Shown in pieces: positions 1-64,000 of a stretch of 64,000 nucleotides of DNA. The position numbers and the translations under genes were made by a program. How positions within the stretch are numbered: position 1 is the first letter of the stretch; each line of letters starts with the position of its first letter. The notes under the pieces were generated by a model, which saw nothing but the letters and a program-made list of their open reading frames with translations, searched no databases and was not told the origin of the DNA. Source of the DNA: Escherichia coli (GTDB lineage Bacteria; Pseudomonadota; Gammaproteobacteria; Enterobacterales; Enterobacteriaceae); NCBI RefSeq assembly GCF_050320075.1, contig NZ_CP190018.1; one strand, given 5' to 3'.

Positions 1-955
1 CCTCGATAAAGGTCGTGGTCCGGTTGCTACCGTTCTGGTACGTGAAGGTACTCTGCACAAGGGCGATATCGTTCTGTGTGGCTTCGAATACGGTCGTGTT
101 CGTGCGATGCGTAACGAACTGGGTCAGGAAGTGCTGGAAGCGGGTCCGTCCATTCCGGTGGAAATCCTCGGCCTGTCCGGCGTTCCGGCTGCGGGTGATG
201 AAGTTACCGTTGTACGTGACGAGAAGAAAGCGCGTGAAGTTGCACTCTATCGTCAGGGTAAATTCCGCGAAGTTAAACTGGCGCGTCAGCAGAAATCTAA
301 ACTCGAGAACATGTTCGCCAACATGACCGAAGGCGAAGTTCACGAAGTGAATATCGTCCTGAAGGCAGACGTACAGGGTTCTGTGGAAGCTATCTCCGAC
401 TCCTTGCTGAAACTGTCTACTGACGAAGTTAAAGTGAAGATCATCGGTTCTGGCGTAGGTGGTATCACCGAAACCGACGCTACCCTGGCTGCGGCGTCCA
501 ACGCCATCCTGGTTGGCTTCAACGTACGTGCTGATGCCTCTGCACGTAAAGTAATTGAAGCGGAAAGCCTGGATCTGCGTTACTACTCCGTCATCTATAA
601 CCTGATCGACGAAGTGAAAGCGGCAATGAGCGGTATGCTGTCTCCGGAACTGAAACAACAGATTATCGGTCTGGCGGAAGTTCGTGACGTGTTCAAATCA
701 CCGAAATTTGGTGCCATCGCAGGCTGTATGGTTACCGAAGGTGTGGTTAAACGTCACAACCCGATCCGCGTTCTGCGCGACAACGTGGTTATCTACGAAG
801 GCGAGCTGGAGTCCCTGCGCCGCTTCAAAGATGACGTTAACGAAGTCCGTAACGGTATGGAATGTGGTATCGGCGTTAAGAACTACAACGATGTCCGCAC
901 TGGCGATGTGATCGAAGTATTCGAGATCATCGAAATCCAACGTACCATCGCTTAA
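1..955 (+). CDS. infB: Translation initiation factor IF-2, C-terminal part (5' end lies outside the window)
   Basis: Open frame runs from the window edge to a stop at 953-955; followed by rbfA-truB-rpsO-pnp in the conserved operon order. Confidence 0.9.
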
Positions 956-965
956 GGTTGTCTGG

Positions 966-1045
966 GTTGTAGGCCGGATAAGGCTTTTACGCCGCATCCG
1001 GCAGCCGTGGCCTGATATGACGCTCGCGCGTCTTATCAGGCCAAC
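966..1045. repeat. REP/BIME-type palindromic element between infB and rbfA
   Basis: Motif gccggataaggc...gccgcatccggc plus an inverted partner, typical of REP sequences. Confidence 0.55.
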
Positions 1046-1077
1046 GTGAACAGCCCTTCCACCTGAAATTAATTTTT

Positions 1078-1102
1078 AAAAAGGGGCTATGGCCCCTTTT
1101 TT
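1078..1102 (+). terminator. Hairpin plus T-run (intrinsic terminator/attenuator-like) upstream of rbfA
   Basis: aaaaaggggctatggcccctttttt: GC stem followed by T-run. Confidence 0.5.
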
Positions 1103-1118
1103 GTCAGGAGAATTTATT

Positions 1119-1520
1119 ATGGCGAAAGAATTTGGTCGCCCGCAGCGCGTAGCGCAGGAAATGCAAAAAGAGATCGCTCTCATCCTGCAGCGTGAAATTA
1201 AAGATCCTCGTCTGGGCATGATGACCACCGTTTCCGGTGTCGAAATGTCTCGCGACCTGGCGTATGCCAAAGTATATGTAACGTTCCTCAACGACAAAGA
1301 TGAAGACGCGGTTAAAGCGGGCATCAAAGCGTTGCAGGAAGCTTCTGGTTTCATCCGCAGCCTGCTGGGGAAAGCGATGCGCCTGCGTATCGTGCCGGAA
1401 CTGACCTTCTTCTACGACAACTCGCTGGTTGAAGGGATGCGTATGTCAAACCTGGTGACCAGCGTGGTCAAACATGACGAAGAACGTCGTGTTAACCCGG
1501 ACGACAGCAAGGAGGACTAA
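1119..1520 (+). CDS. rbfA: Ribosome-binding factor A
   Basis: ORF translation from [23 protein letters not shown]; 133 aa from this ATG; stop overlaps truB start. Confidence 0.93.
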
Positions 1521-2464
1521 TGAGTCGTCCTCGTCGTCGCGGTCGCGACATTAACGGCGTTTTGTTGCTGGATAAACCTCAGGGTATGTCCAGCAACGAT
1601 GCGCTGCAAAAAGTGAAACGGATTTATAACGCCAACCGTGCCGGGCATACCGGTGCGCTGGACCCGCTGGCGACCGGCATGTTGCCGATTTGCCTCGGGG
1701 AAGCGACGAAGTTTTCCCAGTATCTGCTGGACTCCGACAAACGCTATCGGGTGATTGCGCGTCTTGGACAGCGTACCGATACGTCTGACGCCGATGGACA
1801 AATCGTTGAAGAACGTCCGGTAACCTTTAGCGCAGAGCAACTGGCGGCGGCACTGGATACTTTCCGTGGCGATATCGAACAGATCCCATCGATGTATTCA
1901 GCACTGAAATACCAGGGCAAAAAACTGTACGAATATGCGCGTCAGGGCATTGAAGTACCGCGTGAAGCGCGCCCGATTACCGTTTATGAATTGCTGTTTA
2001 TTCGCCACGAAGGCAATGAGCTGGAGCTGGAAATTCACTGCTCAAAAGGCACTTATATCCGCACCATCATTGATGACCTGGGTGAAAAACTCGGTTGTGG
2101 CGCGCATGTTATTTACCTGCGTCGTCTGGCGGTAAGTAAATATCCGGTTGAACGGATGGTGACCCTGGAACATCTGCGTGAACTGGTTGAACAAGCCGAA
2201 CAGCAGGATATTCCAGCCGCGGAGTTACTTGATCCATTACTGATGCCAATGGACAGTCCAGCTTCGGACTACCCGGTGGTGAATCTTCCGTTAACGTCTT
2301 CTGTTTACTTCAAAAATGGTAACCCGGTTCGTACATCCGGTGCGCCGCTGGAAGGACTGGTTCGCGTTACAGAAGGTGAGAACGGCAAGTTTATCGGTAT
2401 GGGCGAAATTGACGATGAAGGCCGCGTCGCGCCTCGTCGCCTGGTGGTTGAATACCCGGCGTAA
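1520..2464 (+). CDS. truB: tRNA pseudouridine-55 synthase
   Basis: 314-aa ORF; [12 protein letters not shown] motif region; conserved position. Confidence 0.93.
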
Positions 2465-2516
2465 TGTTAACCGTCTTGCGATAACAGGTCGCTACGAGTA
2501 GAATACTGCCGCTTAA

Positions 2517-2882
<366 letters not shown>

Positions 2883-2897
2883 TTCTTGCGAGTTTCA

Positions 2898-2926
2898 GAA
2901 AAGGGGGCCTGAGTGGCCCCTTTTTT
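2898..2926 (+). terminator. rpsO intrinsic terminator
   Basis: aaaagggggcctgagtggcccctttttt: near-perfect GC hairpin plus T-run immediately after rpsO stop. Confidence 0.8.
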
Positions 2927-3128
2927 CAAGCTGACGGCAGCAATTCACTGGAAACTAATGTATTGTTGCTATGAATGATCTTCCGTTGCAGAGGTTCGCG
3001 CGGCTAATGAGAGGCTTTACCCACATTGGGCTGGGTTAGGGTTGTCATTAGTCGCGAGGATGCGCAGAAGATCGGGTATTAACACCAGTGCCGTAAGGTA
3101 CTGTCTAAGAAAGAGAAAGGATATTACA
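2927..3128 (+). promoter_or_regulatory. pnp promoter/leader region (RNase III-processed autoregulatory leader by established knowledge)
   Basis: About 200 nt untranslated region upstream of pnp with a TTG start; position-based call, motif not verified. Confidence 0.45.
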
Positions 3129-5264
3129 TTGCTTAATCCGATCGTTCGTAAATTCCAGTACGGTCAACACACCGTGACTCTGGAAACCGGCATGATGGCT
3201 CGTCAGGCTACTGCTGCTGTTATGGTTAGCATGGATGACACCGCGGTATTTGTTACCGTTGTTGGCCAGAAAAAAGCCAAACCAGGTCAGGACTTCTTCC
3301 CACTGACCGTTAACTATCAGGAGCGTACCTACGCTGCTGGTCGTATCCCGGGTAGCTTCTTCCGTCGTGAAGGCCGCCCAAGCGAAGGCGAAACCCTGAT
3401 CGCGCGTCTGATTGACCGCCCGATTCGCCCGCTGTTCCCGGAAGGCTTCGTCAACGAAGTTCAGGTTATCGCCACCGTGGTTTCTGTTAACCCGCAGGTT
3501 AACCCGGATATCGTCGCGATGATTGGTGCTTCCGCAGCACTGTCTCTGTCTGGTATTCCGTTCAATGGTCCGATTGGTGCTGCCCGCGTAGGTTACATCA
3601 ATGACCAGTACGTACTGAACCCGACTCAGGACGAGCTGAAAGAGAGCAAACTGGATCTGGTTGTTGCGGGTACTGAAGCCGCTGTACTGATGGTTGAATC
3701 TGAAGCTGAACTGCTGAGCGAAGACCAGATGCTGGGCGCAGTAGTGTTCGGTCATGAACAACAGCAGGTTGTTATTCAGAACATCAATGAACTGGTGAAA
3801 GAAGCCGGCAAACCGCGTTGGGACTGGCAGCCGGAGCCGGTAAACGAAGCGCTGAACGCGCGCGTTGCTGCACTGGCTGAAGCTCGTCTGAGCGATGCTT
3901 ACCGCATCACCGACAAACAAGAGCGTTATGCGCAGGTTGATGTCATCAAATCTGAAACCATCGCGACGCTGCTTGCTGAAGATGAAACCCTGGACGAAAA
4001 CGAACTGGGTGAAATTCTGCACGCTATCGAGAAAAACGTTGTTCGTAGCCGCGTACTGGCAGGCGAACCGCGTATCGACGGTCGTGAAAAAGATATGATT
4101 CGTGGTCTGGATGTGCGTACTGGCGTGCTGCCGCGTACTCACGGTTCTGCGCTGTTTACCCGTGGTGAAACTCAGGCGCTGGTTACCGCAACGCTGGGTA
4201 CTGCACGTGACGCGCAGGTTCTTGATGAACTGATGGGCGAACGTACTGACACCTTCCTGTTCCACTACAACTTCCCTCCGTACTCCGTAGGCGAAACCGG
4301 CATGGTCGGTTCTCCGAAGCGTCGTGAAATTGGTCACGGTCGTCTGGCGAAGCGCGGCGTGCTGGCAGTCATGCCGGATATGGACAAATTCCCGTACACC
4401 GTACGTGTGGTGTCTGAAATCACCGAATCCAACGGTTCTTCTTCTATGGCTTCCGTGTGCGGCGCGTCTCTGGCGCTGATGGACGCAGGTGTGCCGATCA
4501 AAGCTGCTGTTGCGGGTATCGCAATGGGTCTGGTGAAAGAAGGCGACAACTACGTTGTACTGTCTGACATTTTGGGCGACGAAGATCACCTGGGCGATAT
4601 GGACTTCAAAGTTGCGGGTTCCCGCGACGGTATTTCTGCATTGCAGATGGATATCAAAATTGAAGGTATCACCAAAGAGATCATGCAGGTTGCACTGAAC
4701 CAGGCTAAAGGTGCGCGTCTGCATATCCTGGGCGTAATGGAACAGGCGATCAACGCGCCACGTGGCGATATCTCTGAGTTCGCTCCGCGTATCCATACCA
4801 TCAAGATCAACCCGGACAAGATCAAAGACGTTATCGGTAAAGGCGGCTCTGTTATCCGTGCCCTGACCGAAGAAACTGGCACCACTATCGAAATCGAAGA
4901 TGACGGTACTGTGAAGATCGCAGCGACCGACGGCGAGAAAGCGAAACATGCTATTCGTCGTATCGAAGAGATCACTGCAGAAATCGAAGTGGGCCGCGTC
5001 TACAATGGTAAAGTGACCCGTATCGTTGACTTTGGCGCATTTGTTGCCATCGGCGGCGGTAAAGAAGGTCTGGTACACATCTCTCAGATCGCTGACAAAC
5101 GCGTTGAGAAAGTGACCGATTACCTGCAGATGGGTCAGGAAGTACCGGTGAAAGTTCTGGAAGTTGATCGCCAGGGCCGTATCCGTCTGAGCATTAAAGA
5201 AGCGACTGAGCAGTCTCAACCTGCTGCAGCACCGGAAGCTCCGGCTGCTGAACAGGGCGAGTAA
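3129..5264 (+). CDS. pnp: Polynucleotide phosphorylase (PNPase), TTG start
   Basis: ORF translation [21 protein letters not shown]...; 711 aa from TTG at 3129; C-terminal KH/S1 region. Confidence 0.93.
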
Positions 5265-5275
5265 GGTTGCCATTT

Positions 5276-5301
5276 GCCCTCCGCTGCGGCGGGGGGCTTT
5301 T
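5276..5301 (+). terminator. Putative pnp terminator hairpin
   Basis: GC-rich imperfect hairpin gccctccgctgcggcggggggc followed by tttt. Confidence 0.45.
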
Positions 5302-5372
5302 AACCGGGCAGGACGCCTTGTTAGCAACCGGGAACAGGACGTTCATTCAACCGTGGTCTTCGGGAGTGGGAA

Positions 5373-6257
5373 ATGAAGCCTTTTTTGCGCTGGTGTTTCG
5401 TTGCGACAGCACTTACGCTTGCAGGATGCAGTAATACTTCCTGGCGTAAAAGTGAAGTCCTCGCGGTACCATTGCAACCGACTTTACAGCAGGAAGTGAT
5501 TCTGGCACGTATGGAACAAATCCTTGCCAGTCGGGCTTTAACCGATGACGAACGCGCACAGCTTTTATATGAGCGCGGAGTGTTGTATGATAGTCTCGGT
5601 CTGAGGGCATTAGCGCGTAACGATTTTTCGCAAGCGCTGGCAATCCGACCGGATATGTCTGAAGTATTCAATTACTTAGGCATATATTTAACGCAGGCAG
5701 GCAATTTTGATGCTGCCTATGAAGCGTTTGATTCTGTACTTGAGCTTGATCCAACTTACAACTACGCGCACTTGAATCGCGGGATCGCATTATATTACGG
5801 CGGTCGTGACAAGTTAGCGCAAGATGATCTGCTGGCGTTTTATCAAGACGATCCCAATGATCCTTTCCGTAGTCTGTGGCTTTATCTCGCCGAGCAGAAG
5901 CTCGATGAGAAGCAGGCTAAAGAAGTGTTGAAACAGCACTTCGAAAAATCGGATAAGGAACAGTGGGGATGGAACATTGTCGAGTTCTACCTGGGCAACA
6001 TTAGCGAACAAACGTTAATGGAAAGGCTCAAGGCGGACGCAACGGATAACACCTCGCTCGCTGAGCATCTCAGTGAAACCAACTTCTATTTAGGTAAGTA
6101 CTACCTAAGTCTGGGGGATTTGGACAGCGCCACGGCACTGTTCAAACTGGCGGTTGCCAACAACGTTCATAACTTTGTTGAGCACCGATACGCATTGTTG
6201 GAATTATCGCTCCTGGGCCAGGACCAAGATGACCTGGCAGAATCGGACCAGCAATAG
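5373..6257 (+). CDS. nlpI: Lipoprotein NlpI (TPR-repeat outer-membrane lipoprotein)
   Basis: 294-aa ORF; lipobox LTLAGCS near N-terminus. Confidence 0.92.
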
Positions 6258-6363
6258 CTGACGTACACATCAGCCCGTAATCTTTTTTGATTGCCATCAC
6301 CTTAACGGGTGAGGGCGTTGTTGTTCGTTAATACACCTACTTTGAGCCGGTTCACACTTTTCA

Positions 6364-6444
6364 ATGAAAATTGCTGATCAATTTCATGATGAGTTATGTA
6401 GACTGGCCGCCATTAATTTTGAGGCACACGTACTACATGGCTGA
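6364..6444 (+). CDS. yrbN: Small protein YrbN (26 aa) upstream of and overlapping the deaD start
   Basis: Hand translation: ATG at 6364 gives [26 protein letters not shown], stop TGA 6442-6444; below the 60-aa ORF-track cutoff. Confidence 0.5.
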
Positions 6445-8326
6445 ATTCGAAACCACTTTTGCAGATCTGGGCCTGAAGGCTCCTATCCTTGAAGCCCTTA
6501 ACGATCTGGGTTACGAAAAACCATCTCCAATTCAGGCAGAGTGTATTCCACATCTGCTGAATGGCCGCGACGTTCTGGGTATGGCCCAGACGGGGAGCGG
6601 AAAAACTGCAGCATTCTCTTTACCTCTGCTGCAGAATCTTGATCCTGAGCTGAAAGCACCACAGATTCTGGTGCTGGCACCGACCCGCGAACTGGCGGTA
6701 CAGGTTGCTGAGGCAATGACGGATTTCTCTAAACACATGCGCGGCGTAAACGTGGTTGCCCTGTACGGCGGCCAGCGTTATGACGTGCAATTACGCGCCC
6801 TGCGTCAGGGGCCGCAGATCGTTGTCGGTACTCCGGGCCGTCTGCTGGATCACCTGAAACGTGGCACTCTGGACCTTTCTAAACTGAGCGGTCTGGTTCT
6901 GGATGAAGCTGACGAAATGCTGCGCATGGGCTTCATCGAAGACGTTGAAACTATTATGGCGCAGATCCCGGAAGGTCATCAGACCGCTCTGTTCTCTGCA
7001 ACCATGCCGGAAGCGATTCGTCGCATTACCCGCCGCTTTATGAAAGAGCCGCAGGAAGTGCGCATTCAGTCCAGCGTGACTACCCGTCCTGACATCAGCC
7101 AGAGCTACTGGACTGTTTGGGGTATGCGTAAAAACGAAGCACTGGTACGTTTCCTGGAAGCGGAAGATTTTGATGCGGCGATTATCTTCGTTCGTACCAA
7201 AAACGCGACTCTGGAAGTGGCAGAAGCTCTTGAGCGTAACGGCTACAATAGCGCCGCGCTGAACGGTGACATGAACCAGGCGCTGCGTGAGCAGACACTG
7301 GAACGACTGAAAGATGGTCGTCTGGACATCCTGATTGCGACCGACGTTGCGGCCCGTGGCCTGGACGTTGAGCGTATCAGCCTGGTAGTTAACTACGATA
7401 TCCCGATGGATTCTGAGTCTTACGTTCACCGTATCGGTCGTACTGGTCGTGCGGGCCGTGCTGGCCGTGCGCTGCTGTTCGTTGAGAACCGTGAGCGTCG
7501 TCTGCTGCGTAACATTGAACGCACCATGAAGCTGACCATTCCGGAAGTTGAACTGCCGAACGCAGAACTGCTGGGCAAACGTCGTCTGGAAAAATTCGCC
7601 GCTAAAGTACAGCAGCAGCTGGAAAGCAGCGATCTGGATCAATACCGTGCACTGCTGAGCAAAATTCAGCCGACTGCAGAAGGTGAAGAGCTGGATCTCG
7701 AAACTCTGGCCGCCGCACTGCTGAAAATGGCACAGGGTGAACGTACTCTGATTGTTCCGCCAGATGCGCCGATGCGTCCGAAACGTGAATTCCGTGACCG
7801 TGATGACCGTGGTCCGCGCGATCGTAACGACCGTGGCCCGCGTGGCGACCGTGAAGATCGTCCGCGTCGTGAACGTCGTGATGTTGGTGACATGCAGCTG
7901 TACCGCATTGAAGTGGGCCGCGATGATGGTGTTGAAGTTCGTCATATCGTTGGCGCGATTGCTAACGAAGGCGACATCAGCAGCCGTTACATCGGTAACA
8001 TCAAGCTGTTTGCTTCTCACTCCACCATCGAACTGCCGAAAGGTATGCCGGGTGAAGTGCTGCAACACTTTACGCGCACTCGCATTCTCAACAAGCCGAT
8101 GAACATGCAGTTACTGGGCGATGCACAGCCGCATACTGGCGGTGAGCGTCGTGGCGGTGGTCGTGGTTTCGGTGGCGAACGTCGTGAAGGCGGTCGTAAC
8201 TTCAGCGGTGAACGCCGTGAAGGTGGTCGTGGTGATGGTCGTCGTTTTAGCGGCGAACGTCGTGAAGGCCGCGCTCCGCGTCGTGATGACTCTACCGGTC
8301 GTCGTCGTTTCGGTGGTGATGCGTAA
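6437..8326 (+). CDS. deaD: Cold-shock DEAD-box ATP-dependent RNA helicase
   Basis: Start [21 protein letters not shown]; Q-motif, [25 protein letters not shown] motifs; RG-rich C-terminal tail; 629 aa. Confidence 0.93.
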
Positions 8327-8344
8327 TCATCGCTAAACAGCGAA

Positions 8345-8479
8345 CACAATCTGTAAAATAATATATACAGCCCCGATTTTTACCATCGGGGCTTTTTTTC
8401 TGTCTTTTGTACTCGTGTACTGGTACAGTGCAATGCATAACAACGCAGTCGCACTATTTTTCACTGGAGAGAAGCCCTC
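8345..8479 (+). promoter_or_regulatory. mtr promoter region with TyrR-box-like (tgtaaa-N6-tataca) and TrpR-operator-like (gtactcgtgtactggtac) motifs
   Basis: Motifs seen in sequence; mtr regulation by TrpR/TyrR is established knowledge. Confidence 0.4.
8369..8399 (+). terminator. deaD intrinsic terminator
   Basis: cagccccgatttttaccatcggggcttttttt: hairpin plus T-run. Confidence 0.7.
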
Positions 8480-9724
8480 ATGGCAACACTAACCACCACC
8501 CAAACGTCACCGTCGCTGCTTGGCGGCGTGGTGATCATCGGCGGCACCATTATTGGCGCAGGGATGTTTTCTCTGCCTGTGGTCATGTCCGGGGCGTGGT
8601 TCTTCTGGTCAATGGCGGCGCTGATCTTTACCTGGTTCTGTATGCTGCATTCCGGCTTGATGATTCTGGAAGCTAACCTGAATTACCGAATCGGTTCGAG
8701 CTTTGACACCATCACCAAAGATTTGCTGGGCAAAGGCTGGAACGTGGTCAACGGCATTTCCATTGCCTTTGTGCTTTATATCCTGACCTATGCCTATATT
8801 TCTGCCAGCGGTTCGATTCTGCATCATACCTTCGCAGAGATGTCATTGAACGTCCCGGCACGGGCAGCGGGTTTTGGTTTTGCACTGCTGGTGGCGTTTG
8901 TGGTGTGGTTGAGCACTAAAGCCGTCAGCCGCATGACGGCGATTGTGCTGGGGGCGAAAGTCATTACCTTCTTCCTCACCTTCGGTAGCCTACTGGGGCA
9001 TGTGCAGCCTGCGACATTGTTCAACGTCGCCGAAAGCAATGCGTCTTATGCACCGTATCTGTTGATGACCCTGCCGTTCTGTCTGGCGTCGTTTGGTTAT
9101 CACGGTAACGTGCCAAGCCTGATGAAGTATTACGGCAAAGATCCGAAAACCATCGTGAAATGCCTGGTGTACGGTACGCTGATGGCACTGGCGCTGTATA
9201 CCATCTGGTTGCTGGCGACGATGGGCAACATCCCTCGTCCTGAGTTTATTGGCATTGCCGAGAAGGGTGGTAATATTGATGTGCTGGTACAGGCATTAAG
9301 CGGCGTGCTGAACAGCCGTAGCCTGGATCTTCTGCTGGTCGTGTTCTCAAACTTTGCGGTAGCGAGTTCGTTCCTTGGCGTAACGCTGGGTTTGTTTGAC
9401 TATCTGGCAGATCTGTTTGGTTTCGACGACTCGGCTATGGGCCGTTTGAAAACAGCGTTGCTGACCTTTGCCCCGCCTGTTGTGGGTGGCCTGCTGTTTC
9501 CTAACGGATTCCTGTACGCCATTGGTTATGCTGGCTTAGCGGCTACCATCTGGGCGGCAATTGTTCCGGCGCTGTTGGCCCGCGCATCGCGTAAACGCTT
9601 TGGTAGCCCGAAATTCCGCGTCTGGGGCGGCAAGCCGATGATTATGCTGATTCTGGTATTTGGCGTTGGCAACGCACTGGTCCATATCTTATCGAGCTTT
9701 AATTTGCTGCCGGTGTATCAGTAA
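8480..9724 (+). CDS. mtr: Tryptophan-specific permease
   Basis: 414-aa polytopic membrane ORF at the conserved position; recognised as Mtr. Confidence 0.88.
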
Positions 9725-9729
9725 TCAGC

Positions 9730-9835
9730 GGTGCCTTATCCGACATTTCTGCTGCCTACACAATGCCTGATGCGCTTCGCTTATCAGGTCTACGTAGGAC
9801 AGCGTTGCCATCTCGGATAAGGCTTCCCGCGTTAA
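9730..9835. repeat. REP-like palindromic elements between mtr and yhbW
   Basis: gcgcttcgcttatcaggtctacg and cggataaggcttcccgcg motifs. Confidence 0.45.
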
Positions 9836-9841
9836 GACACA

Positions 9842-10849
9842 CTATCCCAACAACTCTTCCTTAACATCCATCGCCAGTTCAAACGAATGCAGGCGTGCCT
9901 GGTGATCGAAAATCTGCCCGTTAACCATAATCTCATCGGCGTCGGTTTCGCGCAGGATCGACTGCAAGCCATGACGCACTTTCGCTTTATCGCCTACCAA
10001 CGACATACTCAGCGCCTGCTGCACGCCATACTGCTCAGACGGTGACCAGAACTGATCCATATTTTGAATCGGTGGCGGTAGTTGTCCGGTTTCGCCACGG
10101 CGTAGTTTCACAAAGGCTTGCTGCATTGAGGTAAACAGAAATTCAGCGTCGCGGTTGCTGTCGGCAGCGATAATATTGATGCACACCATCGCGTATGGTT
10201 TTTCCAGCCGAGCCGACGGTTTGAAGTTACTGCGATAAAGATGCAGCGCCTGGAACAACATATCCGGCGCGAAGTGTGAGGCAAACGCAAACGGCAGACC
10301 AAGCTGCGCCGCCAGTTGCGCGCTGTAAAGGCTGGAGCCTAACAACCACACGGGGATTTTCTCGCCATAGCCTGGTACCGGGCGCACATGCGGATTGGGA
10401 TCGCGGGCGTCAAACCAGTCCACCAGCTCCGCGACATCGCGGGGGAAATTATCAATATCCCCGCTCATATGACGACGTAGAGCCATCATGGTTCGCTGGT
10501 CACTACCCGGAGCACGACCCAGCCCCAAATCGATTCGCCCCGGATAGAGCGTATTGAGCGTGCCGAACTGTTCGGCAATGACCAACGGTGAGTGGTTAGG
10601 CAACATCACGCCGCCAGACCCCAGATGCAGCGTGGTGGTATTCGCCGCCAGATAGCCAATCAATACCGACGTGGCAGCACTGGCAATGCCAGTCATATTG
10701 TGGTGTTCTGCCAGCCAGTAGCGATGATAGCCGCGCTTTTCAGCCAGACGGGCGAGATCGAGAGAGTGGGAGAATGCTTCTCGCGCTGAAGAACCTTCGG
10801 GGATGGGGGCCAGATCGAGTAGCGAAAACGGAATGGTTTTATCAGTCAT
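9842..10849 (-). CDS. yhbW: Luciferase-like (flavin-dependent) monooxygenase family protein
   Basis: 335-aa ORF; recognised sequence and position. Confidence 0.85.
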
Positions 10850-10929
10850 AACAGCTCACTTTGTTACCGATTAATCTTTAATACTGCATTAAAGAGTAGT
10901 TAAAGTTGTTAACAAAGTGAGCTATATAC

Positions 10930-11808
10930 TTACGCTTGCAGCTCCAGCCCGGCCAGCCGCCGCCAGTAGCCGTTACAATCGCTGTTTGCCGTCAACGGCA
11001 GTGGTGCAGCGCCATTTTCATTGGCGCGGAAGGCGTCGAGCATTGCGAAAGTGTCAGTACCCTGCGGTGACAGGCGGACCACATCGACCAGCCCCTGCAT
11101 GGATGTCAGCTCGTTACCGAGGTTGTAAACGTAGCCGCTCATGGTCTGAATGCCATTGAGTACAAACACTTGTTGGTTTTCCTGCGATAGCACGTTGCGC
11201 CCGTTCGGATACTTAATGCAGCAGGTTTCACACTCATCTTTCGGGCGGTCTTCCGAACGCGCGGTAAAGCAGCGGGCGGAGTAGGCCAGCGGCAGATGAC
11301 CGTAGCTCAGGACTTCCACTTCAAACTGGTTGCGAATGCCCAGCTCATCGCACTGATTAAGCAGATTCACCAACCAGTCGCGGGAAAGCTCCACCGGCAT
11401 ACACCAGCGCATCATGCCCTGTTTGAGCAATATTTTCAGTGTCACCGCGTTGTAGCAGTTCAGCGCGTGCCCGGCGACGAACGGCAGTTTGCGTTCAGCG
11501 CACATATTCACCACGCCGAGATCGCTGGCTTCAATCAGAAACTCACCGTTCTCAACATAGCGTTTCAGTTCGCCCAGTTCAGAGGATGCCTGCACCAGCG
11601 CCAGCGTGGAGAGCACAATCTGCTTACCACTTCCGGCGAGTGATTTTGCCATCTCCAGCCAGTCGCCAACTTTGGTTGCCCGACGCTTGCTGCATACCGC
11701 TTCACCAAGATAAATCACGTCGGCGCTGCTGGCGGCGGCCTGCTGATAAAATTCTTCCAGCGTCTCTTTTGGCCAGTACCACAGCACTGGCCCTAAGGAA
11801 TATTTCAT
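10930..11808 (-). CDS. ubiV: U32-family peptidase-like protein, O2-independent ubiquinone biosynthesis
   Basis: ORF 10930..11826; start placed at internal MKYSLGPVLWYWPKE (292 aa) from recalled length. Confidence 0.8.
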   Translation of the reverse strand: MKYSLGPVLWYWPKETLEEFYQQAAASSADVIYLGEAVCSKRRATKVGDWLEMAKSLAGSGKQIVLSTLALVQASSELGELKRYVENGEFLIEASDLGVVNMCAERKLPFVAGHALNCYNAVTLKILLKQGMMRWCMPVELSRDWLVNLLNQCDELGIRNQFEVEVLSYGHLPLAYSARCFTARSEDRPKDECETCCIKYPNGRNVLSQENQQVFVLNGIQTMSGYVYNLGNELTSMQGLVDVVRLSPQGTDTFAMLDAFRANENGAAPLPLTANSDCNGYWRRLAGLELQA

Positions 11809-11816
11809 TGCTTTTC

Positions 11817-12812
11817 TCACTGCCATTTACGGTGATACGCGCCAAGGGTGGTCTGCGTGCCTTCGGACATCGACCCGAGCGTCTCCATCCACGCGCTTTG
11901 CGGTACGAAGTTTTGCGGATCGGCCTTACAACGGTCGATAGCCTGACGCCAGACTTTCGCCACCTGGCTGACATACGCCGGGCTACGCTGGCGGCCTTCA
12001 ATTTTCACCGAAGCAATATTCGCTGCCATTAACTCCGGCAGCAGTTCCAGGGTATTGAGACTGGTGGGTTCTTCCAGCGCGTGATAGCGCTCGCCGTCCA
12101 CCAGATAACGCCCTTTACACAGCGTCGGATAACCTGCGTTTTCGCCGTCCTGATAACGGTCGATCAGCACTTCGTTCAGGCGGGATTCCAGCCCCTGCGG
12201 CGTTTGCTGCCAGCGCACGAAGCGAGCCGGAGAACATGCACCGACGGTGTTGGGCGATTCACCCGTCAGATATGACGACAGATAGCAACGGCCTTCCGAC
12301 ATAATGCACAGGCTGCCGAAAGCAAAGACTTCCAGTGGTACAGGCGTGACCCGCGCCAGTTGTTTCACCTGATGAATCGACAACACGCGCGGCAGCACCA
12401 CGCGTGCAACGTCAAAATGGCGATGATAAAAGTTAATCGCCTCTTCATTGGTCGCCGAAGCCTGCACTGACACATGACGCTCAATATGCGGGTAACGCTC
12501 GGCGGCGTACTCCAGCATGGCGAGGTCGGCGAGGATCAGCGCGTCGGCACCCAGCTGCGCCGCCATATCCACGGCGCGCTGCCAACGGGCGTAACCGTCC
12601 GGGTGCGCAAAAGTGTTAATCGCGATGTGAAGTTTGCGGCGATGTTGATGGACAAAACTCACCGCTTCCTGCAATTTTTTCTCGGTAAAGTTAAGGCCGG
12701 CGAAGTGACGGGCATTAGTATCATCTTTTAGCCCGATATAAACAGCATCTGCGCCGTTTTCGATGGCCGCCTTAAGCGCCGGGAGATTTCCGGCAGGGCA
12801 GAGCAGCTCCAT
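11817..12812 (-). CDS. ubiU: U32-family peptidase-like protein, O2-independent ubiquinone biosynthesis
   Basis: ORF 11817..12839; start placed at MELLCPAGNLPALKAAIENGADAVYIG (331 aa). Confidence 0.8.
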   Translation of the reverse strand: MELLCPAGNLPALKAAIENGADAVYIGLKDDTNARHFAGLNFTEKKLQEAVSFVHQHRRKLHIAINTFAHPDGYARWQRAVDMAAQLGADALILADLAMLEYAAERYPHIERHVSVQASATNEEAINFYHRHFDVARVVLPRVLSIHQVKQLARVTPVPLEVFAFGSLCIMSEGRCYLSSYLTGESPNTVGACSPARFVRWQQTPQGLESRLNEVLIDRYQDGENAGYPTLCKGRYLVDGERYHALEEPTSLNTLELLPELMAANIASVKIEGRQRSPAYVSQVAKVWRQAIDRCKADPQNFVPQSAWMETLGSMSEGTQTTLGAYHRKWQ

Positions 12813-13020
12813 AATTTTTCCTGAAGGTTGCGCTATCAAAACGCAAAAATGTTAACGAACTGGGATTTTAGTTAACCTTGCTGCGACAATTTTTGATTTA
12901 AGGCAGTTAAAGTTGTATTGGTGGTAGCAGCAATTTCATATGGAATTGTTGATTTATACCGCTATGTTATTTTTCTAATATGGCAAAATAGGATGATTGT
13001 TGAAACAGGGAGTAAAACTC

Positions 13021-13545
13021 GTGTTGGATAAACTGCGTTCCCGTATTGTGCATTTGGGGCCATCTCTGTTGAGTGTACCGGTAAAACTGACGCCATTTGC
13101 GCTAAAACGCCAGGTTCTTGAGCAGGTCTTAAGCTGGCAATTCCGTCAGGCGCTGGATGATGGCGAGCTGGAGTTTCTTGAAGGCCGCTGGTTAAGTATT
13201 CATGTGCGTGATATTGACCTGCAATGGTTTACCTCGGTGGTGAATGGCAAACTGGTCGTTAGCCAGAACGCGCAAGCTGATGTGAGTTTTAGTGCCGACG
13301 CCAGCGATCTGCTGATGATTGCGGCGCGTAAACAAGATCCGGATACGCTCTTCTTCCAGCGTCGGCTGGTGATTGAAGGCGATACGGAGCTGGGGCTGTA
13401 TGTGAAAAACCTGATGGACGCCATTGAACTGGAGCAAATGCCGAAAGCCTTACGCATGATGCTGCTGCAACTGGCGGATTTTGTTGAGGCGGGAATGAAA
13501 ACCGCGCCTGAAACCAAACAGACATCGGTAGGTGAACCATGCTAA
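13021..13545 (+). CDS. ubiT: SCP2-domain lipid-binding protein, anaerobic ubiquinone biosynthesis accessory factor
   Basis: ORF 12997..13545; probable GTG start at 13021 giving 174 aa. Confidence 0.75.
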   Translation: MLDKLRSRIVHLGPSLLSVPVKLTPFALKRQVLEQVLSWQFRQALDDGELEFLEGRWLSIHVRDIDLQWFTSVVNGKLVVSQNAQADVSFSADASDLLMIAARKQDPDTLFFQRRLVIEGDTELGLYVKNLMDAIELEQMPKALRMMLLQLADFVEAGMKTAPETKQTSVGEPC

Positions 13546-14042
13546 TTCGAGTAGAAATTCCCATTGATGCGCCGGGTATTGATGCCCTGCTGCGTCGTTC
13601 ATTCGAAAGTGATGCGGAAGCGAAGCTGGTTCACGATCTGCGTGAAGATGGCTTTCTGACGCTGGGGCTGGTGGCGACAGATGACGAAGGTCAGGTCATT
13701 GGCTATGTGGCATTTAGTCCGGTTGATGTGCAGGGCGAAGACCTGCAGTGGGTCGGCATGGCACCGTTGGCGGTTGATGAAAAATACCGTGGACAGGGGC
13801 TGGCACGCCAACTGGTCTATGAAGGACTCGATTCGCTTAATGAGTTCGGCTATGCCGCAGTGGTGACGCTGGGCGATCCGGCGCTGTACAGTCGTTTCGG
13901 CTTTGAGCTGGCGGCGCATCACGATCTGCGTTGCCGCTGGCCGGGCACTGAAAGCGCCTTCCAGGTACATCGTTTAGCGGATGACGCGCTGAACGGCGTA
14001 ACCGGTCTGGTTGAGTATCACGAGCACTTCAATCGCTTTTAA
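13539..14042 (+). CDS. yhbS: GNAT-family N-acetyltransferase
   Basis: 167-aa ORF; overlaps ubiT stop by 7 nt. Confidence 0.85.
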
Positions 14043-14331
14043 TCTTTGGGGTTTGCAGGCTGCTCAACAGTTCTGCAAACCCTGCGCCTTCCGCTACCAG
14101 ACGCTCTTTTTGCCGTTTGGTCAGTTGCTTAACGCGATATTCCGCCCGTAGTGCCAGCGAACGATCGCCCACTGGCGCGGAAAACGCCAGCGTTAGTTCT
14201 CCTTTCCCGCGCAGTGCTTTCGCCCCTTTGCCGCTTTGGTGCTGCTGATAGCGGCGTTCGACATCTGTGGTGATCCCGGTATAAAGCTTATTGTCGGCGG
14301 TACGGATCAAGTAAAGAAACCAGGGTGTCAT
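14029..14331 (-). CDS. yhbQ: GIY-YIG domain endonuclease-like protein
   Basis: 100-aa ORF with [25 protein letters not shown] (GIY-YIG). Confidence 0.85.
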
Positions 14332-14381
14332 CGTCTGCGTCGCATGTTAAGGTCAGGCCCACAGTATAAAAGAGAACAGCA

Positions 14382-14804
14382 ATGGAAACACTCATCACCA
14401 TCAGCCGTTGGTTGGCAAAACAACATGTTGTCACCTGGTGTGTGCAGCAGGAAGGGGAATTGTGGTGCGCCAATGCCTTTTATCTTTTTGATGCGCAGAA
14501 AGTTGCCTTCTACATTTTGACGGAAGAAAAAACGCGCCACGCGCAGATGAGTGGGCCGCAGGCGGCAGTTGCTGGAACGGTAAACGGTCAGCCGAAAACG
14601 GTAGCGTTAATTCGCGGCGTGCAGTTTAAAGGTGAGATCCGCAGACTGGAAGGTGAGGAAAGCGACCTCGCACGCCAGGCGTACAATCGACGCTTTCCGG
14701 TTGCCAGAATGCTGTCGGCCCCGGTGTGGGAAATCCGGCTCGATGAAATCAAATTCACCGACAACACGCTGGGCTTTGGTAAAAAAATGATCTGGCTACG
14801 TAAC

Positions 14805-14825
<21 letters not shown>
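14382..14825 (+). CDS. yhbP: UPF0306 / pyridoxamine-5'-phosphate-oxidase-like fold protein
   Basis: 147-aa ORF; recognised sequence and position. Confidence 0.8.
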
Positions 14826-15413
<588 letters not shown>

Positions 15414-15440
15414 GGGAGCGCAAGGCAGACAATTCTGTAA

Positions 15441-16086
<646 letters not shown>

Positions 16087-16158
16087 TTATTCCCAAGAAT
16101 TGATAGTGAGCGTAATATTCACGCGCTCAATTATCATAACTTATTCCTGGGGAATGCT

Positions 16159-17199
16159 ATGACTGGTCAGTCTTCATCTCAGGCGGCAACGCCCATTCAG
16201 TGGTGGAAACCCGCGCTTTTCTTTCTCGTTGTCATTGCTGGTCTCTGGTATGTGAAATGGCAACCTTACTACGGCAAAGCGTTTACGGCTGCCGAAACCC
16301 ACAGTATCGGTAAATCTATCCTTGCGCAGGCGGATGCTAATCCGTGGCAGGCGGCGTTGGATTACGCGATGATCTATTTCCTCGCGGTATGGAAAGCGGC
16401 GGTGCTGGGCGTACTGCTCGGGTCGTTGATTCAGGTGCTGATCCCGCGTGACTGGTTGCTGCGTACGCTTGGGCAATCGCGCTTTCGCGGCACGCTGCTG
16501 GGAACGCTGTTTTCGCTGCCGGGCATGATGTGTACCTGCTGTGCGGCTCCGGTCGCGGCGGGAATGCGTCGCCAACAGGTATCGATGGGCGGGGCGCTGG
16601 CATTCTGGATGGGGAATCCGTTGTTAAACCCGGCGACGCTGGTGTTTATGGGGTTTGTCCTCGGCTGGGGGTTTGCGGCGATTCGTCTGGTCGCGGGGCT
16701 GGTGATGGTGTTGCTGATTGCGACGCTGGTGCAAAAATGGGTACGTGAAACACCGCTAACGCAGGCACCGGTCGAAATTGACATACCGGAAGCGCAGGGC
16801 GGATTTTTTAGCCGCTGGGGCAGGGCGCTATGGACGCTTTTCTGGAGTACGATCCCGGTTTATATCCTTGCCGTACTCGTGTTGGGTGCCGCTCGCGTCT
16901 GGTTATTCCCCCATGCTGATGGTGCTGTCGATAACAGCCTGATGTGGGTGATTGCGATGGCGGTAGCGGGATGCTTGTTTGTCATTCCAACGGCAGCAGA
17001 AATTCCAATTGTACAAACGATGATGCTGGCAGGCATGGGAATCGCTCCGGCGCTGGCATTGTTGATGACGCTCCCGGCGGTGAGTTTGCCGTCACTGATT
17101 ATGTTGCGTAAAGCGTTCCCGGCGAAAGCCTTATGGCTGACGGGGGCGATGGTGGCAGTGTCAGGTGTGATTGTCGGCGGGCTGGCGCTGTTGGCCTAA
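16159..17199 (+). CDS. yraQ: Putative permease (DUF318 family)
   Basis: 346-aa polytopic membrane ORF. Confidence 0.82.
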   Translation: MTGQSSSQAATPIQWWKPALFFLVVIAGLWYVKWQPYYGKAFTAAETHSIGKSILAQADANPWQAALDYAMIYFLAVWKAAVLGVLLGSLIQVLIPRDWLLRTLGQSRFRGTLLGTLFSLPGMMCTCCAAPVAAGMRRQQVSMGGALAFWMGNPLLNPATLVFMGFVLGWGFAAIRLVAGLVMVLLIATLVQKWVRETPLTQAPVEIDIPEAQGGFFSRWGRALWTLFWSTIPVYILAVLVLGAARVWLFPHADGAVDNSLMWVIAMAVAGCLFVIPTAAEIPIVQTMMLAGMGIAPALALLMTLPAVSLPSLIMLRKAFPAKALWLTGAMVAVSGVIVGGLALLA

Positions 17200-17320
17200 G
17201 ATGTTGGATGCTCCTGAATACAGCACTGGACGGTCCCCTCTCCCCTTTGGGGAGAGGGTTAGGGTGAGGGGAACAGGTCGGCTAAGGTGTGAATATTTAC
17301 TTCAACGACCGATCAATGGC

Positions 17321-17896
17321 TTATTTAATAAACGTAAACGCCGTGGTTACCCGCTTCACGCCGCTTACCCGGCTGGCAATATCTGCCGCCGCTTTCGCTT
17401 CACGTTCAGTCACTAGCCCCATCAGGAACACTTCACCGTTTTCGGTGGTCACTTTCACGTTGGACGATTTCACCAGGTCGCTGGTTAAGAGCTGCGAACG
17501 CACTTTGGTGGTGATCCACGTATCGTTAGACGCTTCGCCCAGACCAATCGGCTGGCCCTGACGAATCTCGTTATACACTTCGTTGGCACCGTCTACGCCC
17601 ATCGCAATTTGTTTAGCGCGAGCCGAAAGTTCAGCGTTTGGTGACTGCCCAACCAGCAGCACTTTGCCCTGATACGCCGTGACATTAATACGGGTTTCTT
17701 TCTTAATCTGTTCGTCTTTCGACAATGCGCTGTTTACGCGCACTTCCAGGGTACCATCGTCCACCTGGGTGCCGACACTGCGTGGGTCAGTTGCGGCTTT
17801 GGTACCTACAGCAGCGGTACCCACTACGGCAGCGGCAACACAACCTTGCAACAGCAGCGCGGAAAGAAGGACTGCGATTGGCGATAATGCCTTCAT
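17321..17896 (-). CDS. dolP: Outer-membrane lipoprotein DolP (dual BON domain)
   Basis: 191-aa ORF, lipobox LLQGCVAA, two BON-like halves. Confidence 0.88.
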   Translation of the reverse strand: MKALSPIAVLLSALLLQGCVAAAVVGTAAVGTKAATDPRSVGTQVDDGTLEVRVNSALSKDEQIKKETRINVTAYQGKVLLVGQSPNAELSARAKQIAMGVDGANEVYNEIRQGQPIGLGEASNDTWITTKVRSQLLTSDLVKSSNVKVTTENGEVFLMGLVTEREAKAAADIASRVSGVKRVTTAFTFIK

Positions 17897-17905
17897 GTAT
17901 TCTCC

Positions 17906-18496
17906 TTAAACATCCTGGTGAGGGAAAAGCGTGTTATCGATCAGATCGCACAGGCAATTTACCGTCAGCATATGCATTTCCTGAATGCGAGCACTACGAT
18001 GCGAAGGAATGCGGATCTCCACATCCTGTGGCCCTAACAAACCTGCAAGTTCACCGCCGTCATAGCCGGTTAATGCCACAATGGTCATATCACGCGTAAC
18101 GGCAGCTTCTACCGCTTTTACAATATCGCGGCTGTTGCCACGGGTGGAAATGGCTAACAATACATCTCCCGCATGACCCAGCGCCCGCACCTGTTTTGCA
18201 TACACTTCATCATGTAAGCGATCGTTGGCAATCGCCGTTAAGACAACATTATCAGTATTTAGTGCAATGGCAGGTAAGCTGGGCCGCTCCGTTTCGAAAC
18301 GGTTGATCATGCTGGCAGCAAAATGCTGTGCATTGGCAGCGGAAGTTCCATTACCACAACAGAGGATTTTGTTGCCATTGAGCAGAGACTGAACCAGCGT
18401 CATGGCTGCACGGGAGATGGCATCCGGAAGCGCCTCTGCCGCCGCAATTTGAGTTTGAATGCTTTCAGTGAAGCAAGCTTTAATTCTTTCTTGCAC
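17906..18496 (-). CDS. diaA: DnaA initiator-associating protein DiaA (SIS domain)
   Basis: 196-aa ORF, SIS phosphosugar-binding-like fold sequence. Confidence 0.88.
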
Positions 18497-18515
18497 GCTA
18501 ATCCTTAAACCTTAA

Positions 18516-18911
18516 TTATGAGTGGTCATTAAAGGCATCCTTAATCCACTCAACCTCATTCCCGGTGAAGGCTACCACATCGAACCGGCAATCCACAGTA
18601 TCAAAACTCCCATTATGACGCGCGAGCCACAAGCGGGCAGTCTGTAATAATTTGTGTTGTTTGCTGCGGGTCACACTGGCTGCCGCGCCGCCATAAAGCG
18701 CAGAGCGGCGGTAACGCACCTCGACAAAAACGGTGATCCGGCCTTCACGCATTATCAGATCGATCTCGCCGCCACGCTCGTTCACGTTAGCGGCGATAAA
18801 CCGCAGTCCTTTGCCTTCCAGCCAGCGACGCGCTTGTGCTTCCCACGCATCGCCGGTCTGTTTGGTGGTTAACTGGCGGGGACTACCTGACCTTGTTGGT
18901 ACTGTAGCCAT
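18516..18911 (-). CDS. yraN: UPF0102 protein (endonuclease-like fold)
   Basis: 131-aa ORF; 5' end overlaps lpoA 3' end. Confidence 0.82.
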
Positions 18912-20905
18912 GATAACTTCCTGTTAATCACGCAATCCGGGTTAGCCGTCAGACTTCCGGTATTACCGTTGATTTCAAAACCCTGAACCTGGCGCATTTG
19001 TGAGAAATGATTTGCCAACGACCAGGCATCGACGCCCATCGCATACATGCGAGCCAGCGAATAATCGTTGTTCACCGCACTGAGCGCCTGCTGCATTAAC
19101 GGCAGATTACCGCCTGCCAGCATCGGGATTTCGCTGTACTGCAAGCCTTCCATCTCCAGACGGAAATCCGGGCCTGCGATGCCTTGTGCGCTGCGGGAAC
19201 TGGCGTACAGCGTTGCACCGCTCTGGCTACCGTTACGCATGGCGATCATCGGTTTGATAAAAGCGATTTCACCCGGCGTTGCCACAATGTACACCGCATC
19301 GACACGACCGCCATTATTGGTGAACTGGTCATCGGTTGGCGTGGTTTGCAGCGTTGGATTGTTGGTCGTCATGCCGGAGTCGGTTGTCGCTCTGGGAGTA
19401 ATCGGGCTACCCGTTAAAGCAATACCAGAACCGCCGTTAACACCCGCGCGTAATTCGCTGGTGGAACCAAATTTTTGTTGCAGAACGGTGCCGCCACCCA
19501 GTTTCTGCCACTCTTGCGCAAACGCATTGGCTACGCGATCGCCCAATGAACTGCGTGGGATCAGCACCAGCGGCGCTTGTTTACCCTGGTCACGAATATG
19601 ACGCGCCGCATCGCGCGCTTCGTCTTCCGGTGAAAGCGCGAAGTAACAAATATTGACGCGGTTTTCGATATTCTCCGGCTGGTTCAGTGCCAGCACGTTC
19701 AGCGGGGTGTTGCTCTTCAGCAACTCTTCAACGTTATTTTTCAGCAACGGACCGACCACAATACTCGCGCCATCCTGTTGAACCTGGTTGAGGATCTGGC
19801 TAAGTGGTTGTGATGATGTATCGTAGATTTTCAGCTCTGCGGATGGATTCGCGGGTGCGCTTACCGCTGCGGTGGTTGCCGCCGGGGCGCTTACAGGCAC
19901 CGGCTGGGCCGCAGGTTGTTCACCGGTCAGATCGCTAACCGAGGCTTGTGCCGGGCTGGCAACGCCATCCACGGTTTGCGGCTGAGGTTGTTCTGCTACG
20001 TCTGCGGCAGGTGCGGCAGCTACCTGAGCCGCCACTGGCTGAGTGCCGATATTTTTCGCCGCTTCAAAGCCTTGCTGAATAGTGCGACCAAATACCGCTG
20101 CCTGGCCATTCAGTGGCAACAGCAGGGCGATTTTGTTGGTCGATGCGGGTTTAAACGCTTTTACGTTAACCAACTGCGTTGGCAGCATTTTCGCGCCCGG
20201 GTTGTTCGGATAACGTTTCTGCCAGTCGGCGATCCCGGCTTTCATCATGTCGGGATCGTTACGGTTATCAAACCAGATGCGCTGCAGATCCAACCAGCCT
20301 TGCAGAATATTTTCGTCGGCATTGATCACCAGCGTATTCGCCTGTTCCTGAGTCATGGAGGAGAGCGCCTGCCAGGTGGCGTCAATATTCTGCTGCTTTT
20401 CTTTCGCGCCGAGCAGCGGTTCCTGAGCAATTAACGCGCGCAGTAAATCAATGGAAGGACGCCCCTGGCTGGCATCGATTTTTGCCTGCCAGTAACGCGC
20501 TTGCTGGTTTTGTTCTAAATCTGCAGGTGTGATTTTCGCCAGCAAGTTTTGCGCGCCAGCAAAATCTTTCTGCGCCAGTTTAATCTCTGCCGCCAGCAGT
20601 GTTTTCTCGCGACGCTGAGAATCGTTCAGTTCTTGCGGTAGTTGGTTAAACAACTCCACCGCCTGTCCGGTTTTACCTTCTTTCACCAGTGCACGAATGG
20701 CGAGTAATTGCCAGTTGATCCTGGTATCATCAGAACTTTGCTGCATCTGTTGCAGGTAAAAGGCAGAATCAGCCTGCGCCGTGCCCTGCATATAAGCAGT
20801 GGACTGATCGGGAGTATGGGTGCCACAACCGGCGAAAATCAGGGCTGCCAGAACAACAGGCAGACAACGCGCGGCTTTCAAACGAGAAAATGTTGAGGGT
20901 ACCAT
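18869..20905 (-). CDS. lpoA: Penicillin-binding protein activator LpoA (outer-membrane lipoprotein)
   Basis: ORF 18869..20935; start placed at [27 protein letters not shown] (lipobox); 678 aa. Confidence 0.88.
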
Positions 20906-20969
20906 AATGTATCCAGTGATATTTTTTTTACGCAATGCTCAATATTAAATCGGCAATACGGACGACACA

Positions 20970-21833
20970 ATGAAACAACACCAATCGGCGGATAATTCTC
21001 AGGGCCAGCTTTACATTGTACCGACGCCAATCGGCAATCTGGCGGATATCACCCAGCGTGCGTTGGAGGTATTACAGGCCGTTGATCTGATTGCCGCCGA
21101 GGATACGCGTCACACCGGTTTATTGCTGCAACATTTTGGGATTAATGCTCGGTTGTTTGCGCTGCACGACCATAACGAACAACAAAAAGCCGAAACGCTG
21201 CTGGCGAAGCTGCAAGAGGGGCAAAACATTGCGCTGGTTTCCGATGCCGGAACGCCGCTAATTAACGATCCTGGCTACCATCTGGTGCGTACCTGCCGTG
21301 AAGCGGGGATTCGCGTGGTGCCGCTACCCGGGCCGTGTGCTGCTATCACTGCGTTAAGCGCCGCGGGTTTACCATCCGATCGTTTTTGTTATGAAGGCTT
21401 TTTACCTGCCAAATCAAAAGGCCGCCGTGATGCGCTAAAAGCCATTGAAGCGGAGCCGCGCACGCTGATTTTTTATGAATCTACCCACCGTCTGTTAGAT
21501 AGCCTGGAAGATATCGTTGCGGTATTAGGCGAATCCCGCTACGTCGTTCTGGCGCGTGAGCTGACCAAAACCTGGGAAACCATTCACGGCGCGCCCGTTG
21601 GCGAGCTGCTGGCGTGGGTCAAAGAAGATGAAAACCGTCGCAAAGGCGAAATGGTACTGATTGTCGAAGGCCATAAAGCACAGGAAGAAGACTTACCCGC
21701 CGATGCCCTGCGCACGCTGGCGCTGCTACAGGCAGAACTGCCACTGAAAAAAGCGGCGGCGCTGGCAGCAGAAATTCACGGCGTGAAGAAAAATGCGCTG
21801 TATAAGTATGCACTGGAGCAGCAGGGAGAGTGA
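20970..21833 (+). CDS. rsmI: 16S rRNA 2'-O-ribose C1402 methyltransferase
   Basis: 287-aa ORF; divergent from lpoA. Confidence 0.88.
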
Positions 21834-21882
21834 TTACAGGCGTCGCAGCAGGAATAGCGTTGCAACGCCTGTAGCAGGCGAG

Positions 21883-22650
21883 TTAACGACGACACATCTC
21901 ATCAATCATGCATGTGAAATAGTTATGCAGCCATAAAAATGAAGCCGGGATAGCGGTAGAGACTTTAGCCGTGAGAAAACGATCTGTCGCATCCTGCTTT
22001 CCTTCGCCAGTCACCAGTAACAAAACTTCGCGGGCATTGAGAATATCCTTCAGGCCTAAGGTGATCCCACGAGTCACGGGACGGCCCGCGGTTTTTAACA
22101 TCTCATGTTGCTGTGTTCTGGCATCAAGTTGACTGATATGGCAGGCCGGTTGCAGGTTTTCTCCCGGTTCGTTCAGCCCAAGATGACCGTTTTTCCCCAA
22201 TCCGAGAACGCATAAATCCAGGCCGCCTTTGCGCGCAATCAGGTTCGTTACCCGTTCGCACTCTGTCTCATTTATCTCTTCGGAGCGAAAGCTGATGAGC
22301 TGGTCTTCACGTAGCCCCAGCGGCTGCACGATATGCTGTTGTAGGAAAGTTTCGCAGGTGCCAGGCATAGTTAATGGCAGATCCACCCATTCGTCGAGCT
22401 TCACGAAGGTGAGATGGCTGACATCAACCTGCTGCTGGTGGATTTTTTCTACCAGATAATGATACGTCAGTAATGGCGTGGCTCCGGTCGCCAGGCAAAT
22501 CACGGCATCCGGTTTGCTACGGATCACGGCCAATAAATATTCGCTGGCACGTTCACTTAACGCCGTATAGTTTTCAACTTGTTGAAGGGTTTGCACAGGA
22601 TGAAATTCCTTTAGTAAAGAGGCACCACCAGACGCAGTGCCTCGTTCCAT
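21883..22650 (-). CDS. agaI: Galactosamine-6-phosphate isomerase/deaminase-like (NagB family)
   Basis: 255-aa ORF, NagB/RpiA-like; last gene of the aga cluster. Confidence 0.82.
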   Translation of the reverse strand: MERGTASGGASLLKEFHPVQTLQQVENYTALSERASEYLLAVIRSKPDAVICLATGATPLLTYHYLVEKIHQQQVDVSHLTFVKLDEWVDLPLTMPGTCETFLQQHIVQPLGLREDQLISFRSEEINETECERVTNLIARKGGLDLCVLGLGKNGHLGLNEPGENLQPACHISQLDARTQQHEMLKTAGRPVTRGITLGLKDILNAREVLLLVTGEGKQDATDRFLTAKVSTAIPASFLWLHNYFTCMIDEMCRR

Positions 22651-23442
22651 TTACAAAATGCCGAATGCAGAACAAACAATAGAGAGCACAAAAGTCACGC
22701 TGATTAACAGCACCGGATGCGCTTTTTTCACCCGCAGGAAGTAATACATCAACAGGGTGTAGGCCATCGGTAAAATGTTCGGGAAGACTTTATCGAAGAA
22801 ATCCTGCTGCAGTGCGACGCTGTGGGTACTGTCGATGGCAAACGATGTCACCACGTTAATATGCACATACGAAGCGATCAGCCCGCCGATTACCGTGATC
22901 CCGAGGATGGTTGCCGAACGGGCAATCATCTGCGAGTTCTCTCGCACTTTATCGATCGCCTTCACGCCGACTGAATAACCGACGTGGGTCCAGCCGACGC
23001 GCAGGAAAAAGATAAGCAGGTAAACGGCGAAAAATAGAATCGGCCCCAGCAGGTTTCCCTGACTGGCAAACGATGAGCAAATCCCCGCCATAATCGGCAA
23101 CAAAGTGAACCAGAAAATCGCATCGCCAATCCCGGCGATTGGGCCAAACAGTGCCACTTTGAGGCCTTTAATGGTGTCGCGGTTTTCTCCTTTTTCTTCC
23201 ATCGAAATTAATAACCCCCTCAGGAATCCGACCAGATTCGGGTGGGTATTAATAAATTCGAGGTTATCTTTCATCGCTGCGCTTAGGCCCGGTTTGTCAT
23301 CCTTATAAATCTTTTTCAGGATCGGCAACATCGCCCAGGTAAAACCGCCCGCCTGCATCCTTTCGTAATTAAAGCTCGCTTGCAGCAGTGACGAACGAAA
23401 GCCCAGACGGGTGATATCTTTTTTACTGATTTCAGATCCCAT
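22651..23442 (-). CDS. agaD: PTS galactosamine-specific EIID component
   Basis: ORF extends to 23589; start placed at MGSEISKKDITRLGFRSSLLQASFNYERMQ (263 aa). Confidence 0.85.
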   Translation of the reverse strand: MGSEISKKDITRLGFRSSLLQASFNYERMQAGGFTWAMLPILKKIYKDDKPGLSAAMKDNLEFINTHPNLVGFLRGLLISMEEKGENRDTIKGLKVALFGPIAGIGDAIFWFTLLPIMAGICSSFASQGNLLGPILFFAVYLLIFFLRVGWTHVGYSVGVKAIDKVRENSQMIARSATILGITVIGGLIASYVHINVVTSFAIDSTHSVALQQDFFDKVFPNILPMAYTLLMYYFLRVKKAHPVLLISVTFVLSIVCSAFGIL

Positions 23443-24235
23443 TGCTGTAGTCCTCTTCTTCATTTTTACTGGCAACGGGCTGCGGTTGCGCTTGCTGCCG
23501 GGATTTCGCATTGAAAAACTCATACACCGCAAAGCCTGCGCCCAGTACGGCAACCGGCAACAGGTTGCTGACCTGGATGTAGCAAACAAACAGGAAACCG
23601 GCGATCAGGTAAGGGATATATTGCGCTTTGAACATCACGCGCAGCAGCAAGCCAAAACCAACGGCAGGCAGAATACCGCCAGCCACTTCAAAGCCGTGGG
23701 TCAGCCAGGCGGGCATCGCTTTCACCAGCGCCTGCATCGCCCCTTGTGCCAGGTAAGTACAGAGGAAAGCAATCACCGCATACGCTGAAGCGACGATGAG
23801 CATCGTTGTCCAGTTAAGTCGGGAAAACGCTGCCGTATCCGCCTCTTTTGCGCATTTATCGGCTTTGGTCATAAATAATGAGAAAGCGGAATAGAAGAAC
23901 AGAATGACGTACTGCATTAACAAACTAAACGGCAGGCCAAGACCAATTGCCGTTTTGGCATCAACGCCCGTAGACCATGCAATGACAGTGGTCATCAGAC
24001 CCGCCATAATCGGGTTGGGCGGCTGAACACCACCTGCAGGGGTTAATCCGGCGAAAGCCAACTCTGTCAGGCCACCGGTAATTAAGCCAGTCTGAATATC
24101 ACCGAGAATAGCGCCAGTTAGGGTACAAACGATTATCGGGCGGAATAAAAATAAGGCTTCCAGCCAAAAATCAATCCCCAGAAAGAAAACTAACGCCGCC
24201 AGGGATAATCCCTGAAGTAGGGTTATTTCATGCAT
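23432..24235 (-). CDS. agaC: PTS galactosamine-specific EIIC component
   Basis: 267-aa membrane ORF, mannose-family IIC. Confidence 0.85.
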   Translation of the reverse strand: MHEITLLQGLSLAALVFFLGIDFWLEALFLFRPIIVCTLTGAILGDIQTGLITGGLTELAFAGLTPAGGVQPPNPIMAGLMTTVIAWSTGVDAKTAIGLGLPFSLLMQYVILFFYSAFSLFMTKADKCAKEADTAAFSRLNWTTMLIVASAYAVIAFLCTYLAQGAMQALVKAMPAWLTHGFEVAGGILPAVGFGLLLRVMFKAQYIPYLIAGFLFVCYIQVSNLLPVAVLGAGFAVYEFFNAKSRQQAQPQPVASKNEEEDYSNGI

Positions 24236-24273
24236 TTTTATTACCTCAAACCAATATTAAGGCGATTTTAGAT

Positions 24274-24750
24274 TTAGTCAGGGATTTGTTCTTTTTGATC
24301 GCCAGGGACGTCCTGAATGAAAACATTCACGCCACGTTGTTTAATAAAACGTAAGTCCGTGAGATCCTGGTCATCGACATAAACTTTACTGCTGATTTGC
24401 TTTTTCCCTTCCGAGAAATGCATATTGCCGACGTTGACATCTTTCAGGTCAATACCACCTTCTACCAATTTACGTACCGTTTGTGGCGTACGGCAAATCA
24501 GGAAGATCTTCTGATGCGGTGCAGCTTTGCCGATGACGTTAATGGTTTTTTCGATAGTAAAGAAACGAATGCCAAAGCCGTAGGTTTCCGCGGTAATACC
24601 CATTAATTTCTGTTGAATATCATCGTTAGCGACAACATCATCCACGACTACCAGCAGATTTGCACCGATGGTGGATGTCCAGGTCACGCCAACCTGACCG
24701 TGAACCAGACGGTTATCAATACGGGTTAAGAGAATATTTGGACTGCTCAT
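24274..24750 (-). CDS. agaB: PTS galactosamine-specific EIIB component
   Basis: 158-aa ORF with RIDNRLVHGQV (mannose-family IIB signature). Confidence 0.85.
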   Translation of the reverse strand: MSSPNILLTRIDNRLVHGQVGVTWTSTIGANLLVVVDDVVANDDIQQKLMGITAETYGFGIRFFTIEKTINVIGKAAPHQKIFLICRTPQTVRKLVEGGIDLKDVNVGNMHFSEGKKQISSKVYVDDQDLTDLRFIKQRGVNVFIQDVPGDQKEQIPD

Positions 24751-24916
24751 TGTGTAATCCTCACCATAAAGTTGAATAATATAATTTTTTTAAATATATT
24801 ATTATTGCGATATTTTACTGATGTATTTATTAAGGTTTAGTTATCTCCTTTACCATTAAGGCACTCCCCGATATTAATCGGGAAGTACATTGGGATAAAT
24901 CATAAAAAAATAATGA

Positions 24917-25789
<873 letters not shown>

Positions 25790-26944
25790 TTATGCCTGCC
25801 ACGGATGAATGATTACGCCTTGCACCACGCGGTTAACGGTGCCGCTGGCTGATGGGGTATCCGGCGTATTGCCCATGTGCAGCGACTGCATCAGTGCAAA
25901 CGTCTGGGCGTACATCAGGAAGCAAAATGCCTGCTCAACGTCGATAAAGTGACGGGACGGCGGCAGGATGATATGTGGACCGGCGGTAATAACGTCGTTG
26001 CTTTCCGCGGCGATAGCGATTACGCGCATCGCCTGGTTATCGCGGCGAAGTTCAGCCAGCAGATCAAGATCATACTGACGGGTGTAAGGGTGGCTGGAGA
26101 CAAATACCACCACCAGCGTTTCGTTATCGACCAGCGATTTCGGGCCATGACGGAATCCGGTCGGGGAATCATAAAAGGCCGCCAGTTTACCCGCCGTCAG
26201 TTCCAGTACTTTCAGCGCCGACTCGCGTGCTGCGCCCTGTAAGCCACCGCTGCCGAGATAAACGATCCGTTTCCACGGTGCGTAACCAAACACACCTTCG
26301 CTGAAATCGCCCAGTGAGGTCAGGATCGCCTGGCAACGATCCGCCACGTCGCGGAAGCTCTGGCTGTTGATCGTCTCAGGTGCGAAAACCGCGAGGCAGC
26401 TGACCATCATGGTGGTAATGCTGCTGGTCATCGCAAAGCCGCGGTCGTGCGTTTCTGCGGGCATCAGCAGGGCAAACGCGTTGTCGCTGTTGATCGCGTT
26501 TTGGTAAAGAGCGCCCGCTTCGTTGCAGGTGATCGGCAGGTGATAGCACTCGGGTACAAATTGATTTGCCAGTTCCACGGCGGCGACGCTTTCCGGGCTG
26601 TTGCCGGATCGACCGAAGGAGATCAACAGCAGTGGATGAGCTGGATTCAGGTAGTCCATCGGATTGGTGACCAGATCGGTGGTCGGTACGGCGCTGAAGT
26701 TTTTACCTGTATGGCTGGCGAGCCACGGCGCGATGATGTCACCGATAAATGCCGAGGTTCCGGCTCCGGTCAGGATTACCCGCAGATTCTCTTTGCGCAG
26801 TAACGGTTCAAGGAAGTTATTGAGCGCGGAACGTAGCGCGTCGATGTTGGTGAGTGAACGGATCCATGCGCGAGGCTGATGGCGGATCTCTTCTTCAGTC
26901 CATGTACCGGTTGCGGCAGCAGCAGGGGTGTAATTTTCTGGCAT
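25790..26944 (-). CDS. agaS: SIS-domain sugar isomerase/deaminase (galactosamine-6-P deaminase)
   Basis: 384-aa ORF with two SIS domains. Confidence 0.88.
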   Translation of the reverse strand: MPENYTPAAAATGTWTEEEIRHQPRAWIRSLTNIDALRSALNNFLEPLLRKENLRVILTGAGTSAFIGDIIAPWLASHTGKNFSAVPTTDLVTNPMDYLNPAHPLLLISFGRSGNSPESVAAVELANQFVPECYHLPITCNEAGALYQNAINSDNAFALLMPAETHDRGFAMTSSITTMMVSCLAVFAPETINSQSFRDVADRCQAILTSLGDFSEGVFGYAPWKRIVYLGSGGLQGAARESALKVLELTAGKLAAFYDSPTGFRHGPKSLVDNETLVVVFVSSHPYTRQYDLDLLAELRRDNQAMRVIAIAAESNDVITAGPHIILPPSRHFIDVEQAFCFLMYAQTFALMQSLHMGNTPDTPSASGTVNRVVQGVIIHPWQA

Positions 26945-27134
26945 AACTCAATCCTTAGTCTGATGAACTTGACGTCGGGCGTTGTCGCTTTCGCTTACCT
27001 TTCGTTTCATTTCACTTGGTGATGTCTTTCGTTGATTAAAATCTATAGAAAAGAAACTGAAAGTTCAATGGAGAAAAAAGAAATAAAACGAAATTTGTGA
27101 TCGTTGAAAGAAAAGACAAGGGAAGATTAAAGAA
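26945..27134. promoter_or_regulatory. agaS promoter region with repeated ctttcgttt/gaaacgaaa-type motifs (candidate AgaR operators)
   Basis: Several copies of TTTCGTTT-like words in both orientations upstream of agaS. Confidence 0.45.
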
Positions 27135-27139
27135 TTGCA

Positions 27140-27230
27140 TGATGACGTTGCTATGTGCACCGATTGCCGGATGCGGCGTACCGTAGGTCGCATAAGACGC
27201 GTCAGCGTCGCATCCGACACCGCTGTACAG
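27140..27230. repeat. REP-like palindromic elements between agaA and agaS
   Basis: gccggatgcggcgtaccgtaggtcgcataagacgcgtcagcgtcgcatccgacacc. Confidence 0.45.
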
Positions 27231-27294
27231 ATCAAAAAGAAAGAAAAAGAAAGGCCTTACGGGGGAAGTGAAGGCCCAATAAAGGAGCAAACCA

Positions 27295-28428
27295 TCAAAA
27301 CGAAGCTAATTGACCCTGAATCCAGATTTGTTGCACATGCAGCCCGCTATCCAGCGCAACGACGCTGGCGCGTTTGCCCGGTTTAAGCGATCCCAGAACA
27401 TCATCAACACCCAGCATACGCGCCGGATGCAGCGACGCCATATGGATGGCTTCCGCAGGCGTTACGTCCGTCAACTCGACCATATTGCGCACTGCCGCAT
27501 CAACAGACAGCGTACTGCCCGCCAGTCCACCGGACGCGGTACGGACAACGCCACCGTGCATCTGCACTTCTTCGCCACATAACGTATAGCGACCATCCGG
27601 CATCCCGGCTGCCTGCATCGCGTCGGTGATGAGCACGATTCTCTCTTTCGCACAGCAACAACACAGCGACATCGCCGCCGGATGCACATGATGACCATCG
27701 GCTATCAGTTCCAGCCAGGCGCGCTTGTCCGTTAATCCCGCGCCAACCATTCCCGGTTCGCGGTGATGTAAACCTGTCATCCCGTTATAGCAATGCACCA
27801 GGCCGTCGGCACCAGCGTCAAACGCGGCACGGGTTTGTTGCCAGGTCGCCGCGCTATGCCCCAGCATCACCCGTACGTTTTGCTGTTTAAGATGGCGGAT
27901 GGCCTGCAATGCCCCTTCTTTTTCCGGTGCCAGCGCTACCACGCGCAAGGTGTGCTGAGAAACGGCAATCAATTGATCCAGCTCGGCAATTTCCAGCTCG
28001 CGAAACAGCTCCGGCGGATGCGCGCCTTTATTCTGCGGCGTGAAGTATGGTCCTTCGAGATAACTCCCCAGCACTTGCGCACCAGGTCCGTCGCGTTGGC
28101 AACGTTGAGCAATACGTTTCAGCGCCGCATGAATGGTATTAAGCGGCGCGGTTACGGTGGTCGGTAACCAACTGCCGACACCTTCGCGTGCTTTGTGCAT
28201 TGCCAGCTTGTCGAGCACATCCGGCGCGTCATCCATTACATCAACGCCCGCACCACCGTGTACATGGGTGTCGATGTAAGCGGGGCAGAGCAGTTCCGCA
28301 TCGCGTTCAGTCACGCCCACTGGAATCGGTTCGATTGCTGCGATTACACCGTCAGCAATACGCAACTGATGGTCATCGAGCCATCCCTCTTCAGTCAGCA
28401 GCCTTCTGGCGCGCAGAACGTGTGTCAT
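27295..28428 (-). CDS. agaA: N-acetylgalactosamine-6-phosphate deacetylase, full length
   Basis: ORF 27295..28449; start at MTHVLRARRLLTEEG gives 377 aa; NagA-like metal-binding motifs. Confidence 0.85.
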   Translation of the reverse strand: MTHVLRARRLLTEEGWLDDHQLRIADGVIAAIEPIPVGVTERDAELLCPAYIDTHVHGGAGVDVMDDAPDVLDKLAMHKAREGVGSWLPTTVTAPLNTIHAALKRIAQRCQRDGPGAQVLGSYLEGPYFTPQNKGAHPPELFRELEIAELDQLIAVSQHTLRVVALAPEKEGALQAIRHLKQQNVRVMLGHSAATWQQTRAAFDAGADGLVHCYNGMTGLHHREPGMVGAGLTDKRAWLELIADGHHVHPAAMSLCCCCAKERIVLITDAMQAAGMPDGRYTLCGEEVQMHGGVVRTASGGLAGSTLSVDAAVRNMVELTDVTPAEAIHMASLHPARMLGVDDVLGSLKPGKRASVVALDSGLHVQQIWIQGQLASF

Positions 28429-28859
28429 ATTCCTTCCTCGACCGGACATTCTTCATGGCAGCGGCCTAACTCGTCCACCAAACTGGTCAGCCCACGGTGT
28501 CCACACTCCAGCGCCTGCACACGGAACTCTTCACCGCTTAACCCTTCGCGCTCCAGCACCATCTCCAGTAGCAGTTGCAAATTGGTGCCGGTGATCACTT
28601 CACAGCCCGGTTTTTGCATCGCCAGCGTTGAAGCTACGCGAAACGGCGTGCCGCCCAGCAAATCCGTCAGAAAAACAATGCCGTCTTCACAATCGAGTTG
28701 GGCGATGGCCTCTTCAAGCTGCGATGTAAGCTGCGCGGTGCTTGAGGTTTCGGGAAAATCGATGGCAATAAACTGCGATTGCTCGCCGAGGATTTGCTTC
28801 ATTGCTTTTTCCATGCCGCTGGCAAATCCGCCATGCCCTGTCAAAATAATACTTAACAT
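28425..28859 (-). CDS. agaF: PTS N-acetylgalactosamine-specific EIIA component
   Basis: 144-aa ORF MLSIILTGHGGFASG (mannose-family IIA). Confidence 0.82.
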   Translation of the reverse strand: MLSIILTGHGGFASGMEKAMKQILGEQSQFIAIDFPETSSTAQLTSQLEEAIAQLDCEDGIVFLTDLLGGTPFRVASTLAMQKPGCEVITGTNLQLLLEMVLEREGLSGEEFRVQALECGHRGLTSLVDELGRCHEECPVEEGI

Positions 28860-28876
28860 CTAATACCTCATTGTAT

Positions 28877-29761
28877 TTAAAGGAAATGACAGAATTTACC
28901 GACGATACCGAGAACCACGGTAACTGCAATCAGGCGCAGCGGACTCCAGCCGCGGCGTACCAGCCAGAACATGGTCAGGGTGTAGACCAGCGGTAAGAAG
29001 GCAGGCATCAGTTTGTCGATAACATCAGCCTGTAACTTAACCACTGCATCGCCAGCGGTGATTTCCAGCGTGGTGCTTAAACGAACATAGGTTGCTACCA
29101 GCGCGCCGATTACCGTCATCCCAACGATTGACGCAGCATGGCCGACTTTTTTGGTATTCGCTTTAATGAGTGGAATCGCCGCCACGCCCATGCGATAAGC
29201 ATAATGCGCCAGACCAAAACGCAGCCCCAGGTGTACCACGTTGAACAGCACAATAAAGACGACAGCGCCAAGAATAGAGCCTTGTAGCGCGAGGCTTGCA
29301 CCAATCCCGCCACAAATCGGCAGTAGCGTCAGCCAGAACATTGCATCGCCAATCCCGCCGAGCGGCGCACCGACGGCAATTTTGGTGCTCTGAATACTGT
29401 TAACGTCCTGCTTAGAACGCTCCATCGCAAGGATAATGCCGATAACAAACGTCACCAGAAACGGATGGGTATTGAAGAAACCCATATGCCCCTTCATGGC
29501 GCGCGCCAGGTCGCGTTTATTAGTGTGGATCTTTTTCAGAGCAGGCAGCAGACCGTACAACCAGCCGGAAGCCTGCATACGTTCGTAGTTAAAAGACGCT
29601 TGTAACAGCATGGAACGCCAGGCGACGCGGTTGATATCTTTTTTTGTCAGCTCTGCGCCAATGCTCTGATCTTCATACACGTTTTCATTGATGCCAGTCA
29701 GCAGTGTTTCTTCGTTTTCACTGACGTTCGGCAGGGTGGTTTGATTAGATGCCATCTTCAA
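28877..29761 (-). CDS. agaE: PTS N-acetylgalactosamine-specific EIID component
   Basis: 294-aa ORF, paralogous to agaD (shared SFNYERMQA motif). Confidence 0.82.
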   Translation of the reverse strand: MKMASNQTTLPNVSENEETLLTGINENVYEDQSIGAELTKKDINRVAWRSMLLQASFNYERMQASGWLYGLLPALKKIHTNKRDLARAMKGHMGFFNTHPFLVTFVIGIILAMERSKQDVNSIQSTKIAVGAPLGGIGDAMFWLTLLPICGGIGASLALQGSILGAVVFIVLFNVVHLGLRFGLAHYAYRMGVAAIPLIKANTKKVGHAASIVGMTVIGALVATYVRLSTTLEITAGDAVVKLQADVIDKLMPAFLPLVYTLTMFWLVRRGWSPLRLIAVTVVLGIVGKFCHFL

Positions 29762-30524
29762 ATTCCTCTTTCTGTGCCGCAGGTTGAGTCGGTTCAGGAG
29801 ATTTACGCAGCAGGTCGATCAGCGCCATCGCCAGCGCGGCGGCAGCAATAGCCAGCACCGGTAACTTGAGCCAGGCTGCGGCAACAAAGCCCAGGATGAA
29901 GTAGGGGATGTAGACGTTTTTCATCATGATTTTCAGCAGCACGGCAAAACCGATTGCTGGCATGATGCCGCCCGCGACGCCGAGGCCGTCGATTAATCGT
30001 TGCGGCAGGACATCAATGATGGTTTTTGCATGTTCCGCGCCGAAGTAGATAGGCAGGAAAGCGCAGAGAAAATAGAAAGTGCCGAGTGCCAGCAGTGCCA
30101 GATAGTTCACGCGTTCAATGCCGCGAGTATCGGCGTTCTCCGCCATCCGGTCGCAGCGGGACATTACGCCAGACATCACCGAGAACAGGAAGGTAATCCC
30201 CATCTGTACTGCGACAGCGAAAGGTACGGCGACACCGACCGCGACATCGGGTTTCACGCCAGTAGTAATGGCAAACGCCGTGCCGACGATAGTACCGATA
30301 ATCACGTTAGGCGGTTGTGCGCCTGCCAGCGGGGCCAGCCCCATCCACACCAGTTCCAGCGTACCGCCGGTTAAAATACCGGTATGCAGATCGCCAAGTA
30401 CCAGCCCGACTAACGGGCCGAGGACCACCGGGCGGTGCATATGGGTTAAGCCGTTAAACATATCCAGGCCAGCGATAAAGGCGATAATGCCCAACGCGAA
30501 TGCCTGCAACAGACTGATTTCCAT
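29745..30524 (-). CDS. agaW: PTS N-acetylgalactosamine-specific EIIC component, full length
   Basis: 259-aa membrane ORF, paralogous to agaC. Confidence 0.82.
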   Translation of the reverse strand: MEISLLQAFALGIIAFIAGLDMFNGLTHMHRPVVLGPLVGLVLGDLHTGILTGGTLELVWMGLAPLAGAQPPNVIIGTIVGTAFAITTGVKPDVAVGVAVPFAVAVQMGITFLFSVMSGVMSRCDRMAENADTRGIERVNYLALLALGTFYFLCAFLPIYFGAEHAKTIIDVLPQRLIDGLGVAGGIMPAIGFAVLLKIMMKNVYIPYFILGFVAAAWLKLPVLAIAAAALAMALIDLLRKSPEPTQPAAQKEEFEDGI

Positions 30525-30534
30525 GATGAATCCC

Positions 30535-31008
30535 TCAAAGTAATTTAAAGAGGTCCACAGCAGGCTCTGTCGGGACGCCCTGAACGAAGCATTCCACCCC
30601 AGCGGCTTTCAGGTCGTTAAATGCTGCGATATCGCCCGCATCCACAGAAACCGTTTTGGCGATTTGTTGCTTGCCATTGGCGTAGTGCATATTGCCAACG
30701 TTAATGCGATTCACCGGAACGCCACCTTTCACCAGCGTCAGGAAATCGGCAGGTGTTTTACAAACCAGCAGGATTTTCTGTCGATCGGCGGCGCGGTGGA
30801 TGTTGTCGATAACTTTTTGCAGCGTCCAGAAACGTACGGCGATCCCTTCTGCCAGTACCATTTCCATCAGGTTTTGTTGTACCGGATCTTCGGCAACCTC
30901 ATCGTTGGCTACCAGCACCAGATTTGCCCCCGCAAATCCGACCCACTGAACGCCGACCTGACCGTGAATCAAACGCTCATCAATCCGGCTTAAAACAATA
31001 TTTGGCAT
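30535..31008 (-). CDS. agaV: PTS N-acetylgalactosamine-specific EIIB component
   Basis: Start placed at MPNIVLSRIDERLIHGQVGVQW (157 aa); paralogous to agaB. Confidence 0.85.
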   Translation of the reverse strand: MPNIVLSRIDERLIHGQVGVQWVGFAGANLVLVANDEVAEDPVQQNLMEMVLAEGIAVRFWTLQKVIDNIHRAADRQKILLVCKTPADFLTLVKGGVPVNRINVGNMHYANGKQQIAKTVSVDAGDIAAFNDLKAAGVECFVQGVPTEPAVDLFKLL

Positions 31009-31030
31009 AGCGTGTTCCTCTTTGTTTTGC

Positions 31031-32311
31031 TTATTGGCCTTCACAGGCTGTGTGGTACTGCGCCAGGATGTCCTGAATATGGTTGATAATGAGTTCCCGT
31101 GGTGTTGGCTGCAGCTCGCCGGAGCGAACTTTCACGTATTGCAGCGGCAAATACTGGCTGATGAGCGGTAGCGGAATTGGTGAATCCGCCAGATTACGAA
31201 CCAGATGAGCGAAAGCGTCATCAATCTGGCTGTCCGGCCAGTAATAGCGCACGCGATCTGAGTAGCTGTAACCACGCGCCAGGCGACGTGCGTTGCCGTC
31301 ACCGTGGTAGTGGCTTTGCCAGTATTCCGGGCGGTCGAGCATCACGTTTTCCAGCACCTGACGCAGACCAGAACAGGCTTTTGCTGGTACCAGTTCTTCT
31401 TCAATCGCCGCCAGAGAGAACAGAGCTTCACGCAGGGCGAAGGTCAGCGCCGGGCCAACTTTCAGGATGGCAAAGTGGTCAATCACCAGCTGGCGCAACG
31501 ATTGTGGCGTTTGATAATCGGTAGAGTGCGCTTCGAAAATCAGCGTTTCGTAGTTTTCGACCATCTGGCTTAAGGCGGTCGCTTTGACGGGCTGATAATC
31601 AATAACGTTGGTGTGATCGAATTCGACGCCGGGTTGAACCACCAGAGCAATGATGCGTGGCCAGATGGCACTCAGACCCTGCTTTTCAAAGGCGTGACGA
31701 TGGGCTTCCAGCGTGGCGCGGGCGGCATCCGGCGTGGTGACCGCCAGCTCGCTTAAGGTTTCATGCGCGCCGCCAGGTACCGGCACTTCGGTACCAATGA
31801 CATACTCCAGATCGGCTTCGCCAAAGTGTTCGCGACAGGTTTCTTCCGCCACTTTCGCCAGACGGGCGGCGCGTTCAGCCACGATGTCATCAGTTAAGGG
31901 AATTGGATCGTCCTGACAGGACATGCTGCAATCAAGGTGGATTTTTTTGAATCCTGCCGCAACGTAGCTTTTAATCAAATCATCGGCATTGGCCATTGCC
32001 TGAGCGGCTGGCAGGTTTTGCCAGCGGTTTGGACCCAGATGGTCACCACCCAGAATCAACGCATCCTGCGGGAAATTCAACGAGTCGGCGAGCTGACAAA
32101 CAAAGCCGCGAAAATCGGCGGGCGTCATTCCGGTATAGCCGCCGAACTGGTCTACCTGATTGGAGGTTGCTTCAATCAGTAACGGCGTTTGGTTTGCACT
32201 GGCGTAGCGGATTGCAGCCTCCAGCACCAGCGGATGTGCGGAACAAACGGCATAAATTCCATTTGTTTTGCCCGCTTTGTGCTGTCTCACCATTTCTGTC
32301 AGATGTTTCAC
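31031..32311 (-). CDS. kbaZ: Tagatose-bisphosphate aldolase non-catalytic subunit
   Basis: 426-aa ORF; first gene of the operon divergent from agaR. Confidence 0.88.
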
Positions 32312-32559
32312 TTTCCTCTCCAGTTCAGATTACTGCGATATTAATCTTTCGTTTTGTTTCAGTTGATACTGCGCCATGGTGAGATAAAAATAAAACGAAA
32401 GATAATGGTTTTCTGATCTGATTCACAAAAGAAACATAATGAAAGCCACTGAAACGAGAGTAGCTTGCGCCAATGGGTAAGGTGGGCTTGCATTTGCTTA
32501 ATAGAAAGGCGTTAATAGGCAAAACGAAATGAAACGAAAGTTTTACGAAAGGACTTACT
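32312..32559. promoter_or_regulatory. kbaZ/agaR divergent promoter region with multiple aaacgaaag / ctttcgttt repeats (candidate AgaR operators)
   Basis: Repeated (g)aaacgaaag and inverse words at about 32347, 32393, 32440 and 32528. Confidence 0.5.
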
Positions 32560-33369
32560 ATGAGTAATACCGACGCTTCAGGCGAGAAGCGAGTGACAGG
32601 CACCAGTGAGCGACGAGAGCAGATCATTCAACGCCTGCGCCAGCAAGGAAGTGTGCAGGTTAACGATCTGTCGGCATTGTATGGCGTATCTACTGTGACG
32701 ATCCGCAACGATCTGGCGTTTCTGGAAAAGCAGGGGATCGCTGTGCGTGCCTATGGCGGCGCGTTGATCTGCGATAGCACGACGCCGTCAGTCGAGCCAT
32801 CAGTGGAAGATAAAAGCGCGCTGAACACCGCAATGAAACGCAGCGTTGCGAAAGCTGCCGTTGAGTTGATTCAGCCAGGTCATCGGGTGATCCTCGATTC
32901 CGGGACCACCACTTTTGAGATTGCTCGTCTGATGCGCAAGCACACTGACGTAATTGCGATGACCAACGGTATGAACGTGGCTAATGCGTTGCTGGAAGCG
33001 GAAGGCGTTGAGCTGCTGATGACCGGCGGGCATTTGCGCCGTCAGTCGCAATCTTTTTACGGCGATCAGGCTGAACAATCGCTGCAAAATTACCACTTCG
33101 ATATGCTGTTTCTTGGCGTAGATGCGATCGATCTGGAGCGCGGCGTCAGCACGCATAATGAAGATGAAGCCCGTTTAAACCGTCGGATGTGCGAAGTTGC
33201 GGAACGGATCATCGTGGTCACCGATTCCAGTAAGTTTAACCGTTCCAGTTTACATAAGATCATTGATACTCAACGTATCGACATGATCATTGTTGATGAA
33301 GGCATTCCTGCGGATAGTCTGGAAGGCCTGCGAAAGGCTGGGGTTGAAGTGATTCTGGTCGGGGAGTGA
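32560..33369 (+). CDS. agaR: DeoR-family transcriptional repressor of the aga regulon
   Basis: 269-aa ORF with N-terminal HTH and DeoR C-terminal sugar-binding domain. Confidence 0.9.
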
Positions 33370-33423
33370 GAAAGGGTGCCCGCTGGTCAACACGAATGCG
33401 TTCGGCGGGCATTGTGAACACCA

Positions 33424-33525
33424 TCAATGGGCTTCTTCTGTCTCTCGGGTGAGGGTTTCCCAGTCGGCAGGAGGATGTCCTCTTTTTAACATTTTGCTGA
33501 ATACGGTATAGGCATCTGTTTTTTT
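33424..33525 (-). pseudogene. yhaV: Displaced 3' fragment of yhaV (last ~33 codons) separated from the gene body by IS1
   Basis: Minus-strand hand translation KKTDAYTVFSKMLKRGHPPADWETLTRETEEAH* continues in frame from the yhaV body across the IS1 target duplication. Confidence 0.8.
33518..33525. repeat. IS1 target-site duplication, left copy (gttttttt)
   Basis: Identical 8-bp gttttttt immediately flanks both IS1 ends. Confidence 0.8.
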
Positions 33526-33540
33526 GGTAATGACTCCAAC

Positions 33541-34044
33541 TTATTGATAGTGTTTTATGTTCAGATAATGCCCGATGACTTTGTCATGCAGCTCCACCGA
33601 TTTTGAGAACGACAGCGACTTCCGTCCCAGCCGTGCCAGGTGCTGCCTCAGATTCAGGTTATGCCGCTCAATTCGCTGCGTATATCGCTTGCTGATTACG
33701 TGCAGCTTTCCCTTCAGGCGGGATTCATACAGCGGCCAGCCATCCGTCATCCATATCACCACGTCAAAGGGTGACAGCAGGCTCATAAGACGCCCCAGCG
33801 TCGCCATAGTGCGTTCACCGAATACGTGCGCAACAACCGTCTTCCGGAGCCTGTCATACGCGTAAAACAGCCAGCGCTGGCGCGATTTAGCCCCGACGTA
33901 TCCCCACTGTTCGTCCATTTCCGCGCAGACGATGACGTCACTGCCCGGCTGTATGCGCGAGGTTACCGACTGCGGCCTGAGTTTTTTAAATGGCGGAAAA
34001 TCGTGTTGAGGCCAACGCCCATAATGCGGGCAGTTGCCCGGCAT
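33541..34044 (-). CDS. insB: IS1 transposase InsB (expressed as InsAB' by frameshift)
   Basis: 167-aa ORF, recognised IS1 InsB sequence. Confidence 0.9.
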
Positions 34045-34238
34045 CCAACGCCATTCATGGCCATATCAATGATTTTCTGGTGCGTACCGGGTTGAGAAGC
34101 GGTGTAAGTGAACTGCAGTTGCCATGTTTTACGGCAGTGAGAGCAGAGATAGCGCTGATGTCCGGCGGTGCTTTTGCCGTTACGCACCACCCCGTCAGTA
34201 GCTGAACAGGAGGGACAGCTGATAGAAACAGAAGCCAC
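33963..34238 (-). CDS. insA: IS1 protein InsA (transposition repressor)
   Basis: 91-aa [43 protein letters not shown]..., canonical InsA zinc-finger protein. Confidence 0.92.
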
Positions 34239-34293
34239 TGGAGCACCTCAAAAACACCATCATACACTAAATCAGTAAGTTGGCAGCATCACC

Positions 34294-34301
34294 GTTTTTT
34301 T
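34294..34301. repeat. IS1 target-site duplication, right copy (gttttttt)
   Basis: Identical to 33518..33525. Confidence 0.8.
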
Positions 34302-34664
34302 ACCGTAGGTGCGCAGCGTGTTTTCATCGTTCATCCATCCCAGAATGATGACTTTCTCTTTTTCGCTGTAACGAAAGAAGAGACGATAACGACCAGCACC
34401 AAATTTTACCCGTGACCAGTCTTTATTTTTCCCAGAGCCTAACGACTTGCCATGACGGAATGCCGGTGATGATGGATTGACCGTGATATGCTCCTCAATC
34501 ACTTTATGGACTACCGCCAATAACTTTGTGGCGGCTTTTCTCTGATAATTTTCAGGATCTTTTCCCTTTAATGTCTCGACTTCGGCAACTAAAGCGTCGT
34601 AGGTTTCCTGAAAACAGGGATGAGCATATAGCGCCCAACCATTAACCCTTTGTGGAAAATCCAT
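34294..34664 (-). pseudogene. yhaV: yhaV toxin gene (ribosome-dependent mRNA interferase of PrlF-YhaV), 5' ~123 codons; IS1-interrupted
   Basis: ORF 34272..34664 reads ...NDENTLRTYGKKT then 6 IS1-encoded residues (VMLPTY) and stops inside IS1; native C-terminus lies at 33424..33525. Confidence 0.85.
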
Positions 34665-34999
34665 TATTCGTCGTCGCCAATCTCATCATCAATGTTGACG
34701 TCCATGCCAGCGACAAGTTTCTTTCCTTGTTGAGTGTCGAATGGACGAGTTTTTTGCGGGTTGTTCTGGATATCTGCATCCAGAAAACGCAAAAATGCAT
34801 TCATAGTATGATCCTCCTGTTCATCTCCCAGTCGGCACATAAATACTTGCCCACCAGGCAGAATTTCGTAATGAATGCTGTCCTGGCCTGGCTTCAGTTT
34901 TAAGGCCTCACGCACTGGCGCGGGGATAGTTGTTTGTCCGCGTATCGTGACCTTTGATTCAGTGGTCAGTACAGCGTGAGAGCGAGCATTAGCGGGCAT
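34664..34999 (-). CDS. prlF: Antitoxin PrlF (SohA) of the PrlF-YhaV toxin-antitoxin pair
   Basis: 111-aa ORF with acidic C-terminal tail DDEIGDDE; stop overlaps yhaV start. Confidence 0.9.
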   Translation of the reverse strand: MPANARSHAVLTTESKVTIRGQTTIPAPVREALKLKPGQDSIHYEILPGGQVFMCRLGDEQEDHTMNAFLRFLDADIQNNPQKTRPFDTQQGKKLVAGMDVNIDDEIGDDE

Positions 35000-35147
35000 G
35001 ATTCACTGTCCTTTTACAGCCTGTTTTCTGCTCAAATTATAAGCTTGAACTAAGGTAATGCAAATGCATTATTAATGTACGTGGGGGCTTTAAACAATAA
35101 AAACATGGCACTAAGGCCATGTTTTGCGAGGGACGTTCCAAAAGAAA

Positions 35148-36719
35148 TCAGGTCACCGGTGCCGGGTTAAACACCGCCAGCTGGTTATGCAGTCCCCATT
35201 GATCTGAGAAGGTTTTCTTCTTCCCGCTGGCGACGTCGAGAATAAAGTGGAACAACTTCCAGCCCACCTCTTCAATAGTTTCTTCGCCGGTAGCGATGGT
35301 GCCCGCATTAATATCCATTAAATCAAACCAGCGGTTCGCCAGCTCGGTGCGGGTCGCCATTTTAATGACGGGTACCGCCATCAGGCCGTACGGCGTACCG
35401 CGACCGGTCGTAAACACTTGCACGGTGATACCCGAAGCCACCTGTTGCGTGCCACAGACAAAATCGCTGGCTGGCGTCGCGGCGTAAATTAATCCGCGTT
35501 TAGTCGGGCGTTGACCAGGCGACAGCACTTCAACAATTGCACTTTTACCCGATTTAGCAATGGAGCCGAGCGCTTTCTCCACCACGTTTGCCAGACCGCC
35601 TTTCTTGTTGCCCGGCGAAGGGTTGGCGCTGCGGTCGGTTTTTCCCATATTGAGATAGTTATCGTACCACTCCATCTCCTCCAGCAGCCGTTTACCGACC
35701 TCTTCGTTCACTGCGCGTGGTGTCAGCAGATGGATCGCGTCACGCACTTCCGTGACTTCTGAAAACATCACCGTTGCGCCGCAGCGCACCAGTAGATCAG
35801 ACGCATACCCAACCGCCGGGTTTGCCGTTACGCCAGAAAACGCATCGCTACCGCCGCACTGCATGCCGACAACCAGTTCTGAAGCCGGACAGGTTTCTCG
35901 CTGCCGTTGATTCAGTTTGTGCAAATGGCGTTCGGCGACCTGCAAAATATCCTCGACCATGGACTGAAAACCGACATGCTTTTCATCCTGCAAACTGACA
36001 ATGCTGGCGCTTTCTACTGGAATAGCTTGCACATCATCCGTTCCAGTCAGCAGGCGTTCAGGCTGCAACTTTTCACAACCCAGACCAATCACCATTACTT
36101 CGCCGCCAAAGTTAGGGTTCAGCGAAATATTGTGAATGGTACGAATAGGCACAACTGCCGCCGGTGCGTTAATCGCCACGCCACAACCGTACAAATGATT
36201 CAGCCCCACCACGCCATCGACGTTCGGGTATTTCGGTAGCAGATCGCGTTCAATGATTTTTACTACATAGTCCACCACGCCTGCCACACAGTGGACGCTG
36301 GTGGTGATGCCGAGCAGGTTTTTAGTGCCCACGCTGCCATCGGCATTGCGATAGCCCTCAAAGGTGTATCCTTCCAGTGGCGGTAAGGGTGCCGGGACTT
36401 TGGTTGCCAGTGGCAGCGTGTGTAACGGCGGCGCTTCCGGTAGTACAACCATTGATTCGTCGATCCAGCTTCCGCGTGGGATTGCGCGCACGGCGTAACC
36501 AATCACTTCGCCATAACGAATAATTTCACCATTAGCCGGAATGTCCAGCAATGCGACTTTATGCCCCTGGGGAATATGTTCAATTAATTCCAGCCCATCC
36601 GGAAAACGCGTTCCTGCTTTCAGGCCATTATCATTAACAATAATTGCCACATTATCTGTGTCGTGAACTTTTATATAAAACGCAGTTGGCGTTTCTTGTC
36701 TGATTTCGATGTTGGCCAT
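35148..36719 (-). CDS. garD: Galactarate dehydratase
   Basis: 523-aa ORF, recognised GarD sequence. Confidence 0.9.
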
Positions 36720-37093
36720 TGTGCAATATTCTCCAGCCAGGGGTTATTAAAATGAGGACCTGGTCTCATTTAAAAATAAATGACTTCATTGGGTGAAATA
36801 AGAATGTCAGGAGTTTAAACGCAGAAATGTGATCAATGTCAATCATTTCAGGGATTGCAGTGCCGCACGGTAAGGTAAAGCGCAAATCTGTGCTTTAGCG
36901 CGCAACCTTATGTGCATATGCTCAAAATAATATTTAAATAGTATTAATTAAATTAGCATTTGCACAATGATTATTATTCTCGCGCTGCTTATACTAATTC
37001 CCGAGTTCATTGCCGTAACGGCATAAATAAAACTCATAAATAACACCTTCCCCATAATAATAAAAATCAGCATAAGTACCCGAGGTAAATAAA
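36720..37093. promoter_or_regulatory. AT-rich divergent garD / garPLRK promoter region
   Basis: 374-bp AT-rich intergenic region between divergent operons; no motif verified. Confidence 0.4.
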
Positions 37094-38428
37094 ATGATTC
37101 TGGACACCGTTGACGTAAAAAAGAAAGGCGTGCATACCCGCTATTTAATATTACTGATTATTTTTATTGTTACCGCCGTTAACTACGCCGATCGTGCAAC
37201 GCTGTCTATTGCTGGTACCGAAGTGGCAAAAGAGTTGCAGTTAAGTGCGGTTTCGATGGGTTACATCTTCTCCGCTTTTGGCTGGGCCTACCTGCTGATG
37301 CAAATCCCCGGCGGCTGGTTGCTTGATAAGTTTGGCTCGAAAAAAGTTTACACCTACAGCCTCTTTTTCTGGTCGCTGTTCACTTTCCTGCAAGGCTTTG
37401 TTGATATGTTCCCGCTGGCCTGGGCAGGGATCTCCATGTTCTTTATGCGCTTTATGCTCGGCTTCTCGGAAGCGCCATCATTCCCGGCGAACGCCCGTAT
37501 TGTCGCCGCCTGGTTTCCGACAAAAGAACGTGGTACTGCCTCCGCCATCTTTAACTCGGCGCAATATTTCTCGCTGGCGCTCTTTTCGCCGCTGCTTGGC
37601 TGGCTGACTTTCGCCTGGGGCTGGGAGCACGTCTTCACCGTTATGGGGGTGATTGGTTTTGTGCTGACGGCGCTGTGGATCAAGTTGATTCATAACCCGA
37701 CAGATCACCCACGTATGTCTGCGGAAGAGCTGAAGTTTATCTCAGAAAATGGCGCGGTGGTCGATATGGACCACAAAAAGCCGGGCAGTGCGGCAGCAAG
37801 CGGTCCCAAACTGCATTACATCAAGCAATTGCTCTCTAACCGCATGATGCTGGGCGTATTTTTCGGACAATATTTTATCAACACCATCACCTGGTTCTTC
37901 CTCACCTGGTTCCCAATTTATCTGGTGCAGGAAAAAGGCATGTCGATTCTGAAAGTGGGTCTGGTCGCCTCGATTCCGGCACTGTGTGGCTTTGCGGGCG
38001 GCGTGCTGGGAGGTGTCTTCTCGGATTATCTGATCAAACGCGGTTTGTCCCTGACCCTGGCACGTAAGCTACCGATTGTGCTGGGAATGTTGCTGGCTTC
38101 CACCATCATCTTATGTAACTACACCAACAACACCACGCTGGTGGTCATGCTGATGGCGCTGGCTTTCTTTGGCAAAGGATTTGGTGCGCTGGGCTGGCCA
38201 GTGATTTCTGACACCGCGCCGAAAGAGATTGTTGGTCTCTGCGGCGGCGTCTTTAACGTCTTTGGCAATGTTGCCTCCATTGTCACTCCACTGGTGATTG
38301 GCTATCTGGTAAGTGAACTGCACTCCTTCAATGCAGCACTGGTTTTCGTGGGATGTTCAGCGCTGATGGCGATGGTCTGCTACCTCTTCGTAGTTGGCGA
38401 CATTAAACGTATGGAATTGCAGAAATAA
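37094..38428 (+). CDS. garP: Galactarate/glucarate/glycerate MFS transporter
   Basis: 444-aa MFS ORF. Confidence 0.88.
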   Translation: MILDTVDVKKKGVHTRYLILLIIFIVTAVNYADRATLSIAGTEVAKELQLSAVSMGYIFSAFGWAYLLMQIPGGWLLDKFGSKKVYTYSLFFWSLFTFLQGFVDMFPLAWAGISMFFMRFMLGFSEAPSFPANARIVAAWFPTKERGTASAIFNSAQYFSLALFSPLLGWLTFAWGWEHVFTVMGVIGFVLTALWIKLIHNPTDHPRMSAEELKFISENGAVVDMDHKKPGSAAASGPKLHYIKQLLSNRMMLGVFFGQYFINTITWFFLTWFPIYLVQEKGMSILKVGLVASIPALCGFAGGVLGGVFSDYLIKRGLSLTLARKLPIVLGMLLASTIILCNYTNNTTLVVMLMALAFFGKGFGALGWPVISDTAPKEIVGLCGGVFNVFGNVASIVTPLVIGYLVSELHSFNAALVFVGCSALMAMVCYLFVVGDIKRMELQK

Positions 38429-38443
38429 GCAAAGGTATAAGCG

Positions 38444-39214
38444 ATGAATAACAATGTTTTCCCGAATAAATTCAAAGCCGCACTGGCTGCGAAACAGGTA
38501 CAAATTGGTTGCTGGTCAGCACTCTCTAACCCGATTAGCACTGAAGTTCTTGGTTTGGCTGGGTTTGACTGGCTGGTGCTGGATGGCGAACATGCGCCAA
38601 ACGATATCTCCACGTTTATTCCGCAGTTAATGGCCCTGAAAGGCAGCGCCAGCGCGCCAGTAGTGCGAGTGCCGACCAACGAGCCGGTAATTATTAAGCG
38701 TCTTCTGGATATCGGTTTTTATAACTTCCTGATTCCTTTTGTAGAAACAAAAGAGGAAGCAGAGCAGGCGGTGGCATCAACCCGTTACCCACCGGAAGGC
38801 ATTCGCGGCGTCTCCGTTTCTCACCGCGCCAATATGTTTGGCACCGTGGCGGATTATTTCGCTCAGTCGAACAAGAACATCACCATTCTGGTCCAGATAG
38901 AAAGTCAGCAGGGCGTAGATAACGTCGATGCCATTGCCGCTACCGAAGGCGTAGACGGTATCTTCGTCGGCCCCAGCGATCTGGCTGCGGCATTAGGCCA
39001 TCTCGGCAATGCCTCGCACCCGGATGTACAAAAAGCAATCCAGCATATTTTTAACCGTGCCAGTGCGCACGGCAAACCCAGCGGTATCCTCGCACCGGTC
39101 GAAGCCGATGCGCGTCGTTATCTGGAATGGGGCGCGACGTTTGTGGCTGTCGGCAGCGATCTCGGCGTCTTCCGCTCTGCCACTCAGAAACTGGCTGATA
39201 CCTTTAAAAAATAA
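38444..39214 (+). CDS. garL: 5-keto-4-deoxy-D-glucarate (2-dehydro-3-deoxygalactarate) aldolase
   Basis: 256-aa HpcH/HpaI-family aldolase ORF. Confidence 0.9.
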
Positions 39215-39249
39215 CCACCACCGCAACAAGAGAGATGATTGATATGACT

Positions 39250-40134
39250 ATGAAAGTTGGTTTTATTGGCCTGGGGATTATGGGTAAACCAATGAGTAAA
39301 AACCTTCTGAAAGCAGGTTACTCGCTGGTGGTTGCTGACCGTAACCCAGAAGCTATTGCTGAAGTGATTGCTGCAGGTGCAGAAACAGCTTCTACGGCTA
39401 AAGCGATCGCTGAACAGTGCGACGTCATCATAACCATGCTGCCAAACTCCCCTCATGTGAAAGAGGTGGCGCTGGGTGAGAATGGCATTATTGAAGGCGC
39501 GAAGCCAGGTACGGTATTGATCGATATGAGTTCTATCGCACCGCTGGCAAGCCGTGAAATCAGCGAAGCGCTGAAAGCGAAAGGCATTGATATGCTGGAT
39601 GCTCCGGTGAGCGGCGGTGAACCGAAAGCTATCGACGGTACGCTGTCAGTGATGGTGGGCGGCGACAAGGCTATTTTCGACAAATACTATGATTTGATGA
39701 AAGCAATGGCGGGTTCCGTGGTGCATACCGGGGAAATTGGTGCAGGTAACGTTACCAAACTGGCAAATCAGGTCATTGTGGCGCTGAATATTGCCGCGAT
39801 GTCAGAAGCGTTAACGCTGGCAACCAAAGCGGGCGTTAACCCGGATCTGGTGTATCAGGCAATTCGCGGTGGGCTGGCGGGCAGTACCGTGCTGGATGCC
39901 AAAGCGCCGATGGTGATGGACCGCAACTTCAAGCCGGGCTTCCGTATTGATCTGCATATTAAGGATCTGGCAAATGCGCTGGATACTTCCCACGGCGTCG
40001 GCGCGCAACTGCCGCTCACAGCTGCGGTTATGGAGATGATGCAGGCACTGCGAGCAGATGGTTTAGGAACGGCAGATCATAGCGCCCTGGCGTGCTACTA
40101 CGAAAAACTGGCGAAAGTCGAAGTTACTCGTTAA
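39250..40134 (+). CDS. garR: Tartronate semialdehyde (2-hydroxy-3-oxopropionate) reductase
   Basis: ORF 39235..40134; start placed at MKVGFIGLGIMGKPM (Rossmann GxGxxG). Confidence 0.88.
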   Translation: MKVGFIGLGIMGKPMSKNLLKAGYSLVVADRNPEAIAEVIAAGAETASTAKAIAEQCDVIITMLPNSPHVKEVALGENGIIEGAKPGTVLIDMSSIAPLASREISEALKAKGIDMLDAPVSGGEPKAIDGTLSVMVGGDKAIFDKYYDLMKAMAGSVVHTGEIGAGNVTKLANQVIVALNIAAMSEALTLATKAGVNPDLVYQAIRGGLAGSTVLDAKAPMVMDRNFKPGFRIDLHIKDLANALDTSHGVGAQLPLTAAVMEMMQALRADGLGTADHSALACYYEKLAKVEVTR

Positions 40135-40230
40135 TGACGTCGTGCCCGGATGGCGTATTGCAATCCGGGCCTGGAATCCAGGCCGAATAAGAGAAACGCC
40201 CTCCGGCGTCATGTGGTAACAGGCATAGGT

Positions 40231-41376
40231 ATGAAAATCGTAATCGCCCCAGACTCTTATAAAGAAAGTTTATCTGCCAGCGAGGTTGCGCAGGCGATAG
40301 AAAAAGGATTTCGGGAAATTTTTCCTGATGCACAGTACGTTTCTGTTCCTGTTGCCGACGGTGGCGAAGGAACGGTGGAAGCGATGATTGCAGCCACCCA
40401 GGGTTCCGAACGTCACGCCTGGGTTACAGGGCCGCTGGGCGAGAAAGTGAATGCCAGTTGGGGGATCTCCGGCGATGGCAAAACCGCGTTTATTGAAATG
40501 GCGGCGGCCAGTGGGCTGGAGCTGGTACCTGCGGAAAAACGTGATCCACTCGTGACCACTTCACGCGGCACAGGCGAGTTAATTCTGCAGGCGCTGGAGA
40601 GCGGCGCGACAAACATTATTATCGGCATTGGCGGTAGCGCTACAAATGATGGCGGTGCAGGCATGGTACAGGCGCTGGGGGCGAAATTATGCGACGCCAA
40701 CGGCAATGAAATTGGTTTTGGCGGCGGTAGTCTTAATACTCTGAATGATATTGATATTTCCGGCCTCGATCCGCGCTTAAAAGATTGCGTCATTCGCGTC
40801 GCTTGTGATGTCACCAATCCGCTGGTGGGCGATAACGGCGCATCGCGCATCTTTGGCCCACAAAAGGGAGCCAGTGAAGCGATGATTGTTGAGCTGGACA
40901 ATAACCTCTCTCACTATGCCGATGTCATTAAAAAAGCGCTGCATGTTGATGTGAAAGATGTCCCCGGCGCAGGAGCTGCGGGAGGTATGGGCGCGGCGCT
41001 GATGGCGTTTCTTGGTGCGGAACTGAAAAGTGGTATTGAAATCGTCACGACGGCGCTGAATCTGGAGGAACATATTCACGATTGTACGCTGGTGATCACC
41101 GGTGAAGGGCGTATTGACAGCCAGAGTATTCACGGCAAGGTTCCGATTGGCGTCGCAAACGTGGCGAAAAAGTACCATAAACCGGTGATTGGCATTGCGG
41201 GTAGCCTGACCAATGATGTTGGCGTTGTACATCAGCATGGCATTGATGCGGTCTTCAGCGTATTGACCAGCATTGGTACGTTGGACGAAGCATTCCGCGG
41301 GGCTTATGACAATATTTACCGTGCTTCACGTAATATCGCCGCGACACTGGCTATTGGAATGCGCAACGTGGGGTGA
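40231..41376 (+). CDS. garK: Glycerate 2-kinase
   Basis: ORF extends upstream to 40150; start placed at MKIVIAPDSYKESL (381 aa). Confidence 0.88.
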   Translation: MKIVIAPDSYKESLSASEVAQAIEKGFREIFPDAQYVSVPVADGGEGTVEAMIAATQGSERHAWVTGPLGEKVNASWGISGDGKTAFIEMAAASGLELVPAEKRDPLVTTSRGTGELILQALESGATNIIIGIGGSATNDGGAGMVQALGAKLCDANGNEIGFGGGSLNTLNDIDISGLDPRLKDCVIRVACDVTNPLVGDNGASRIFGPQKGASEAMIVELDNNLSHYADVIKKALHVDVKDVPGAGAAGGMGAALMAFLGAELKSGIEIVTTALNLEEHIHDCTLVITGEGRIDSQSIHGKVPIGVANVAKKYHKPVIGIAGSLTNDVGVVHQHGIDAVFSVLTSIGTLDEAFRGAYDNIYRASRNIAATLAIGMRNVG

Positions 41377-41408
41377 CAAGGGCGCGCAAACCCTCTATAC
41401 TGCGCGCC

Positions 41409-41785
<377 letters not shown>

Positions 41786-41795
41786 GATTTACGTA

Positions 41796-41826
41796 AAAAC
41801 CCGCTTCGGCGGGTTTTTGCTTTTGG
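41796..41826 (+). terminator. rnpB intrinsic terminator
   Basis: aaaaacccgcttcggcgggtttttgcttttg hairpin plus T-run. Confidence 0.8.
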
Positions 41827-41836
41827 AGGGGCAGAA

Positions 41837-41948
41837 AGATGAATGACTGTCCACGACACTATACCCAAAAGAAAGCGGCTTATCGGTCAGTTTCACCTGG
41901 TTTAACGAAAACCCGCCAGCGTAAACTGGCGGGTTTTTGCTTTTTGGA
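41837..41948 (+). repeat. Repeat unit duplicating the rnpB 3' end plus terminator (rnpB-downstream repeat)
   Basis: agatgaatgactgtccacgaca...cggcttatcggtcagtttcacctg...aaaacccgcc...ggcgggtttttgcttt recurs about 100 bp downstream of the first copy at 41736..41829; partial third start at about 41957. Confidence 0.8.
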
Positions 41949-42012
41949 GCATAGTGTAAGATGAATAAATATCTACGGTATTAATAATAGACTTTGTAAG
42001 AAATTATTAAGT

Positions 42013-43200
42013 CTATATTGCATTTAAAAGGTCGTAATCATACGTATAGTCCTCTCTGGTAAAATATTGCTTCTCTGAATTATATGCTTCATATGTGTTA
42101 TATTTTACAACCTCAAAGCAATTGTCAGGAGAATTTTCGTCTTTCTCGAGTGTATTATCTGAAAGGAATTCCTCTGAGCTAGAATCCTCTATGTTTAAAT
42201 CTGTATTGTAATTATTTTTTGGATCGATAAGATAAGCATTTTCTTTGACGCTTTCATAATCTTTAATGATTATATCGATGTAATAATCTATTTTTTCTGA
42301 TGAGAATGCTTTCATCTCTGGTAATCTAATTCTGTTCAAGTAATTGTTAATTTTCGATGAGCTTTTATATATTTCTTTTGTTAATTCATTTTCTAATTCA
42401 TCTGTTAGAGTTGCTCTTGGTATAGATTCTATAATTGCAAGTCTCATAATTTTTAATTGTTCTTCGGTAATATCTCCAAGCGCATTTAAACAACTTTCGA
42501 CAAGCTTAATTTTTTCTTCAGAATACATATCGCTAATGCTTGTTATAACAGGCGTTATTTTTAGTAAATAATCCCAGGAGATTGTGGCGTTTTGTGTTGA
42601 ACTAACGAAATTTACCTGAAACATGTTGGCATTAGTAAAATCTGTGTCATCCAATTTAAAAGGATTTAAAATTGTATTGGCCATATGTTTATCTGTAAAA
42701 TCATAAAGTTCTAAATCGACATTCCGTAAGTCCAGAGAGGATAGATCAACTATACCTCCAGTCCCACAACTAAAGATTACGTTCAACCTCCTGATTTCAT
42801 TGTAAATGTCTTTCAATGGGCAATTAACATTGATATTGCCTGTGGATATTTCCTGGTTTTTTAACGGTTCATTAATGGTAAGTTCACAGGTATTGTCTGA
42901 TCGTTGAATAATTCGGGCGTTATAACCAAAAAAATCCATACGAAGAGACGAATCATTATAAAGAATTACATTTTGTAAGTACGCTAATTCTTTTTGAAAA
43001 TCACCAGTGATAATGCATTTCCCACCTGGTTGTAGCGCGTTAAGTAAAGTGACCATTTCAATAGAGGTCTGTTTTAGTTTTTCTATACCTGGTGCTAGTG
43101 CTTCGAGGTTATTAACTATGGGGCTTTCAGGAAGATCATTTATTTTTCGACGGGCTAAATCACTACTAATATCATTACCAATTGATGAAACAGGGGACAT
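42013..43200 (-). CDS. yhaC: Uncharacterized pentapeptide-repeat-containing protein
   Basis: 395-aa ORF in AT-rich DNA; central run of quintets VDLSS/LDLRN/VDLEL/YDFTD/KHMAN/TILNP/FKLDD/TDFTN/ANMFQ/VNFVS with a hydrophobic middle residue. Confidence 0.8.
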   Translation of the reverse strand: MSPVSSIGNDISSDLARRKINDLPESPIVNNLEALAPGIEKLKQTSIEMVTLLNALQPGGKCIITGDFQKELAYLQNVILYNDSSLRMDFFGYNARIIQRSDNTCELTINEPLKNQEISTGNINVNCPLKDIYNEIRRLNVIFSCGTGGIVDLSSLDLRNVDLELYDFTDKHMANTILNPFKLDDTDFTNANMFQVNFVSSTQNATISWDYLLKITPVITSISDMYSEEKIKLVESCLNALGDITEEQLKIMRLAIIESIPRATLTDELENELTKEIYKSSSKINNYLNRIRLPEMKAFSSEKIDYYIDIIIKDYESVKENAYLIDPKNNYNTDLNIEDSSSEEFLSDNTLEKDENSPDNCFEVVKYNTYEAYNSEKQYFTREDYTYDYDLLNAI

Positions 43201-43221
43201 TATTTTATCCTTTATAAATAA

Positions 43222-43782
43222 TCAATAAAAATCATTATTAAAATGATCGGGTGAAAAAAAGAGAATTTGCCAACAATCTGAAGGAATGGAGGTTTTATTA
43301 AAGTACGTAGGGGGGGTTAAGATGGCTTCTTTTCGGGTGAATTTTGCACAATACTTAGAAATCGTCTCCTTAATACACTCCAGCTCTTTTTTATTGACGG
43401 CTGAGCAAGTACATTGTTCGCCAAAAGGTGCAAAAGTGCCTACATCTAATGTTTGTATGATATAATCGTCATGTTCTCCTGTAGAAATATCTATGATGAA
43501 TGGACTCATATTTTCCGGTTGGATTCGGATCATGACAGAAGGAACATCGCCTTGATAGAAATTCAATGCAGTAATTGCAGATAATACTCTCCGCAGTTCA
43601 TTACTTATACTGTATATTTTATTAACGTCATTGGTGGAGACAATTTCTGCAAACTTTCTTTTTACCGTCCAATAATCAATATTTCTGTTGTGATTGTTAA
43701 CCACTGCGTGCATTGGCGGGATTGAAGGGTGAAAAATATGTGCAATTGGGAAGCCTTTCATTGATGCCTGCCTTGTCATCAT
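43222..43782 (-). CDS. yhaB: Uncharacterized protein
   Basis: ORF 43222..43791 (189 aa); start uncertain, placed at the second Met (186 aa). Confidence 0.7.
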   Translation of the reverse strand: MMTRQASMKGFPIAHIFHPSIPPMHAVVNNHNRNIDYWTVKRKFAEIVSTNDVNKIYSISNELRRVLSAITALNFYQGDVPSVMIRIQPENMSPFIIDISTGEHDDYIIQTLDVGTFAPFGEQCTCSAVNKKELECIKETISKYCAKFTRKEAILTPPTYFNKTSIPSDCWQILFFSPDHFNNDFY

Positions 43783-44016
43783 GACAAACAATAATAGATG
43801 CTTATTTTCCTCGCAGGGTTCTTTCGCACTATCAAAAAACGCTCATTTACCCGGCGTTACAGTAAACGAAGCAACATTCTGTGGCCTACGCCGATCAAAA
43901 GCTCTGTGAAAATTTCCCTTGTTGTCTTTGTCTGACCTTATCGCGGCGACCAGCAATTATTCGTTTTGTGATCCTCAACACAAAATGCTATTCGTCGCCT
44001 ATGAGGGGAGAGGAAT

Positions 44017-44235
44017 TTATGGAAAACGATTGCATTCACAAAATGACATCCTGTCAGAAGAGAAAAAGTTGACGTTAATCAATTGTTCGAGATGATCAAT
44101 ACCTGTATTCGAAATTTTAAAATATTGATAAAATAAATGTTTGTTCTTCAACAAATAACGTGAAAAAATGTGACGTGCCGCATTATTTATCGCTGAAAAT
44201 GGTTTATTTATAATAAAATTTGAGAACTTGCTCAT
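44017..44235 (-). CDS. tdcR: Putative tdc operon activator TdcR (72 aa)
   Basis: ORF 44017..44373; internal Met MSKFSNFIINKPFSAINNAARHIF gives 72 aa matching recalled TdcR length; divergent from tdcA; AT-rich. Confidence 0.55.
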   Translation of the reverse strand: MSKFSNFIINKPFSAINNAARHIFSRYLLKNKHLFYQYFKISNTGIDHLEQLINVNFFSSDRMSFCECNRFP

Positions 44236-44549
44236 TAAATTTAACTCAAATTTTGCCTGGTAATTATCCGGTAATTGCTTGAAATATGGTCTCAGCCCCT
44301 TTTTTGTATTAACCACATAACGAATGATGTTATCGCCATAAAATATGGTTATCCCCGTCATTTTTTTTGACAAAAATCAGGGTTTATGCTGATTTTTATA
44401 CTTTAACTTATTGATATGTAAAGATATTTAATTGGAATAACGATACCATGGAAAGTATTGAAAGTTAATTTGTGAGTGGTCGCACATATCCTGTTCATTT
44501 CATTTTGATACACTTCATGCCGTCACTGAGGTAATTAACGTAGGTCGTT

Positions 44550-45488
44550 ATGAGCACTATTCTTCTTCCGAAAACGCAGCACCTGGTAGTCTTTCAGGAA
44601 GTCATTAGAAGTGGCTCTATCGGCTCGGCTGCAAAAGAATTAGGGTTAACTCAACCGGCCGTCAGTAAAATCATTAACGATATTGAAGATTATTTTGGCG
44701 TGGAATTAGTGGTGCGGAAAAATACCGGTGTAACACTAACACCTGCCGGTCAATTGTTACTCTCCCGTTCTGAATCCATTACCCGTGAAATGAAAAATAT
44801 GGTTAATGAGATAAGCGGTATGTCTTCTGAGGCGGTGGTGGAAGTCTCATTTGGTTTTCCTTCATTGATTGGTTTTACTTTTATGTCCGGGATGATCAAC
44901 AAGTTCAAAGAGGTGTTCCCGAAAGCGCAGGTTTCTATGTATGAAGCGCAACTGTCTTCGTTCTTACCGGCAATCCGCGACGGTCGACTGGATTTTGCGA
45001 TTGGTACGTTAAGCGCAGAAATGAAGCTTCAGGATTTACATGTTGAGCCGCTGTTCGAGTCCGAGTTTGTGCTGGTAGCCAGTAAGTCCCGAACATGCAC
45101 CGGCACCACCACGCTGGAGTCGTTGAAGAACGAACAGTGGGTGTTGCCACAAACCAATATGGGGTACTACAGCGAGCTACTTACTACGTTACAAAGAAAT
45201 GGCATCAGTATTGAAAACATCGTTAAAACCGACTCAGTCGTGACAATTTATAATCTTGTTCTCAATGCTGATTTCTTAACTGTAATTCCTTGTGATATGA
45301 CATCACCTTTTGGTTCAAATCAATTTATTACTATTCCGGTTGAAGAAACATTACCTGTGGCACAATATGCCGCGGTATGGTCGAAAAATTATCGTATTAA
45401 AAAAGCAGCATCGGTTTTGGTGGAATTAGCCAAAGAGTATTCATCTTATAATGGGTGTAGACGAAGGCAATTAATTGAAGTTGGTTAG
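44550..45488 (+). CDS. tdcA: LysR-family transcriptional activator of the tdc operon
   Basis: 312-aa ORF with N-terminal HTH. Confidence 0.9.
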   Translation: MSTILLPKTQHLVVFQEVIRSGSIGSAAKELGLTQPAVSKIINDIEDYFGVELVVRKNTGVTLTPAGQLLLSRSESITREMKNMVNEISGMSSEAVVEVSFGFPSLIGFTFMSGMINKFKEVFPKAQVSMYEAQLSSFLPAIRDGRLDFAIGTLSAEMKLQDLHVEPLFESEFVLVASKSRTCTGTTTLESLKNEQWVLPQTNMGYYSELLTTLQRNGISIENIVKTDSVVTIYNLVLNADFLTVIPCDMTSPFGSNQFITIPVEETLPVAQYAAVWSKNYRIKKAASVLVELAKEYSSYNGCRRRQLIEVG

Positions 45489-45586
45489 TTATTTGTTTTT
45501 ATTTAAACATAAATAATCCACCTGTCTGTTTTGCAGGTGTCGGTTACGGTTACCTACATATTTAATTCAGGCTAAGAGGTTTTATA

Positions 45587-46576
45587 ATGCATATTACATA
45601 CGATCTCCCGGTTGCTATTGATGACATCATTGAAGCGAAACAACGACTGGCTGGGCGAATTTATAAAACAGGCATGCCTCGCTCCAACTATTTTAGTGAA
45701 CGTTGCAAAGGTGAAATATTCCTCAAATTCGAAAACATGCAGCGTACCGGTTCATTTAAAATTCGTGGCGCATTTAATAAATTAAGTTCACTGACCGATG
45801 CGGAAAAACGTAAAGGTGTAGTGGCCTGCTCTGCGGGCAACCATGCGCAAGGGGTTTCCCTCTCCTGCGCGATGCTGGGTATCGACGGTAAAGTGGTGAT
45901 GCCAAAAGGCGCGCCGAAATCCAAAGTAGCGGCAACGTGCGACTACTCTGCAGAAGTCGTTCTGCATGGTGATAACTTCAACGACACTATCGCTAAAGTG
46001 AGCGAAATTGTCGAAATGGAAGGCCGTATTTTTATCCCACCTTATGATGATCCGAAAGTGATTGCTGGCCAGGGAACGATTGGCCTGGAAATTATGGAAG
46101 ATCTCTATGATGTCGATAATGTGATTGTGCCAATTGGTGGTGGCGGTTTAATTGCTGGTATTGCGGTGGCAATAAAATCTATTAACCCGACCATTCGTGT
46201 TATTGGCGTACAGTCAGAAAACGTTCACGGCATGGCGGCTTCTTTCCACTCCGGAGAAATAACCACGCACCGAACTACCGGCACCCTGGCGGATGGTTGT
46301 GATGTCTCCCGCCCGGGTAATTTAACTTACGAAATCGTTCGTGAATTAGTCGATGACATCGTGCTGGTCAGCGAAGACGAAATCAGAAACAGTATGATTG
46401 CCTTAATTCAGCGCAATAAAGTCGTCACCGAAGGCGCAGGCGCTCTGGCATGTGCTGCATTATTAAGCGGTAAATTAGACCAATATATTCAAAACAGAAA
46501 AACCGTCAGTATTATTTCCGGCGGCAATATCGATCTTTCTCGCGTCTCTCAAATCACCGGTTTCGTTGACGCTTAA
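45587..46576 (+). CDS. tdcB: Catabolic threonine dehydratase (PLP-dependent)
   Basis: 329-aa ORF with PLP-binding [15 protein letters not shown]. Confidence 0.92.
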
Positions 46577-46594
46577 TTAATTCGTTGAGGATAG

Positions 46595-47929
<1,335 letters not shown>

Positions 47930-47954
47930 TCCGTAACTCAGGATGAGAAAAGAG

Positions 47955-49163
47955 ATGAATGAATTTCCGGTTGTTTTGGTTATTAACTGTGGTTCGTCTT
48001 CGATTAAGTTTTCCGTACTCGACGCCAGCGACTGTGAAGTATTAATGTCAGGTATTGCCGACGGTATTAACTCGGAAAATGCATTCTTATCCGTAAATGG
48101 GGGAGAGCCAGCACCGCTGGCTCACCACAGCTACGAAGGTGCATTGAAGGCAATTGCATTTGAACTGGAAAAACGGAATTTAAATGACAGTGTGGCCTTA
48201 ATTGGCCACCGCATCGCTCACGGCGGCAGTATTTTTACCGAGTCCGCCATTATTACCGATGAAGTCATTGATAATATCCGTCGCGTTTCTCCACTGGCAC
48301 CCCTGCATAATTACGCCAATTTAAGTGGTATTGAATCGGCGCAGCAATTATTTCCTGGCGTAACTCAGGTGGCGGTATTTGATACCAGTTTCCACCAGAC
48401 GATGGCTCCGGAAGCTTATTTATACGGCCTGCCGTGGAAATATTATGAAGAGTTAGGTGTACGCCGTTATGGTTTCCACGGCACGTCGCACCGCTATGTT
48501 TCCCAGCGCGCGCATTCTTTGCTGAATCTGGCGGAAGATGACTCCGGCCTGGTTGTGGCGCATCTTGGCAATGGCGCGTCAATCTGCGCAGTTTGCAACG
48601 GTCAGAGTGTTGACACTTCAATGGGAATGACGCCGCTGGAAGGCTTGATGATGGGTACCCGCAGTGGTGATGTCGACTTTGGTGCGATGTCCTGGGTCGC
48701 CAGCCAAACCAACCAGAGCCTGGGTGACCTGGAACGCGTAGTGAATAAAGAGTCGGGATTATTAGGTATTTCCGGTCTTTCTTCGGATTTACGTGTTCTG
48801 GAAAAAGCCTGGCATGAAGGTCACGAACGCGCGCAACTGGCAATTAAAACCTTTGTTCACCGAATTGCCCGTCATATTGCCGGACACGCAGCCTCATTAC
48901 GTCGCCTGGATGGAATTATATTCACCGGCGGAATAGGAGAAAATTCAAGTTTAATTCGTCGTCTGGTCATGGAACATTTGGCTGTATTAGGCGTAGAGAT
49001 TGATACAGAAATGAATAATCGCTCTAACTCCTGTGGAGAGCGAATTGTTTCCAGTGAAAATGCCCGTGTCATTTGCGCCGTTATCCCAACCAACGAAGAA
49101 AAAATGATTGCTTTGGATGCCATTCATTTAGGCAAAGTGAACGCGTCCGCAGAATTTGCATAA
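47955..49163 (+). CDS. tdcD: Propionate/acetate kinase
   Basis: ORF from 47943; start placed at [20 protein letters not shown] (402 aa). Confidence 0.9.
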
Positions 49164-49196
49164 TTTAGTTGAAGTATTGTAGAGAGATTATTTTTC

Positions 49197-51491
49197 ATGA
49201 AGGTAGATATTGATACCAGCGATAAGCTGTACGCCGACGCATGGCTTGGCTTTAAAGGTACGGACTGGAAAAACGAAATTAATGTCCGCGATTTTATTCA
49301 ACATAACTATACACCGTATGAAGGCGATGAATCTTTCCTCGCTGAAGCGACGCCAGCCACCACGGAATTGTGGGAAAAGGTGATGGAAGGCATTCGTATT
49401 GAAAACGCAACCCACGCGCCGGTTGATTTCGATACCAATATTGCCACCACCATTACCGCTCATGATGCGGGATATATTAACCAGCCGCTGGAAAAAATTG
49501 TTGGCCTGCAAACGGATGCGCCGTTGAAACGTGCGTTACACCCGTTCGGTGGCATTAATATGATTAAAAGTTCATTCCACGCCTATGGTCGTGAAATGGA
49601 CAGTGAATTTGAATATCTGTTTACCGATCTGCGTAAAACCCATAACCAGGGCGTATTTGATGTTTACTCACCGGATATGCTGTGCTGCCGTAAATCTGGC
49701 GTGCTGACCGGTTTACCAGATGGCTATGGTCGTGGGCGCATTATCGGTGACTATCGCCGCGTAGCGCTGTATGGCATCAGTTATCTGGTGCGTGAACGCG
49801 AACTGCAATTTGCCGATCTCCAGTCTCGTCTGGAAAAAGGCGAGGATCTGGAAGCCACCATCCGTCTGCGTGAGGAGCTGGCAGAGCATCGTCATGCGCT
49901 GTTGCAGATTCAGGAAATGGCGGCGAAATATGGCTTTGATATCTCTCGCCCGGCGCAGAATGCGCAGGAAGCGGTGCAGTGGCTCTACTTCGCTTACCTG
50001 GCGGCAGTGAAATCACAGAACGGCGGCGCGATGTCGCTGGGTCGCACGGCATCGTTCCTCGATATCTACATTGAGCGCGACTTTAAAGCTGGCGTACTCA
50101 ATGAGCAGCAGGCACAGGAACTGATCGACCACTTCATTATGAAGATCCGTATGGTGCGCTTCTTGCGTACACCGGAATTTGATTCGCTGTTCTCCGGCGA
50201 CCCAATCTGGGCGACGGAAGTGATCGGCGGGATGGGGCTGGACGGTCGTACGCTGGTGACCAAAAACTCCTTCCGCTATTTGCACACCCTGCACACTATG
50301 GGGCCTGCACCGGAACCTAACCTGACCATTCTTTGGTCGGAAGAATTACCGATTGCCTTCAAAAAATATGCCGCGCAGGTGTCGATCGTCACCTCTTCCT
50401 TGCAGTATGAAAACGACGATCTGATGCGTACTGACTTCAACAGCGACGATTACGCGATTGCCTGCTGCGTCAGCCCAATGGTGATTGGTAAGCAAATGCA
50501 GTTCTTTGGTGCACGCGCTAACCTGGCGAAAACACTGCTGTACGCAATTAACGGCGGGGTGGACGAGAAGCTGAAGATTCAGGTCGGGCCGAAAACAGCA
50601 CCGTTGATGGACGACGTGCTGGATTACGACAAAGTGATGGACAGTCTCGATCACTTCATGGACTGGCTGGCGGTGCAGTACATCAGTGCGCTGAATATCA
50701 TTCACTACATGCACGACAAGTACAGCTACGAAGCTTCGCTGATGGCGCTGCACGATCGTGATGTCTATCGCACTATGGCATGCGGCATCGCGGGCCTGTC
50801 GGTGGCGACGGACTCCCTGTCTGCCATCAAATATGCCCGCGTGAAACCAATCCGTGACGAAAACGGCCTGGCGGTGGACTTTGAAATCGACGGCGAATAT
50901 CCGCAGTACGGTAACAACGACGAGCGCGTAGACAGCATTGCCTGCGATCTGGTTGAACGCTTTATGAAGAAAATTAAAGCGCTGCCAACCTATCGCAACG
51001 CCGTCCCTACCCAGTCGATTCTGACTATCACTTCTAACGTGGTGTACGGCCAGAAAACCGGTAATACGCCGGACGGTCGTCGCGCCGGAACACCGTTCGC
51101 GCCGGGCGCTAACCCGATGCATGGTCGTGATCGCAAAGGTGCCGTGGCCTCATTGACGTCGGTGGCGAAACTGCCGTTCACCTACGCCAAAGACGGGATC
51201 TCGTACACCTTCTCGATTGTGCCTGCGGCGCTGGGCAAAGAAGATCCAGTACGTAAAACCAACCTTGTCGGCCTGCTGGATGGGTATTTCCACCACGAAG
51301 CGGATGTCGAAGGCGGTCAACACCTCAACGTCAACGTAATGAATCGGGAAATGCTGCTGGATGCCATCGAGCACCCGGAAAAATATCCTAACCTGACAAT
51401 CCGTGTCTCTGGCTACGCCGTGCGCTTCAACGCACTGACCCGTGAACAGCAACAGGATGTTATTTCACGTACTTTTACCCAGGCGCTCTGA
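49197..51491 (+). CDS. tdcE: 2-ketobutyrate/pyruvate formate-lyase (glycyl radical enzyme)
   Basis: 764-aa ORF with C-terminal glycyl-radical motif RVSGYAVRF. Confidence 0.92.
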
Positions 51492-51504
51492 CGCCGGAGG
51501 ATGT

Positions 51505-51894
51505 ATGAAAAAGATTATCGAAACGCAACGTGCCCCAGGCGCAATCGGCCCTTATGTTCAGGGCGTTGATTTAGGCAGCATGGTCTTCACCTCCGGGCAA
51601 ATTCCGGTTTGCCCACAAACCGGTGAGATCCCGGCTGATGTGCAAGATCAGGCGCGTTTAAGCCTCGAAAACGTCAAAGCGATCGTGGTTGCTGCCGGGC
51701 TGAGCGTGGGCGATATCATCAAGATGACCGTGTTCATCACCGATCTGAATGATTTTGCCACCATCAACGAAGTCTATAAGCAGTTCTTCGATGAGCATCA
51801 GGCGACCTATCCGACCCGGAGCTGTGTACAGGTCGCGCGTTTGCCGAAAGATGTGAAGCTGGAAATTGAAGCCATCGCAGTACGTAGTGCGTAA
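51505..51894 (+). CDS. tdcF: RidA-family enamine/imine deaminase
   Basis: Start placed at MKKIIETQRAPGAIGPYVQG (129 aa), YjgF/RidA family. Confidence 0.88.
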   Translation: MKKIIETQRAPGAIGPYVQGVDLGSMVFTSGQIPVCPQTGEIPADVQDQARLSLENVKAIVVAAGLSVGDIIKMTVFITDLNDFATINEVYKQFFDEHQATYPTRSCVQVARLPKDVKLEIEAIAVRSA

Positions 51895-51965
51895 AGCCTC
51901 GTGAGCGGGACGGTCGCAAGGTCGTTCCGCTCCACTTCACTGAACGGCAATCCGAGGGTGTGGAT

Positions 51966-53330
51966 ATGATTAGTGCATTCGATATTTTCAAAATTGGGAT
52001 TGGTCCCTCCAGTTCGCATACCGTGGGGCCAATGAATGCCGGAAAAAGTTTTATTGATCGGCTGGAAAGTAGCGGCTTATTAACCGCGACGAGCCATATT
52101 GTGGTCGATCTGTACGGGTCGTTGTCACTGACGGGCAAAGGCCATGCCACGGATGTCGCCATTATCATGGGACTGGCAGGAAACAGTCCGCAGGATGTTG
52201 TCATTGATGAGATCCCTGCATTTATAGAGTTAGTAACGCGCAGCGGGCGGCTGCCAGTGGCATCTGGTGCGCATATTGTTGATTTTCCTGTAGCAAAGAA
52301 CATTATCTTCCATCCCGAAATGTTGCCTCGCCATGAGAACGGAATGCGGATCACTGCCTGGAAGGGACAGGAAGCGCTATTAAGTAAAACCTATTACTCT
52401 GTCGGCGGCGGGTTTATTGTCGAAGAAGAACACTTCGGCCTGTCGCACGATGTCGAAACGTCCGTACCTTACGATTTCCACTCAGCAGGTGAACTGCTGA
52501 AAATGTGTGATTACAACGGCCTGTCTATATCTGGTCTGATGATGCACAACGAGCTGGCGCTGCGTAGCAAAGCGGAAATTGACGCCGGTTTTGCCCGTAT
52601 CTGGCAAGTGATGCATGACGGTATTGAACGCGGGATGAACACTGAAGGCGTGCTGCCTGGTCCGCTCAATGTGCCGCGTCGTGCCGTAGCGCTGCGTCGT
52701 CAGCTGGTTTCCAGCGATAACATCTCTAACGATCCGATGAATGTCATCGACTGGATCAATATGTACGCGCTGGCGGTTAGTGAAGAAAACGCAGCTGGCG
52801 GGCGCGTGGTAACGGCACCGACTAACGGTGCGTGCGGCATTATTCCGGCAGTGCTGGCTTATTACGATAAGTTCCGTCGTCCGGTAAACGAGCGGTCAAT
52901 TGCCCGCTATTTTCTGGCCGCGGGGGCTATTGGCGCGCTGTATAAAATGAACGCCTCCATCTCCGGCGCGGAAGTCGGCTGTCAGGGGGAAATTGGCGTG
53001 GCCTGTTCAATGGCGGCGGCAGGGTTAACTGAACTCCTGGGCGGCAGTCCGGCGCAGGTATGCAATGCGGCGGAAATCGCGATGGAGCATAACCTTGGGC
53101 TGACCTGCGATCCGGTTGCCGGACAGGTACAAATCCCGTGCATTGAACGTAATGCCATTAATGCCGTGAAAGCAGTAAACGCCGCGCGGATGGCGATGCG
53201 CCGCACCTCGGCACCGCGTGTTTCACTCGATAAAGTGATCGAGACGATGTATGAAACCGGCAAAGATATGAACGATAAATACCGCGAAACATCACGCGGA
53301 GGACTGGCCATTAAAGTGGTCTGCGGCTGA
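51966..53330 (+). CDS. tdcG: L-serine dehydratase (Fe-S dependent)
   Basis: Start [23 protein letters not shown] (454 aa). Confidence 0.9.
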
Positions 53331-53354
53331 CATTGCTGTCAGCTTTCATCCTTG

Positions 53355-53381
53355 GGTGCACAAATGTGCACCTTTTTTTTT
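53355..53381 (+). terminator. Intrinsic terminator after tdcG
   Basis: ggtgcacaaatgtgcacc hairpin followed by a 9-T run. Confidence 0.75.
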
Positions 53382-53605
53382 GTGATCTGCCGCAAATAGA
53401 GAATGAATATTCTCTTGTGATTAATTTAGTAGAAAATTCTTATCCATCTCCGTTATTTCAAAGTCTTGATTGTGAAGATTTTCTCTGACCTCGCGCGTAT
53501 CATTTCTTTATTCTAATAACTCGCCTGCAAAAACGTAGACCGCATATCGCCTTGATGCGGCTCGGAAAAAAATAATAAGCCCTACAAAATATTGAGCGAG
53601 AAATT

Positions 53606-54937
53606 ATGGAAATTGTATCGAATAAAGGCGTCATTGCAGACGCTTCGACCCCGGCGGGTCGTGCTGGAATGAGTGAGAGCGAGTGGCGAGAAGCGATCAA
53701 ATTCGACAGTACTGACACCGGCTGGGTGATTATGAGTATCGGGATGGCGATTGGCGCGGGGATTGTTTTTCTCCCGGTGCAGGTCGGTTTGATGGGATTG
53801 TGGGTATTTTTGCTCTCATCGGTGATTGGTTACCCGGCAATGTATCTGTTTCAGCGGTTGTTTATTAATACGCTGGCAGAATCACCAGAATGTAAAGATT
53901 ACCCGAGCGTCATTAGCGGTTATTTAGGTAAAAACTGGGGCATCCTGTTAGGTGCACTCTATTTCGTAATGCTGGTGATTTGGATGTTCGTCTATTCCAC
54001 CGCCATCACCAACGATAGTGCTTCCTACCTGCATACCTTCGGCGTGACGGAAGGGTTGCTGTCAGACAGTCCCTTTTATGGTCTGGTACTGATTTGCATT
54101 CTGGTGGCGATCTCCTCACGCGGCGAGAAATTGTTATTCAAAATTTCGACGGGGATGGTGCTGACCAAGCTGCTGGTGGTCGCGGCGCTGGGCGTGTCGA
54201 TGGTGGGAATGTGGCATCTGTATAACGTCGGTTCGCTACCGCCGCTGGGGCTGCTGGTGAAAAACGCCATTATTACGCTGCCGTTTACCCTGACGTCGAT
54301 TCTGTTTATCCAGACGTTAAGCCCGATGGTGATTTCTTATCGCTCGCGGGAAAAATCGATTGAAGTAGCGCGGCATAAAGCATTGCGGGCAATGAATATC
54401 GCGTTTGGCATTTTGTTTGTCACCGTCTTTTTCTACGCCGTGTCGTTCACGCTGGCGATGGGACATGACGAAGCGGTAAAAGCCTACGAGCAGAATATTT
54501 CCGCGCTGGCGATTGCCGCACAGTTTATTAGCGGTGACGGCGCAGCGTGGGTGAAAGTGGTCAGCGTCATTCTCAATATCTTTGCTGTAATGACTGCATT
54601 CTTTGGCGTCTATTTAGGCTTTCGCGAAGCAACGCAAGGGATCGTAATGAACATCCTGCGTCGCAAGATACCTGCCGAGAAGATTAACGAAAATCTCGTT
54701 CAGCGCGGCATCATGATTTTCGCCATTTTGCTGGCCTGGAGCGCCATCGTACTGAACGCCCCGGTGTTGAGCTTCACCTCTATCTGTAGCCCGATTTTCG
54801 GCATGGTAGGGTGCCTGATCCCGGCGTGGCTGGTTTACAAAGTACCGGCATTGCACAAATACAAAGGGATGTCTCTGTACCTGATTATCGTCACTGGTTT
54901 GTTGCTTTGTGTTTCTCCGTTCCTGGCATTTTCTTGA
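53606..54937 (+). CDS. cyuP: Amino acid (cysteine / D,L-serine) transporter, HAAAP family
   Basis: 443-aa membrane ORF, paralogous to tdcC; K-12 yhaO. Confidence 0.85.
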   Translation: MEIVSNKGVIADASTPAGRAGMSESEWREAIKFDSTDTGWVIMSIGMAIGAGIVFLPVQVGLMGLWVFLLSSVIGYPAMYLFQRLFINTLAESPECKDYPSVISGYLGKNWGILLGALYFVMLVIWMFVYSTAITNDSASYLHTFGVTEGLLSDSPFYGLVLICILVAISSRGEKLLFKISTGMVLTKLLVVAALGVSMVGMWHLYNVGSLPPLGLLVKNAIITLPFTLTSILFIQTLSPMVISYRSREKSIEVARHKALRAMNIAFGILFVTVFFYAVSFTLAMGHDEAVKAYEQNISALAIAAQFISGDGAAWVKVVSVILNIFAVMTAFFGVYLGFREATQGIVMNILRRKIPAEKINENLVQRGIMIFAILLAWSAIVLNAPVLSFTSICSPIFGMVGCLIPAWLVYKVPALHKYKGMSLYLIIVTGLLLCVSPFLAFS

Positions 54938-54964
54938 TTTACCTGAAATTTTAAGGTTTTTAAT

Positions 54965-56275
54965 ATGTTTGATTCGACTTTAAATCCGTTATGGCAGCGT
55001 TACATCCTCGCCGTTCAGGAGGAGGTAAAACCGGCGCTGGGGTGTACTGAACCGATTTCACTGGCGCTGGCGGCGGCGGTTGCTGCGGCTGAACTGGAAG
55101 GTCCGGTTGAACGTGTAGAAGCCTGGGTTTCGCCAAATCTGATGAAGAACGGTCTGGGTGTCACCGTTCCCGGTACAGGAATGGTGGGGCTGCCGATTGC
55201 GGCGGCGCTTGGGGCGTTAGGTGGAAATGCTAACGCCGGGCTGGAAGTGCTGAAAGACGCAACTGCGCAGGCAATTGCCGATGCCAAAGCACTGCTGGCG
55301 GCGGGGAAAGTCTCAGTTAAGATCCAGGAACCTTGCGATGAAATCCTCTTCTCACGCGCCAAAGTCTGGAACGGTGAGAAGTGGGCGTGTGTCACCATCG
55401 TCGGCGGGCATACCAACATTGTGCATATTGAGACGCACAATGGTGTGGTGTTTACTCAGCAGGCGTGTGTGACAGAGGGCGAGCAAGAGTCGCCGCTGAC
55501 GGTGCTTTCCAGGACGACGCTGGCTGAGATCCTGAAGTTCGTCAATGAAGTCCCGTTTGCGGCGATCCGCTTTATTCTCGATTCTGCGAAGTTAAATTGC
55601 GCGTTATCACAGGAAGGTTTGAGCGGTAACTGGGGGCTGCATATTGGTGCGACGCTGGAAAAACAGTGCGCGCGCGGTTTGCTGGCGAAAGATCTCTCTT
55701 CATCCATTGTGATTCGTACCAGCGCGGCATCCGATGCGCGTATGGGCGGCGCTACGCTTCCGGCAATGAGTAACTCCGGCTCGGGTAACCAGGGGATCAC
55801 CGCAACAATGCCTGTGGTGGTGGTAGCAGAACACTTCGGAGCGGATGATGAACGGCTGGCGCGTGCGCTGATGCTTTCGCATTTGAGCGCGATTTACATC
55901 CATAACCAGTTACCGCGTTTGTCTGCGCTTTGTGCCGCAACGACCGCAGCAATGGGGGCCGCCGCCGGGATGGCATGGCTGGTGGATGGGCGTTATGAAA
56001 CCATTTCGATGGCGATCAGCAGTATGATCGGCGATGTCAGCGGCATGATTTGCGATGGAGCGTCGAACAGCTGCGCGATGAAGGTTTCGACCAGTGCTTC
56101 GGCTGCGTGGAAAGCGGTGTTAATGGCGCTGGATGATACCGCCGTGACCGGCAATGAAGGGATTGTGGCGCATGATGTTGAGCAGTCGATTGCCAACCTG
56201 TGTGCGTTAGCAAGCCATTCGATGCAGCAAACGGATCGGCAGATTATCGAGATTATGGCGAGCAAGGCCAGATAA
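54965..56275 (+). CDS. cyuA: L-cysteine desulfidase (anaerobic cysteine catabolism)
   Basis: 436-aa ORF; K-12 yhaM. Confidence 0.85.
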
Positions 56276-56289
56276 TCGCCAGGTTTTGG

Positions 56290-56334
56290 GTATCGTGCCG
56301 GATAAGGCGTTTACGCCGCATCCGGCACCTGTCT
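56290..56334. repeat. REP element after cyuA
   Basis: gtatcgtgccggataaggcgtttacgccgcatccggcacctg. Confidence 0.55.
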
Positions 56335-56499
56335 TTACGCAGTAGCTTCATCCTCGGCTAAACGCGTTTCAGCATCCGCGACGATGGCTTCCAGCTCGCT
56401 CAACATCTCTTCATAGCCAAAATTATTGGCGGTGCGAGCAGGTTCTTTCGCCACCACGGGCTTCACTGGCTGACGCTTTTTGGCCGATTTTTTACTCAT
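56335..56499 (-). CDS. yhaL: Small uncharacterized protein YhaL (54 aa)
   Basis: Hand translation of minus strand: MSKKSAKKRQPVKPVVAKEPARTANNFGYEEMLSELEAIVADAETRLAEDEATA*; below ORF-track cutoff. Confidence 0.55.
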   Translation of the reverse strand: MSKKSAKKRQPVKPVVAKEPARTANNFGYEEMLSELEAIVADAETRLAEDEATA

Positions 56500-56521
56500 C
56501 ATCATCTCCCTGTTAAAACAA

Positions 56522-57223
56522 CTAGACAGGCAAATCTATCAGCAAAGCGCGCAGTGGGGAATCGGCAACCAGCGTAATGTTAGCCTCGTCACGAATAAAC
56601 GCCCCATCACCGCAGGTCAGCGCCGCTTTCTCTTCATGATGCGTAAGTGCATGAAATTTCCCGTGAATCGATTGCAAATACGCGCGTGGCCCATGCAACT
56701 GGAAATTCGCACTTTCGCCTTTGTCGAGCACAATATGATGCAGCCACACTTGCTGGCGCAATTGCAGGCTTCCCATCGCACCCTCTGGCGAGGCGATTAA
56801 TTGCTGCTTGTCCATATTAAGCGCCAGCTTTTGAATCAGTGGATTCTCTCGCTGCGGGCAGGCATCCAGCCAAAGCTGCATTCGCGTTAACGGTTTGTCT
56901 TTGCTGAGATTGTGTTCGCTATAGCTGACACCCGGCTGGGTAGAGAGCAGCAACACCTCACCAGCGCTGGCCTGAACATGATTGCCTTCGCTGTCGCGAT
57001 ACTCTGCTTCTCCATCCAGAATCACATTTAAAATATCGACTTTGGGATAGGTTCGCGGCTGAAAGGCGGCACCTGGGGCCAGCACTTCCTGGTTAAGCAC
57101 GCGCAGGGAGGCATAGCCTAACAATTTCGGGTCGAAGTAGTGTCCAAAGGAAAAAGTATACCGGGCCTGCAACCATCCGTAGTCTGCTTGTCCACACTGC
57201 CTGGCAGTTCGGGTAGTAATCAT
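56522..57223 (-). CDS. yhaK: Pirin-like bicupin protein
   Basis: 233-aa ORF, pirin family. Confidence 0.85.
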   Translation of the reverse strand: MITTRTARQCGQADYGWLQARYTFSFGHYFDPKLLGYASLRVLNQEVLAPGAAFQPRTYPKVDILNVILDGEAEYRDSEGNHVQASAGEVLLLSTQPGVSYSEHNLSKDKPLTRMQLWLDACPQRENPLIQKLALNMDKQQLIASPEGAMGSLQLRQQVWLHHIVLDKGESANFQLHGPRAYLQSIHGKFHALTHHEEKAALTCGDGAFIRDEANITLVADSPLRALLIDLPV

Positions 57224-57327
57224 AATTCTTGACCTCTCTTTACTTCCTTTTATGGTAAGGGGCTGGACGCTACATTGTTAGCCAGATATTCTGCCCGGTA
57301 TGTTCAAATTTCCTGAATGAGAACGAA

Positions 57328-58224
57328 ATGGCCAAAGAAAGGGCATTAACGCTGGAAGCACTACGGGTTATGGATGCGATCGATCGCCGGGGCAGTTTTG
57401 CGGCGGCGGCGGATGAGCTGGGACGCGTGCCTTCCGCACTTAGCTACACCATGCAAAAACTGGAAGAAGAGCTGGATGTGGTGCTGTTTGACCGCTCGGG
57501 CCATCGCACCAAATTCACCAATGTCGGGAGGATGTTGCTGGAGCGAGGGCGCGTTTTGCTGGAAGCCGCAGATAAACTGACTACCGATGCGGAAGCTCTC
57601 GCGCGCGGTTGGGAAACGCATCTCACCATTGTGACCGAAGCGCTGGTACCGACACCTGCCTTTTTCCCGTTAATTGACAAACTGGCGGCAAAAGCGAATA
57701 CCCAACTGGCAATCATCACCGAAGTGCTGGCGGGGGCATGGGAACGGCTGGAGCAGGGGCGGGCGGATATCGTTATCGCGCCGGATATGCATTTTCGTTC
57801 CTCGTCGGAGATCAACTCGCGCAAACTCTATACCTTAATGAACGTCTATGTTGCCGCGCCTGATCACCCGATTCATCAGGAGCCAGAACCGTTATCTGAA
57901 GTGACGCGCGTGAAATATCGTGGAATTGCGGTAGCGGATACCGCTCGTGAGCGCCCGGTGTTGACCGTACAGCTGCTGGACAAACAGCCGCGCTTAACGG
58001 TGAGCACGATTGAAGATAAACGTCAGGCGTTACTGGCGGGGCTTGGCGTGGCGACGATGCCGTATCCGATGGTCGAAAAAGATATTGCGGAAGGGCGGTT
58101 GCGTGTCGTCAGCCCAGAATCGACCAGCGAGATCGATATTATTATGGCCTGGCGTCGTGACAGTATGGGGGAAGCGAAATCCTGGTGTTTGCGGGAAATT
58201 CCCAAACTTTTTAGCGGAAAATAA
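57328..58224 (+). CDS. yhaJ: LysR-family transcriptional regulator
   Basis: 298-aa ORF with N-terminal HTH; divergent from yhaK. Confidence 0.88.
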   Translation: MAKERALTLEALRVMDAIDRRGSFAAAADELGRVPSALSYTMQKLEEELDVVLFDRSGHRTKFTNVGRMLLERGRVLLEAADKLTTDAEALARGWETHLTIVTEALVPTPAFFPLIDKLAAKANTQLAIITEVLAGAWERLEQGRADIVIAPDMHFRSSSEINSRKLYTLMNVYVAAPDHPIHQEPEPLSEVTRVKYRGIAVADTARERPVLTVQLLDKQPRLTVSTIEDKRQALLAGLGVATMPYPMVEKDIAEGRLRVVSPESTSEIDIIMAWRRDSMGEAKSWCLREIPKLFSGK

Positions 58225-58274
58225 TATTTGTTATTGTTAATAAAAAGGGGCGAAATATCGCCCCAATTCTAAGA

Positions 58275-58631
58275 TTAATTTGAACCAAACTTCGGATCGT
58301 TTCCGTAACGATTGCTGCCAGAATTGCCTTCTAAACAGGCAAATACAAACAGAACTAACCAGCCAATGACCGGTACCAGATAGAGAAGCGCCCACGCACC
58401 TGAACGGTCAGTATCGTGCAGACGACGAACGCACAGAGCAATGACCGGAATGATTGTTGCTGCCAGGTAAATGAGAGAAAGGAATGGAAACTCTAAACCT
58501 AAAATCAATTGAATGACATTGATAATAGCGCCGACGATGGCGTTAATCAGAGTAAACATCCAGTACTCTTTACGACGTGCGCGACCAGAGAAACCAACAT
58601 AATTTTTTAATACGGCTAAATACCACTGCAT
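58275..58631 (-). CDS. yhaI: DUF805 inner-membrane protein
   Basis: 118-aa ORF; paralogous to adjacent yhaH (shared YLxVLKNYVGFxGRARRKEYWMF...RRLHDTDRS). Confidence 0.82.
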   Translation of the reverse strand: MQWYLAVLKNYVGFSGRARRKEYWMFTLINAIVGAIINVIQLILGLEFPFLSLIYLAATIIPVIALCVRRLHDTDRSGAWALLYLVPVIGWLVLFVFACLEGNSGSNRYGNDPKFGSN

Positions 58632-58872
58632 AAAAACATCCCTTTAATTAAAAGTGACGAAAGTCTATTCCGGGTATTGTGTAAATGCTATTCGTATCTT
58701 TCTTTTTCGGATGTTATAAAGGTTTTGATATTTAAGATAAATACATGGTTATTTTTTATATGTAATTTATATAACGACATTGAAATATTTTAAATAAACA
58801 TTAGTAAATTATTCATTCATCAACATGATGATAAAAGCCGGATGAGTCAGACATCCGGCGAGTAGATTTGTT

Positions 58873-59238
58873 TTAAGGTTCCAGTTTTGGATCAGGTCCA
58901 AAGCGGTTTTCGCCTGGCGTACCCGCCTGGCAGTTAAAGACGATGATAATAAGCCAGCCGATAAACGGGATTAAGAATAGCAGTGCCCACCACGCCGAGC
59001 GGTCGGTGTCGTGCAGGCGGCGGAACTGAACTGCCCACCATGGTAAAAACACCAGAATACCGTAGATTGTCGTCAGGATGCCTTCGCCACCGGCACGTTG
59101 CCAGCCTAACATTTTATCCAGTAGCCCCAGCACGAACGTAAAGATGATGTTGACCAGAATAAACATCCAGTACTCTTTGCGCCGCGCACGACCCCGGAAA
59201 CCGACATAATTTTTTAGTACTTTCAGATACCAGTCCAT
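58873..59238 (-). CDS. yhaH: DUF805 inner-membrane protein
   Basis: Start placed at MDWYLKVLKNYVGF (121 aa). Confidence 0.82.
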   Translation of the reverse strand: MDWYLKVLKNYVGFRGRARRKEYWMFILVNIIFTFVLGLLDKMLGWQRAGGEGILTTIYGILVFLPWWAVQFRRLHDTDRSAWWALLFLIPFIGWLIIIVFNCQAGTPGENRFGPDPKLEP

Positions 59239-59339
59239 TTTTGCCTCAATTTTGCTCAATCACTTGTTTTTAAAGCAGCAAATTAAGAATAGACGTGAAT
59301 GAAATGGCAGTAAATATTCGTTCAAGGAATTAATAAAGT

Positions 59340-59500
59340 GCCGTGAAGGCGCGCTAAGACTGATGACAAGCGCAAAATCGCCAGATGCGCTACGCTTATC
59401 TGGCCTACGCGGCATTGTAACATATTGAATATAAACGTTTTGTAGGTTGGAGAAGACGTTCACGCCGCATCCGACATAAATAACACGCACTTAGCTAATA
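59340..59500. repeat. REP-like palindromic elements between yhaH and yqjG
   Basis: gccagatgcgctacgcttatctggcctacgcgg and cacgccgcatccgac motifs. Confidence 0.45.
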
Positions 59501-59529
59501 ATCAGAGGCACCCCGTAAGGTGCCTTTTT

Positions 59530-60516
59530 TTAACCGAAGCGAACATCTCGTCCATGCGGTTCATCGAGATCCTGCCACGGACCAATTGAAATAATCCCCG
59601 TAGGGTTGATGGTCTTATGACTGCGGAAGTAATGATTACGGATGTGATCGAAATTGACGGTTTCGGCAATCCCCGGCATCTGGTAGATATCTCGCAGGAA
59701 ACCATACAGGTTCAGGTAATCGCTGATGCGGTGCTTATCACACTTGAAGTGGGTGACATACACCGGATCAAAACGCACCAGCGTGGTCCACAGGCGAATA
59801 TCGGCTTCGGTTAGCTGGTTGCCGGTCAGGTAACGATGCTGGCCTAAAATCTGCTCCAGTCGCGCCAGCGATTCAAACACTTTCACTACCGCCTCGTCGT
59901 AGGCTTGCTGGCTGGTGGCAAAACCGGCTTTATACACGCCATTGTTAACGGTGTCATAAATCCAGCCGTTAAGTTCGTCAATTTTCGTTTGCAGGGCTGA
60001 TGGGTAGTAATCACCCGCTTTCGCGCCCAGCGCATCAAACGCGGTATTGAACATGCGGATGATTTCTGCTGATTCGTTGCTGACGATGGTGTGGTTCTTT
60101 TTGTCCCACAGCACGGGAACAGTAACTCGTCCGCTGTAGTGTGGATCGGCGTGGAGATAAAGCTGATACAGAAATTCATGTTGATAGAGCGTATCTCCGG
60201 TTGCACCCGGAAAACTGTCATCAAATGTCCAGCCGTTTTCCAGCATCAGCGGGTTCACTACGGAAACGGAAATAAACGGTTCCAGTCCTTTGAGTTTACG
60301 CATGATCAGCGTGCGGTGCGCCCACGGGCAGGCGAGTGAAACATAGAGATGATAACGATCTTTCTCTGCGATAAAACCGCCTGTGCCAGTGGGGCCTGGC
60401 GCGCCATCGGCAGTGAGCCAGTTACGAAATGCGGAAGCTGAACGTTGAAATTTACCGCCGGTAGATTTGGTATCGTACCAGGTGTCATGCCAGACGCCGT
60501 CAATCAGTTGACCCAT
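59530..60516 (-). CDS. yqjG: Glutathionyl-hydroquinone reductase (Xi-class GST-like)
   Basis: Start MGQLIDGVWHDTWYDT (328 aa). Confidence 0.88.
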   Translation of the reverse strand: MGQLIDGVWHDTWYDTKSTGGKFQRSASAFRNWLTADGAPGPTGTGGFIAEKDRYHLYVSLACPWAHRTLIMRKLKGLEPFISVSVVNPLMLENGWTFDDSFPGATGDTLYQHEFLYQLYLHADPHYSGRVTVPVLWDKKNHTIVSNESAEIIRMFNTAFDALGAKAGDYYPSALQTKIDELNGWIYDTVNNGVYKAGFATSQQAYDEAVVKVFESLARLEQILGQHRYLTGNQLTEADIRLWTTLVRFDPVYVTHFKCDKHRISDYLNLYGFLRDIYQMPGIAETVNFDHIRNHYFRSHKTINPTGIISIGPWQDLDEPHGRDVRFG

Positions 60517-60545
60517 ATTTCTCTCCTCCAATAGCAAAAACGAGG

Positions 60546-60574
60546 AGCTTCCTCCTCGTTTTTTATCGTTAAGT
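60546..60574 (-). terminator. Hairpin plus T-run (bidirectional-looking terminator) between yqjF and yqjG
   Basis: aaaaacgaggagcttcctcctcgttttt: perfect stem with A-run and T-run on either side. Confidence 0.65.
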
Positions 60575-60585
60575 ATAGCTCGTGC

Positions 60586-60978
60586 TTACCACTTTTTATT
60601 CAGCAGGCGGTCGATGCTATACGCGCCCGGACCGGTAATTGCCAGCAGCAGGAATCCGCCAGAAATTGTCAGGTTTTTCATGAACATCAGCGAGTTGACG
60701 CCTTCAGCAAAGTTGCTGTGAAATAAAAATGCCGTCAGCAGCGTAAAGCCCGCAGTAAACAGGGCTGTGGTGCGAGTCAGGAAACCGAACAGGATTGCTA
60801 GACCACCACCAAACTCAAGCAGAATCACCAGCGGCAGCATAAAGCCTGGGACACCCATCGCTTCCATATATTGTTGGGTACCCGCGTAGCCAGTAATTTT
60901 TCCCCAGCCTGCGGTAATAAACAGAATCGGCATTAAAATGCGCGCTACCAGTACACCAACATCTTCTAATTTTTTCAT
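60586..60978 (-). CDS. yqjF: DoxX-family inner-membrane protein
   Basis: Start placed at MKKLEDVGVLVARILMPILF (130 aa). Confidence 0.82.
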   Translation of the reverse strand: MKKLEDVGVLVARILMPILFITAGWGKITGYAGTQQYMEAMGVPGFMLPLVILLEFGGGLAILFGFLTRTTALFTAGFTLLTAFLFHSNFAEGVNSLMFMKNLTISGGFLLLAITGPGAYSIDRLLNKKW

Positions 60979-61163
60979 CATACTCTCCACTGCGCCACTC
61001 AGGCTGCTGATTGTTTTTTTGTGCAAGGGCGCGGTATTAGCGTCGTTGCTGTCGATGGAGAGAATCATAAACGTGGTGAATGATGAATGTTAGCAAGGAA
61101 AACTGTCAAAAATCTTCAAAAAATTTGAGGGATAAGGCCGGAATGGCTCCGGCCAGAGGGAAG

Positions 61164-61463
61164 TTAACCGCGAAGTTGTTGCTGCTTGAGGGTCGTTTTC
61201 ACCAGACGCCAGGCGCTCCATACGCCAAAACCGCGTCTGGCCCAGCGGACCAGCATATTAGGATGGCGAATCGTCCAGATCGCCATCACGCTACTGCCTA
61301 CCAGCGCCCAGGAGCGCAGACTTAGCAGCATATTCCAGCGACGATCGTAAGCGCCTGTTGCCTCCAGCCATTCACGACGACTGGCGGAAAGATCCAGCCG
61401 TTGTTGCTGGATCTGGCTCAGCAGTTGCGCCTTACGTCGTTCACGTTCGACTTTACTGCTCAC
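61164..61463 (-). CDS. yqjK: Uncharacterized small protein YqjK (probable GTG start)
   Basis: 99 codons from VSSKVERERRKAQLLSQ; overlaps yqjE 3' end. Confidence 0.7.
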   Translation of the reverse strand: MSSKVERERRKAQLLSQIQQQRLDLSASRREWLEATGAYDRRWNMLLSLRSWALVGSSVMAIWTIRHPNMLVRWARRGFGVWSAWRLVKTTLKQQQLRG

Positions 61464-61857
61464 GGGACTCCTCCTCGAGCAGCTGCCGATCGTTTGCCAG
61501 CTCATGGCGTGTATGGCGCAGCAGGGTGGATTTACGCGATTTACGTAACGTCCAGATACCGCCAATCAGTGCCAGTAGCAGCAACACCACGGTGGTGGCA
61601 ATCATCGCATTCAGGCGATATTGCGGATCAACCGCCCAAATAATCAGCACCATCAGGCTCATAAGACCAAATGCAGCGAAAAGCATCGTCAGGCCCAGCA
61701 TCAGTAAAAGTTGAAAGAGATTCGCTTTTTCCTCTTCCAGCTCCACCACCGCCAGCCGCAGACGTGTTTCCACCATTTCAACCATGATGGAAACAATTCG
61801 CTGCCCGATGCCCAGAACGCTTTTACCGGGCCCTTGCGCGTGATGAGTGTCCGCCAT
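61453..61857 (-). CDS. yqjE: Inner-membrane protein (DUF1469)
   Basis: Start placed at MADTHHAQGPGKSVLGIGQ (134 aa). Confidence 0.82.
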   Translation of the reverse strand: MADTHHAQGPGKSVLGIGQRIVSIMVEMVETRLRLAVVELEEEKANLFQLLLMLGLTMLFAAFGLMSLMVLIIWAVDPQYRLNAMIATTVVLLLLALIGGIWTLRKSRKSTLLRHTRHELANDRQLLEEESREQ

Positions 61858-61859
61858 AA

Positions 61860-62165
61860 TTAACGACGCGACAGCAGAACGCCGAGCACTACACCGATTG
61901 CAGCGCCAATGCCCACGCCCGTCCACGGGTTTTCACGCACATACTCATCGGCACGCGCCGCCGCGACACGGGTTTGTTTGGCGATGGCATCACCGGTTTC
62001 ACCCAGGCGATAACGGCTCTGTTTCAGTGCCTGCTCCGCTTTGCTACGAATCTTACTCAACTCTTCTTTCGACTTCTCGCCAGATGAGCTAAGTACCTCT
62101 TCCAGCGTATCGGAAAGGGATTTCAACTCAGCACGCAGATGTTCCGTAGTGTGTTCTTTCGACAT
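61860..62165 (-). CDS. yqjD: Ribosome-associated membrane-anchored protein (ElaB/YgaM/YqjD family)
   Basis: 101-aa ORF with C-terminal TM anchor GVGIGAAIGVVLGVLLSRR. Confidence 0.85.
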   Translation of the reverse strand: MSKEHTTEHLRAELKSLSDTLEEVLSSSGEKSKEELSKIRSKAEQALKQSRYRLGETGDAIAKQTRVAAARADEYVRENPWTGVGIGAAIGVVLGVLLSRR

Positions 62166-62202
62166 AGTTTTCTCCAGGTGAGTAAGTAGTGACTATTGTG
62201 AG

Positions 62203-62571
62203 TTAGTAGTCGCGCGCTTCCAGCTTTTTCAGCTCTTCCTGCGCTTCTGCCAGTTTCCGTTCGCGTTTGGCAATCTTATCGGCATCGCCTTTTTGCTTCG
62301 CCTCGGTTAAATCTTGCTGGCGTTCCGCCACCTCATCTTTCTGCTTTGCGATTTTCTTCTGATGATCGGCACGCAGCTGGCTATCTGAACAGTTGGCCCG
62401 GACTTCACTCAGGGCTTTATTCAGACCGTCAATACGATTCTGGTTTTGGTGTTTTTCGGCATAGCTGATCTCCTTAAGGATATTTTGCTCCTTTTCCTGA
62501 CACAGGGTAGTGGCATAACTACCGGCACTAAGAGCAAAGAGAGAAACAGCTAAAGCGATGCGGTATTTCAT
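62203..62571 (-). CDS. yqjC: Periplasmic protein (DUF1090), signal peptide
   Basis: Start placed at MKYRIALAVSLFALSAGSYA (122 aa). Confidence 0.82.
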   Translation of the reverse strand: MKYRIALAVSLFALSAGSYATTLCQEKEQNILKEISYAEKHQNQNRIDGLNKALSEVRANCSDSQLRADHQKKIAKQKDEVAERQQDLTEAKQKGDADKIAKRERKLAEAQEELKKLEARDY

Positions 62572-62717
62572 TCTTGAACCTTCCATTGTGATTCGGACCT
62601 ATTACAAAGGAACGATTGTCCAGACAACGAAGCGGTAGTGTTAACCACCGCCTCATTAATCATAGACAGTTACGGTGAAATCACCAAAGTCAGTGATATG
62701 TTTCGGATAACAGGAAG

Positions 62718-63101
62718 TTATCCGAAGCGATGAGAGTTATCCCGCAACCGGGTCAGCCACTGCATAGCCTGACTATTATTGTCCTGCTGCGCGATGATGT
62801 AGCCATGGGGCAATGTTCTGTCGAGGACCGCTTTTGCGGCGGCACTCTGGTCGCTGGAGTCAAAGGTAATTAACAGAGTGTCATTTTTGGGGGTGATACT
62901 TTTGAAAGGAATGCCGTGAGCGTCAAGGTGATGCCAGATTGAAAAACCGTCTGGCATCGTTGTCCCTTGATGAACGGCACGAATCGCCAGCGTAGACTCT
63001 TGCTGGCGAACCGCGGACCAGGCCAGCAACAGTGTGCCGACCAGAAGTAAAACAGCGCCGGACCAGGCTAGCTGGCGAAGCGACATGCGAGGTATTTGCA
63101 T
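62718..63101 (-). CDS. mzrA: Modulator of EnvZ/OmpR
   Basis: 127-aa ORF with N-terminal TM segment. Confidence 0.85.
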
Positions 63102-63104
63102 CCC

Positions 63105-63767
63105 TTACCCCCGATTTCCATATTTCTTTTTCCATAACACGACCAGAGAACCTGCCAGGCCAAACACCAGCAGCACCACCGGGAGCAGCATCAGGCATGA
63201 CATCAGCTGGTCCTCGTACTTTAAAAATACCGGCGTTTTGCCGAGCATGTAACCCAGAGTTGTCAGGATCAATACCCACAGCAGACCGCTCATCCAGTTG
63301 AAGAACTGAAAGCGCGCGTTATTCAGCCCTGATAATCCGGCAATCGTCGGCAGCAGTGTTCTGACAAATGCAATAAAGCGACCAATTAACAGCGCCGATA
63401 AACCGTGTTTATGAAAAAGATGGTGTGCGCGTTGATGATAATGCGCGGGTAAATGAGATAGCCAGTTTTGTACAGTGCGGGTATTGCCCAACCATCGCCC
63501 CTGAATATAGCTGACCCAGCAACCGAGGCTGGCGGCAACGGTCAGCAGCAGAATCGTTTGCGGATAGCCCATCGCGCCTTTCGCAATCAATACGCCGACC
63601 AACACCAGTAAACTGTCGCCCGGTAAAAAGGCCGCCGGAAGCAAGCCGTTTTCAAGGAACAAAATTACAAACAAGACAAAATACAACATGCCAATCATCG
63701 ACGGATTGGCCAGGGTTTCAAAATCCTGCGCCCACAGGGCTTGCAGCAATTGGGTCAAAAGTTCCAT
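63105..63767 (-). CDS. yqjA: DedA-family inner-membrane protein
   Basis: 220-aa membrane ORF. Confidence 0.88.
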
Positions 63768-64000
63768 TCATTATTCCTGGTGAATCGGTTAACGCCACGC
63801 TGGTTTTAAAAGATGCACTACCGCAATGTTATTGCTGTTTTGGTATGTTTTGCGGGTTTGATACATCAACACAGCCTGAACTATTCCCTGTTAAATCGTG
63901 AGATAAGAAAGCATTCAAAAGCATAAATTCAAATTGAATCTAATTGTAACAAAGGTCAACGTTGTTCGTTATCAAAATTACATGTCCGTAGAGTCTGATT

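Follow-up and report, generated by a model that had tools for sequence, protein, structure and literature searches.

Introduction

The REP elements of Escherichia coli, known from the work of Gilson, Hofnung and Bachellier and named here as in Ton-Hoang et al. 2012 (PMC3333891), are imperfect palindromes of 30–40 nt with a GTAG at their 5′ side. In the account of Ton-Hoang et al., TnpAREP (RayT) binds single-stranded REPs only when both the GTAG and the mismatch in the stem are present, cleavage takes place either in the linker or at the partner unit of inverse orientation, and the L linker often carries an IHF site (PMC3333891). According to a 2026 preprint, REP325, a BIME-2 element represented in Rfam by RF02564, does not compact the chromosome; within the operon where it resides, it stabilises the mRNA and attenuates in a partly Rho-dependent manner (10.64898/2026.03.23.713779). 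Published REP effects vary with context. The supplement of the preprint lists in vitro Rho-binding regions that overlap REP239 and REP241 of K-12 (10.64898/2026.03.23.713779).

We analysed a stretch of 64,000 nucleotides, hereafter the window, which is E. coli chromosome in reverse orientation, collinear with MG1655 from ~3,314,300 down to ~3,250,000; it is 97–98% identical to K-12 and, apart from one insertion, 99.97% identical to strain CFSAN061763. Its REP-type palindromes resemble the REP family in being extragenic imperfect palindromes of 30–37 nt, and depart from typical REPs in that two units are without GTAG, one is without hairpin stability and three further copies are only halves. 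The pair between infB and rbfA (site 1) has the arrangement of REP325, a Y REP followed by a short linker and an inverted Z2, but it is a single pair instead of a tandem array, its linker measures 6 nt instead of 11 nt and its Z2 tail reads CAAC instead of CTAC. The element between yhaH and yqjG (site 5) is like the IHF-binding BIME-1 (RIB/RIP) elements in its layout and in the linker core TATTGAAT, except that its Y unit is decayed and its IHF site is a predicted one.

Results

REP-type units at five intergenic sites

We scanned both strands of the 64 kb by edit distance against consensus sequences of the Y, Z1 and Z2 types, the Y and Z2 consensus being those of K-12 REP325 and the Z1 consensus having been confirmed in K-12 reference loci. 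Seven units were recovered at 1–7 edits (Table 1), while the best matches in 50 dinucleotide shuffles lay at distances of at least 9 edits for Y, 7 for Z1 and 10 for Z2. In parallel, a reference set of 36 REP units was collected from unrelated K-12 DNA, 106 kb in total, at loci that include REP325, both rayT flanks, malE–malF, lamB–malM, ubiA–plsB and others, and a covariance model (R1) was built on an alignment of 25 distinct K-12 unit sequences, all originating outside the window's region. In this reference alignment 95.5% of the cells are paired, and compensatory G-C/U-A changes are found at two positions that separate Y from Z. Applied to the 64 kb with its filters off, R1 returned seven strong units (27.8–49.9 bits, E values of 1.5e-6 to 9e-14) identical to the edit-distance set; no other significant unit was detected in the 128 kb of strand searched, the next matches being opposite-strand echoes and, from E ~0.2, noise. 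R1 set the limits of three units slightly differently from the edit scan, at 1010–1045, 56295–56327 and 59379–59408. Lastly, the Rfam model RF02564 matched positions 972–1042 on the + strand at full length (model positions 1–77 of 77) with 76.1 bits for a gathering score of 59.5; it matched 56296–56340 below the gathering score, and the remaining sites were below it or undetected. Since the consensus scan, the independent covariance model and the Rfam model agree, we assign the seven units to the REP family, and we are confident that the five palindromic sites are copies of the E. coli REP family, some single and some paired as BIMEs.

Table 1. Units, linkers and half-unit relics at the five sites. 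Edits are counted from the Y, Z1 or Z2 consensus; R1 gives the covariance-model score in bits with its E value; Hairpin gives the predicted folding energy in kcal/mol with its z score against shuffled sequences.
Site	Feature	Position	Strand	Edits	R1 (E)	Hairpin (z)	Remarks
1, infB–rbfA	Y-type REP	969..1003	+	1	49.9 (9e-14)	-19 (-4.5)	GTAG intact at 969–972; stem 973–1002 with AA/GC internal mismatch
1, infB–rbfA	Linker	1004..1009	.				GCCGTG, 6 nt, head-to-head between Y and inverted Z2
1, infB–rbfA	Z2-type REP (iREP on + strand)	1010..1046	-	5	27.8 (1.5e-6)	-26.8 (-7.1)	GTAG degraded to GTTG
2, mtr–yhbW	Relic half unit	9729..9760	-		8.9 (2.2)		GTAG and exact CGGATAAGGC (9733–9742, -) kept, ~11 nt inserted between; partner arm absent
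2, mtr–yhbW	Z1-type REP	9764..9793	-	2	34.0 (1.4e-8)		GTAG present
2, mtr–yhbW	Relic half unit	9794..9826	+				GTAGG, ~14 nt, then CGGATAAGGC at 9814–9823 (+); 3′ arm absent
3, agaA–agaS	Inverted Y, 5′ half only	27165..27180	+				TGCCGGATGCGGCGTA; exact 13-mer at 27166–27178
3, agaA–agaS	Z2-type REP	27183..27219	+	7	41.6 (4.8e-11)	-16.5 (-4.8)	GTAG
4, cyuA–yhaL	Single Y-type REP	56293..56327	+	2	49.4 (1.4e-13)	-24.9/-26.4	TCGT instead of GTAG; fills the 59-bp gap between convergent cyuA and yhaL
5, yhaH–yqjG	Z1-type REP (iREP on + strand)	59380..59408 (59380–59409 in the edit scan)	-	3	31.4 (1e-7)		GTAG intact
5, yhaH–yqjG	Linker	59409..59441	.				33 nt, tail-to-tail, BIME-1 L type, core TAACATATTGAAT
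5, yhaH–yqjG	Y-type REP	59442..59476	+	6	41.9 (3.9e-11)	-6.7 (0.0)	GTAG; decayed

The set comprises three Y, two Z1 and two Z2 units, to which three half-unit relics are added, distributed over five intergenic sites. The exact 10-mer CGGATAAGGC occurs four times in the window for 0.12 occurrences expected, and GCCGGATGCGGCG, at no more than one mismatch, five times for the same expectation; these short arms confirm the three relics. A GTAG stands 5′ of the stem foot in five of the seven units (at 969, 9793 on the minus strand, 27183, 59408 on the minus strand, and 59442) and is missing in the two others, in which 1043–1046 on the minus strand reads GTTG and 56293–56296 reads TCGT. The stem mismatch is present in the folds, as an AA/GC internal loop in Y units and as a one-base mismatch in Z2 units, and six of the seven hairpins are more stable than shuffled sequences, with z scores of -2.2 to -7.1. 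All seven units are located in verified intergenic intervals, at gene 3′ ends; gene coordinates were transferred from an annotated relative and checked by their start and stop codons. The flanking genes are in tandem at sites 1, 3 and 5 and convergent at sites 2 and 4. The same family numbers 7 units in the window, 36 in the 106 kb of unrelated K-12 DNA and 13 in syntenic K-12.

A preliminary description made from the letters of the window had placed REP motifs at these five sites, after infB, between mtr and yhbW, between agaA and agaS, after cyuA, and between yhaH and yqjG. The seven units found by consensus scan and R1 all fall within them, and the coordinates and gene context given are right at each; the formal scan by REP consensus or covariance model that it had proposed as a check was run, and matches at all five. 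Its view that the motifs are ordinary for E. coli and not part of novel regulatory systems holds at five sites out of five, by the consensus scan, R1 and Rfam and, at two of them, by coincidence with the K-12 elements REP241 and REP239. The REP/BIME elements here are thus ordinary and already known, and represent no new regulatory system.

The pair between infB and rbfA

At site 1 a short linker joins a Y unit to a Z2 unit of inverse orientation, which is a BIME-2 layout, and head-to-head linkers of the K-12 reference pairs span 5–15 nt. We found no tandem BIME-2 copies at this site, neither in the window nor in the five other alleles examined, each of which holds one pair only. Judged by its sequence, site 1 is best called a single BIME-2-type or atypical pair. 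The two REP hairpins lie 14–17 nt after the infB stop codon, and the predicted fold of the infB 3′ UTR (overall z of -8.25) places them upstream of a separate terminator-type hairpin, AAAAAGGGGC-UAUG-GCCCCUUUUUU, at ~1077–1100 with U6. A terminator-pattern tool made no call on the ~1077–1100 hairpin, for which we relied on the fold instead; the call was probably missed because the hairpin's own A-tract pairs with its U-tract. A 7-bp RNA helix, GGGUUGU/ACAGCCC (964–970 with 1050–1056), is also predicted, which encloses both REP hairpins and starts 8 nt past the infB stop codon; in K-12 its left half reads GGGUUCC.

What such a pair would do follows from published work on the family. Transcribed REP hairpins in a 3′ UTR would act locally and in a manner that depends on context. 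They may impede the 3′→5′ exonucleolytic decay of the mRNA upstream, and may serve as partial, often Rho-dependent, attenuators of read-through, and L linkers could in addition bind IHF at the DNA level. The most likely role of 966–1045 would be that of a decay barrier or an attenuator in the nusA–infB–rbfA transcript, upstream of the separate terminator hairpin.

A different reading would make 972–1042 a dedicated small-RNA gene of the naRNA4 (CssrE) type, whose transcript binds HU and helps to condense the nucleoid. It takes its appeal from the full-length RF02564 match above the gathering score and from Qian et al., who described naRNA4 from REP325 as an HU-binding RNA with a role in condensation (PMC4550694). 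However, RF02564 models one Y-linker-Z2 unit of REP325 and is matched by any Y + Z2 pair; because the model is itself a REP325 unit, the match at 972–1042 restates the REP pair and does not point to a specific gene. Moreover, no promoter-like site was found in 900–1200, and the condensation role of naRNA4 is now disputed (10.64898/2026.03.23.713779). We therefore consider a small-RNA gene at this position very improbable. Least credible of all, and in our view next to impossible, is the idea that the palindromes are locus-specific intrinsic (Rho-independent) terminators or protein operators instead of a repeat family, for although all seven lie at gene 3′ ends with stable hairpins, in a window that holds many true terminator hairpins, not one of the units has a T-run behind it, by sequence they belong to a family that is dispersed (in unrelated K-12 DNA, 36 units in 106 kb; E values down to 9e-14), and the hairpin-plus-U6 terminator of site 1 is a separate one, lying downstream at ~1077–1100. 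The seven units are best read as REP copies, and site 1 as a probable barrier to decay or attenuator.

Among 5426 complete E. coli genomes, 5416 have site 1 occupied. Over 136 bp, its identity to the window is at least 99% in 128 of these genomes and only 80–90% in 4691. When its alleles are aligned, two types can be told apart by changes concentrated in the left flank, in the linker and at the 5′ end of the Y unit. The commoner of the two, found in K-12, O157 and O25:H4, has CCAT in place of the window's GTAG.

The remaining REP sites

Site 4 differs in its architecture between the window and K-12. In K-12 this interval carries an iREP, a 33-nt linker and a Y REP, whereas the allele of the window is 73 bp shorter and retains a single Y unit. 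The junction falls exactly in GCCGGAT, a heptamer common to the two left arms, as would be expected after a deletion between short direct repeats; that the change went in this direction is our inference. Across the 5426 complete genomes the two-unit form is found in 3048, a 119-bp short type like that of the window in a minority, and there is at least one other class. The yhaL stop codon is 6 nt from the stem of the site 4 unit. Liang, Rudd and Deutscher (Mol Cell, 2015) reportedly described a rule by which translation is reduced when a REP lies no more than ~15 nt from a stop codon.

At site 5 an inverted Z1, a 33-nt L linker and a Y REP are assembled in single copy. The combination of z1 and y with a long conserved L linker is that of a BIME-1, and on this arrangement of its sequence we describe site 5 as BIME-1-like. 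Its linker aligns with those of the K-12 ubiA–plsB Z1-L-Y element and of K-12 site 4, the three having the core TATTGAAT in common. On the minus strand, the core ATTCAATATGTTA is a candidate IHF-like sequence, one mismatch away from WATCAANNNNTTR. The Y hairpin of site 5 was not more stable than its shuffled controls. Both flanking genes, yqjG and yhaH, are on the minus strand. We also considered as a REP the hairpin GCCGGATG-7nt-CATCCGGC at 58837–58859 and rejected it (R1 8.5 bits, E 3). This perfect 8-bp hairpin has the outer REP stem sequence without the inner stem, stands 14 nt past the yhaH stop codon and, on the minus strand, has TTTTAT directly behind it; most probably this is the yhaH terminator, though it could be what is left of an internally deleted REP.

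Sites 2 and 3 have curated counterparts in K-12, whose REP coordinates were taken from the supplement of the preprint (10.64898/2026.03.23.713779). REP241 (3304505–3304533 in K-12) maps to 9764–9792 of the window, so that the Z1 unit of site 2 is its orthologue; site 2 as a whole is 99% identical to K-12, and its minus-strand relic, which R1 scores only weakly, is 99% conserved there. REP239 maps to 27136–27217, and the Z2 unit of site 3 belongs to its orthologue. The half unit of site 3 differs from K-12, which has a complete Y iREP at this place (an R1 match at 38753–38785 of the K-12 segment L003). The genes agaA and agaS are in tandem on the minus strand. One further REP-like sequence, GCCGGATGCAGCG at 27422, has no partner arm and forms part of the coding region of agaA; it was treated as chance.

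Two other observations concern the agaA–agaS gap. Outside the REP, at 26960–27135 and 27240–27262, it holds unusually many repeated GAAAG/CTTTC tracts, which resemble the AgaR operator repeats at the agaS promoter. Just past the agaA stop codon, at 27263–27286 on the minus strand, there is a hairpin, GGCCTT-12nt-AAGGCC, with a T-rich run behind it.

Other intergenic hairpins

The preliminary description went too far in stating that REP elements explain most of the GC-rich intergenic palindromes. Both strands of the 48 intergenic regions were folded in successive 40-nt windows at every position, and non-overlapping minima of -13 kcal/mol or lower were retained: REP units or relics account for only 5–7 of the 35 strong hairpins obtained, and 4–5 of the 13 with a GC content of at least 0.6. 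The non-REP hairpins mostly precede T-runs, as after rpsO, pnp, deaD, rnpB, tdcG and yqjG, and one of them is a BoxC motif. Two related terminator-type hairpins (AAAACCCGC...GCGGGTTTTTG) are found 3′ of rnpB, at 41782–41950, where Rfam gives weak spurious matches to rnk_pseudo and rsmX.

Between the convergent genes agaR and yhaV, a hairpin at 33377–33405, identical in sequence in the window and in K-12, is the element that K-12 curators call REP238. Neither the window's copy nor that of K-12 matches R1 or any of the three consensus types (Y, Z1, Z2). On its sequence the REP238 label appears doubtful, and the absence of this hairpin from the five sites first listed is defensible, because it fails both scans. 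A borderline Z2 match at 33776–33812 (9 edits; R1 12.1 bits, E 0.2) belongs to an IS1 insertion and was discarded as a REP, and the garR–garK hairpins at 40144–40185 gave no R1 match at E ≤ 10.

Comparison with K-12 and other genomes

The window and syntenic K-12 differ in REP content as measured with R1, with 7 units at 5 loci in the former versus 13 units at 7 loci in the latter. Two K-12 REP loci are empty in the window, the pair 3′ of rnpB and REP240. The former, a Z1 + Y pair, sits in a 378-bp segment that K-12 alone has and that is absent from the window. REP240, composed of two units between yraQ and dolP, is present in K-12, while the same slot of the window is occupied by the BoxC motif CCCTCTCCCCTTTGGGGAGAGGGTTAGGGTGAGGGG.

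The BoxC/intrastrand-triplex motif CCCTCTCCCCTTTGGGGAGAGGGTTAGGGTGAGGGG lies within 17205–17300 of the window, with its core at 17236–17271, and differs by one base from the BoxC/intrastrand-triplex type-A motifs published for K-12 (PMC4666352). Its family occupies a median of 15 places per genome, and ~445 genomes match the window's sequence at an identity of at least 95%.

Three further differences lie outside the REP loci. A 768-bp IS1 (IS1B-like) at 33526–34293 interrupts yhaV, the toxin gene of the prlF–yhaV pair, and has 8 bp of target sequence, GTTTTTTT, duplicated at its borders; neither K-12 nor CFSAN061763 carries it, and its exact junctions are found in only 2 of the 5426 complete genomes (YZLc1-3 and Ec-U3). 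The yraHIJK fimbrial operon, present in K-12, is missing between rsmI and agaI (21826–21926). Conversely, the aga cluster is intact at 27853–30149 (agaW, agaE, agaF and a full-length agaA), where K-12 has a known deletion.

Discussion

REP alleles turn over rapidly between strains, and two of the sites in the window may suggest how. At cyuA–yhaL, a two-unit BIME appears, from the sequence of the junction, to have collapsed to one GTAG-less unit by recombination across the 7-nt GCCGGAT. At infB–rbfA, a ~50-bp tract holding a near-consensus Y unit with its GTAG is found in only ~2% of genomes, pointing to gene conversion with another REP copy as donor. That the allelic states at cyuA–yhaL, infB–rbfA and yraQ–dolP together record recent REP turnover without the need of a transposase is a tentative proposal, to which we give less than even weight. 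The rayT gene is not within the 64-kb window; it is present in single copy in 3575 of the 5426 complete E. coli genomes and absent from about a third. Since the site 4 unit and the Z2 unit of site 1 have lost their GTAG, the rules established in vitro predict that both should escape RayT binding.

For the annotation of this region, the hairpins should be labelled REP/BIME, and the naRNA4 match at 972–1042 should be read as a REP pair and not as a small-RNA gene; most of the remaining intergenic hairpins of the window are non-REP and need an explanation of their own. The difference of 7 versus 13 units illustrates the variation in REP content already reported among E. coli strains, which could tune the adjacent 3′ UTRs. 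If the polarity of the turnover events could be read from the E. coli tree, they would provide natural examples of REP arrays that shrink, are re-homogenised or are replaced.

Follow-up and report, generated by a model that had tools for sequence, protein, structure and literature searches.

Background

The pnp locus of Escherichia coli is a textbook case of layered post-transcriptional control of an exoribonuclease, exerted by RNase III, PNPase, RNase E, CsrA and an antisense RNA. The pnp leader has been characterized by Portier, Regnier, Hajnsdorf, Jarrige and Carzaniga and, with respect to CsrA, by Park 2015. It carries a stem-loop that is cut by RNase III, and this cut starts the PNPase-dependent autoregulation (Fontaine et al. 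2016, PMC5029454). The upstream gene, rpsO, ends in the terminator t1 and an RNase E site termed M2 (Regnier & Hajnsdorf 1991), the latter being rate-limiting and located 10 nt downstream of the rpsO stop codon (Le Derout 2010, PMC2834685).

The antisense RNA of the locus, SraG (psrO, b4449; Rfam RF00082), is expressed in the K-12 strains N3433 and MG1655, and its primary transcript was mapped by cRT-PCR to 216 nt, with a start 42 nt upstream of that of the original 174-nt form. The −10 element of its promoter, PSraG, lies between the pnp Shine-Dalgarno sequence and the TTG start codon, and mutation of this element abolishes SraG. Termination occurs at the rpsO terminator T1, which is used by SraG in the opposite direction. 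Without SraG, pnp is up by 30%, and SraG inhibits the 30S toeprint on pnp (Fontaine et al. 2016, PMC5029454). RliD in Listeria and ref41 in Enterococcus are likewise antisense RNAs at or near the 5' region of pnpA (PMC5029454); they lack sequence homology to SraG and are analogues only.

Results and discussion

The rpsO-pnp spacer and its identity with K-12

The window, by which we mean the whole 64,000-nt stretch of E. coli DNA that was analysed, almost certainly holds the E. coli rpsO-pnp intergenic control region, working as already described for K-12. The spacer with SraG is a known system, all its functional parts are identical to those of the K-12 locus, and it carries little weight as a discovery. 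The rpsO coding sequence (ribosomal protein S15) occupies 2613..2882 (+), with its stop codon at 2880-2882, and pnp (PNPase, 711 aa) occupies 3129..5264 (+) with a TTG start; the ORF list gives the former, and both are supported by the K-12 annotation and by the RefSeq annotation of a strain identical over 2500-3300, in which the gene order is infB, rbfA, truB, rpsO, pnp, nlpI. Many complete E. coli chromosomes carry the 801-bp segment 2500-3300 at 100% identity. Of 5426 E. coli genomes, 5425 returned a match, and at least 80% of the query was covered in 5424. A single genome of the 5426 is without a match, and one additional copy of the segment was found on a plasmid record of the same collection. 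The alignment of 2600-3200 with K-12 is free of indels and contains only three substitutions, none of which falls inside the terminator, the stem, PSraG, the Shine-Dalgarno sequence or the start codon.

Two further elements belong to rpsO. Translation of this gene is autoregulated through the S15 leader element. The Rfam model of the S15 leader (RF00114) matched 2555..2669 (+) with 117.6 bits, spanning the rpsO start codon. A promoter-like site at 2476-2504 (TTGCGA, a 17-nt spacer and TAGAAT), returned by a consensus scan, fits the rpsO promoter P1.

A terminator read in both directions

The initial annotation had ended rpsO with a hairpin and T-run at 2898..2926, and these coordinates proved exact in the ViennaRNA fold and the terminator scan, the element being T1 of the published locus (PMC5029454). 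Positions 2898-2909 pair with 2915-2926 to give 12 base pairs closed by the loop 2910-2914, and the T-run covers 2921-2926. The sequence reads AAAAGGGGGCC-tgagt-GGCCCCTTTTTT, laid out over 2899-2926 as AAAA, GGGGGCC, tgagt, GGCCCC and TTTTTT. This GC-rich stem, with an A-run upstream and a T-run downstream, ends the transcripts of both strands in a U-tract, as is typical of a bidirectional Rho-independent terminator, serving rpsO on the plus strand and SraG on the minus strand. The predicted energies are −19.9 kcal/mol (+) and −15.7 kcal/mol (−), and the terminator scan also called this stem for the minus-strand transcript, at 2920..2904 with a T-run behind it. Across genera, a crude regular expression was uninformative about the conservation of this terminator; the spacer lengths ranged from 239 to 353 nt. 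Between the rpsO stop codon and the terminator, the RNase E site M2 can be placed approximately at 2890..2895 (+), near 2892, because the stop codon is at 2880-2882 and the published site lies 10 nt downstream. No base between the stop codon and the end of the terminator differs from K-12, and the rpsO 3' region shows no difference from the one described in 1991.

Placement of SraG

SraG had been expected on the opposite strand of this spacer, with both of its ends left unplaced. A K-12 annotation elsewhere would have refuted this expectation, and K-12 b4449 maps exactly here, as does the Rfam match. The RF00082 model matched 2899..3070 (−) over its full length (1-177) with 162.2 bits and E = 1.9e-30, three times the gathering threshold of 50. 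In K-12 MG1655, sraG is annotated at 3311183..3311398, antisense to pnp, and since the alignment over 2600-3200 is indel-free, these coordinates transfer directly to 3114..2899 (−), giving a 216-nt RNA with its 5' end at 3114 and its 3' end at 2899. The RNA thereby lies between rpsO and pnp, antisense to both, at the same position as in K-12, and its 5' end is 3 nt upstream of the pnp Shine-Dalgarno sequence. The size agrees with the cRT-PCR mapping cited above, and the older 174-nt form, which is reflected in the Rfam model, would start near 3072. For annotation purposes, the transferred coordinates are of practical value, as the 5' end of the Rfam model is 42 nt shorter and PGAP/RefSeq carries no sraG annotation in the strain identical over 2500-3300.

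The −10 hexamer of PSraG, TAATAT, can be read at 3126..3121 (−), 6 nt from the transcription start, which is a T at 3114 (−); both hexamer and start base are identical to K-12. A sigma-70 consensus scan made no call at PSraG, which has a good −10 and no recognizable −35; the criteria of the scan are too strict for this result to carry information. The same over-strict scan found no promoter near a predicted longer antisense start, 339 nt upstream of PSraG (~3453). Overall, the window shares with K-12 sraG the locus, strand, 216-nt length, −10 element, start base, terminator and stem, and differs by two apical-loop substitutions, complementary to those at 3027 and 3029 on the plus strand. Judging by this identity, SraG is probably transcribed in the present strain as well.

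The pnp leader hairpin and its predicted RNase III sites

Folding of 2883-3140 (258 nt) gave z = −5.2 on the plus strand, with none of 200 dinucleotide shuffles being as good, and z = −4.5 on the minus strand. The leader, which the initial annotation had taken as the site of RNase III/PNPase autoregulation and had proposed to check by structure prediction, indeed folds far better than its shuffled counterparts, and its length of ~200 nt and RNase III-cut stem-loop correspond to the published element (PMC5029454). The stem-loop covers 2977..3073 (+) with an MFE of −47.6 kcal/mol; within it, 2999-3010 and 3045-3056 form 12 uninterrupted base pairs. A long stem-loop, supported by both the single-sequence fold and RNAalifold, followed by a PNPase gene with a UUG start, is what characterizes the autoregulatory element in E. 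coli, and the stem, Shine-Dalgarno sequence and UUG of the window are identical to those described there. Candidate GGA motifs for CsrA occur at the expected positions, 3058-3060 and 3119-3121. The latter lies within the Shine-Dalgarno sequence AAGGA (3117..3121, +), in keeping with a CsrA site that overlaps this sequence according to Park 2015, as cited by Fontaine et al. 2016 (PMC5029454). Only loop SNPs distinguish the leader from its described counterpart, and nothing functional differs.

The two RNase III sites, RIII1 and RIII2, are located 39 and 77 nt downstream of the start of the pnp promoter P2 (Fontaine et al. 2016, PMC5029454). Given the stem geometry and these published distances, the cuts would fall after 3009 (RIII1) and after 3047 (RIII2), because only these positions satisfy both the 38-nt spacing and a 2-nt 3' overhang on the stem; the excised apical fragment would be 38 nt long (3010..3047, +). 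The predicted staggered cuts are consistent with published transcript lengths and with an RNA-seq peak. The P1-RIII transcript of rpsO is 82 nt longer than P1-t1 (502 versus 420 nt; PMC2834685), and a terminated 3' end near 2927 extended by 82 nt leads to 3009. The published rnc/WT peak at K-12 3311286 corresponds to window position 3011, likewise agreeing with the placement of RIII1. As RIII1 is 39 nt downstream of P2, a cut after 3009 would set the P2 start at ~2970-2971, for which TAATGT at 2956..2961 (+) is a candidate −10. The sigma-70 consensus scan, too strict to inform on this point, made no call for P2.

Placed on the sequence features, the K-12 identity and the conservation presented here, the cleavages, transcripts and regulatory effects reported in the literature suggest a model of the locus. 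Transcription from the rpsO promoter would either stop at the hairpin 2898-2926 or read through into pnp, and P2 would start a second kind of pnp transcript at about 2970, so both kinds would carry the stem-loop 2977-3073. RNase III would cut both arms of the stem, after approximately 3009 and 3047, whereupon PNPase would remove the short 5' fragment that is still base-paired. Removal of this fragment would expose the message to RNase E and, at the GGA motifs, to CsrA, by which PNPase would lower its own synthesis, and translation from the weak UUG at 3129 adds a further control point. On the opposite strand, the promoter with its −10 at 3126..3121 would make the 216-nt RNA from 3114 to 2899, which would terminate at the hairpin 2898-2926 as transcribed from the minus strand. 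SraG, whose full complementarity to the pnp leader extends to within 3 nt of the Shine-Dalgarno sequence, would block 30S binding, create new RNase III sites in the duplex and modestly lower pnp mRNA and protein, by an amount corresponding to the ~1.3-fold change seen on its removal.

Unequal conservation of the leader and the SraG promoter

Loci for comparison were collected with a 19-mer from the 5' arm of the stem (2989-3007), which returned at least 120 matches. Among the 120 matches listed, 118 are located in an rpsO-pnp spacer, in genera ranging from Escherichia to Photorhabdus, Yersinia, Edwardsiella, Budvicia and Pragia; the remaining two (a Hyphomonadaceae MAG and Burkholderia) were set aside as chance matches. 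The invariance of the 5' arm 2989-3007 is partly a matter of ascertainment, as it was fixed by the search pattern. The 3' arm, which was unconstrained by the search, is also almost invariant among the matches listed (TGTCATTAGTCGCGAGGATG). RNAalifold on 113 Enterobacterales sequences from these matches returned 27 consensus pairs, 9 of them with compensatory changes. Covariation is found at the apical stem and at the base of the hairpin, one pair occurring as G-C in 78 of the listed sequences, A-U in 28 and G-U in 6, and the apical loop is hypervariable across genera. Among the matches listed, several G·U wobbles recur in at least 98 of the 113 sequences, for example a U·G in 110 and a G·U in 112, and the reverse type (A·C) is almost absent from them. 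In the antisense RNA the conserved G·U pairs would be A·C mismatches, which matches the gap between the hairpin energies of the two strands (−47.6 kcal/mol on the plus and −34.9 on the minus strand); the hairpin is therefore tuned for the pnp-sense strand.

The SraG promoter behaves differently. Among the matches listed, the −10 hexamer TAATAT is present at the same offset in 42 of 110 loci, being kept in Escherichia, Citrobacter, Salmonella, Photorhabdus, Pectobacterium, Brenneria and Buttiauxella and altered in Klebsiella, Enterobacter, Pantoea, Serratia, Yersinia and Edwardsiella. The only mildly new point of this work is the much weaker conservation of the SraG promoter compared with the overlapping cis-element. 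As a tentative reading that we hold at somewhat less than even chance, SraG may have been added in certain lineages only, to a pnp leader that is much older and under stronger constraint. If so, many Rfam "SraG" matches beyond the E. coli group would reflect the pnp leader in mirror image and not be expressed sRNA genes; a match to an antisense sRNA model over a conserved cis-element is not by itself proof of the sRNA in that species.

A stronger version of this reading holds that the minus-strand Rfam match is a mirror image of the conserved leader hairpin also in the present locus, that the antisense RNA is a by-product of weak function and that the pnp strand is the one under selection. It has several observations on its side and is nevertheless rather unlikely. 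Five G·U pairs of the plus-strand hairpin turn into A·C mismatches in the antisense RNA, the energies differ (−47.6 versus −34.9 kcal/mol), and such wobbles are conserved among the matches listed. The contrast between the patchy TAATAT and the invariant hairpin and TTG among the matches listed points the same way, as does the small shift of pnp on removal of SraG, only ~1.3-fold (PMC5029454). Against it, SraG is a promoter-dependent RNA that has been detected in E. coli and for which a start and a terminator of its own have been mapped; in vitro, the 30S toeprint is inhibited by SraG, and mutation of its −10 raises PNPase (PMC5029454). With an identical promoter in the window, the question becomes one of the importance of SraG, not of the presence of its gene here.

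Still less probable, at perhaps an outside chance, is that SraG is mainly a trans-acting, Hfq-binding sRNA directed at other mRNAs, its overlap with pnp being secondary. Binding of SraG by Hfq at sub-nanomolar affinity and repression of YPK_1206-1205 by the SraG of Yersinia pseudotuberculosis, both as cited in PMC5029454 from Lu 2012/Zhang 2003, speak for such a role, whereas ten predicted E. coli targets were unchanged on SraG overexpression and deletion of hfq had no effect on SraG levels or on pnp control (PMC5029454); the sequence of the window bears nothing on trans targets.

Some loci of the collection depart from the usual arrangement. Yersinia pestis NCTC5923 (L086) has the leader hairpin and pnp, with no rpsO within 500 nt upstream, which fits the insertion element reported in the rpsO-pnp spacer of Y. 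pestis (Fontaine et al. 2016, PMC5029454). Further loci (L053, L069, L075; L034; L088) keep the core stem and carry large insertions, either apically in the hairpin or in the gap between hairpin and pnp, the carriers being Symbiopectobacterium, a record labelled Serratia marcescens with the same sequence type, Budvicia and Pragia.

The pnp start codon

The TTG at 3129 lies 203 nt past the T-run of the terminator and 7 nt past AAGGA, much as the initial annotation had it with a spacing of about 200 nt. RefSeq, K-12 and all 116 of the 116 Enterobacterales loci examined among the matches listed agree on TTG as the start, and the AAGGA is conserved in Enterobacterales loci among the same matches. 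A start at the upstream TTG 3042 instead, which would render part of the leader coding and is suggested by a mechanical ORF of 740 aa (3042..5264, +) that extends pnp by 29 codons, has virtually no chance of being correct, being refuted by the 30S toeprint that maps to the UUG at 3129 (Fontaine et al. 2016, PMC5029454) and by the pattern of conservation: 3042-3128 falls inside the RNase III hairpin and lacks protein conservation across genera, AAGGA stands 7 nt before TTG 3129 in all loci among the matches listed, and RefSeq and K-12 both place the start at 3129.

One further reading frame of the region was considered. A 740-aa ORF on the minus strand (3105..5327) was rejected as an antisense gene; it is codon-aligned with pnp and is a shadow ORF arising from codon bias, remaining open because pnp is free of TTA, CTA and TCA codons and therefore produces no stops on the opposite strand.

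Differences from K-12

Two of the three substitutions relative to K-12 are SNPs in the apical loop of the leader hairpin (3027, T versus A; 3029, G versus A; + strand). The predicted fold and the MFE of the hairpin are unchanged on both strands, and a structural effect was accordingly rejected. The exact 77-nt hairpin core allele of the window is found in 776 of 5425 E. coli genomes (14% of complete genomes). A further 4648 genomes match at 95-99% identity, and every row sampled from this band was at 97.4%, equivalent to two mismatches in 77 nt and the same number as separates K-12 from the window. One ST131 strain (NZ_CP174453.1) matched the 77-nt core at only 85.7%.

The third substitution, T for C at 3164, is synonymous and lies in pnp. 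On the minus strand (3167..3162) it turns TTGGCC into TTGACC, a −35-like hexamer 35 nt from the −10 of PSraG. A new antisense promoter created by this SNP was considered and rejected, there being no −10 at a usable spacing, and the change is probably irrelevant.

Elsewhere in the window, the infB-rbfA spacer (972..1042) holds an element of the REP/BIME type, with an Rfam naRNA4 match of 76 bits on the plus strand and 44 on the minus strand, and the RNase P RNA gene rnpB was located at 41409..41785 (+) by Rfam RF00010 with 318.6 bits.

Follow-up and report, generated by a model that had tools for sequence, protein, structure and literature searches.

The window that we analysed, a 64,000-nucleotide stretch of Escherichia coli DNA, contains deaD (csdA) on its plus strand at positions 6437..8326. 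The gene encodes a cold-shock DEAD-box RNA helicase of 629 amino acids followed by a stop codon, the final base of which is position 8326. RefSeq places the start at the ATG at 6437, and the ORF list extends the frame to a TTG at 6371. The gene is flanked by the nlpI ORF (5373..6257) and the mtr ORF (8480..9724), an order identical to that of K-12 (nlpI-yrbN-deaD-mtr), and it is followed on the same strand by an intrinsic terminator consisting of a 9-bp GC-rich stem and then a T-run (8369..8400). The encoded protein was 100% identical to K-12 b3162, with zero differences, bearing out the assignment of the gene to DeaD in a preliminary description of this DNA. A deaD annotation was present in 5,425 of 5,426 E. 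coli genomes.

Pfam searches of the DeaD protein returned the DEAD, Helicase_C, DeaD_dimer, DbpA and DeaD_C families, each above its own cut-off. The helicase core (6524..7456, plus strand) comprises DEAD at residues 30-196 (PF00270, 177 bits, E=3e-52) and Helicase_C at residues 232-340 (PF00271, 111.8 bits, E=2.5e-32). A helical dimerization domain at residues 374-443 (7556..7765, plus strand; PF25399 DeaD_dimer, 64.7 bits, E=8e-18) was modelled by AlphaFold as three helices and was mostly invariant in a 39-species alignment. The folded DbpA-type RNA-binding domain (RBD) occupies residues 489-558 (7901..8110, plus strand; PF03880, 73.6 bits, E=1.3e-20). AlphaFold predicted strand and helix elements for this domain with pLDDT values of 61-78; the domain was at least 93% identical across 80 species, and pN was 0 in comparisons with both E. 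albertii and Salmonella. PDB entries 5GJU and 5GI4 are DeaD itself, with 5GI4 spanning residues 218-445, and 5B88 matches residues 481-564, which includes the RBD. These entries cover the folded parts only, and the low-complexity segments on either side of the RBD, hereafter the linker and the tail, have no solved structure.

The gene, its domain architecture and its disordered C-terminal region have already been characterised, with one Pfam family, three PDB entries and published work on both biochemistry and condensates. The feature under study is almost certainly an ordinary one, namely the catalogued disordered Arg/Gly-rich C-terminal region of E. coli DeaD/CsdA, which is selectively maintained.

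Two low-complexity segments around the RNA-binding domain

The preliminary description had reported a single tail of ~180 codons at 7780..8326. The C-terminal part of DeaD is indeed Arg/Gly-rich, repetitive and of low complexity; however, it is composed of two segments around the RBD rather than one tail. Both of the peptides quoted in that description were literally present, one at residues 453-482 (7793..7882) and the other at residues 569-611 (8141..8269). The 86 residues between them (483-568) are mainly the folded RBD. Annotation of the flagged interval should distinguish linker, RBD and tail instead of treating it as one tail. On the basis of structure prediction, the linker and the tail are intrinsically disordered, and both are net-basic and rich in both charge signs. 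Sequence entropy dropped to 2.2-2.3 bits in the two segments, with a minimum of 2.34 bits recorded for the linker.

The Arg/Asp-rich linker (residues 444-488; 7766..7900, plus strand) was delimited by composition, entropy, periodicity and pLDDT. It consists of 33% R and 27% D+E, has a net charge of +4, and was predicted by AlphaFold to lack secondary structure, with pLDDT values <50. We observed periods of 3 aa (xDR) and 8 aa (DRGPRDRN or DRGPRGDR) in this segment. When compared with codon-order shuffles, the linker gave z=3.9 at a lag of 9 nt (family-wise 19/2000) and z=4.8 at a lag of 3 aa, and Tandem Repeats Finder also reported short 9-nt periods.

The Arg/Gly-rich tail (residues 559-629; 8111..8323, plus strand) was identified by its Pfam match, composition and pLDDT. 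It consists of 27% R and 30% G, contains no K, and has a net charge of +7. The Pfam family PF12343, named 'DeaD helicase C-terminal disordered region', matched with 45.6 bits, above its cut-off of 23.3, and residues 568-629 aligned with model positions 1-62 of 62. AlphaFold predicted residues 563-629 to be without secondary structure at pLDDT values of 35-40. Four degenerate peptide units (8138..8311, plus strand) make up the repeat, each opening with [GS]GERR and closing with F. The units lie at 8138-8170 (11 aa), 8171-8203 (11 aa), 8204-8248 (15 aa) and 8249-8311 (21 aa), and their consensus, in about four copies, is approximately [GS]GERR(E/G)GGRxF.

RGG/RG motifs were reportedly divided by Thandapani et al. 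in 2013 into di- and tri-RGG, RGG(X0-4)RGG, and di- and tri-RG, RG(X0-4)RG. The tail contains one RGG and one di-RG (RGGGRG) and the linker contains one di-RG (RGPRG), di-RG being the weakest of the RGG/RG classes. Because di-RGG, tri-RGG and tri-RG were absent from both segments, we rejected a canonical RGG box for the E. coli tail. Among 77 distinct enterobacterial tails, di-RGG was found in 23 and tri-RGG in 4.

Conservation of charge and composition

Across 80 Enterobacterales species, the tail ranged from 58 to 102 aa and the linker from 40 to 65 aa, while the net charge stayed between +6 and +9 in the tail and between +2 and +3 in the linker. In the 77 distinct tails the standard deviation of net charge was 0.54, compared with 5.8 under a crude iid null that ignores shared ancestry, and the counts of positive and negative residues were correlated with r=0.98. 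The 39-species alignment revealed indels of whole units that were confined to the linker and the tail. As the 11-aa unit contributes a charge of +1 and APRRDDS contributes 0, the units are nearly charge-neutral, such that length can drift while selection holds net charge and composition. The finding that net charge is near-constant despite an almost two-fold variation in length could be useful to the bacterial field studying intrinsically disordered regions (IDRs) of helicases.

The reading that best accounts for these features as a whole, to which we assign a probability of about 85%, is that two disordered segments flank the DbpA-type RBD and probably tether RNA, and that the repeat is an old one at the level of the peptide. 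Several other readings were weighed against it. One of these holds that the tail is above all a docking motif specific to a protein or ribosome partner, with the RRR(F)G(G)DA end as one candidate, rather than a general RNA tether. RRR occurred within the last 12 residues of 76 of the 77 distinct tails, 66 of the 77 ended in DA, and R623 and R624 were invariant in the 39-species alignment. Moreover, the IDR of the helicase RhlE2 is sufficient for RNase E binding (PMC11260450). However, a partner for the DeaD tail was not found in the literature that we examined, and what most of the tail preserves is its composition and charge, not the position of individual residues, as would be expected of a segment that acts by non-specific electrostatics. 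We consider it unlikely that docking is the main function. A docking role is also compatible with the tethering model.

Another reading holds that the low-complexity segments are an inert spacer, free to drift in sequence and length, that is tolerated and not under selection. The nearly two-fold variation in length among the Enterobacterales would fit such a spacer, as would a natural isolate in which 44 tail residues are deleted (see below). We inspected by eye 14 full-length distant relatives from a search of 1.84 billion proteins, in which the matches were mostly metagenomic fragments. The tails of these distant DeaD-family proteins had quite different sequences, some Lys/Ser-rich and others Arg/Gly-rich, which is also in keeping with a spacer; however, a basic tail followed the RBD in every one of them. 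In addition, composition, net charge, the GERR motif and the RRR..DA end were all kept across the 80 species. The pN/pS ratio of the tail was 0 in comparison with K-12, 0 with E. albertii and 0.10 with Salmonella, with pS values of up to 0.38. These values are similar to that of the folded dimerization domain and indicate purifying selection. Over the whole gene we counted 38 synonymous and 0 non-synonymous changes relative to K-12. Given these findings, an inert spacer is distinctly improbable.

Age of the repeat, length alleles and antisense frames

The preliminary description had proposed a tandem-repeat search as the check on its repeats, and Tandem Repeats Finder did detect periodicity in the tail: an array at 8139..8233 with a 33-nt period, 2.9 copies, 72% matches and a score of 106. 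Comparison of the tail DNA with codon-order shuffles yielded z=2.75 at a lag of 33 nt and z=3.0 at a lag of 66 nt (family-wise 83/2000, p about 0.04), and comparison of the tail peptide with shuffles yielded z=3.6 at a lag of 11 aa (family-wise 147/5000). The copies were 75-86% identical in a separate repeat search of the tail DNA. Thus the periodicity of the tail is real, yet it is modest and degenerate. The longest exact direct repeat in the region is the 18-nt sequence GGCGAACGTCGTGAAGGC (8174..8269, plus strand), with copies at 8174 and 8252 that are 78 nt apart. The DNA string gtgaacgtcgtgaaggcggtcgt given earlier as the repeated unit had no exact occurrence, the nearest matches being at 8175 (1 mismatch) and 8208 (2 mismatches).

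It had also been stated that the peptide repeats were produced by tandem DNA repeats. The array is present, but this statement goes too far for the DNA level: the units are only 72-86% identical, and synonymous codons agreed between units at 27 of 44 positions, no more than the 25-30 expected from the peptide repeat and codon usage. We therefore rejected a recent DNA duplication. The peptide repeat together with a strong bias towards CGT, GGT/GGC and GAA codons suffices to explain the DNA periodicity, indicating that the repeat is an old one at the peptide level.

Length variation was then as had been anticipated in kind, in that variants do occur in the linker and the tail, but they are rare in E. 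coli, with about 97% of 5,425 genomes having the reference length. The most frequent variant is an in-frame insertion of 12 nt (+4 aa, +REGG) that aligned to 8180..8197 on the plus strand and is represented by the 633-aa protein WP_001306022.1. A 48-nt junction query, which cannot be seeded by non-carriers, identified this allele in 158 of 5,426 complete E. coli genomes (2.9%). All 158 carriers matched the junction with at least 99% identity, and identity was 100% among the matches listed, indicating that the allele is one inherited, shared haplotype rather than the product of recurrent slippage. Two other queries were discarded as counts of this allele. The identity bands of a 241-nt query placed 162 genomes in the 90-95% band and were superseded by the count of 158, and the bands of a 100-nt query bearing the insertion were confounded by partial alignments.

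In strain D53-1, alignment and translation identified a tandem duplication (+24 nt, +8 aa) of the linker unit DRGPRDRN (7805..7828, plus strand). A search with the linker returned about 10 E. coli genomes with low identity, of which 8 were in the 90-95% band and two in the 80-90% band, and a search with the tail returned two E. coli genomes with <80% coverage. Strain FXCREC035 contains an in-frame deletion of 132 nt (-44 aa) that shortens DeaD to 585 aa. This deletion is bounded by 8-nt direct repeats, GCGTCGTG, at 8146-8153 and 8278-8285 (span 8146..8285, plus strand). The +24-nt and -132-nt alleles are single examples. With 44 of the 71 tail residues missing, the FXCREC035 isolate shows that, in some conditions at least, E. 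coli can survive without most of the repeat. These natural alleles (+4 aa in 158 genomes, +8 aa and -44 aa) could provide ready-made test variants for work on helicase IDRs.

The +12, +24 and -132-nt alleles are all in-frame and are all located at repeats. Together with the 33-nt array and the 18-nt exact repeat, they could be taken to mean that the repeat is a recent and unstable tandem DNA duplication, that is, a VNTR or contingency locus in which copy number shifts often by slipped-strand mispairing. However, neither near-identical DNA units nor frequent copy-number differences between strains were found: synonymous sites in the imperfectly matching units are scrambled to chance level, the great majority of genomes retain the reference length, and the carriers of the +12-nt allele apparently share a single inherited insertion. 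In addition, the E. coli and Salmonella tails are both 71 aa long despite a pS of 0.38, and on/off phase switching is impossible because the unit length is a multiple of 3. An unstable locus is thus largely refuted and very improbable, and annotators should not take the DNA periodicity as the sign of an unstable VNTR.

The low-complexity sequence had further been said to generate long spurious antisense ORFs. Antisense ORFs do overlap it and are spurious, but the longest of them arises from codon bias throughout the gene rather than from the tail. This 425-aa ORF (6791..8068, minus strand) is in the codon-aligned frame, extends from the core through the RBD and excludes the tail. Only three TTA, CTA or TCA codons are present in deaD, at 6620, 6791 and 8111, and the near-absence of these codons gene-wide accounts for the ORF. 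The longest antisense run was 439 codons, compared with 324±86 in a codon-shuffle null (P=0.11) and 99±26 under uniform synonymous usage. Over the tail, a 110-aa Arg/Ser/Pro-rich ORF (8017..8349, minus strand) remains free of stops because Tyr, His and Gln codons are absent there. The linker has zero stops in any antisense frame and is overlapped by an 80-aa ORF (7666..7908, minus strand). An alternative-frame ORF (8121..8336, plus strand) also lies over the repeat. None of the three antisense ORFs matched a Pfam family. Although ORFs of 71-110 aa are present at 8017..8349 (minus), 7666..7908 (minus) and 8121..8336 (plus), there is next to no chance that any of them is a real overlapping gene, as their lengths fall within those of deaD codon-order shuffles (P=0.19-0.65), they have no Pfam family, synonymous changes overwhelmingly predominate when the deaD frame is compared with that of K-12, E. 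albertii and Salmonella, and the RefSeq annotation is empty at these sites. Antisense and alternative-frame ORFs over the linker, RBD and tail should not be called genes.

Possible role on RNA and comparison with known systems

According to the tethering model, the dimeric helicase would be anchored on RNA by the folded RBD, and the flexible basic segments would add non-specific electrostatic tethering to RNA as well as strand-annealing capacity. The Arg residues of these segments, which are numerous, and their Phe residues, which recur at regular spacing, may engage in weak multivalent contacts that favour the RNA-dependent condensates reported for DeaD. Over evolution, in-frame duplications and deletions between short direct repeats would add or remove whole units. 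The preliminary description had called the tail RNA-binding; in the literature that we examined, the documented main anchor on RNA is the folded RBD, and such a role of the tail itself is inferred. For the tail in particular, we lean slightly towards a mechanism that involves tethering, annealing and condensation.

Previous studies are consistent with several of these steps. CsdA speeds RNA annealing even when ATP is absent, an activity proposed to reside in its basic C-terminal domain (CTD) (PMC3590231). According to the summary of Xu et al. 2017 in PMC11850223, RNA is anchored mainly through the RBD, and binding is tightest with the full-length protein. Purified DeaD phase-separates, and foci are formed in cells (PMC12758526). 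In RhlE helicases, the C-terminal IDRs enhance RNA binding and unwinding as well as phase separation (PMC11260450). In the literature that we examined, an isolated test of tail residues 559-629 was not found, and a 2025 NAR paper on CsdA and a 2026 bioRxiv paper on the NAD cap contained nothing on the tail.

A more speculative reading, which we consider unlikely, is that the tail is a charge-buffered module. In this case, as units were gained or lost, the valency of the tail and its reach (58-102 aa across the Enterobacterales) would change, with selection pinning net charge at +6 to +9. Repeat number would then adjust to the niche of each species the point at which RNA tethering or condensate formation sets in, for instance how that point depends on temperature. 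If this were true, neither the +4-aa allele (2.9% of E. coli) nor the rare -44-aa one would be neutral; both would be functional variants.

The closest known system is K-12 DeaD/CsdA (b3162), a protein that is the same residue for residue, the genes differing only by the 38 synonymous substitutions. Eukaryotic RGG/RG boxes, such as those of FUS, hnRNPs, LAF-1, DDX4 and Ded1, are Arg/Gly-rich, disordered and interspersed with aromatic residues, and have been linked to RNA binding and condensates. In the DeaD tail, by contrast, GGR/ERR predominates and is accompanied by acidic residues. E. coli is not known to have a PRMT-type arginine methyltransferase. Tethering by a basic tail was reportedly described by Mallam et al. 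in 2011 for Mss116p/CYT-19.

RhlE1 and RhlE2 of P. aeruginosa resemble DeaD in being DEAD-box proteins with a disordered basic C-terminal extension (PMC11260450). However, they have no dimerization domain or RBD before the IDR, and their sequences are not related to that of DeaD. For RhlE, there are experiments directed specifically at the tail. Hera of T. thermophilus and CshA of Geobacillus and Staphylococcus have their parts in the same order as DeaD, with a core, a dimerization domain and an RBD, and CshA (PDB 5IVL) aligns with DeaD residues 6-433. These dimeric DEAD-box helicases are anchored on RNA mainly by the RBD (PMC11850223). Compared with Hera and CshA, what sets the enterobacterial DeaD lineage apart is its long Arg/Asp linker and its tail of GERR repeats. 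Human DDX21 (and DDX50) consists of a core, a dimerization domain, a GUCT domain and a basic tail with FRGQR/PRGQR repeats that was proposed to aid in RNA recognition and unwinding (PMC7721647). DDX21 thus resembles DeaD in having a homologous dimerization domain and an RNA-binding accessory domain followed by a basic tail of Arg- and Phe-containing repeats. However, its unit is (F/P)RGQR and the two tails are not homologous, whereas the DeaD units add Glu and Asp, leaving each of them nearly charge-neutral.

Architecture of the deaD C-terminal region

The preliminary description treated 7780..8326 as a single C-terminal tail of the cold-shock RNA helicase DeaD (CsdA). A Pfam search of the protein identified five domains above threshold: DEAD (aa 30-196), Helicase_C (aa 232-340), DeaD_dimer (aa 374-443), the DbpA RNA-binding domain (RBD; aa 489-558) and DeaD_C, the 'DeaD helicase C-terminal disordered region' (aa 568-629). 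The interval comprises an Arg/Asp-rich linker (aa 444-488; 7766..7900; 33% R, 27% D+E), the folded RBD (7901..8110) and an Arg/Gly-rich tail (aa 559-629; 8111..8323; 27% R, 30% G, no Lys, net charge +7), and therefore is not one tail. Both peptides quoted in the description were located, at aa 453-482 (7793..7882) and aa 569-611 (8141..8269). The tail consists of four degenerate units of 11, 11, 15 and 21 residues, in that order, each with [GS]GERR at its start and Phe at its end, followed by a final GGDA. Solved structures of DeaD itself cover aa 6-210 (5GJU), aa 218-445 (5GI4) and aa 481-564 (5B88), and the linker and tail lie outside all of them. An AlphaFold model derived from an alignment of 39 species showed strand and helix elements in the RBD (pLDDT 61-78), and in it the linker and tail had pLDDT values below 50 and lacked secondary structure; both are predicted to be disordered.

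An 821-nt query over this interval matched 5,425 of 5,426 complete E. coli genomes, the annotated gene always being deaD, and strain CFSAN061763 was 100% identical to the window over the query. One genome was without any match, and in another a plasmid carried an additional copy of the deaD 3′ region. The DeaD protein showed no differences from K-12 DeaD/CsdA (b3162). The open reading frame (ORF) ends at 8326, and the RefSeq start at ATG 6437 yields 629 aa. A mechanical ORF call began upstream at TTG 6371, adding 6371..6436 (+) for a 651-aa product, and automated annotation could over-extend the N terminus. Also in this region is a 26-aa ORF at 6364..6444 (+), yrbN (b4685) of the K-12 annotation, whose TGA overlaps the deaD start codon (CATGGCTGA); this 8-nt overlap suggests that translation of yrbN and deaD is coupled. 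A strong intrinsic terminator (8369..8400, +; 9-bp stem, 6 GC pairs, T-run) lies 43 nt past the deaD stop codon and upstream of mtr (8480..9724). In strain 2015C-4136CT1 its stem differs by a 1-nt deletion and a T-to-A substitution. Elsewhere, gathering-level Rfam matches were obtained for naRNA4 (972..1042, +), the ribosomal S15 leader (2555..2669, +), the SraG sRNA (2899..3070, −) and class A RNase P RNA (41409..41785, +), and no tRNA genes were found within the 64-kb window.

Origin of the repeats and of the antisense ORFs

The peptide repeats had been attributed to tandem DNA repeats detectable by a tandem-repeat search. Tandem Repeats Finder did report a 33-nt period at 8139..8233 (2.9 copies, 72% matches), and a second repeat search returned 44-nt copies with 75-86% identity. 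Relative to shuffles that kept each segment's own codons, the tail DNA peaked at lags of 33 nt (z=2.75) and 66 nt (z=3.0; family-wise 83/2000 for each), the tail peptide at 11 aa (z=3.6; 147/5000) and the linker DNA at 9 nt (z=3.9; 19/2000). The periodicity of linker and tail is real but modest. The quoted DNA string proved to be a near-consensus, occurring at 8175 with one mismatch and at 8208 with two, rather than a literal substring. The tail bears no trace of a recent DNA duplication, as synonymous codon agreement between units was at the level expected from codon usage: aligned identical residues from different units shared the same codon in 27 of 44 pairs, which is not above null means of 25.0 and 30.4. 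The longest exact repeat was 18 nt, with copies at 8174 and 8252. Because codon agreement is no greater than codon usage gives, the DNA repeat is the appearance of an old peptide repeat written almost exclusively in CGT, GGT/GGC and GAA codons.

The tail was also said to generate long spurious antisense ORFs. Three were present on the − strand, encoding 110 aa (8017..8349, overlapping the tail), 80 aa (7666..7908, overlapping the linker) and 425 aa (6791..8068, spanning the core through the RBD). They are indeed spurious as genes: stop-free runs in every alternative frame were within the range from shuffled deaD codons (P=0.11-0.65), a Pfam search found no family for any of them, and the substitution pattern indicated constraint on the deaD frame. 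The tail, however, is not the cause of the longest. This ORF occupies the codon-aligned antisense frame and exists because deaD holds only three TTA/CTA/TCA codons (6620, 6791 and 8111); the run in this frame was 439 codons versus 99±26 expected under uniform synonymous usage. This is the classic kind of artefact that strong codon bias produces.

Length variation and constraint

The anticipated length polymorphism was found at the predicted segments (+12, +24 and −132 nt), with all variants in-frame and located at repeats, but about 97% of E. coli genomes shared one common length. A 241-nt tail query placed 162 genomes in a 90-95% identity band and two below 80% coverage. Example genomes from the band contained an in-frame 12-nt tail insertion, giving a 633-aa DeaD. 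A 48-nt junction-specific query, which insertion-free genomes cannot seed, matched 158 genomes; because every match was at least 99% identical, these sequences indicate one inherited allele with a frequency of 2.9%. In one strain, 132 nt between GCGTCGTG direct repeats had been lost in frame, which removed 44 residues and left a 585-aa protein. In the linker of one examined strain, a 24-nt unit encoding DRGPRDRN was tandemly duplicated; a linker search found two genomes in the identity band of this duplication and eight more in the 90-95% band. This variation looks like a few events rather than a mutable locus. A hypervariable tandem repeat was rejected on the basis of the 72% unit matches, codon agreement at the null and the single allele in 158 genomes.

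A scan of species-representative genomes yielded 80 Enterobacterales deaD loci. The RBD was at least 93% identical to that of E. coli in all 80. Linkers were 40-65 aa long, with 19 lengths represented, and tails 58-102 aa long, with 27 lengths; they differed by gained or lost units (an 11-residue unit, APRRDD and DRNDR). Charge was constant while length varied: net charge was +6 to +9 in 77 distinct tails (sd 0.54, versus about 5.8 under a crude iid null that ignores shared ancestry) and +2 to +3 in 62 distinct linkers. The number of positive residues correlated with that of negative ones in both tails (r=0.98) and linkers (r=0.95), and the repeat units were individually near charge-neutral. 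Tail composition was tightly constrained across the 80 loci (R 0.26±0.02, G 0.27±0.03, Lys essentially absent). Of the 77 distinct tails, 76 had RRR among their last 12 residues and 66 ended in DA. Two short conserved basic motifs lie within these otherwise variable disordered segments, the C-terminal RRR(F)G(G)DA (8300..8323, +), with two invariant Arg residues, and RRERRD (7862..7879, +), directly before the RBD, with RERR invariant and its flanks nearly so. Both may be specific contact motifs.

Comparison of the window with K-12 revealed 38 synonymous and no non-synonymous changes across deaD. For the tail, pN/pS was 0 against E. albertii (pS 0.27) and 0.10 against Salmonella (pS 0.38), the latter similar to the folded dimerization domain (0.10). 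Purifying selection acts on the tail, which is not drifting filler.

Possible function and relation to known systems

CsdA speeds up RNA annealing in an ATP-independent manner, an activity proposed to reside in its basic C-terminal domain (PMC3590231). RNA is anchored mainly by the RBD, and binding is tightest for the full-length protein (PMC11850223, summarising Xu et al. 2017). Purified DeaD phase separates in a salt- and concentration-dependent manner and marks foci in cells (PMC12758526). With their basic mixed-charge composition and regularly spaced Phe residues, the tail and linker are inferred to tether RNA through non-specific electrostatic contacts, to add annealing capacity and to supply multivalency for condensation. 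We found no experiments isolating aa 559-629 in the accessible literature. As the protein is DeaD of E. coli, with a tail that Pfam curates as a family, the system is already known; only two observations are mildly new, namely that charge stays constant as length changes and which natural length alleles occur in E. coli.

Each inspected distant full-length relative with the same dimerization-domain/RBD architecture had a basic tail as well as a charged linker. Their composition was Lys/Ser-rich in some and Arg/Gly-rich in others. C-terminal disordered regions of RhlE helicases promote RNA binding, unwinding and phase separation (PMC11260450). The DeaD tail is similar in composition to eukaryotic RGG boxes; however, with one RGG and one di-RG, it falls short of what defines a di-RGG, tri-RGG or tri-RG motif. 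In human DDX21 the dimerization domain is homologous and the parts follow a comparable order, from the core through the dimerization domain and an accessory RNA-binding domain to a basic repeat tail (PMC7721647).

What the first reader, a model, noticed from the sequence alone, without database searches (positions are those of the whole stretch)
19828..20055. Low-complexity Ala/Pro/Gln-rich linker inside LpoA
The LpoA ORF contains a stretch [67 protein letters not shown], a probable flexible linker between the N-terminal TPR-like and C-terminal domains. Such linkers often vary in length between strains.
Basis: seen in the sequence. Interest (0 to 1): 0.15.

Follow-up and report, generated by a model that had tools for sequence, protein, structure and literature searches.

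The report
Known disordered insert in LpoA
The Ala/Pro-rich stretch is real and floppy, but it is a loop inserted inside the C-terminal domain of the E. coli cell-wall-synthesis activator LpoA, already described in 2014, and not the hinge between the protein's two domains.

Summary
The quoted peptide exists. It is aa 290-356 of the 678-aa lipoprotein LpoA, encoded on the minus strand at 19838-20038. Its low complexity is far beyond chance (entropy z = -6.25; 0 of 1000 shuffles).

It is flexible, but it is not the linker between the domains. It starts about 30 residues into the C-terminal LppC / periplasmic-binding-protein-like domain, between helix a1 (270-286) and strand b2 (357-362). H. influenzae LpoA and most family members have only 4-12 residues at that point. 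Jean et al. 2014 described it as "region 1" (N285-P351), disordered by NMR. They placed the true linker at K249-K258 and found it rigid. Two AlphaFold runs gave pLDDT below 50 across the segment.

Length is fixed in E. coli. No deletion over about 100 nt appears in 5424 complete genomes, and rare draft assemblies carry microhomology-bounded in-frame deletions. Among Enterobacteriaceae, however, this is where the protein's length differences sit, at 63-143 aa. Protein-level constraint is relaxed about fourfold.

One feature I did not find described in the papers I read: a conserved central island, V-x-S-P-x-x-A-x-x-x-x-L-T (aa 315-327), present in 86 of 94 distinct sequences. Its function is unknown.

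The finding is ordinary and already known.

The parts
18869..20905 (-). lpoA CDS (678 aa plus stop), the outer-membrane lipoprotein activator of PBP1A. The ORF listing extends it to a TTG at 20935, but RefSeq and the alignments use the ATG at 20905.
20825..20905 (-). Signal peptide and lipobox (…LIFAG-C27). Cys27 is invariant in both family alignments.
   Evidence: read directly from the sequence
20138..20824 (-). N-terminal all-helical TPR-like domain (aa 28-256).
   Evidence: 2mhk, 6dr3
20132..20161 (-). The true interdomain linker, K249-K258. pLDDT is above 90 and NMR/SAXS show it to be rigid.
20048..20137 (-). Strand b1 (258-263) and helix a1 (270-286), the first elements of the C-terminal LppC / type I periplasmic-binding-protein-like domain. 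They lie upstream of the low-complexity stretch.
19838..20047 (-). Disordered insertion, aa 287-356, with no predicted secondary structure. It contains the quoted peptide (aa 290-356, 19838..20038) and corresponds to published 'region 1' (N285-P351, 19853..20053).
19925..19963 (-). Conserved island inside the insert: V315[12 protein letters not shown]327. V315, S317, P318, A321, L326 and T327 are invariant in 8 species. The wider island [16 protein letters not shown] is aa 313-328 (19922..19969).
19837..19894 (-). Degenerate 30-nt tandem duplication (1.9 copies, 79% matches) encoding [10 protein letters not shown] / [11 protein letters not shown] second direct-repeat pair lies at 19898-19921 and 19970-19993.
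19820..19837 (-). Strand b2 (aa 357-362, ELKIYD), where the conserved C-domain resumes.
19313..19489 (-). Second E. coli-specific insert, 'region 2' (aa 473-531; published as S493-N531). It is partly ordered in the models and constant in length among Enterobacteriaceae. One sampled E. coli allele has a 16-aa deletion here.

Best explanation
The segment is 'region 1' of E. coli LpoA. It is an intrinsically disordered surface loop of about 70 residues, inserted between helix a1 and strand b2 of the first lobe of the C-terminal LppC / periplasmic-binding-protein-like domain.

Shown: it is not the interdomain hinge. It expands a loop that is 4-12 residues long in most family members. It occurs in Enterobacteriaceae, Sodalis and Serratia, and is absent from Plesiomonas, Limnobaculum and Pasteurellaceae. 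It evolves under relaxed but not absent protein-level constraint. Its length is fixed in E. coli and varies between genera.

Inferred: it grows and shrinks by slippage, duplication and deletion between short direct repeats in GC-rich Ala/Pro/Gln/Thr codons. It is not needed for the core activity of binding and activating PBP1A, because orthologues without it and natural deletion alleles exist. It most likely acts as a length-tolerant flexible loop. The moderately conserved central island sits 23-38 residues from the N-terminal anchor point and may make a transient contact with a partner that has not been identified.
For: Position. H. influenzae LpoA (5kcn) aligns with query 37-291 and then 352-472, so the gap falls exactly at the segment. 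AlphaFold places b1 at 258-263, a1 at 270-286 and b2 at 357-362 with high confidence, and nothing ordered in between. Foldseek's best match is full-length H. influenzae LpoA (E about 1e-42, target-normalised TM 0.74-0.82), followed by LivJ/K-type binding proteins.

Disorder. pLDDT is 25-43 across aa 301-340 in both models. NMR, IUPred and the sample degradation reported by Jean et al. 2014 agree, and the review PMC4632607 repeats the conclusion.

Lineage-specific expansion. In 106 diverse full-length homologues the insert is 4-12 aa in nearly all members at 27-40% identity. Inserts of 19-115 aa appear mainly among the closest relatives.

Length hotspot. Among the full-length sequences in the 120 best hits, region 1 ranges from 63 to 143 aa. 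The other five segments keep 256, 28, 116, about 59 and 146-147 aa, give or take a residue or two.

Constraint. Within E. coli, pN/pS is 0.18 for region 1 against 0.045 for the folded parts. Between species it is 0.57 in the flanks, 0.38 in the island and 0.07-0.23 in folded segments, with pS equally saturated everywhere.

Mechanism of length change. The window carries a 30-nt degenerate tandem duplication. Orthologues P0047, P0073, P0085 and P0105 have their own internal duplications. Deletion alleles are bounded by microhomology, CAGCCRGTG or GCGGCYCAG.
Against: No experiment read here tests the function of region 1. Both papers call it 'unknown'.

Dispensability is inferred from orthologues and from rare draft or metagenome deletion alleles, some of which could be assembly artefacts.

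The central island is conserved at the protein level, and E. coli keeps both length and motif. That argues against a purely neutral spacer.

The charge-hydropathy plot places the peptide on the 'folded' side (H 0.513 against a boundary of 0.440), so that simple predictor disagrees with the NMR and AlphaFold results.

The pN/pS values come from 10 alleles and 8 species, pooled pairwise without phylogenetic correction. The interspecies flank alignments are unreliable.
Confidence: 0.9

Rival explanations
1. One reading: the stretch is the flexible linker joining the N-terminal TPR-like domain to the C-terminal domain.
For: It is flexible and lies roughly mid-protein. By fold topology (my inference, not computed), the a1-b2 loop leaves the same edge of the sheet where b1 enters from the N-domain, so it may protrude near the junction.
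Against: The N-domain ends at about 256. Strand b1 and helix a1 of the C-domain (257-286) come before the stretch. The H. influenzae alignment runs straight through the junction. The real linker, K249-K258, is rigid.
Confidence: 0.02
2. The loop is a functional tether. Its conserved island (V-x-S-P-x-x-A-x-x-x-x-L-T) would be a short linear motif that binds a periplasmic partner such as PBP1A, a hydrolase or adaptor of the PBP1A-LpoA-NlpI-endopeptidase complex, or peptidoglycan. The variable flanks would only set its reach.
For: The motif is present in 86 of 94 distinct Enterobacteriaceae region-1 sequences and in none of the shuffles. Six positions are invariant in 8 species while synonymous sites are saturated. 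It is invariant in 9 of 10 E. coli alleles, with one conservative D to E change. It keeps a fairly constant distance from the N-terminal anchor (23-38 aa) while the C-flank varies from 23 to 107 aa. Jean et al. speculate that the regions may fold on binding a partner.
Against: pN/pS of the island is only moderately lower than that of its flanks (0.38 against 0.57). AlphaFold gives it pLDDT 25-33 even with a motif-rich alignment. Natural deletion alleles P0006, P0008 and Salmonella P0064 remove it. It is not seen in Sodalis or Serratia symbiotica inserts. No partner is known.
Confidence: 0.25
3. The conservation or composition reflects a nucleic-acid feature, such as an antisense gene, an internal promoter or terminator, or a structured RNA, rather than the protein.
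For: A 172-aa antisense ORF (19916-20434, + strand) overlaps the segment. GC rises to 0.67 there.
Against: The antisense ORFs have no meaningful Pfam match. Rfam gives nothing in the segment. Promoter- and terminator-like sites are at shuffle level and none lies in the segment. The RNA fold z-score is -1.17. Synonymous sites in the island vary freely. The GC peak follows from Ala and Pro codons.
Confidence: 0.01

Closest known systems
'Region 1' (N285-P351) of E. coli K-12 LpoA (Jean et al. 2014, Structure 22:1047, PMC4111904)
   Same: Same gene, same position and same length. 65 of 67 residues of the quoted peptide are identical to a K-12-like allele. The paper describes it as flexible, absent from H. 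influenzae and of unknown function.
   Different: Two substitutions (AT for TS at aa 344-345). The conserved central island and the genus-level length survey are not mentioned in the text I read.
H. influenzae LpoA (PDB 5kcn, 5vat, 5vbg; C-domain 3ckm)
   Same: Same two-domain architecture and fold (Foldseek E about 1e-42).
   Different: It has only a short a1-b2 turn where E. coli has about 60 extra residues, and it also lacks region 2.
LpoA 'region 2' (aa 473-531; published as S493-N531)
   Same: It is a second E. coli-specific insert in the C-domain, flexible by NMR, with pN/pS of 0.20 within E. coli.
   Different: Its length is constant (about 59 aa) across Enterobacteriaceae. It is partly ordered in the models, with pLDDT below 50 only for 511-519 in the better model. 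It is Thr/Gly/Asn-rich rather than Ala/Pro-rich.
N-terminal disordered tether of LpoB
   Same: It is a disordered segment in an outer-membrane activator of a class A PBP.
   Different: The LpoB tether sits between the lipid anchor and the globular domain and provides reach across the periplasm. LpoA is described as more rigid and as not relying on such a region. The segment here is an internal loop of a folded domain.

Membership tests
LpoA / LppC family (Pfam PF04348) | Profile match above the curated threshold | tested here: met
   451.3 bits against a cut-off of 28.8. The match is split into two stretches around the insert.
LpoA / LppC family (Pfam PF04348) | Lipoprotein signal peptide with a lipobox cysteine | tested here: met
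   …LIFAG-C27-G. C27 is invariant in alignments A1 and A2. No dedicated signal-peptide predictor was run.
LpoA / LppC family (Pfam PF04348) | N-terminal TPR-like helical domain plus C-terminal type I periplasmic-binding-protein-like domain | tested here: met
   2mhk and 6dr3 match at E of 1e-140 or better. The model matches 5kcn/5vat and LivJ/K-like proteins.
LpoA / LppC family (Pfam PF04348) | Conserved gene neighbourhood rsmI / lpoA-yraN-diaA-dolP | tested here: met
   Seen in the window, in annotated E. coli and in the other genera.
LpoA / LppC family (Pfam PF04348) | Binds PBP1A and stimulates its activity | not testable with these tools
   Known for the K-12 protein from the literature.
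Interdomain linker | Lies between the last element of one domain and the first element of the next | tested here: not met
   Strand b1 (258-263) and helix a1 (270-286) of the C-domain come before it. The published linker is K249-K258.
Intrinsically disordered region | No stable secondary or tertiary structure | tested here: met
   pLDDT is below 50 and no DSSP elements appear in two AlphaFold2 runs. Published NMR on the near-identical protein agrees.
Intrinsically disordered region | Low mean hydropathy with high net charge (charge-hydropathy criterion) | tested here: not met
   H is 0.513, above the boundary of 0.440. The segment is Ala/Val-rich with only 5 acidic residues. It is strongly depleted in bulky hydrophobic residues and rich in Pro.
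Strain-variable tandem-repeat (VNTR-like) coding region | Array of repeat units whose copy number differs between strains | tested here: not met
   Only one degenerate 1.9-copy 30-nt repeat is present. Length is fixed across the sampled E. coli genomes.
Short linear motif in a disordered region | Island of conservation flanked by unalignable sequence | tested here: met
   Found in 86 of 94 distinct sequences. Six positions are invariant in 8 species while synonymous sites are saturated.
Short linear motif in a disordered region | Demonstrated binding partner, or a functional defect on mutation | not testable with these tools
   The monomer AlphaFold runs show no docking. No multimer tool was available.

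The most novel reading that the evidence does not exclude
The conserved island V315-x-S-P-x-x-A-x-x-x-x-L-T327 in the middle of LpoA region 1 is a functional short linear motif. The disordered loop would present it to recruit or sense a partner in the PBP1A-LpoA cell-wall synthesis complex, or peptidoglycan itself, giving the 'flexible regions of unknown function' a role specific to Enterobacteriaceae.
Probability: 0.2. Interest if true: 0.4.

Novelty: already known. Interest (0 to 1): 0.1.

Why it matters
It matters little beyond correct annotation. The segment should be labelled as a disordered insertion within the LpoA C-domain, not as the interdomain hinge. The distinction is relevant because LpoA's proposed reach across the periplasm depends on a rigid junction between its two domains.

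The one lead is the conserved island inside an otherwise fast-evolving loop. It offers a cheap, specific target for testing what the 'flexible regions of unknown function' do. It also explains why constructs lacking this loop may be better suited to crystallising the E. coli C-domain.

Tried and rejected
Translating 19828-20055 (-) as given produces stop codons because the interval is out of frame. The coordinates were corrected.
- **NCBIfam.** The scan of LpoA returned no family.
- **Intramolecular docking of the island.** A second AlphaFold2 run with an alignment rich in motif-bearing Enterobacteriaceae left the loop at pLDDT 25-28, so there is no support for docking.
- **Nucleic-acid explanations.** All were negative: antisense ORFs, Rfam, promoter and terminator scan, RNA fold z = -1.17.
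- **Counting deletion alleles in complete genomes.** I used the deletion junction of L018 as a query. The top hits were all full-length alleles in two pieces spanning 420 nt. The ranking ties, however, so single-piece hits cannot be listed and the result is uninformative beyond.
- **Literature on the function of region 1.** Four full-text searches and readings of PMC13046291, PMC11211486 and PMC8824477 found nothing on this loop. The 2017 JBC paper on full-length H. influenzae LpoA is not held.
- **Model coordinates.** They are not available to scripts. I could not measure where the loop emerges relative to the domain junction or the cleft.
- **First MAFFT run.** It timed out and was repeated with faster settings.

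Full report
**Observation**

The window carries a minus-strand ORF at 18869..20905. It encodes a 678-aa protein beginning [27 protein letters not shown]. The ORF listing extends the ORF to an upstream TTG at 20935. RefSeq annotates the 2037-nt CDS in the identical strain CFSAN061763 and in eight other E. coli.

The quoted 67-residue peptide is present verbatim as aa 290-356, window 19838..20038 (-).

The low complexity is real.
- Composition is A 21, P 11, V 9, Q 7, S 6 and T 4, with no Lys or Arg. One of 67 residues is bulky hydrophobic or aromatic, against 24.7% in the rest of the protein.
- Entropy is 2.92 bits. The mean is 3.84 +/- 0.15 for all 15,011 windows of 67 aa in the 56 long ORFs of the window (z = -6.25).
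- The only comparable segment is the RG-rich tail of the DeaD-like ORF.
- None of 1000 shuffles of LpoA came close; the lowest was 3.20 bits.

**Identity of the protein**

- Pfam LppC (PF04348) scores 451 bits.
- The solved E. coli LpoA N-domain structures 2mhk and 6dr3 match aa 27-256 at about 99% identity.
- An AlphaFold2 model (mean pLDDT 87.3, pTM 0.82) matches full-length H. influenzae LpoA best (5vat, 5kcn, 5vbg; E about 1e-42). It then matches type I periplasmic binding proteins of the LivJ/K kind.
- The neighbourhood rsmI / lpoA-yraN-diaA-dolP is the canonical one.

**Where the stretch sits**

The phmmer alignment to full-length H. influenzae LpoA runs continuously from query aa 37 to 291, straight through the domain junction. 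It resumes at query 352 at the adjacent H. influenzae residues. About 60 residues are therefore an insertion relative to H. influenzae, and they begin about 30 residues inside the C-terminal domain.

The model places strand b1 at 258-263, helix a1 at 270-286 and strand b2 at 357-362, all at pLDDT above 90. Nothing is ordered from 287 to 356, and pLDDT is below 50 for 296-342. The junction at 249-258 is confidently ordered.

This matches Jean et al. 2014 (PMC4111904) exactly.
- NMR of full-length K-12 LpoA detected only two flexible stretches. These are 'region 1' (N285-P351) and 'region 2' (S493-N531), both in the C-domain and both absent from H. influenzae.
- The linker was defined as K249-K258 and the two domains tumble as one rigid body.
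- For region 1 they report S2 of 0.449, hetNOE below 0.2, 87.5% coil by Delta2D and IUPred above 0.5.
- They state that the function is unknown.

No solved structure covers the E. coli C-domain.

**Evolutionary origin**

I aligned 106 diverse full-length homologues from the 50%-identity representative library, which gave 3793 hits in all.

| Group | Length between the end of a1 (GFxxAK) and b2 ((V/I)K(V/I)YD) |
|---|---|
| Nearly all members at 27-40% identity | 4-12 residues |
| Mainly the closest relatives | 19-115 residues |

Named examples:
- With an insert: Enterobacteriaceae, Sodalis (95 aa) and Serratia symbiotica (60 aa).
- Without one (about 5-10 aa): Plesiomonas, Limnobaculum, Mergibacter, Ursidibacter and H. 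influenzae.

In the AT-rich symbiont Serratia symbiotica the insert is N/I/K/F-rich rather than Ala/Pro-rich. That suggests its composition follows mutational bias.

**Length variation**

Among the 120 best hits, all Enterobacteriaceae, the length differences between full-length sequences fall in this loop. The other five segments differ by at most a residue or two.

| Segment or taxon | Length |
|---|---|
| Region 1, E. coli and E. albertii | 72 aa |
| Region 1, Citrobacter and Salmonella | 70-81 aa |
| Region 1, Enterobacter, Lelliottia, Pseudescherichia | 84-124 aa |
| Region 1, one metagenomic protein (P0047) | 143 aa |
| The other five segments | 256, 28, 116, about 59 and 146-147 aa |

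Growth by local duplication is visible.
- The window has a degenerate 30-nt tandem duplication at 19837-19894 ([10 protein letters not shown] / [10 protein letters not shown]) and a second direct-repeat pair.
- Orthologues carry their own internal duplications: 31 aa in P0047, shorter ones in P0073 and P0085, and QAQAQAQ in P0105.

Within E. coli the length is essentially fixed.
- 5424 of 5426 complete genomes match a 501-nt query, all with at least 80% coverage. That excludes deletions over about 100 nt.
- The weakest-ranked record still spans 501 nt at 90.8% identity.
- All 30 records sampled across the ranking span exactly 501 nt.
- All ten aligned alleles have 72 residues for aa 285-356.

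Rare singleton clusters carry in-frame deletions within the loop. Examples are P0008 (40 aa) and P0006 (34 aa) in E. coli, and P0064 in Salmonella. They come from draft or metagenome assemblies and are bounded by microhomology, CAGCCRGTG or GCGGCYCAG.

**Selection**

| Comparison | Segment | pN/pS |
|---|---|---|
| 10 E. coli alleles | Region 1 (pS 0.140, pN 0.026) | 0.18 |
| | Region 2 | 0.20 |
| | Folded parts | 0.045 |
| 8 species | Region 1 flanks | 0.57 |
| | Central island (aa 313-328) | 0.38 |
| | Folded segments | 0.07-0.23 |

Between species, synonymous sites are saturated everywhere (pS 0.6-0.77). These are pooled pairwise estimates without phylogenetic correction, and the flank alignments are unreliable.

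**A conserved island**

In the middle of the loop the sequence [16 protein letters not shown] (aa 313-328) is recognisable across genera. Variants are [42 protein letters not shown] and GVVSPSAASVDNLT.
- The pattern SP[SA].A.{3,4}[DE]LT occurs in 86 of 94 distinct Enterobacteriaceae loop sequences and in none of the shuffles. Four of the eight exceptions are near-variants and four are deletion alleles.
- V315, S317, P318, A321, L326 and T327 are invariant in eight species while codon third positions vary freely. The constraint is therefore on the protein.
- The island lies 23-38 residues from the N-terminal anchor. The stretch after it varies from 23 to 107 residues.
- It is not seen in Sodalis or S. 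symbiotica.
- AlphaFold gives it pLDDT of about 25-33, even with an alignment enriched in motif-bearing sequences.
- Natural deletion alleles remove it.

I did not find this island described in the papers I could read. Its significance is open.

**Other strand and nucleic-acid level**

- The overlapping antisense ORFs have no meaningful family match.
- Rfam finds nothing in the segment.
- Promoter- and terminator-like sites are at the level of shuffled sequence and none lies in the segment.
- The mRNA segment does not fold better than shuffles (z = -1.17).
- The GC peak of 0.67 follows from Ala and Pro codons.

**Mechanism**

Shown: this is a disordered, lineage-specific insertion in the a1-b2 loop of the LpoA C-domain, and it is the protein's length-variable hotspot.

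Inferred:
- It expands and contracts by slippage between short repeats.
- It is not required for the core PBP1A-activating function, because insert-less orthologues and deletion alleles exist.
- It behaves mainly as a length-tolerant flexible loop.
- The central island possibly mediates a transient contact; I put this at about 0.2-0.25.

By the topology of the parallel-sheet fold, the loop should leave the edge of lobe 1 where b1 enters from the N-domain.

**Verdict**

It is wrong on the key structural claim, because this is not the interdomain linker, and it does not hold for strain-level length variation in E. coli. The feature has been known since 2014, so interest is low.

Noticed in passing
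window 21834-21882 (between rsmI 20970-21833 + and agaI 21883-22650 -): agaI lies 49 nt from rsmI. A K-12-like strain has the roughly 5.4-kb yraHIJK fimbrial operon between these genes. It is absent from the window and from the 100%-identical strain CFSAN061763.
   Followed up: partly
window 19313-19489 (-), LpoA aa 473-531 (region 2); L007 (E. coli IAL7252): The second C-domain insert is constant in length across Enterobacteriaceae. One sampled complete E. coli genome has a 662-aa LpoA with a 16-aa in-frame deletion here (aa 508-523, [16 protein letters not shown]), bounded by the microhomology CAACCGA. Clusters P0004 and P0010 show the same region-2 length of 43 aa.
   Followed up: partly
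window about 8117 onward (+ strand), C-terminal part of a 652-codon open frame (DeaD-like, [13 protein letters not shown]…): An RG/RGG-rich tail (…[36 protein letters not shown]…) is the only protein segment in the window with lower sequence entropy than the LpoA loop (2.79 bits).
   Followed up: no
window 19925-19963 (-), LpoA aa 315-327: A conserved island, V-x-S-P-x-x-A-x-x-x-x-L-T, sits inside the otherwise unalignable disordered loop. It is conserved at the protein level across Enterobacteriaceae genera. I did not find it mentioned in the literature I read.
   Followed up: yes
P0143 / P0287 (Serratia symbiotica LpoA), loop position: The AT-rich symbiont keeps a 60-aa insert at the same site, but it is N/I/K/F-rich instead of Ala/Pro-rich. 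Composition seems to follow genomic mutational bias while the insert itself persists.
   Followed up: no
window 18869-18911 (-): The yraN start (ORF 18516-18911) overlaps the 3' end of lpoA by 43 nt. The same overlap appears in all annotated E. coli and in the other genera examined, which suggests translational coupling within the lpoA-yraN-diaA-dolP cluster.
   Followed up: no
P0047 (748 aa, ENA metagenome; Enterobacter-like LpoA): Region 1 reaches 143 aa through a near-perfect tandem duplication of about 31 aa (PAPAETQAAPATDAASEQPQPQNIQPA…). It is the clearest example of recent expansion of the loop by duplication.
   Followed up: no

Follow-up and report, generated by a model that had tools for sequence, protein, structure and literature searches.

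Control of the promoters PR, PZ and PS by AgaR is an established entry in the standard regulatory databases, and the 2004 study by Ray and Larson (Mol Microbiol 51:813) is said to have demonstrated that this control is exerted through multiple operators. That study is the one cited in the relevant passages of PMC3668189, PMC4694137 and PMC10101011. According to such passages, AgaR binds the agaR, kbaZ and agaS promoters (PMC3668189, citing Ray & Larson 2004), and it is autoregulatory, with direct binding to sites before agaZ and agaS (PMC4694137). GalNAc acts as an inducer of Pz and Ps fusions, and deletion of agaR makes agaA and agaS expression constitutive (PMC3668189); the physiological ligand of AgaR is called unclear in PMC4694137. 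An AgaR binding sequence, CTTTCGTTTCATTTTCGTTT, is listed as coming from PkbaZ in Table S3 of PMC8667592, and it represses synthetic promoters. In addition, genomic SELEX for CRP recovered kbaZ as one of its known targets (PMC3105977). The system considered here, the operators through which AgaR acts on the aga regulon of E. coli, is already known, and for that reason it is of low interest, and has little weight, as a discovery.

How does the present locus compare? The window, i.e., the whole 64,000-nucleotide stretch of Escherichia coli DNA analysed, contains the aga cluster intact, with kbaZ-agaVWEFA and agaS-kbaY-agaBCDI on the minus strand and agaR divergent from them. Several E. coli chromosomes match a 501-bp stretch around the feature at 100% identity, and 5,321 records match it at 90% or more. 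Gene identities were taken from the annotation of a 100% identical E. coli record together with the list of open reading frames, and they bear out both the gene names and the 248-bp divergent spacer of the initial annotation. The minus-strand order begins with agaI (21883-22650), which is followed by agaD and agaC, then agaB (24274-24750), kbaY (24917-25777), agaS (25790-26944), agaA (27295-28428; its PGAP name in the identical record is nagA), agaF, agaE and agaW, which lie between agaA and agaV, agaV itself (30535-31008) and kbaZ (31031-32311). On the plus strand is agaR (32560-33369), and the spacer between it and kbaZ, 248 bp, occupies 32312-32559. In K-12 agaW and agaA are pseudogene remnants of a deletion; in the window agaW, agaE, agaF and agaA are full length (27295-30524), and the complete GalNAc/GalN cluster is present in its strain. 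The agaR product, whose gene adjoins the sites described below, has HTH_DeoR (1.9e-21) and DeoRC (3.3e-55) domains and belongs to the DeoR family. The only solved relative that a PDB search by sequence returned for it is 7l6l, a deoxyribose operon repressor chain, which aligned with the sensor domain.

Attention had been drawn to direct and inverted TTTCGTTT-like copies in the 248-bp spacer, and to similar words upstream of agaS. The strings quoted are present at 32346, 32392 and 32526 in the spacer, and at 26988 and 27080 upstream of agaS, each occurring once, and the exact CTTTCGTTT has four copies in the 64 kb, all inside the two regions. A repeat finder detects a 16-nt inverted pair (32344-32359 and 32388-32403, 94% complementary) and a 14-nt direct pair (32388-32401 and 32527-32540) in the spacer, and upstream of agaS a 14-nt inverted pair (27000-27013 and 27080-27093). 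Are such words just chance or compositional products of AT-rich intergenic DNA, e.g., T-tracts or UP-element-like sequence, with no specific protein partner? Both regions are AT-rich, and over the whole window the enrichment of the bare 8-mer is weak (8 versus 3.3 in shuffles) and the excess of the bare 9-mer is mild (29 versus 20.3). With the whole-window 8-mer count so weakly enriched, the signal lies in clustering and not in total count. It is in the comparison of the two regions that composition fails as an explanation: strand-independent 9-mers common to both number 15 versus 1.6 expected, and 10-mers 11 versus 0.4 expected, and none of 1000 dinucleotide-preserving shuffles reaches the observed sharing in either case. 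The 9-mer shuffle test answers the question on which the initial annotation had staked its reading, whether the two promoter regions have an enriched motif in common: they do. Of the 14-mer seeds sought de novo the best is CTTTCGTTTTGTTT: with up to 3 mismatches allowed, 10 copies were counted that do not overlap, versus a maximum of 4 in the null (0/200 shuffles of the regions reached the observed number).

When the conserved blocks are put in a common orientation, the site motif is CTTTCrTTTyrTTTC, with TTTC-like units every 5 bp and then a weaker TT; with that period the outer two units are 10 bp apart, and so on one face of the helix. Rather than an 8-mer, the functional unit is an asymmetric triple-TTTC site of 15-20 bp. 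The individual sites are referred to here by labels coined in this analysis, O_Z1-O_Z3, O_R and O_S1-O_S4. The position weight matrix (PWM) was built from orthologs of the six strong sites, which makes the high scores of these six a matter of construction; what the matrix yields independently is the empty background and a seventh site. Its scan of the 64 kb gave the six sites at 26.7-31.2 bits and one at 19.4 bits, and apart from matches of strong sites to themselves shifted by 5 bp (13.8 and 13.3 bits) there was none above 10.3 bits elsewhere. A 24-nt string, WRMMTTTCRTTTYRTTTYNYTTKK, which we take to be the AgaR consensus of Ray and Larson 2004, has 6 matches at up to 3 mismatches versus 0.13 expected, all in the two regions, and two of them are perfect, partly a circular result as the consensus derives from the same K-12 sequences. 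A literature search for the AgaR consensus string found nothing relevant. Alignment of agaR-kbaZ spacers (73 distinct) and of the regions upstream of agaS (59) showed conservation in discrete blocks, with column identity of 0.89-0.98 in the operator cores versus 0.46 in the variable stretch 32449-32485. That sites should hold to this extent while flanking spacer drifts, and that no other intergenic region in the 64 kb exceeds 10.3 bits, is not what composition would give, and on the shuffle tests and the conservation contrast the chance reading, whose probability is vanishingly small, was rejected.

In the agaR-kbaZ spacer there are four sites. O_Z1 (32343-32366, plus strand; AATCTTTCGTTTTGTTTCAGTTGA) scores 30.5 bits with a core identity of 0.94 in the 73 spacers, is inverted with respect to the other sites of the spacer, and is downstream of, or overlaps, the kbaZ promoter. 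O_Z2 (32381-32404, minus strand; TATCTTTCGTTTTATTTTTATCTC; 28.3 bits, core identity 0.96) overlaps all but one of the four candidate -10 hexamers of that promoter. O_Z3 (32425-32448, minus strand; TGGCTTTCATTATGTTTCTTTTGT) has 26.7 bits, two mismatches to the 24-nt consensus and a core identity of 0.96. The strongest, O_R (32520-32543, minus strand; AAACTTTCGTTTCATTTCGTTTTG), has 31.2 bits, no mismatches and a core identity of 0.98. The sequence reported from PkbaZ, CTTTCGTTTCATTTTCGTTT, corresponds to the minus strand of 32522-32540, within O_R, except for one extra T in the paper (PMC8667592). At that position the genome reads CTTTCGTTTCATTTCGTTT, one T fewer, both in the window and in K-12; the extra T, by which the third TTTC unit would be displaced 1 bp, could be either a misprint or a genuine feature of the construct.

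A simple sigma-70 consensus scan found no promoter in the kbaZ or agaS direction and, within the agaR-kbaZ spacer, just two matches to the consensus, both on the plus strand; it was replaced by a search for promoters conserved across orthologs; supplements of a genome-wide transcription start site study have no agaR, kbaZ or agaS entry. For PZ the ortholog-conserved scan offers four minus-strand -10 candidates, TATTTT (32392-32387), TATCTC (32386-32381), TATCTT (32404-32399) and TATCAA (32368-32363), and under each of them at least one operator overlaps the core promoter. The first is weakly favoured; with it the geometry from downstream operator to -10 is exactly that of PS (below), with O_Z1 at +26.5 and a CRP-like site at about -39.5. 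The latter site (32412-32427, minus strand; TGTGAATCAGATCAGA) is in conserved columns upstream of the kbaZ promoter, matches TGTGA-N6-TCACA at 9 of 10 positions, and with its TGTGA half reaches into O_Z3 at the 3′ end of that operator. Its distance from the candidate kbaZ starts is about -39.5 or about -63.5 depending on the -10 chosen, and for the two best candidates its centre is 2 bp off the canonical positions.

In the other direction the predicted PR (32488-32516, plus strand) has -35 TTGCAT (32488-32493), a 17-bp spacer and -10 GTTAAT (32511-32516), with a putative start at about 32523, of which O_R would cover about -3 to +21. Between its hexamers is a conserved half-site-like word, CCTTTCT (32503-32509, minus strand). 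An alternative, TTCTGA-18-CATAAT ending at 32440 and conserved in 58 of 73 spacers, would put O_Z3 over the -10. The block 32486-32519 (GGGCTTGCAT...AGAAAGGCGTTAATAGG), presumably the agaR promoter to judge from its conservation pattern, is almost invariant in the 73 spacers and holds no full AgaR site; it is more conserved than a weak promoter would normally need.

Upstream of agaS the predicted PS (27040-27068, minus strand) has -35 TTGAAC (27063-27068), a 17-bp spacer and -10 TAGATT (27040-27045), with a putative start at about 27033, and in 54 of 59 orthologs the hexamer pair recurs at the position that aligns with it. O_S1 (26996-27019, plus strand; TACCTTTCGTTTCATTTCACTTGG; 31.1 bits, no mismatches, core identity 0.96 in 59 orthologs), centred at about +26.5 from this start, is in the predicted agaS leader. 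O_S3 (27074-27097, minus strand; CAAATTTCGTTTTATTTCTTTTTT; 29.4 bits, one mismatch, core identity 0.93), at about -52.5, is upstream of the predicted -35 and abuts a conserved TGTGATC word (27096-27102), possibly half of a CRP site; if a CRP site were based on this TGTGA, its centre would be at about -70.5, and only that half is conserved. In between, at about -21.5, a variant, O_S2 (27043-27066, minus strand; GAACTTTCAGTTTCTTTTCTATAG), has a single base added between its first and second TTTC units and overlaps the predicted -35 and spacer. It scores 9.3 bits in the window with a core identity of 0.89, and equivalents of at least 15 bits are present in about 26 orthologous loci; on these sequence features its standing as an AgaR site is uncertain. 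The distal and weaker O_S4 (27233-27256, minus strand; GGCCTTTCTTTTTCTTTCTTTTTG; 19.4 bits), at about -211.5, is just downstream of agaA. Between it and O_S3 and the other proximal agaS operators is a REP-like element, a BIME-like GC-rich inverted repeat at 27135-27225 (27165-27178 and 27206-27219; TGCCGGATGCGGCG and CGTCGCATCCGACA). The spacer that holds this element has the same length in K-12, and as 37 of the 45 differences between the two are within a stretch of about 66 bp, the element is of a different type or orientation there.

As three strong sites, O_Z1, O_S1 and O_R, are predicted to be downstream of transcription starts, and inverted copies exist, might these leader copies act as RNA structures, or as RNA motifs bound by protein, and not as DNA operators? 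The inverted partners, O_Z2 and O_S3, are upstream of the predicted starts and so would not share a transcript with the leader copies, and occurrence of the motif in both orientations relative to transcription fits recognition of DNA and not of RNA. No Rfam family matches the agaR-kbaZ spacer or the agaS upstream region. Given the lack of an Rfam match in either region, and inverted partners that are not co-transcribed, an RNA element is extremely improbable and was rejected. Elsewhere in the window Rfam matches are naRNA4 (972-1042), the ribosomal S15 leader (2555-2669), the SraG sRNA (2899-3070) and RNase P RNA (rnpB, 41409-41785), four that are as expected for that part of the E. coli chromosome.

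Not all the words counted initially have the same standing. Five correspond to conserved operators, namely ctttcgttttgtttcag to O_Z1, aaaacgaaagataatgg to O_Z2, the first part of gaaatgaaacgaaag... to O_R, cctttcgtttcatttcac to O_S1 and gaaataaaacgaaatttg to O_S3. The other four, all short, are not conserved outside Escherichia, with column identity of 0.45-0.69 versus the 0.89-0.98 of operator cores. They are ttacgaaagg (32545-32553, identity 0.69), which overlaps the agaR Shine-Dalgarno; CTTTCGCTT (26988-26996, 0.59), where K-12 reads CTTTCACTT; CTTTCGTTG (27026-27034, 0.60); and CTCTCGTTT (32452-32460, 0.45). On the minus strand the first of these positions gives a CCTTTCGT word (32545-32552) that is 11 bp, one helical turn, from the O_R core and is confined to the Escherichia lineage, the consensus of other genera there being TTATTAAAGG. 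Given that the words at 32545-32553 and 26988-26996 are each 11 bp from a core CTTTC, it can be speculated that they are lineage-specific operator extensions. Among features that had gone unlisted are O_Z3 (32425-32448), O_S2 (27043-27066), O_S4 (27233-27256) and the CRP-like site at 32412-32427. The outcome is a cleaner site list for this strain, with seven to eight sites, three of them new to the list, and four words that are lineage-specific extras.

Is the protein that recognises these sites AgaR, or could the motif be bound by another regulator, such as a DeoR paralog or a nucleoid protein, with AgaR recognising something else in the same regions? One genome per species was scanned, yielding 80 agaR loci amounting with flanks to 1.5 Mb, from Escherichia, Citrobacter, Klebsiella, Enterobacter, Salmonella arizonae and diarizonae, Kluyvera, Buttiauxella, Yersinia, Serratia and others, and in all 80 kbaZ is divergent from agaR. 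Of 542 PWM matches of at least 15 bits, 530 are in the two regulatory regions (518 assigned directly and 12 from three loci in which the agaR match began after residue 1), and only 12 weak ones are in the other ~1.46 Mb; the motif travels with agaR and the aga operons. Related regulators might share words, and in some Citrobacter loci a weak copy does precede a second DeoR-family gene. In the passages of PMC3668189 and PMC4694137 that deal with it, however, binding at exactly the agaR, kbaZ and agaS promoters is assigned to AgaR, and a 20-nt sequence of the motif gives AgaR-dependent repression of a synthetic promoter (PMC8667592). With the motif restricted, across 80 genomes, to the regulatory DNA of the aga genes, and with published effects that depend on AgaR, another regulator is very unlikely.

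The Citrobacter copy merits description in itself. In Citrobacter amalonaticus and relatives TCGCTTTCGTTTTCTTTTTAATAT (17.9 bits; 11062-11085 in locus L008, also 6392-6415 in L014 and 2646-2669 in L019) is about 40 bp upstream of the second DeoR-family-like open reading frame (L008 11127-11630), just downstream of agaR, and there are similar weak matches in L039 and L061. It could reflect cross-talk, or a paralogous regulator with similar operators. Gene content also varies: in Salmonella enterica subsp. diarizonae and arizonae (L016, L023) and Citrobacter sp. NCU1 (L017), kbaZ is followed directly by agaA and agaS, a shorter cluster variant in which no agaV-type PTS genes were detected between kbaZ and agaA/agaS.

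The words are thus, with high confidence, operators to which the product of the adjacent gene, the DeoR-family repressor AgaR, binds; the sites with their statistics, conservation and spacing, and the family of the regulator, were established here, and AgaR binding and repression come from the literature. The connection of the site list to published AgaR binding is indirect, through citing papers and the sequence in PMC8667592. The DeoR domains, confinement of the motif, the PkbaZ site, identity with K-12 and the literature together support what the initial annotation had proposed from sequence, several AgaR operators of the DeoR type through which the two aga operons and also agaR are controlled, and that call was correct.

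How might the operators work together? The distances between them are strikingly uniform. In the 64 loci with all four spacer sites, O_Z1 and O_Z2 are 55 bp apart in 62, O_Z2 and O_Z3 44 bp apart in all 64, and O_Z3 and O_R 95-96 bp apart in most (range 91-98); upstream of agaS the O_S1 to O_S3 distance is 94-95 bp in most orthologous loci. From O_S3 to O_S4 is about 102 bp in loci lacking the REP element (at least 20 orthologous loci) and 159 bp in the window. The length of the agaR-kbaZ spacer itself is 245-251 bp in all but two of 74 loci, in genera that range from Escherichia to Yersinia and Serratia, and its 37-bp middle stretch, 32449-32485, varies freely in sequence although the length is held. 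As these distances hardly vary from genus to genus, it is probable that AgaR bridges its sites cooperatively. The rigidity of the spacing is compatible with cooperative or looped binding of an oligomer, and is equally expected from promoter and CRP geometry. The near-invariant distances (55, 44, 95-96 and 94-95 bp), taken with the 245-251 bp spacer, might mean more than a set of independent operators, and a tentative proposal, for which the odds are against but not heavily so, is that one defined looped higher-order AgaR complex couples PR autorepression to PZ repression, perhaps reading the (TTTCN)3 triple-pentamer in a way structurally unseen for a DeoR-type HTH. Conservation of spacing and of spacer length from Escherichia to Yersinia and Serratia provides a reasonable start for studies of cooperativity and looping in the DeoR family.

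With AgaR operators as the preferred reading, regulation can be envisaged as follows. In the absence of N-acetylgalactosamine or galactosamine, oligomeric AgaR would occupy its operators, four in the agaR-kbaZ spacer and three to four upstream of agaS. The one over the predicted agaR start, O_R, would mediate autorepression; another would cover three of four candidate kbaZ -10 hexamers, and another would overlap the CRP site that is presumed to activate kbaZ. At both operon promoters an inverted site would be in the early transcribed region, and at agaS further sites would be over the -35 and spacer and just upstream. The predicted outcome is promoter occlusion together with anti-activation, until an inducer derived from the pathway would release AgaR and permit expression of both operons. 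The exact start sites, the roles of single sites and looping are what we infer for this scheme.

The closest comparison is with the aga regulon of K-12, where the genes, promoters and sequences are the same. The agaR-kbaZ spacer differs at 4 of 248 positions, none of them in the four operator cores or the words originally quoted, and all seven PWM sites are present in K-12, with the O_S4 equivalent at 18.2 bits. The differences are that the strain of the window carries the intact agaW-agaE-agaF-agaA segment that K-12 lost, and that two flanking bases beside O_S1, and the REP-like element that separates the distal agaS site from the proximal ones, are not the same; the operator set is unchanged. 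Further afield, the architecture is of the DeoR/GlpR type, with an asymmetric direct repeat that has TTTC at positions 2 and 12, and with four sites in one region and three to four in the other. The recognition sequence of GlpR is a different one, unrelated to CTTTCrTTTyrTTTC. The likeness of GlpR is in being a sugar-phosphate-responsive DeoR-family repressor with four operators (O1-O4) at glpFK, in combination with CRP activation (PMC4117983). For another member of the DeoR family, RhaR, the predicted sites are asymmetric imperfect direct repeats with 10-11 bp periodicity (PMC3870299), to which the 10 bp between the outer TTTC units of AgaR sites corresponds; however, the AgaR site has an extra TTT unit at the 5-bp half-step, and the sequences are unrelated.

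Follow-up and report, generated by a model that had tools for sequence, protein, structure and literature searches.

PrlF and YhaV form a chromosomal type II toxin-antitoxin system, YhaV being a ribonuclease toxin of the RelE superfamily. For the K-12 proteins, the literature describes growth arrest by the toxin and its neutralization by the antitoxin. According to PMC12107188 and PMC7781912, which refer to Schmidt 2007, the two proteins jointly repress their own operon, the PrlF2-YhaV4 complex binding cooperatively to the promoter. The same papers describe the allele prlF1 (citing Snyder and Silhavy 1992 and Schmidt 2007), a 7-bp duplication that cuts the C-terminus of PrlF, derepresses the operon and hyperactivates the Lon protease. 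Lesions in the toxin gene have also been described: when K-12 was grown in chemostats limited for nitrogen or magnesium, insertions of IS1, IS2 and IS5 and small deletions in yhaV became highly frequent (PMC5960147), and a reconstructed yhaV deletion by itself carried a fitness cost of ~8%. As to the insertion sequence, canonical IS1 is a 768-bp element with 23-bp imperfect terminal repeats and with insA and insB' joined at an A6C motif, which duplicates its A/T-rich target; these duplications are usually 9 bp long, with 8-10 bp documented (PMC3031569).

The locus analyzed here, in a window of 64,000 nucleotides of Escherichia coli DNA (the window being the whole stretch that was analyzed), combines these elements, a complete IS1 lying within yhaV next to an intact prlF. 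It shares with the chemostat alleles of PMC5960147 the knockout of yhaV by an insertion sequence (IS1 in one population) while prlF is left intact. However, those alleles arose in laboratory K-12 under nutrient limitation, whereas the present one is found in natural isolates from chicken and human, sits at nt 364-371 of the gene, and is fixed in a clone. With prlF1 it has in common the operon affected and a presumably disturbed PrlF-YhaV repressor complex. Nonetheless, prlF1 alters the antitoxin and acts on Lon, whereas here the toxin is affected, PrlF is wild type, and no Lon phenotype can be inferred. The insertion is a clone-specific, recent, and ordinary pseudogenization of a toxin gene by IS1. 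Knockout of yhaV by insertion sequences is already reported in PMC5960147, and this allele is already annotated in RefSeq. Both the system, of which this locus is a decayed member, and the mechanism of its decay are familiar.

A complete IS1 and its target duplication within yhaV

The features of the interrupted gene, with positions in the window, are the following.

33526..34293, minus strand: complete IS1 of the IS1B type, 768 bp, recognized by its terminal repeats and length
33526..33548: terminal repeat IRR at the left end of IS1, GGTAATGACTCCAACTTATTGAT
34271..34293: terminal repeat IRL at the right end of IS1, the reverse complement of GGTGATGCTGCCAACTTACTGAT
33963..34238, minus strand: insA, 91 aa, with a GTG start at IS1 nt 56
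33541..34044, minus strand: insB' frame, a 167-aa ORF that encodes the catalytic portion of InsAB'
33981..33987, minus strand: A6C motif AAAAAAC for -1 programmed frameshifting, IS1 nt 307-313, joining insA to insB'
33518..33525, no strand: left copy of the target-site duplication, GTTTTTTT, identical to the right copy
34294..34301, no strand: right copy of the target-site duplication, GTTTTTTT, which on the coding strand is an A7 run in codons G121-K122-K123-T124
34272..34664, minus strand: truncated yhaV ORF, 130 aa, native residues 1-124 followed by VMLPTY
33424..33525, minus strand: 3' remnant of yhaV, codons 122-154, among them the duplicated KKT codons, and the stop, with the translation KKTDAYTVFSKMLKRGHPPADWETLTRETEEAH and then the stop

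The transposase of this element is encoded on the same strand as prlF-yhaV, and the two ends of the element agree at 18 of 23 terminal positions in a script comparison, being imperfect inverted repeats. The insA ORF matches NF050000 (IS1/IS1595 zinc-binding domain), and the NCBIfam profile for the IS1 transposase, NF033558, matches both insA and insB' (E = 6.4e-42 for insB'). A simulated -1 slip at the A6C motif yields an InsAB' protein of 232 aa free of internal stops. In the RefSeq chromosome of strain YZLc1-3, PGAP labels the element 'IS1-like element IS1B family transposase, programmed frameshift'. All the required features being intact, the element appears, by its sequence, to be transposition-competent. 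Every property of the canonical element mentioned above is shared, including the duplication of an A/T-rich target; the difference is the length of this duplication, which is 8 bp here, whereas 9 bp is the most common value.

The target within yhaV is the A-rich stretch GGT AAA AAA ACA (codons 121-124), with nt 364-371 of the gene as the duplicated site. The duplication is exactly 8 bp because the bases just beyond each copy are unlike, and the chance of eight matching flanking bases is ~1.5e-5. On the 5' side of the gene, the native part of the truncated ORF occupies 34294..34664, with 123 whole native codons followed by T124, read as ACG with AC from the gene and G from IS1, whereas VMLPTY and the stop come from the IRL of the element (34293..34272). 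On the other side, the 3' remnant lacks a start codon of its own. Both pieces are called pseudogenes by PGAP in YZLc1-3, the first one as 'missing C-terminus' and the second one as 'YhaV family toxin, missing N-terminus'. If IS1 and one repeat copy are removed, a YhaV of 154 aa is rebuilt, which matches the Pfam family Toxin_YhaV (PF11663) over residues 12-150 with E = 8.9e-54; in the NCBIfam profile search no model matched YhaV. Moreover, the 855-bp prlF-yhaV sequence rebuilt in this way is 100% identical, in a single aligned piece, to that of strain Br_112_kylling (H57), and the flanks are collinear over 24 kb, at 99.9% identity, with those of strain 1296KP. This last strain had been suspected of carrying the IS1 from an equal-length 24-kb match, which was ruled out, its yhaV being intact. 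The insertion is recent, given that the flanks have gathered no further changes and that yhaV is still intact in a strain with 99.9% identity.

This arrangement is the result of a single ordinary transposition of IS1 into yhaV with an 8-bp target duplication. An assembly error, or recombination between two IS1 copies, could be proposed instead, given that IS1 is a multi-copy element with ~22 matching places in the genome identical to the window, that such repeats are a classical cause of misassembly, and that the duplication is one base below the usual 9 bp. However, the same junctions are present in two complete chromosomes, each sequenced independently, as well as in dozens of independent contigs, strains devoid of this IS1 have collinear flanks, and the wild-type sequence is exactly regained on removal of the element and one repeat copy. 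Recombination between IS1 copies, moreover, is expected to leave no matching duplication, whereas a length of 8 bp falls within the known range of IS1 (8-10 bp). The probability left to misassembly or recombination is vanishingly small, and this reading can be taken as effectively refuted in favor of simple insertion.

These results agree closely with the original prediction, made from the sequence, which had placed a complete 768-bp IS1 at these coordinates, with insA and insB on the minus strand, between identical 8-bp direct repeats left by simple transposition. The coordinates, the ends, and the profile matches bear out the element, GTTTTTTT stands on both sides of it, and the mechanism is borne out by the duplication, by the collinear flanks, and by another strain that has precisely the uninterrupted site. 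It had also described ~123 native codons followed by VMLPTY (to which the preserved T124 is to be added), an in-frame C-terminal remainder beyond IS1 (read here as KKTDAYTVFSKMLKRGHPPADWETLTRETEEAH and a stop at 33525..33424), and the restoration of a 154-codon gene on excision, as obtained here. It further named three observations that would speak against it: a reference yhaV naturally ending near codon 123, the absence of the 33-codon remainder, and unlike flanking 8-mers. Instead, the reference YhaV has 154 aa, the remainder is present, and the 8-mers are identical.

The shortened toxin and the operon around it

A complete toxin of this family would cover residues 12-150 of PF11663 with a RelE-like fold, whereas the present ORF ends after 124 native and 6 foreign residues. 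From its sequence, the prlF-yhaV locus is a decayed member of the PrlF-YhaV type II toxin-antitoxin systems, in which the incomplete toxin is the only departure from a full module. Conservation was read from a 60-sequence alignment of the YhaV family, with 25 invariant positions. Five of these (D125, Y127, P140, W143, and L146) fall within the 30 missing residues, as do F130, M133, L134, and P139, which are nearly invariant in that alignment. In addition, in an AlphaFold model of YhaV built on the family alignment (mean pLDDT 91.7, pTM 0.88), two helices of the folded domain, 126-135 and 143-153, both lie within the lost segment.

Searches of the PDB by sequence, whether started from YhaV or from the profile of its family, gave no solved relative, and for this reason folds were compared on the predicted model. 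The closest solved folds are those of the RelE/ParE-superfamily proteins PfiT, RelE, and HigB2 (Foldseek E from 1e-4 to 1e-2). The catalytic tyrosine of RelE (Y87) lies in the helix that follows its last strand. By analogy, this suggests that the invariant D-A-Y that opens the equivalent helix of YhaV may have the same role. The likeness between Y127 and Y87 is one of topology and conservation, since the alignment of the YhaV family profile to the E. coli RelE sequence is non-significant (probability 0.12), a result that led us to drop a residue-level equivalence of the two tyrosines.

Having lost the two C-terminal helices along with nine conserved positions, the truncated YhaV most likely has no ribonuclease activity and is probably unstable, a reading that we hold with good confidence on the grounds of the sequence and the predicted model. 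Some residual activity, or binding to PrlF, by the 130-aa protein is possible. A stronger version of this idea would be that the shortened YhaV is still a working toxin, at least in part, under the control of PrlF, the locus being a functional module. The N-terminal helices, the entire β-sheet, and the basic or conserved core residues R85, K87, R92, R94, R118, and Y120 are in fact kept in the 130-aa protein, the translational coupling of yhaV to an intact prlF is unchanged, and the alignment to RelE is too unreliable to prove that a catalytic residue has been lost. However, two confidently modelled helices disappear, together with five positions that are invariant and four that are nearly so, the Pfam domain extends to residue 150, and full-length proteins of the family retain the segment. 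Also, many independent alleles, natural and from the laboratory, cut yhaV at or before the same point, a pattern that fits a tolerated loss of function. A toxin still at work is consequently improbable, and an inactive YhaV is the reading followed below.

Upstream and downstream of the interrupted gene, the following features are found.

34664..34999, minus strand: prlF, intact antitoxin gene, 111 aa
35036..35064, minus strand: sigma-70-like promoter, candidate for the prlF-yhaV operon (TTTGCA, 17-nt spacer, TATAAT)
32560..33369, plus strand: agaR, intact gene for the aga operon repressor, a 269-aa ORF convergent with yhaV

The operon has the antitoxin gene first, and the stop of prlF and the ATG of yhaV have base 34664 in common (an overlap of 1 nt). 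PrlF scores 168.6 bits against the NCBIfam equivalog NF007429 (cut-off 125), which covers residues 1-111, and corresponds to WP_001551693.1 in PGAP, the same protein being present in 1296KP, where yhaV is intact. The candidate promoter was assigned by its agreement with the consensus, which at 10 of 12 positions is the closest in this region. On the other side of the element, agaR is WP_000072187.1 in PGAP at the corresponding position of the identical genome, and 156 bp separate its stop (33369) from the IRR end of IS1. An intact prlF at 34664..34999 had been predicted, as had a distance of about 150 bp between IS1 and the 3' end of the convergent agaR, and both hold. It had also been proposed that the locus encodes an orphan antitoxin, acting as an autorepressor, beside a truncated toxin: an intact prlF and a shortened toxin ORF are indeed found, and the orphan and autorepressor part, although reasonable, goes beyond what sequence can tell.

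The course of events is then read as follows. An intact IS1 transposed once into codons 121-124 of yhaV, duplicating 8 bp. With the start region of prlF-yhaV unchanged, a 130-aa protein would be made (residues 1-124 of YhaV plus VMLPTY), and the start-less 3' remnant is expected to stay untranslated. PrlF would still be produced, with no functional toxin to neutralize. Given that the repressor described in PMC12107188 and PMC7781912 is a complex of PrlF with YhaV, and that the YhaV partner would not work here, autorepression may be weakened. A weaker repression could in turn lead to more prlF transcript and to read-through into the co-oriented IS1. Finally, the resident intact element would be positioned to promote deletions of agaR and the aga genes, as in other strains (see below). 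Taken as a whole, this explanation (insertion, inactive truncated toxin, PrlF devoid of a working toxin, a possibly weaker autorepression, and a deletion-prone IS1) is considered highly probable.

Distribution of the allele and deletions bounded by IS1

The locus prlF-yhaV is near-universal in E. coli, being present in 5161 of 5426 complete genomes (in 5132 of them over 80% of its length or more). The full arrangement with IS1, on the other hand, was found in only two of the 5426, YZLc1-3 (chicken feces, China) and Ec-U3 (human), the chromosomes of which in RefSeq are 100% identical to the window over a 24-kb stretch. The exact 130-aa product (P0121), which has NCBI protein accessions, is encoded on 67 public contigs, and two draft contigs (L023 and L024) show zero mismatches to the window and break exactly at the IS1 junction. 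Two chromosomes, 67 contigs, and drafts that break at the junction indicate that the allele marks a circulating clone and is neither a one-off event nor an assembly error. The junction between IS1 and yhaV can serve directly as a PCR marker of this clone, which is found in poultry and in humans.

A truncated yhaV adjoining an IS1, in one orientation or the other, with no target duplication and with prlF intact, is found in at least 13 further complete genomes (among them F829, JP538, MB50, 2017-02-1CC, CFS3246, E89, NRZ99027-2, WCHEC025985, and BKQWHE). The break points in yhaV are at nt 64, 87, 93, 222, 291, 301, 326, and 337, the far end of IS1 lies in agaB, agaC, yraH, yraI, or yraJ, and 5-15 kb of aga/yra DNA are missing. 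Two more deletions bounded by IS1 stop within agaR and leave yhaV intact, in strains 2018-05-5CC (agaR nt 698) and PSJ-07 (nt 752). A comparison of the junctions shows that MB50 and 2017-02-1CC have the yhaV junction in common and differ on the far side, while NRZ99027-2 and WCHEC025985 agree at yraJ and differ on the yhaV side. Junctions shared on one side are the signature of stepwise adjacent deletions mediated by insertion sequences (PMC11708052).

Unlike these strains, in which aga/yra DNA is gone and no duplication is seen, the window holds the whole aga cluster together with a clean duplication. An arrangement such as that of the window could be the starting state for deletions of this kind. 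However, for some of them the IS1 was clearly anchored at the yraJ end, and the deletion ran from there into yhaV.

Recurrent hits on the A-run of yhaV, selection, and chance

The A-run GGTAAAAAAAC, which corresponds to nt 361-371 of yhaV, has been hit independently at least three times. In a short-read contig from SRR10272194, IS1 is inserted at the identical nucleotide in the opposite orientation (GGTAAAAAAAC followed directly by GGTAATGACTCC), and the product ends in VMTPTY. An inversion between IS1 copies was evaluated as the source of this ending and rejected, given that internal recombination cannot swap the end that adjoins yhaV and that the background of this contig differs from the window at 53 of 6372 positions. 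In two other assemblies, of a third background, an IS66-family element has its own 8-bp duplication, GGTAAAAA, at nt 361-368, and the yhaV product ends in GKK followed by the stop. Three independent insertion-sequence events, in three backgrounds, thus fall within 11 bp of each other. In addition, frameshift alleles (P0031 and P0133) are found in the same A-run.

One interpretation is that the A-run is a true mutational hot spot at which the toxin is repeatedly inactivated, with loss of YhaV favored in some niches and the resident IS1 serving as a launch pad for aga/yra deletions; as a whole, we regard this as unlikely. If the hot spot were true, it would be the counterpart in natural populations of the repeated knockouts of yhaV in the laboratory, and it would bear on the debate about whether selection maintains chromosomal toxin-antitoxin systems. 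A related proposal is that the present insertion was selected because loss of the toxin is adaptive, the A-run being a preferred route, and is not a neutral accident. In agreement with selection, yhaV knockouts and small deletions repeatedly rose under nitrogen and magnesium limitation (PMC5960147), the three insertions in three backgrounds and the frameshifts converge on one run, and the allele is now present in many isolates. However, in the same chemostat study the yhaV deletion is costly by itself, and according to its ~8% cost the loss of yhaV is not obviously beneficial, the allele being perhaps a neutral or mildly harmful hitch-hiker. Moreover, prlF-yhaV is kept in the great majority of the complete genomes, and the clonal spread could itself be hitch-hiking.

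Chance must also be considered. A crude estimate (~65,000 chromosomal IS1 places in 5418 genomes, multiplied by 1e-4 of the genome) leads to an expectation of ~6 IS1 copies in the 465-bp gene, which is of the same order as observed. Also, the searches were designed around IS1 and yhaV and are hence biased towards the pairing. With biased searches and ~6 chance copies near the number observed, the claim that IS1 is enriched at yhaV was rejected for now. Altogether, we consider selection for the loss of the toxin rather doubtful, and the recurrent hits on the A-run amount to a modest lead.

Ordinary insertion into the toxin gene remains the reading adopted here. It illustrates clearly how a chromosomal toxin-antitoxin module can decay by an insertion-sequence hit, although it is of little import beyond strain typing. 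The carriers, on the other hand, would constitute a natural test of PrlF acting with no working YhaV, for instance regarding derepression of the operon and Lon-related effects. As a separate observation on this operon, in strain MS196-1 it is prlF that carries an IS1, at its 3' end and with a duplication of the usual 9 bp, and yhaV is intact.

Insertions and frameshifts at the yhaV A-run

A second IS1 insertion is found at the window's exact insertion nucleotide in yhaV, with the orientation reversed, in the locus L010 (Logan SRR10272194 contig 183, 6001-6396). Here, the IRR end adjoins the 5' part of yhaV, the product (P0018) ends VMTPTY, and the site corresponds to window 34294-34301. Because the flanking background differs from that of the window at 53 of 6,372 positions, this IS1 is an independent insertion into the same 8-bp target.

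Also, an IS66-family element of ~2.7 kb, carrying TnpA, TnpB and TnpC ORFs, interrupts yhaV in L021 and L022 (CP169397.1 and JBHFKN010000001.1, about 3361-6105). Its target is GGTAAAAA (yhaV nt 361-368; window 34297-34304), with its own 8-bp duplication, and the resulting yhaV product has 123 aa and ends GKK*. These loci represent a third lineage, with 59 mismatches in 3,364 nt against L010. The 123-aa sequence (P0122) occurs in 221 index blocks, a tally that also takes in window-lineage drafts broken at the IS1 junction, such as L023.

The homopolymer run at this site is as follows.

34295-34301: plus-strand T7, read as A7 in codons 122-124 of yhaV

Frameshifts within this run are present in the public proteins P0031 (…GKKQMPIPYSVKC) and P0133 (…GKNRCLYRIQQNV…), and some of these alleles could be sequencing errors.

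Deletions bounded by IS1

In other E. coli chromosomes, recurrent IS1-bounded deletions lacking a target duplication run between yhaV or agaR and the aga/yra genes (L003, L004, L008, L009, L015, L016, L017, L019 and L020, and likewise L002 and L013), their detection being biased by query design. The near end lies at yhaV nt 64, 87, 93, 222, 291, 301, 326 or 337, or alternatively at agaR nt 698 or 752, and the far end in agaB, agaC, yraH, yraI or yraJ, prlF being intact in every listed locus. Since strain pairs have one junction in common and the other different, the junctions indicate that these deletions arose as stepwise adjacent events.

Altered antitoxin and extended toxin alleles

In strain MS 196-1 (NZ_CP146681.1; L014, about 3658-4425), prlF carries an IS1 in its 3' end (nt 268-276, 9-bp duplication TCCTTGTTG) and yhaV is intact. 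PGAP calls a PrlF-family protein of 118 aa with an altered C-terminus, reminiscent of prlF1, a C-terminal truncation allele. This locus is left with a modified antitoxin beside an intact toxin.

Stop-loss YhaV variants of 199-200 aa (public proteins P0001, P0002, P0006, P0012-P0014 and P0020-P0025) gain ~46 residues read from the yhaV-agaR spacer (…TEETDLMVFTMPAERIRVDQ…) and are spread over several clusters, complete chromosomes among them.

Other features of the window

At 20970-22650, rsmI and agaI are separated by only ~50 bp; the yraHIJK fimbrial operon, which sits between these genes in other strains (e.g., MB50 and JP538), is missing, and the aga/kba cluster is complete, with 13 genes. 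Four Rfam matches at the gathering threshold are all, as expected, usual in this part of the chromosome.

972-1042: naRNA4
2555-2669: S15 leader
2899-3070, minus strand: SraG
41409-41785: RNase P RNA (rnpB)
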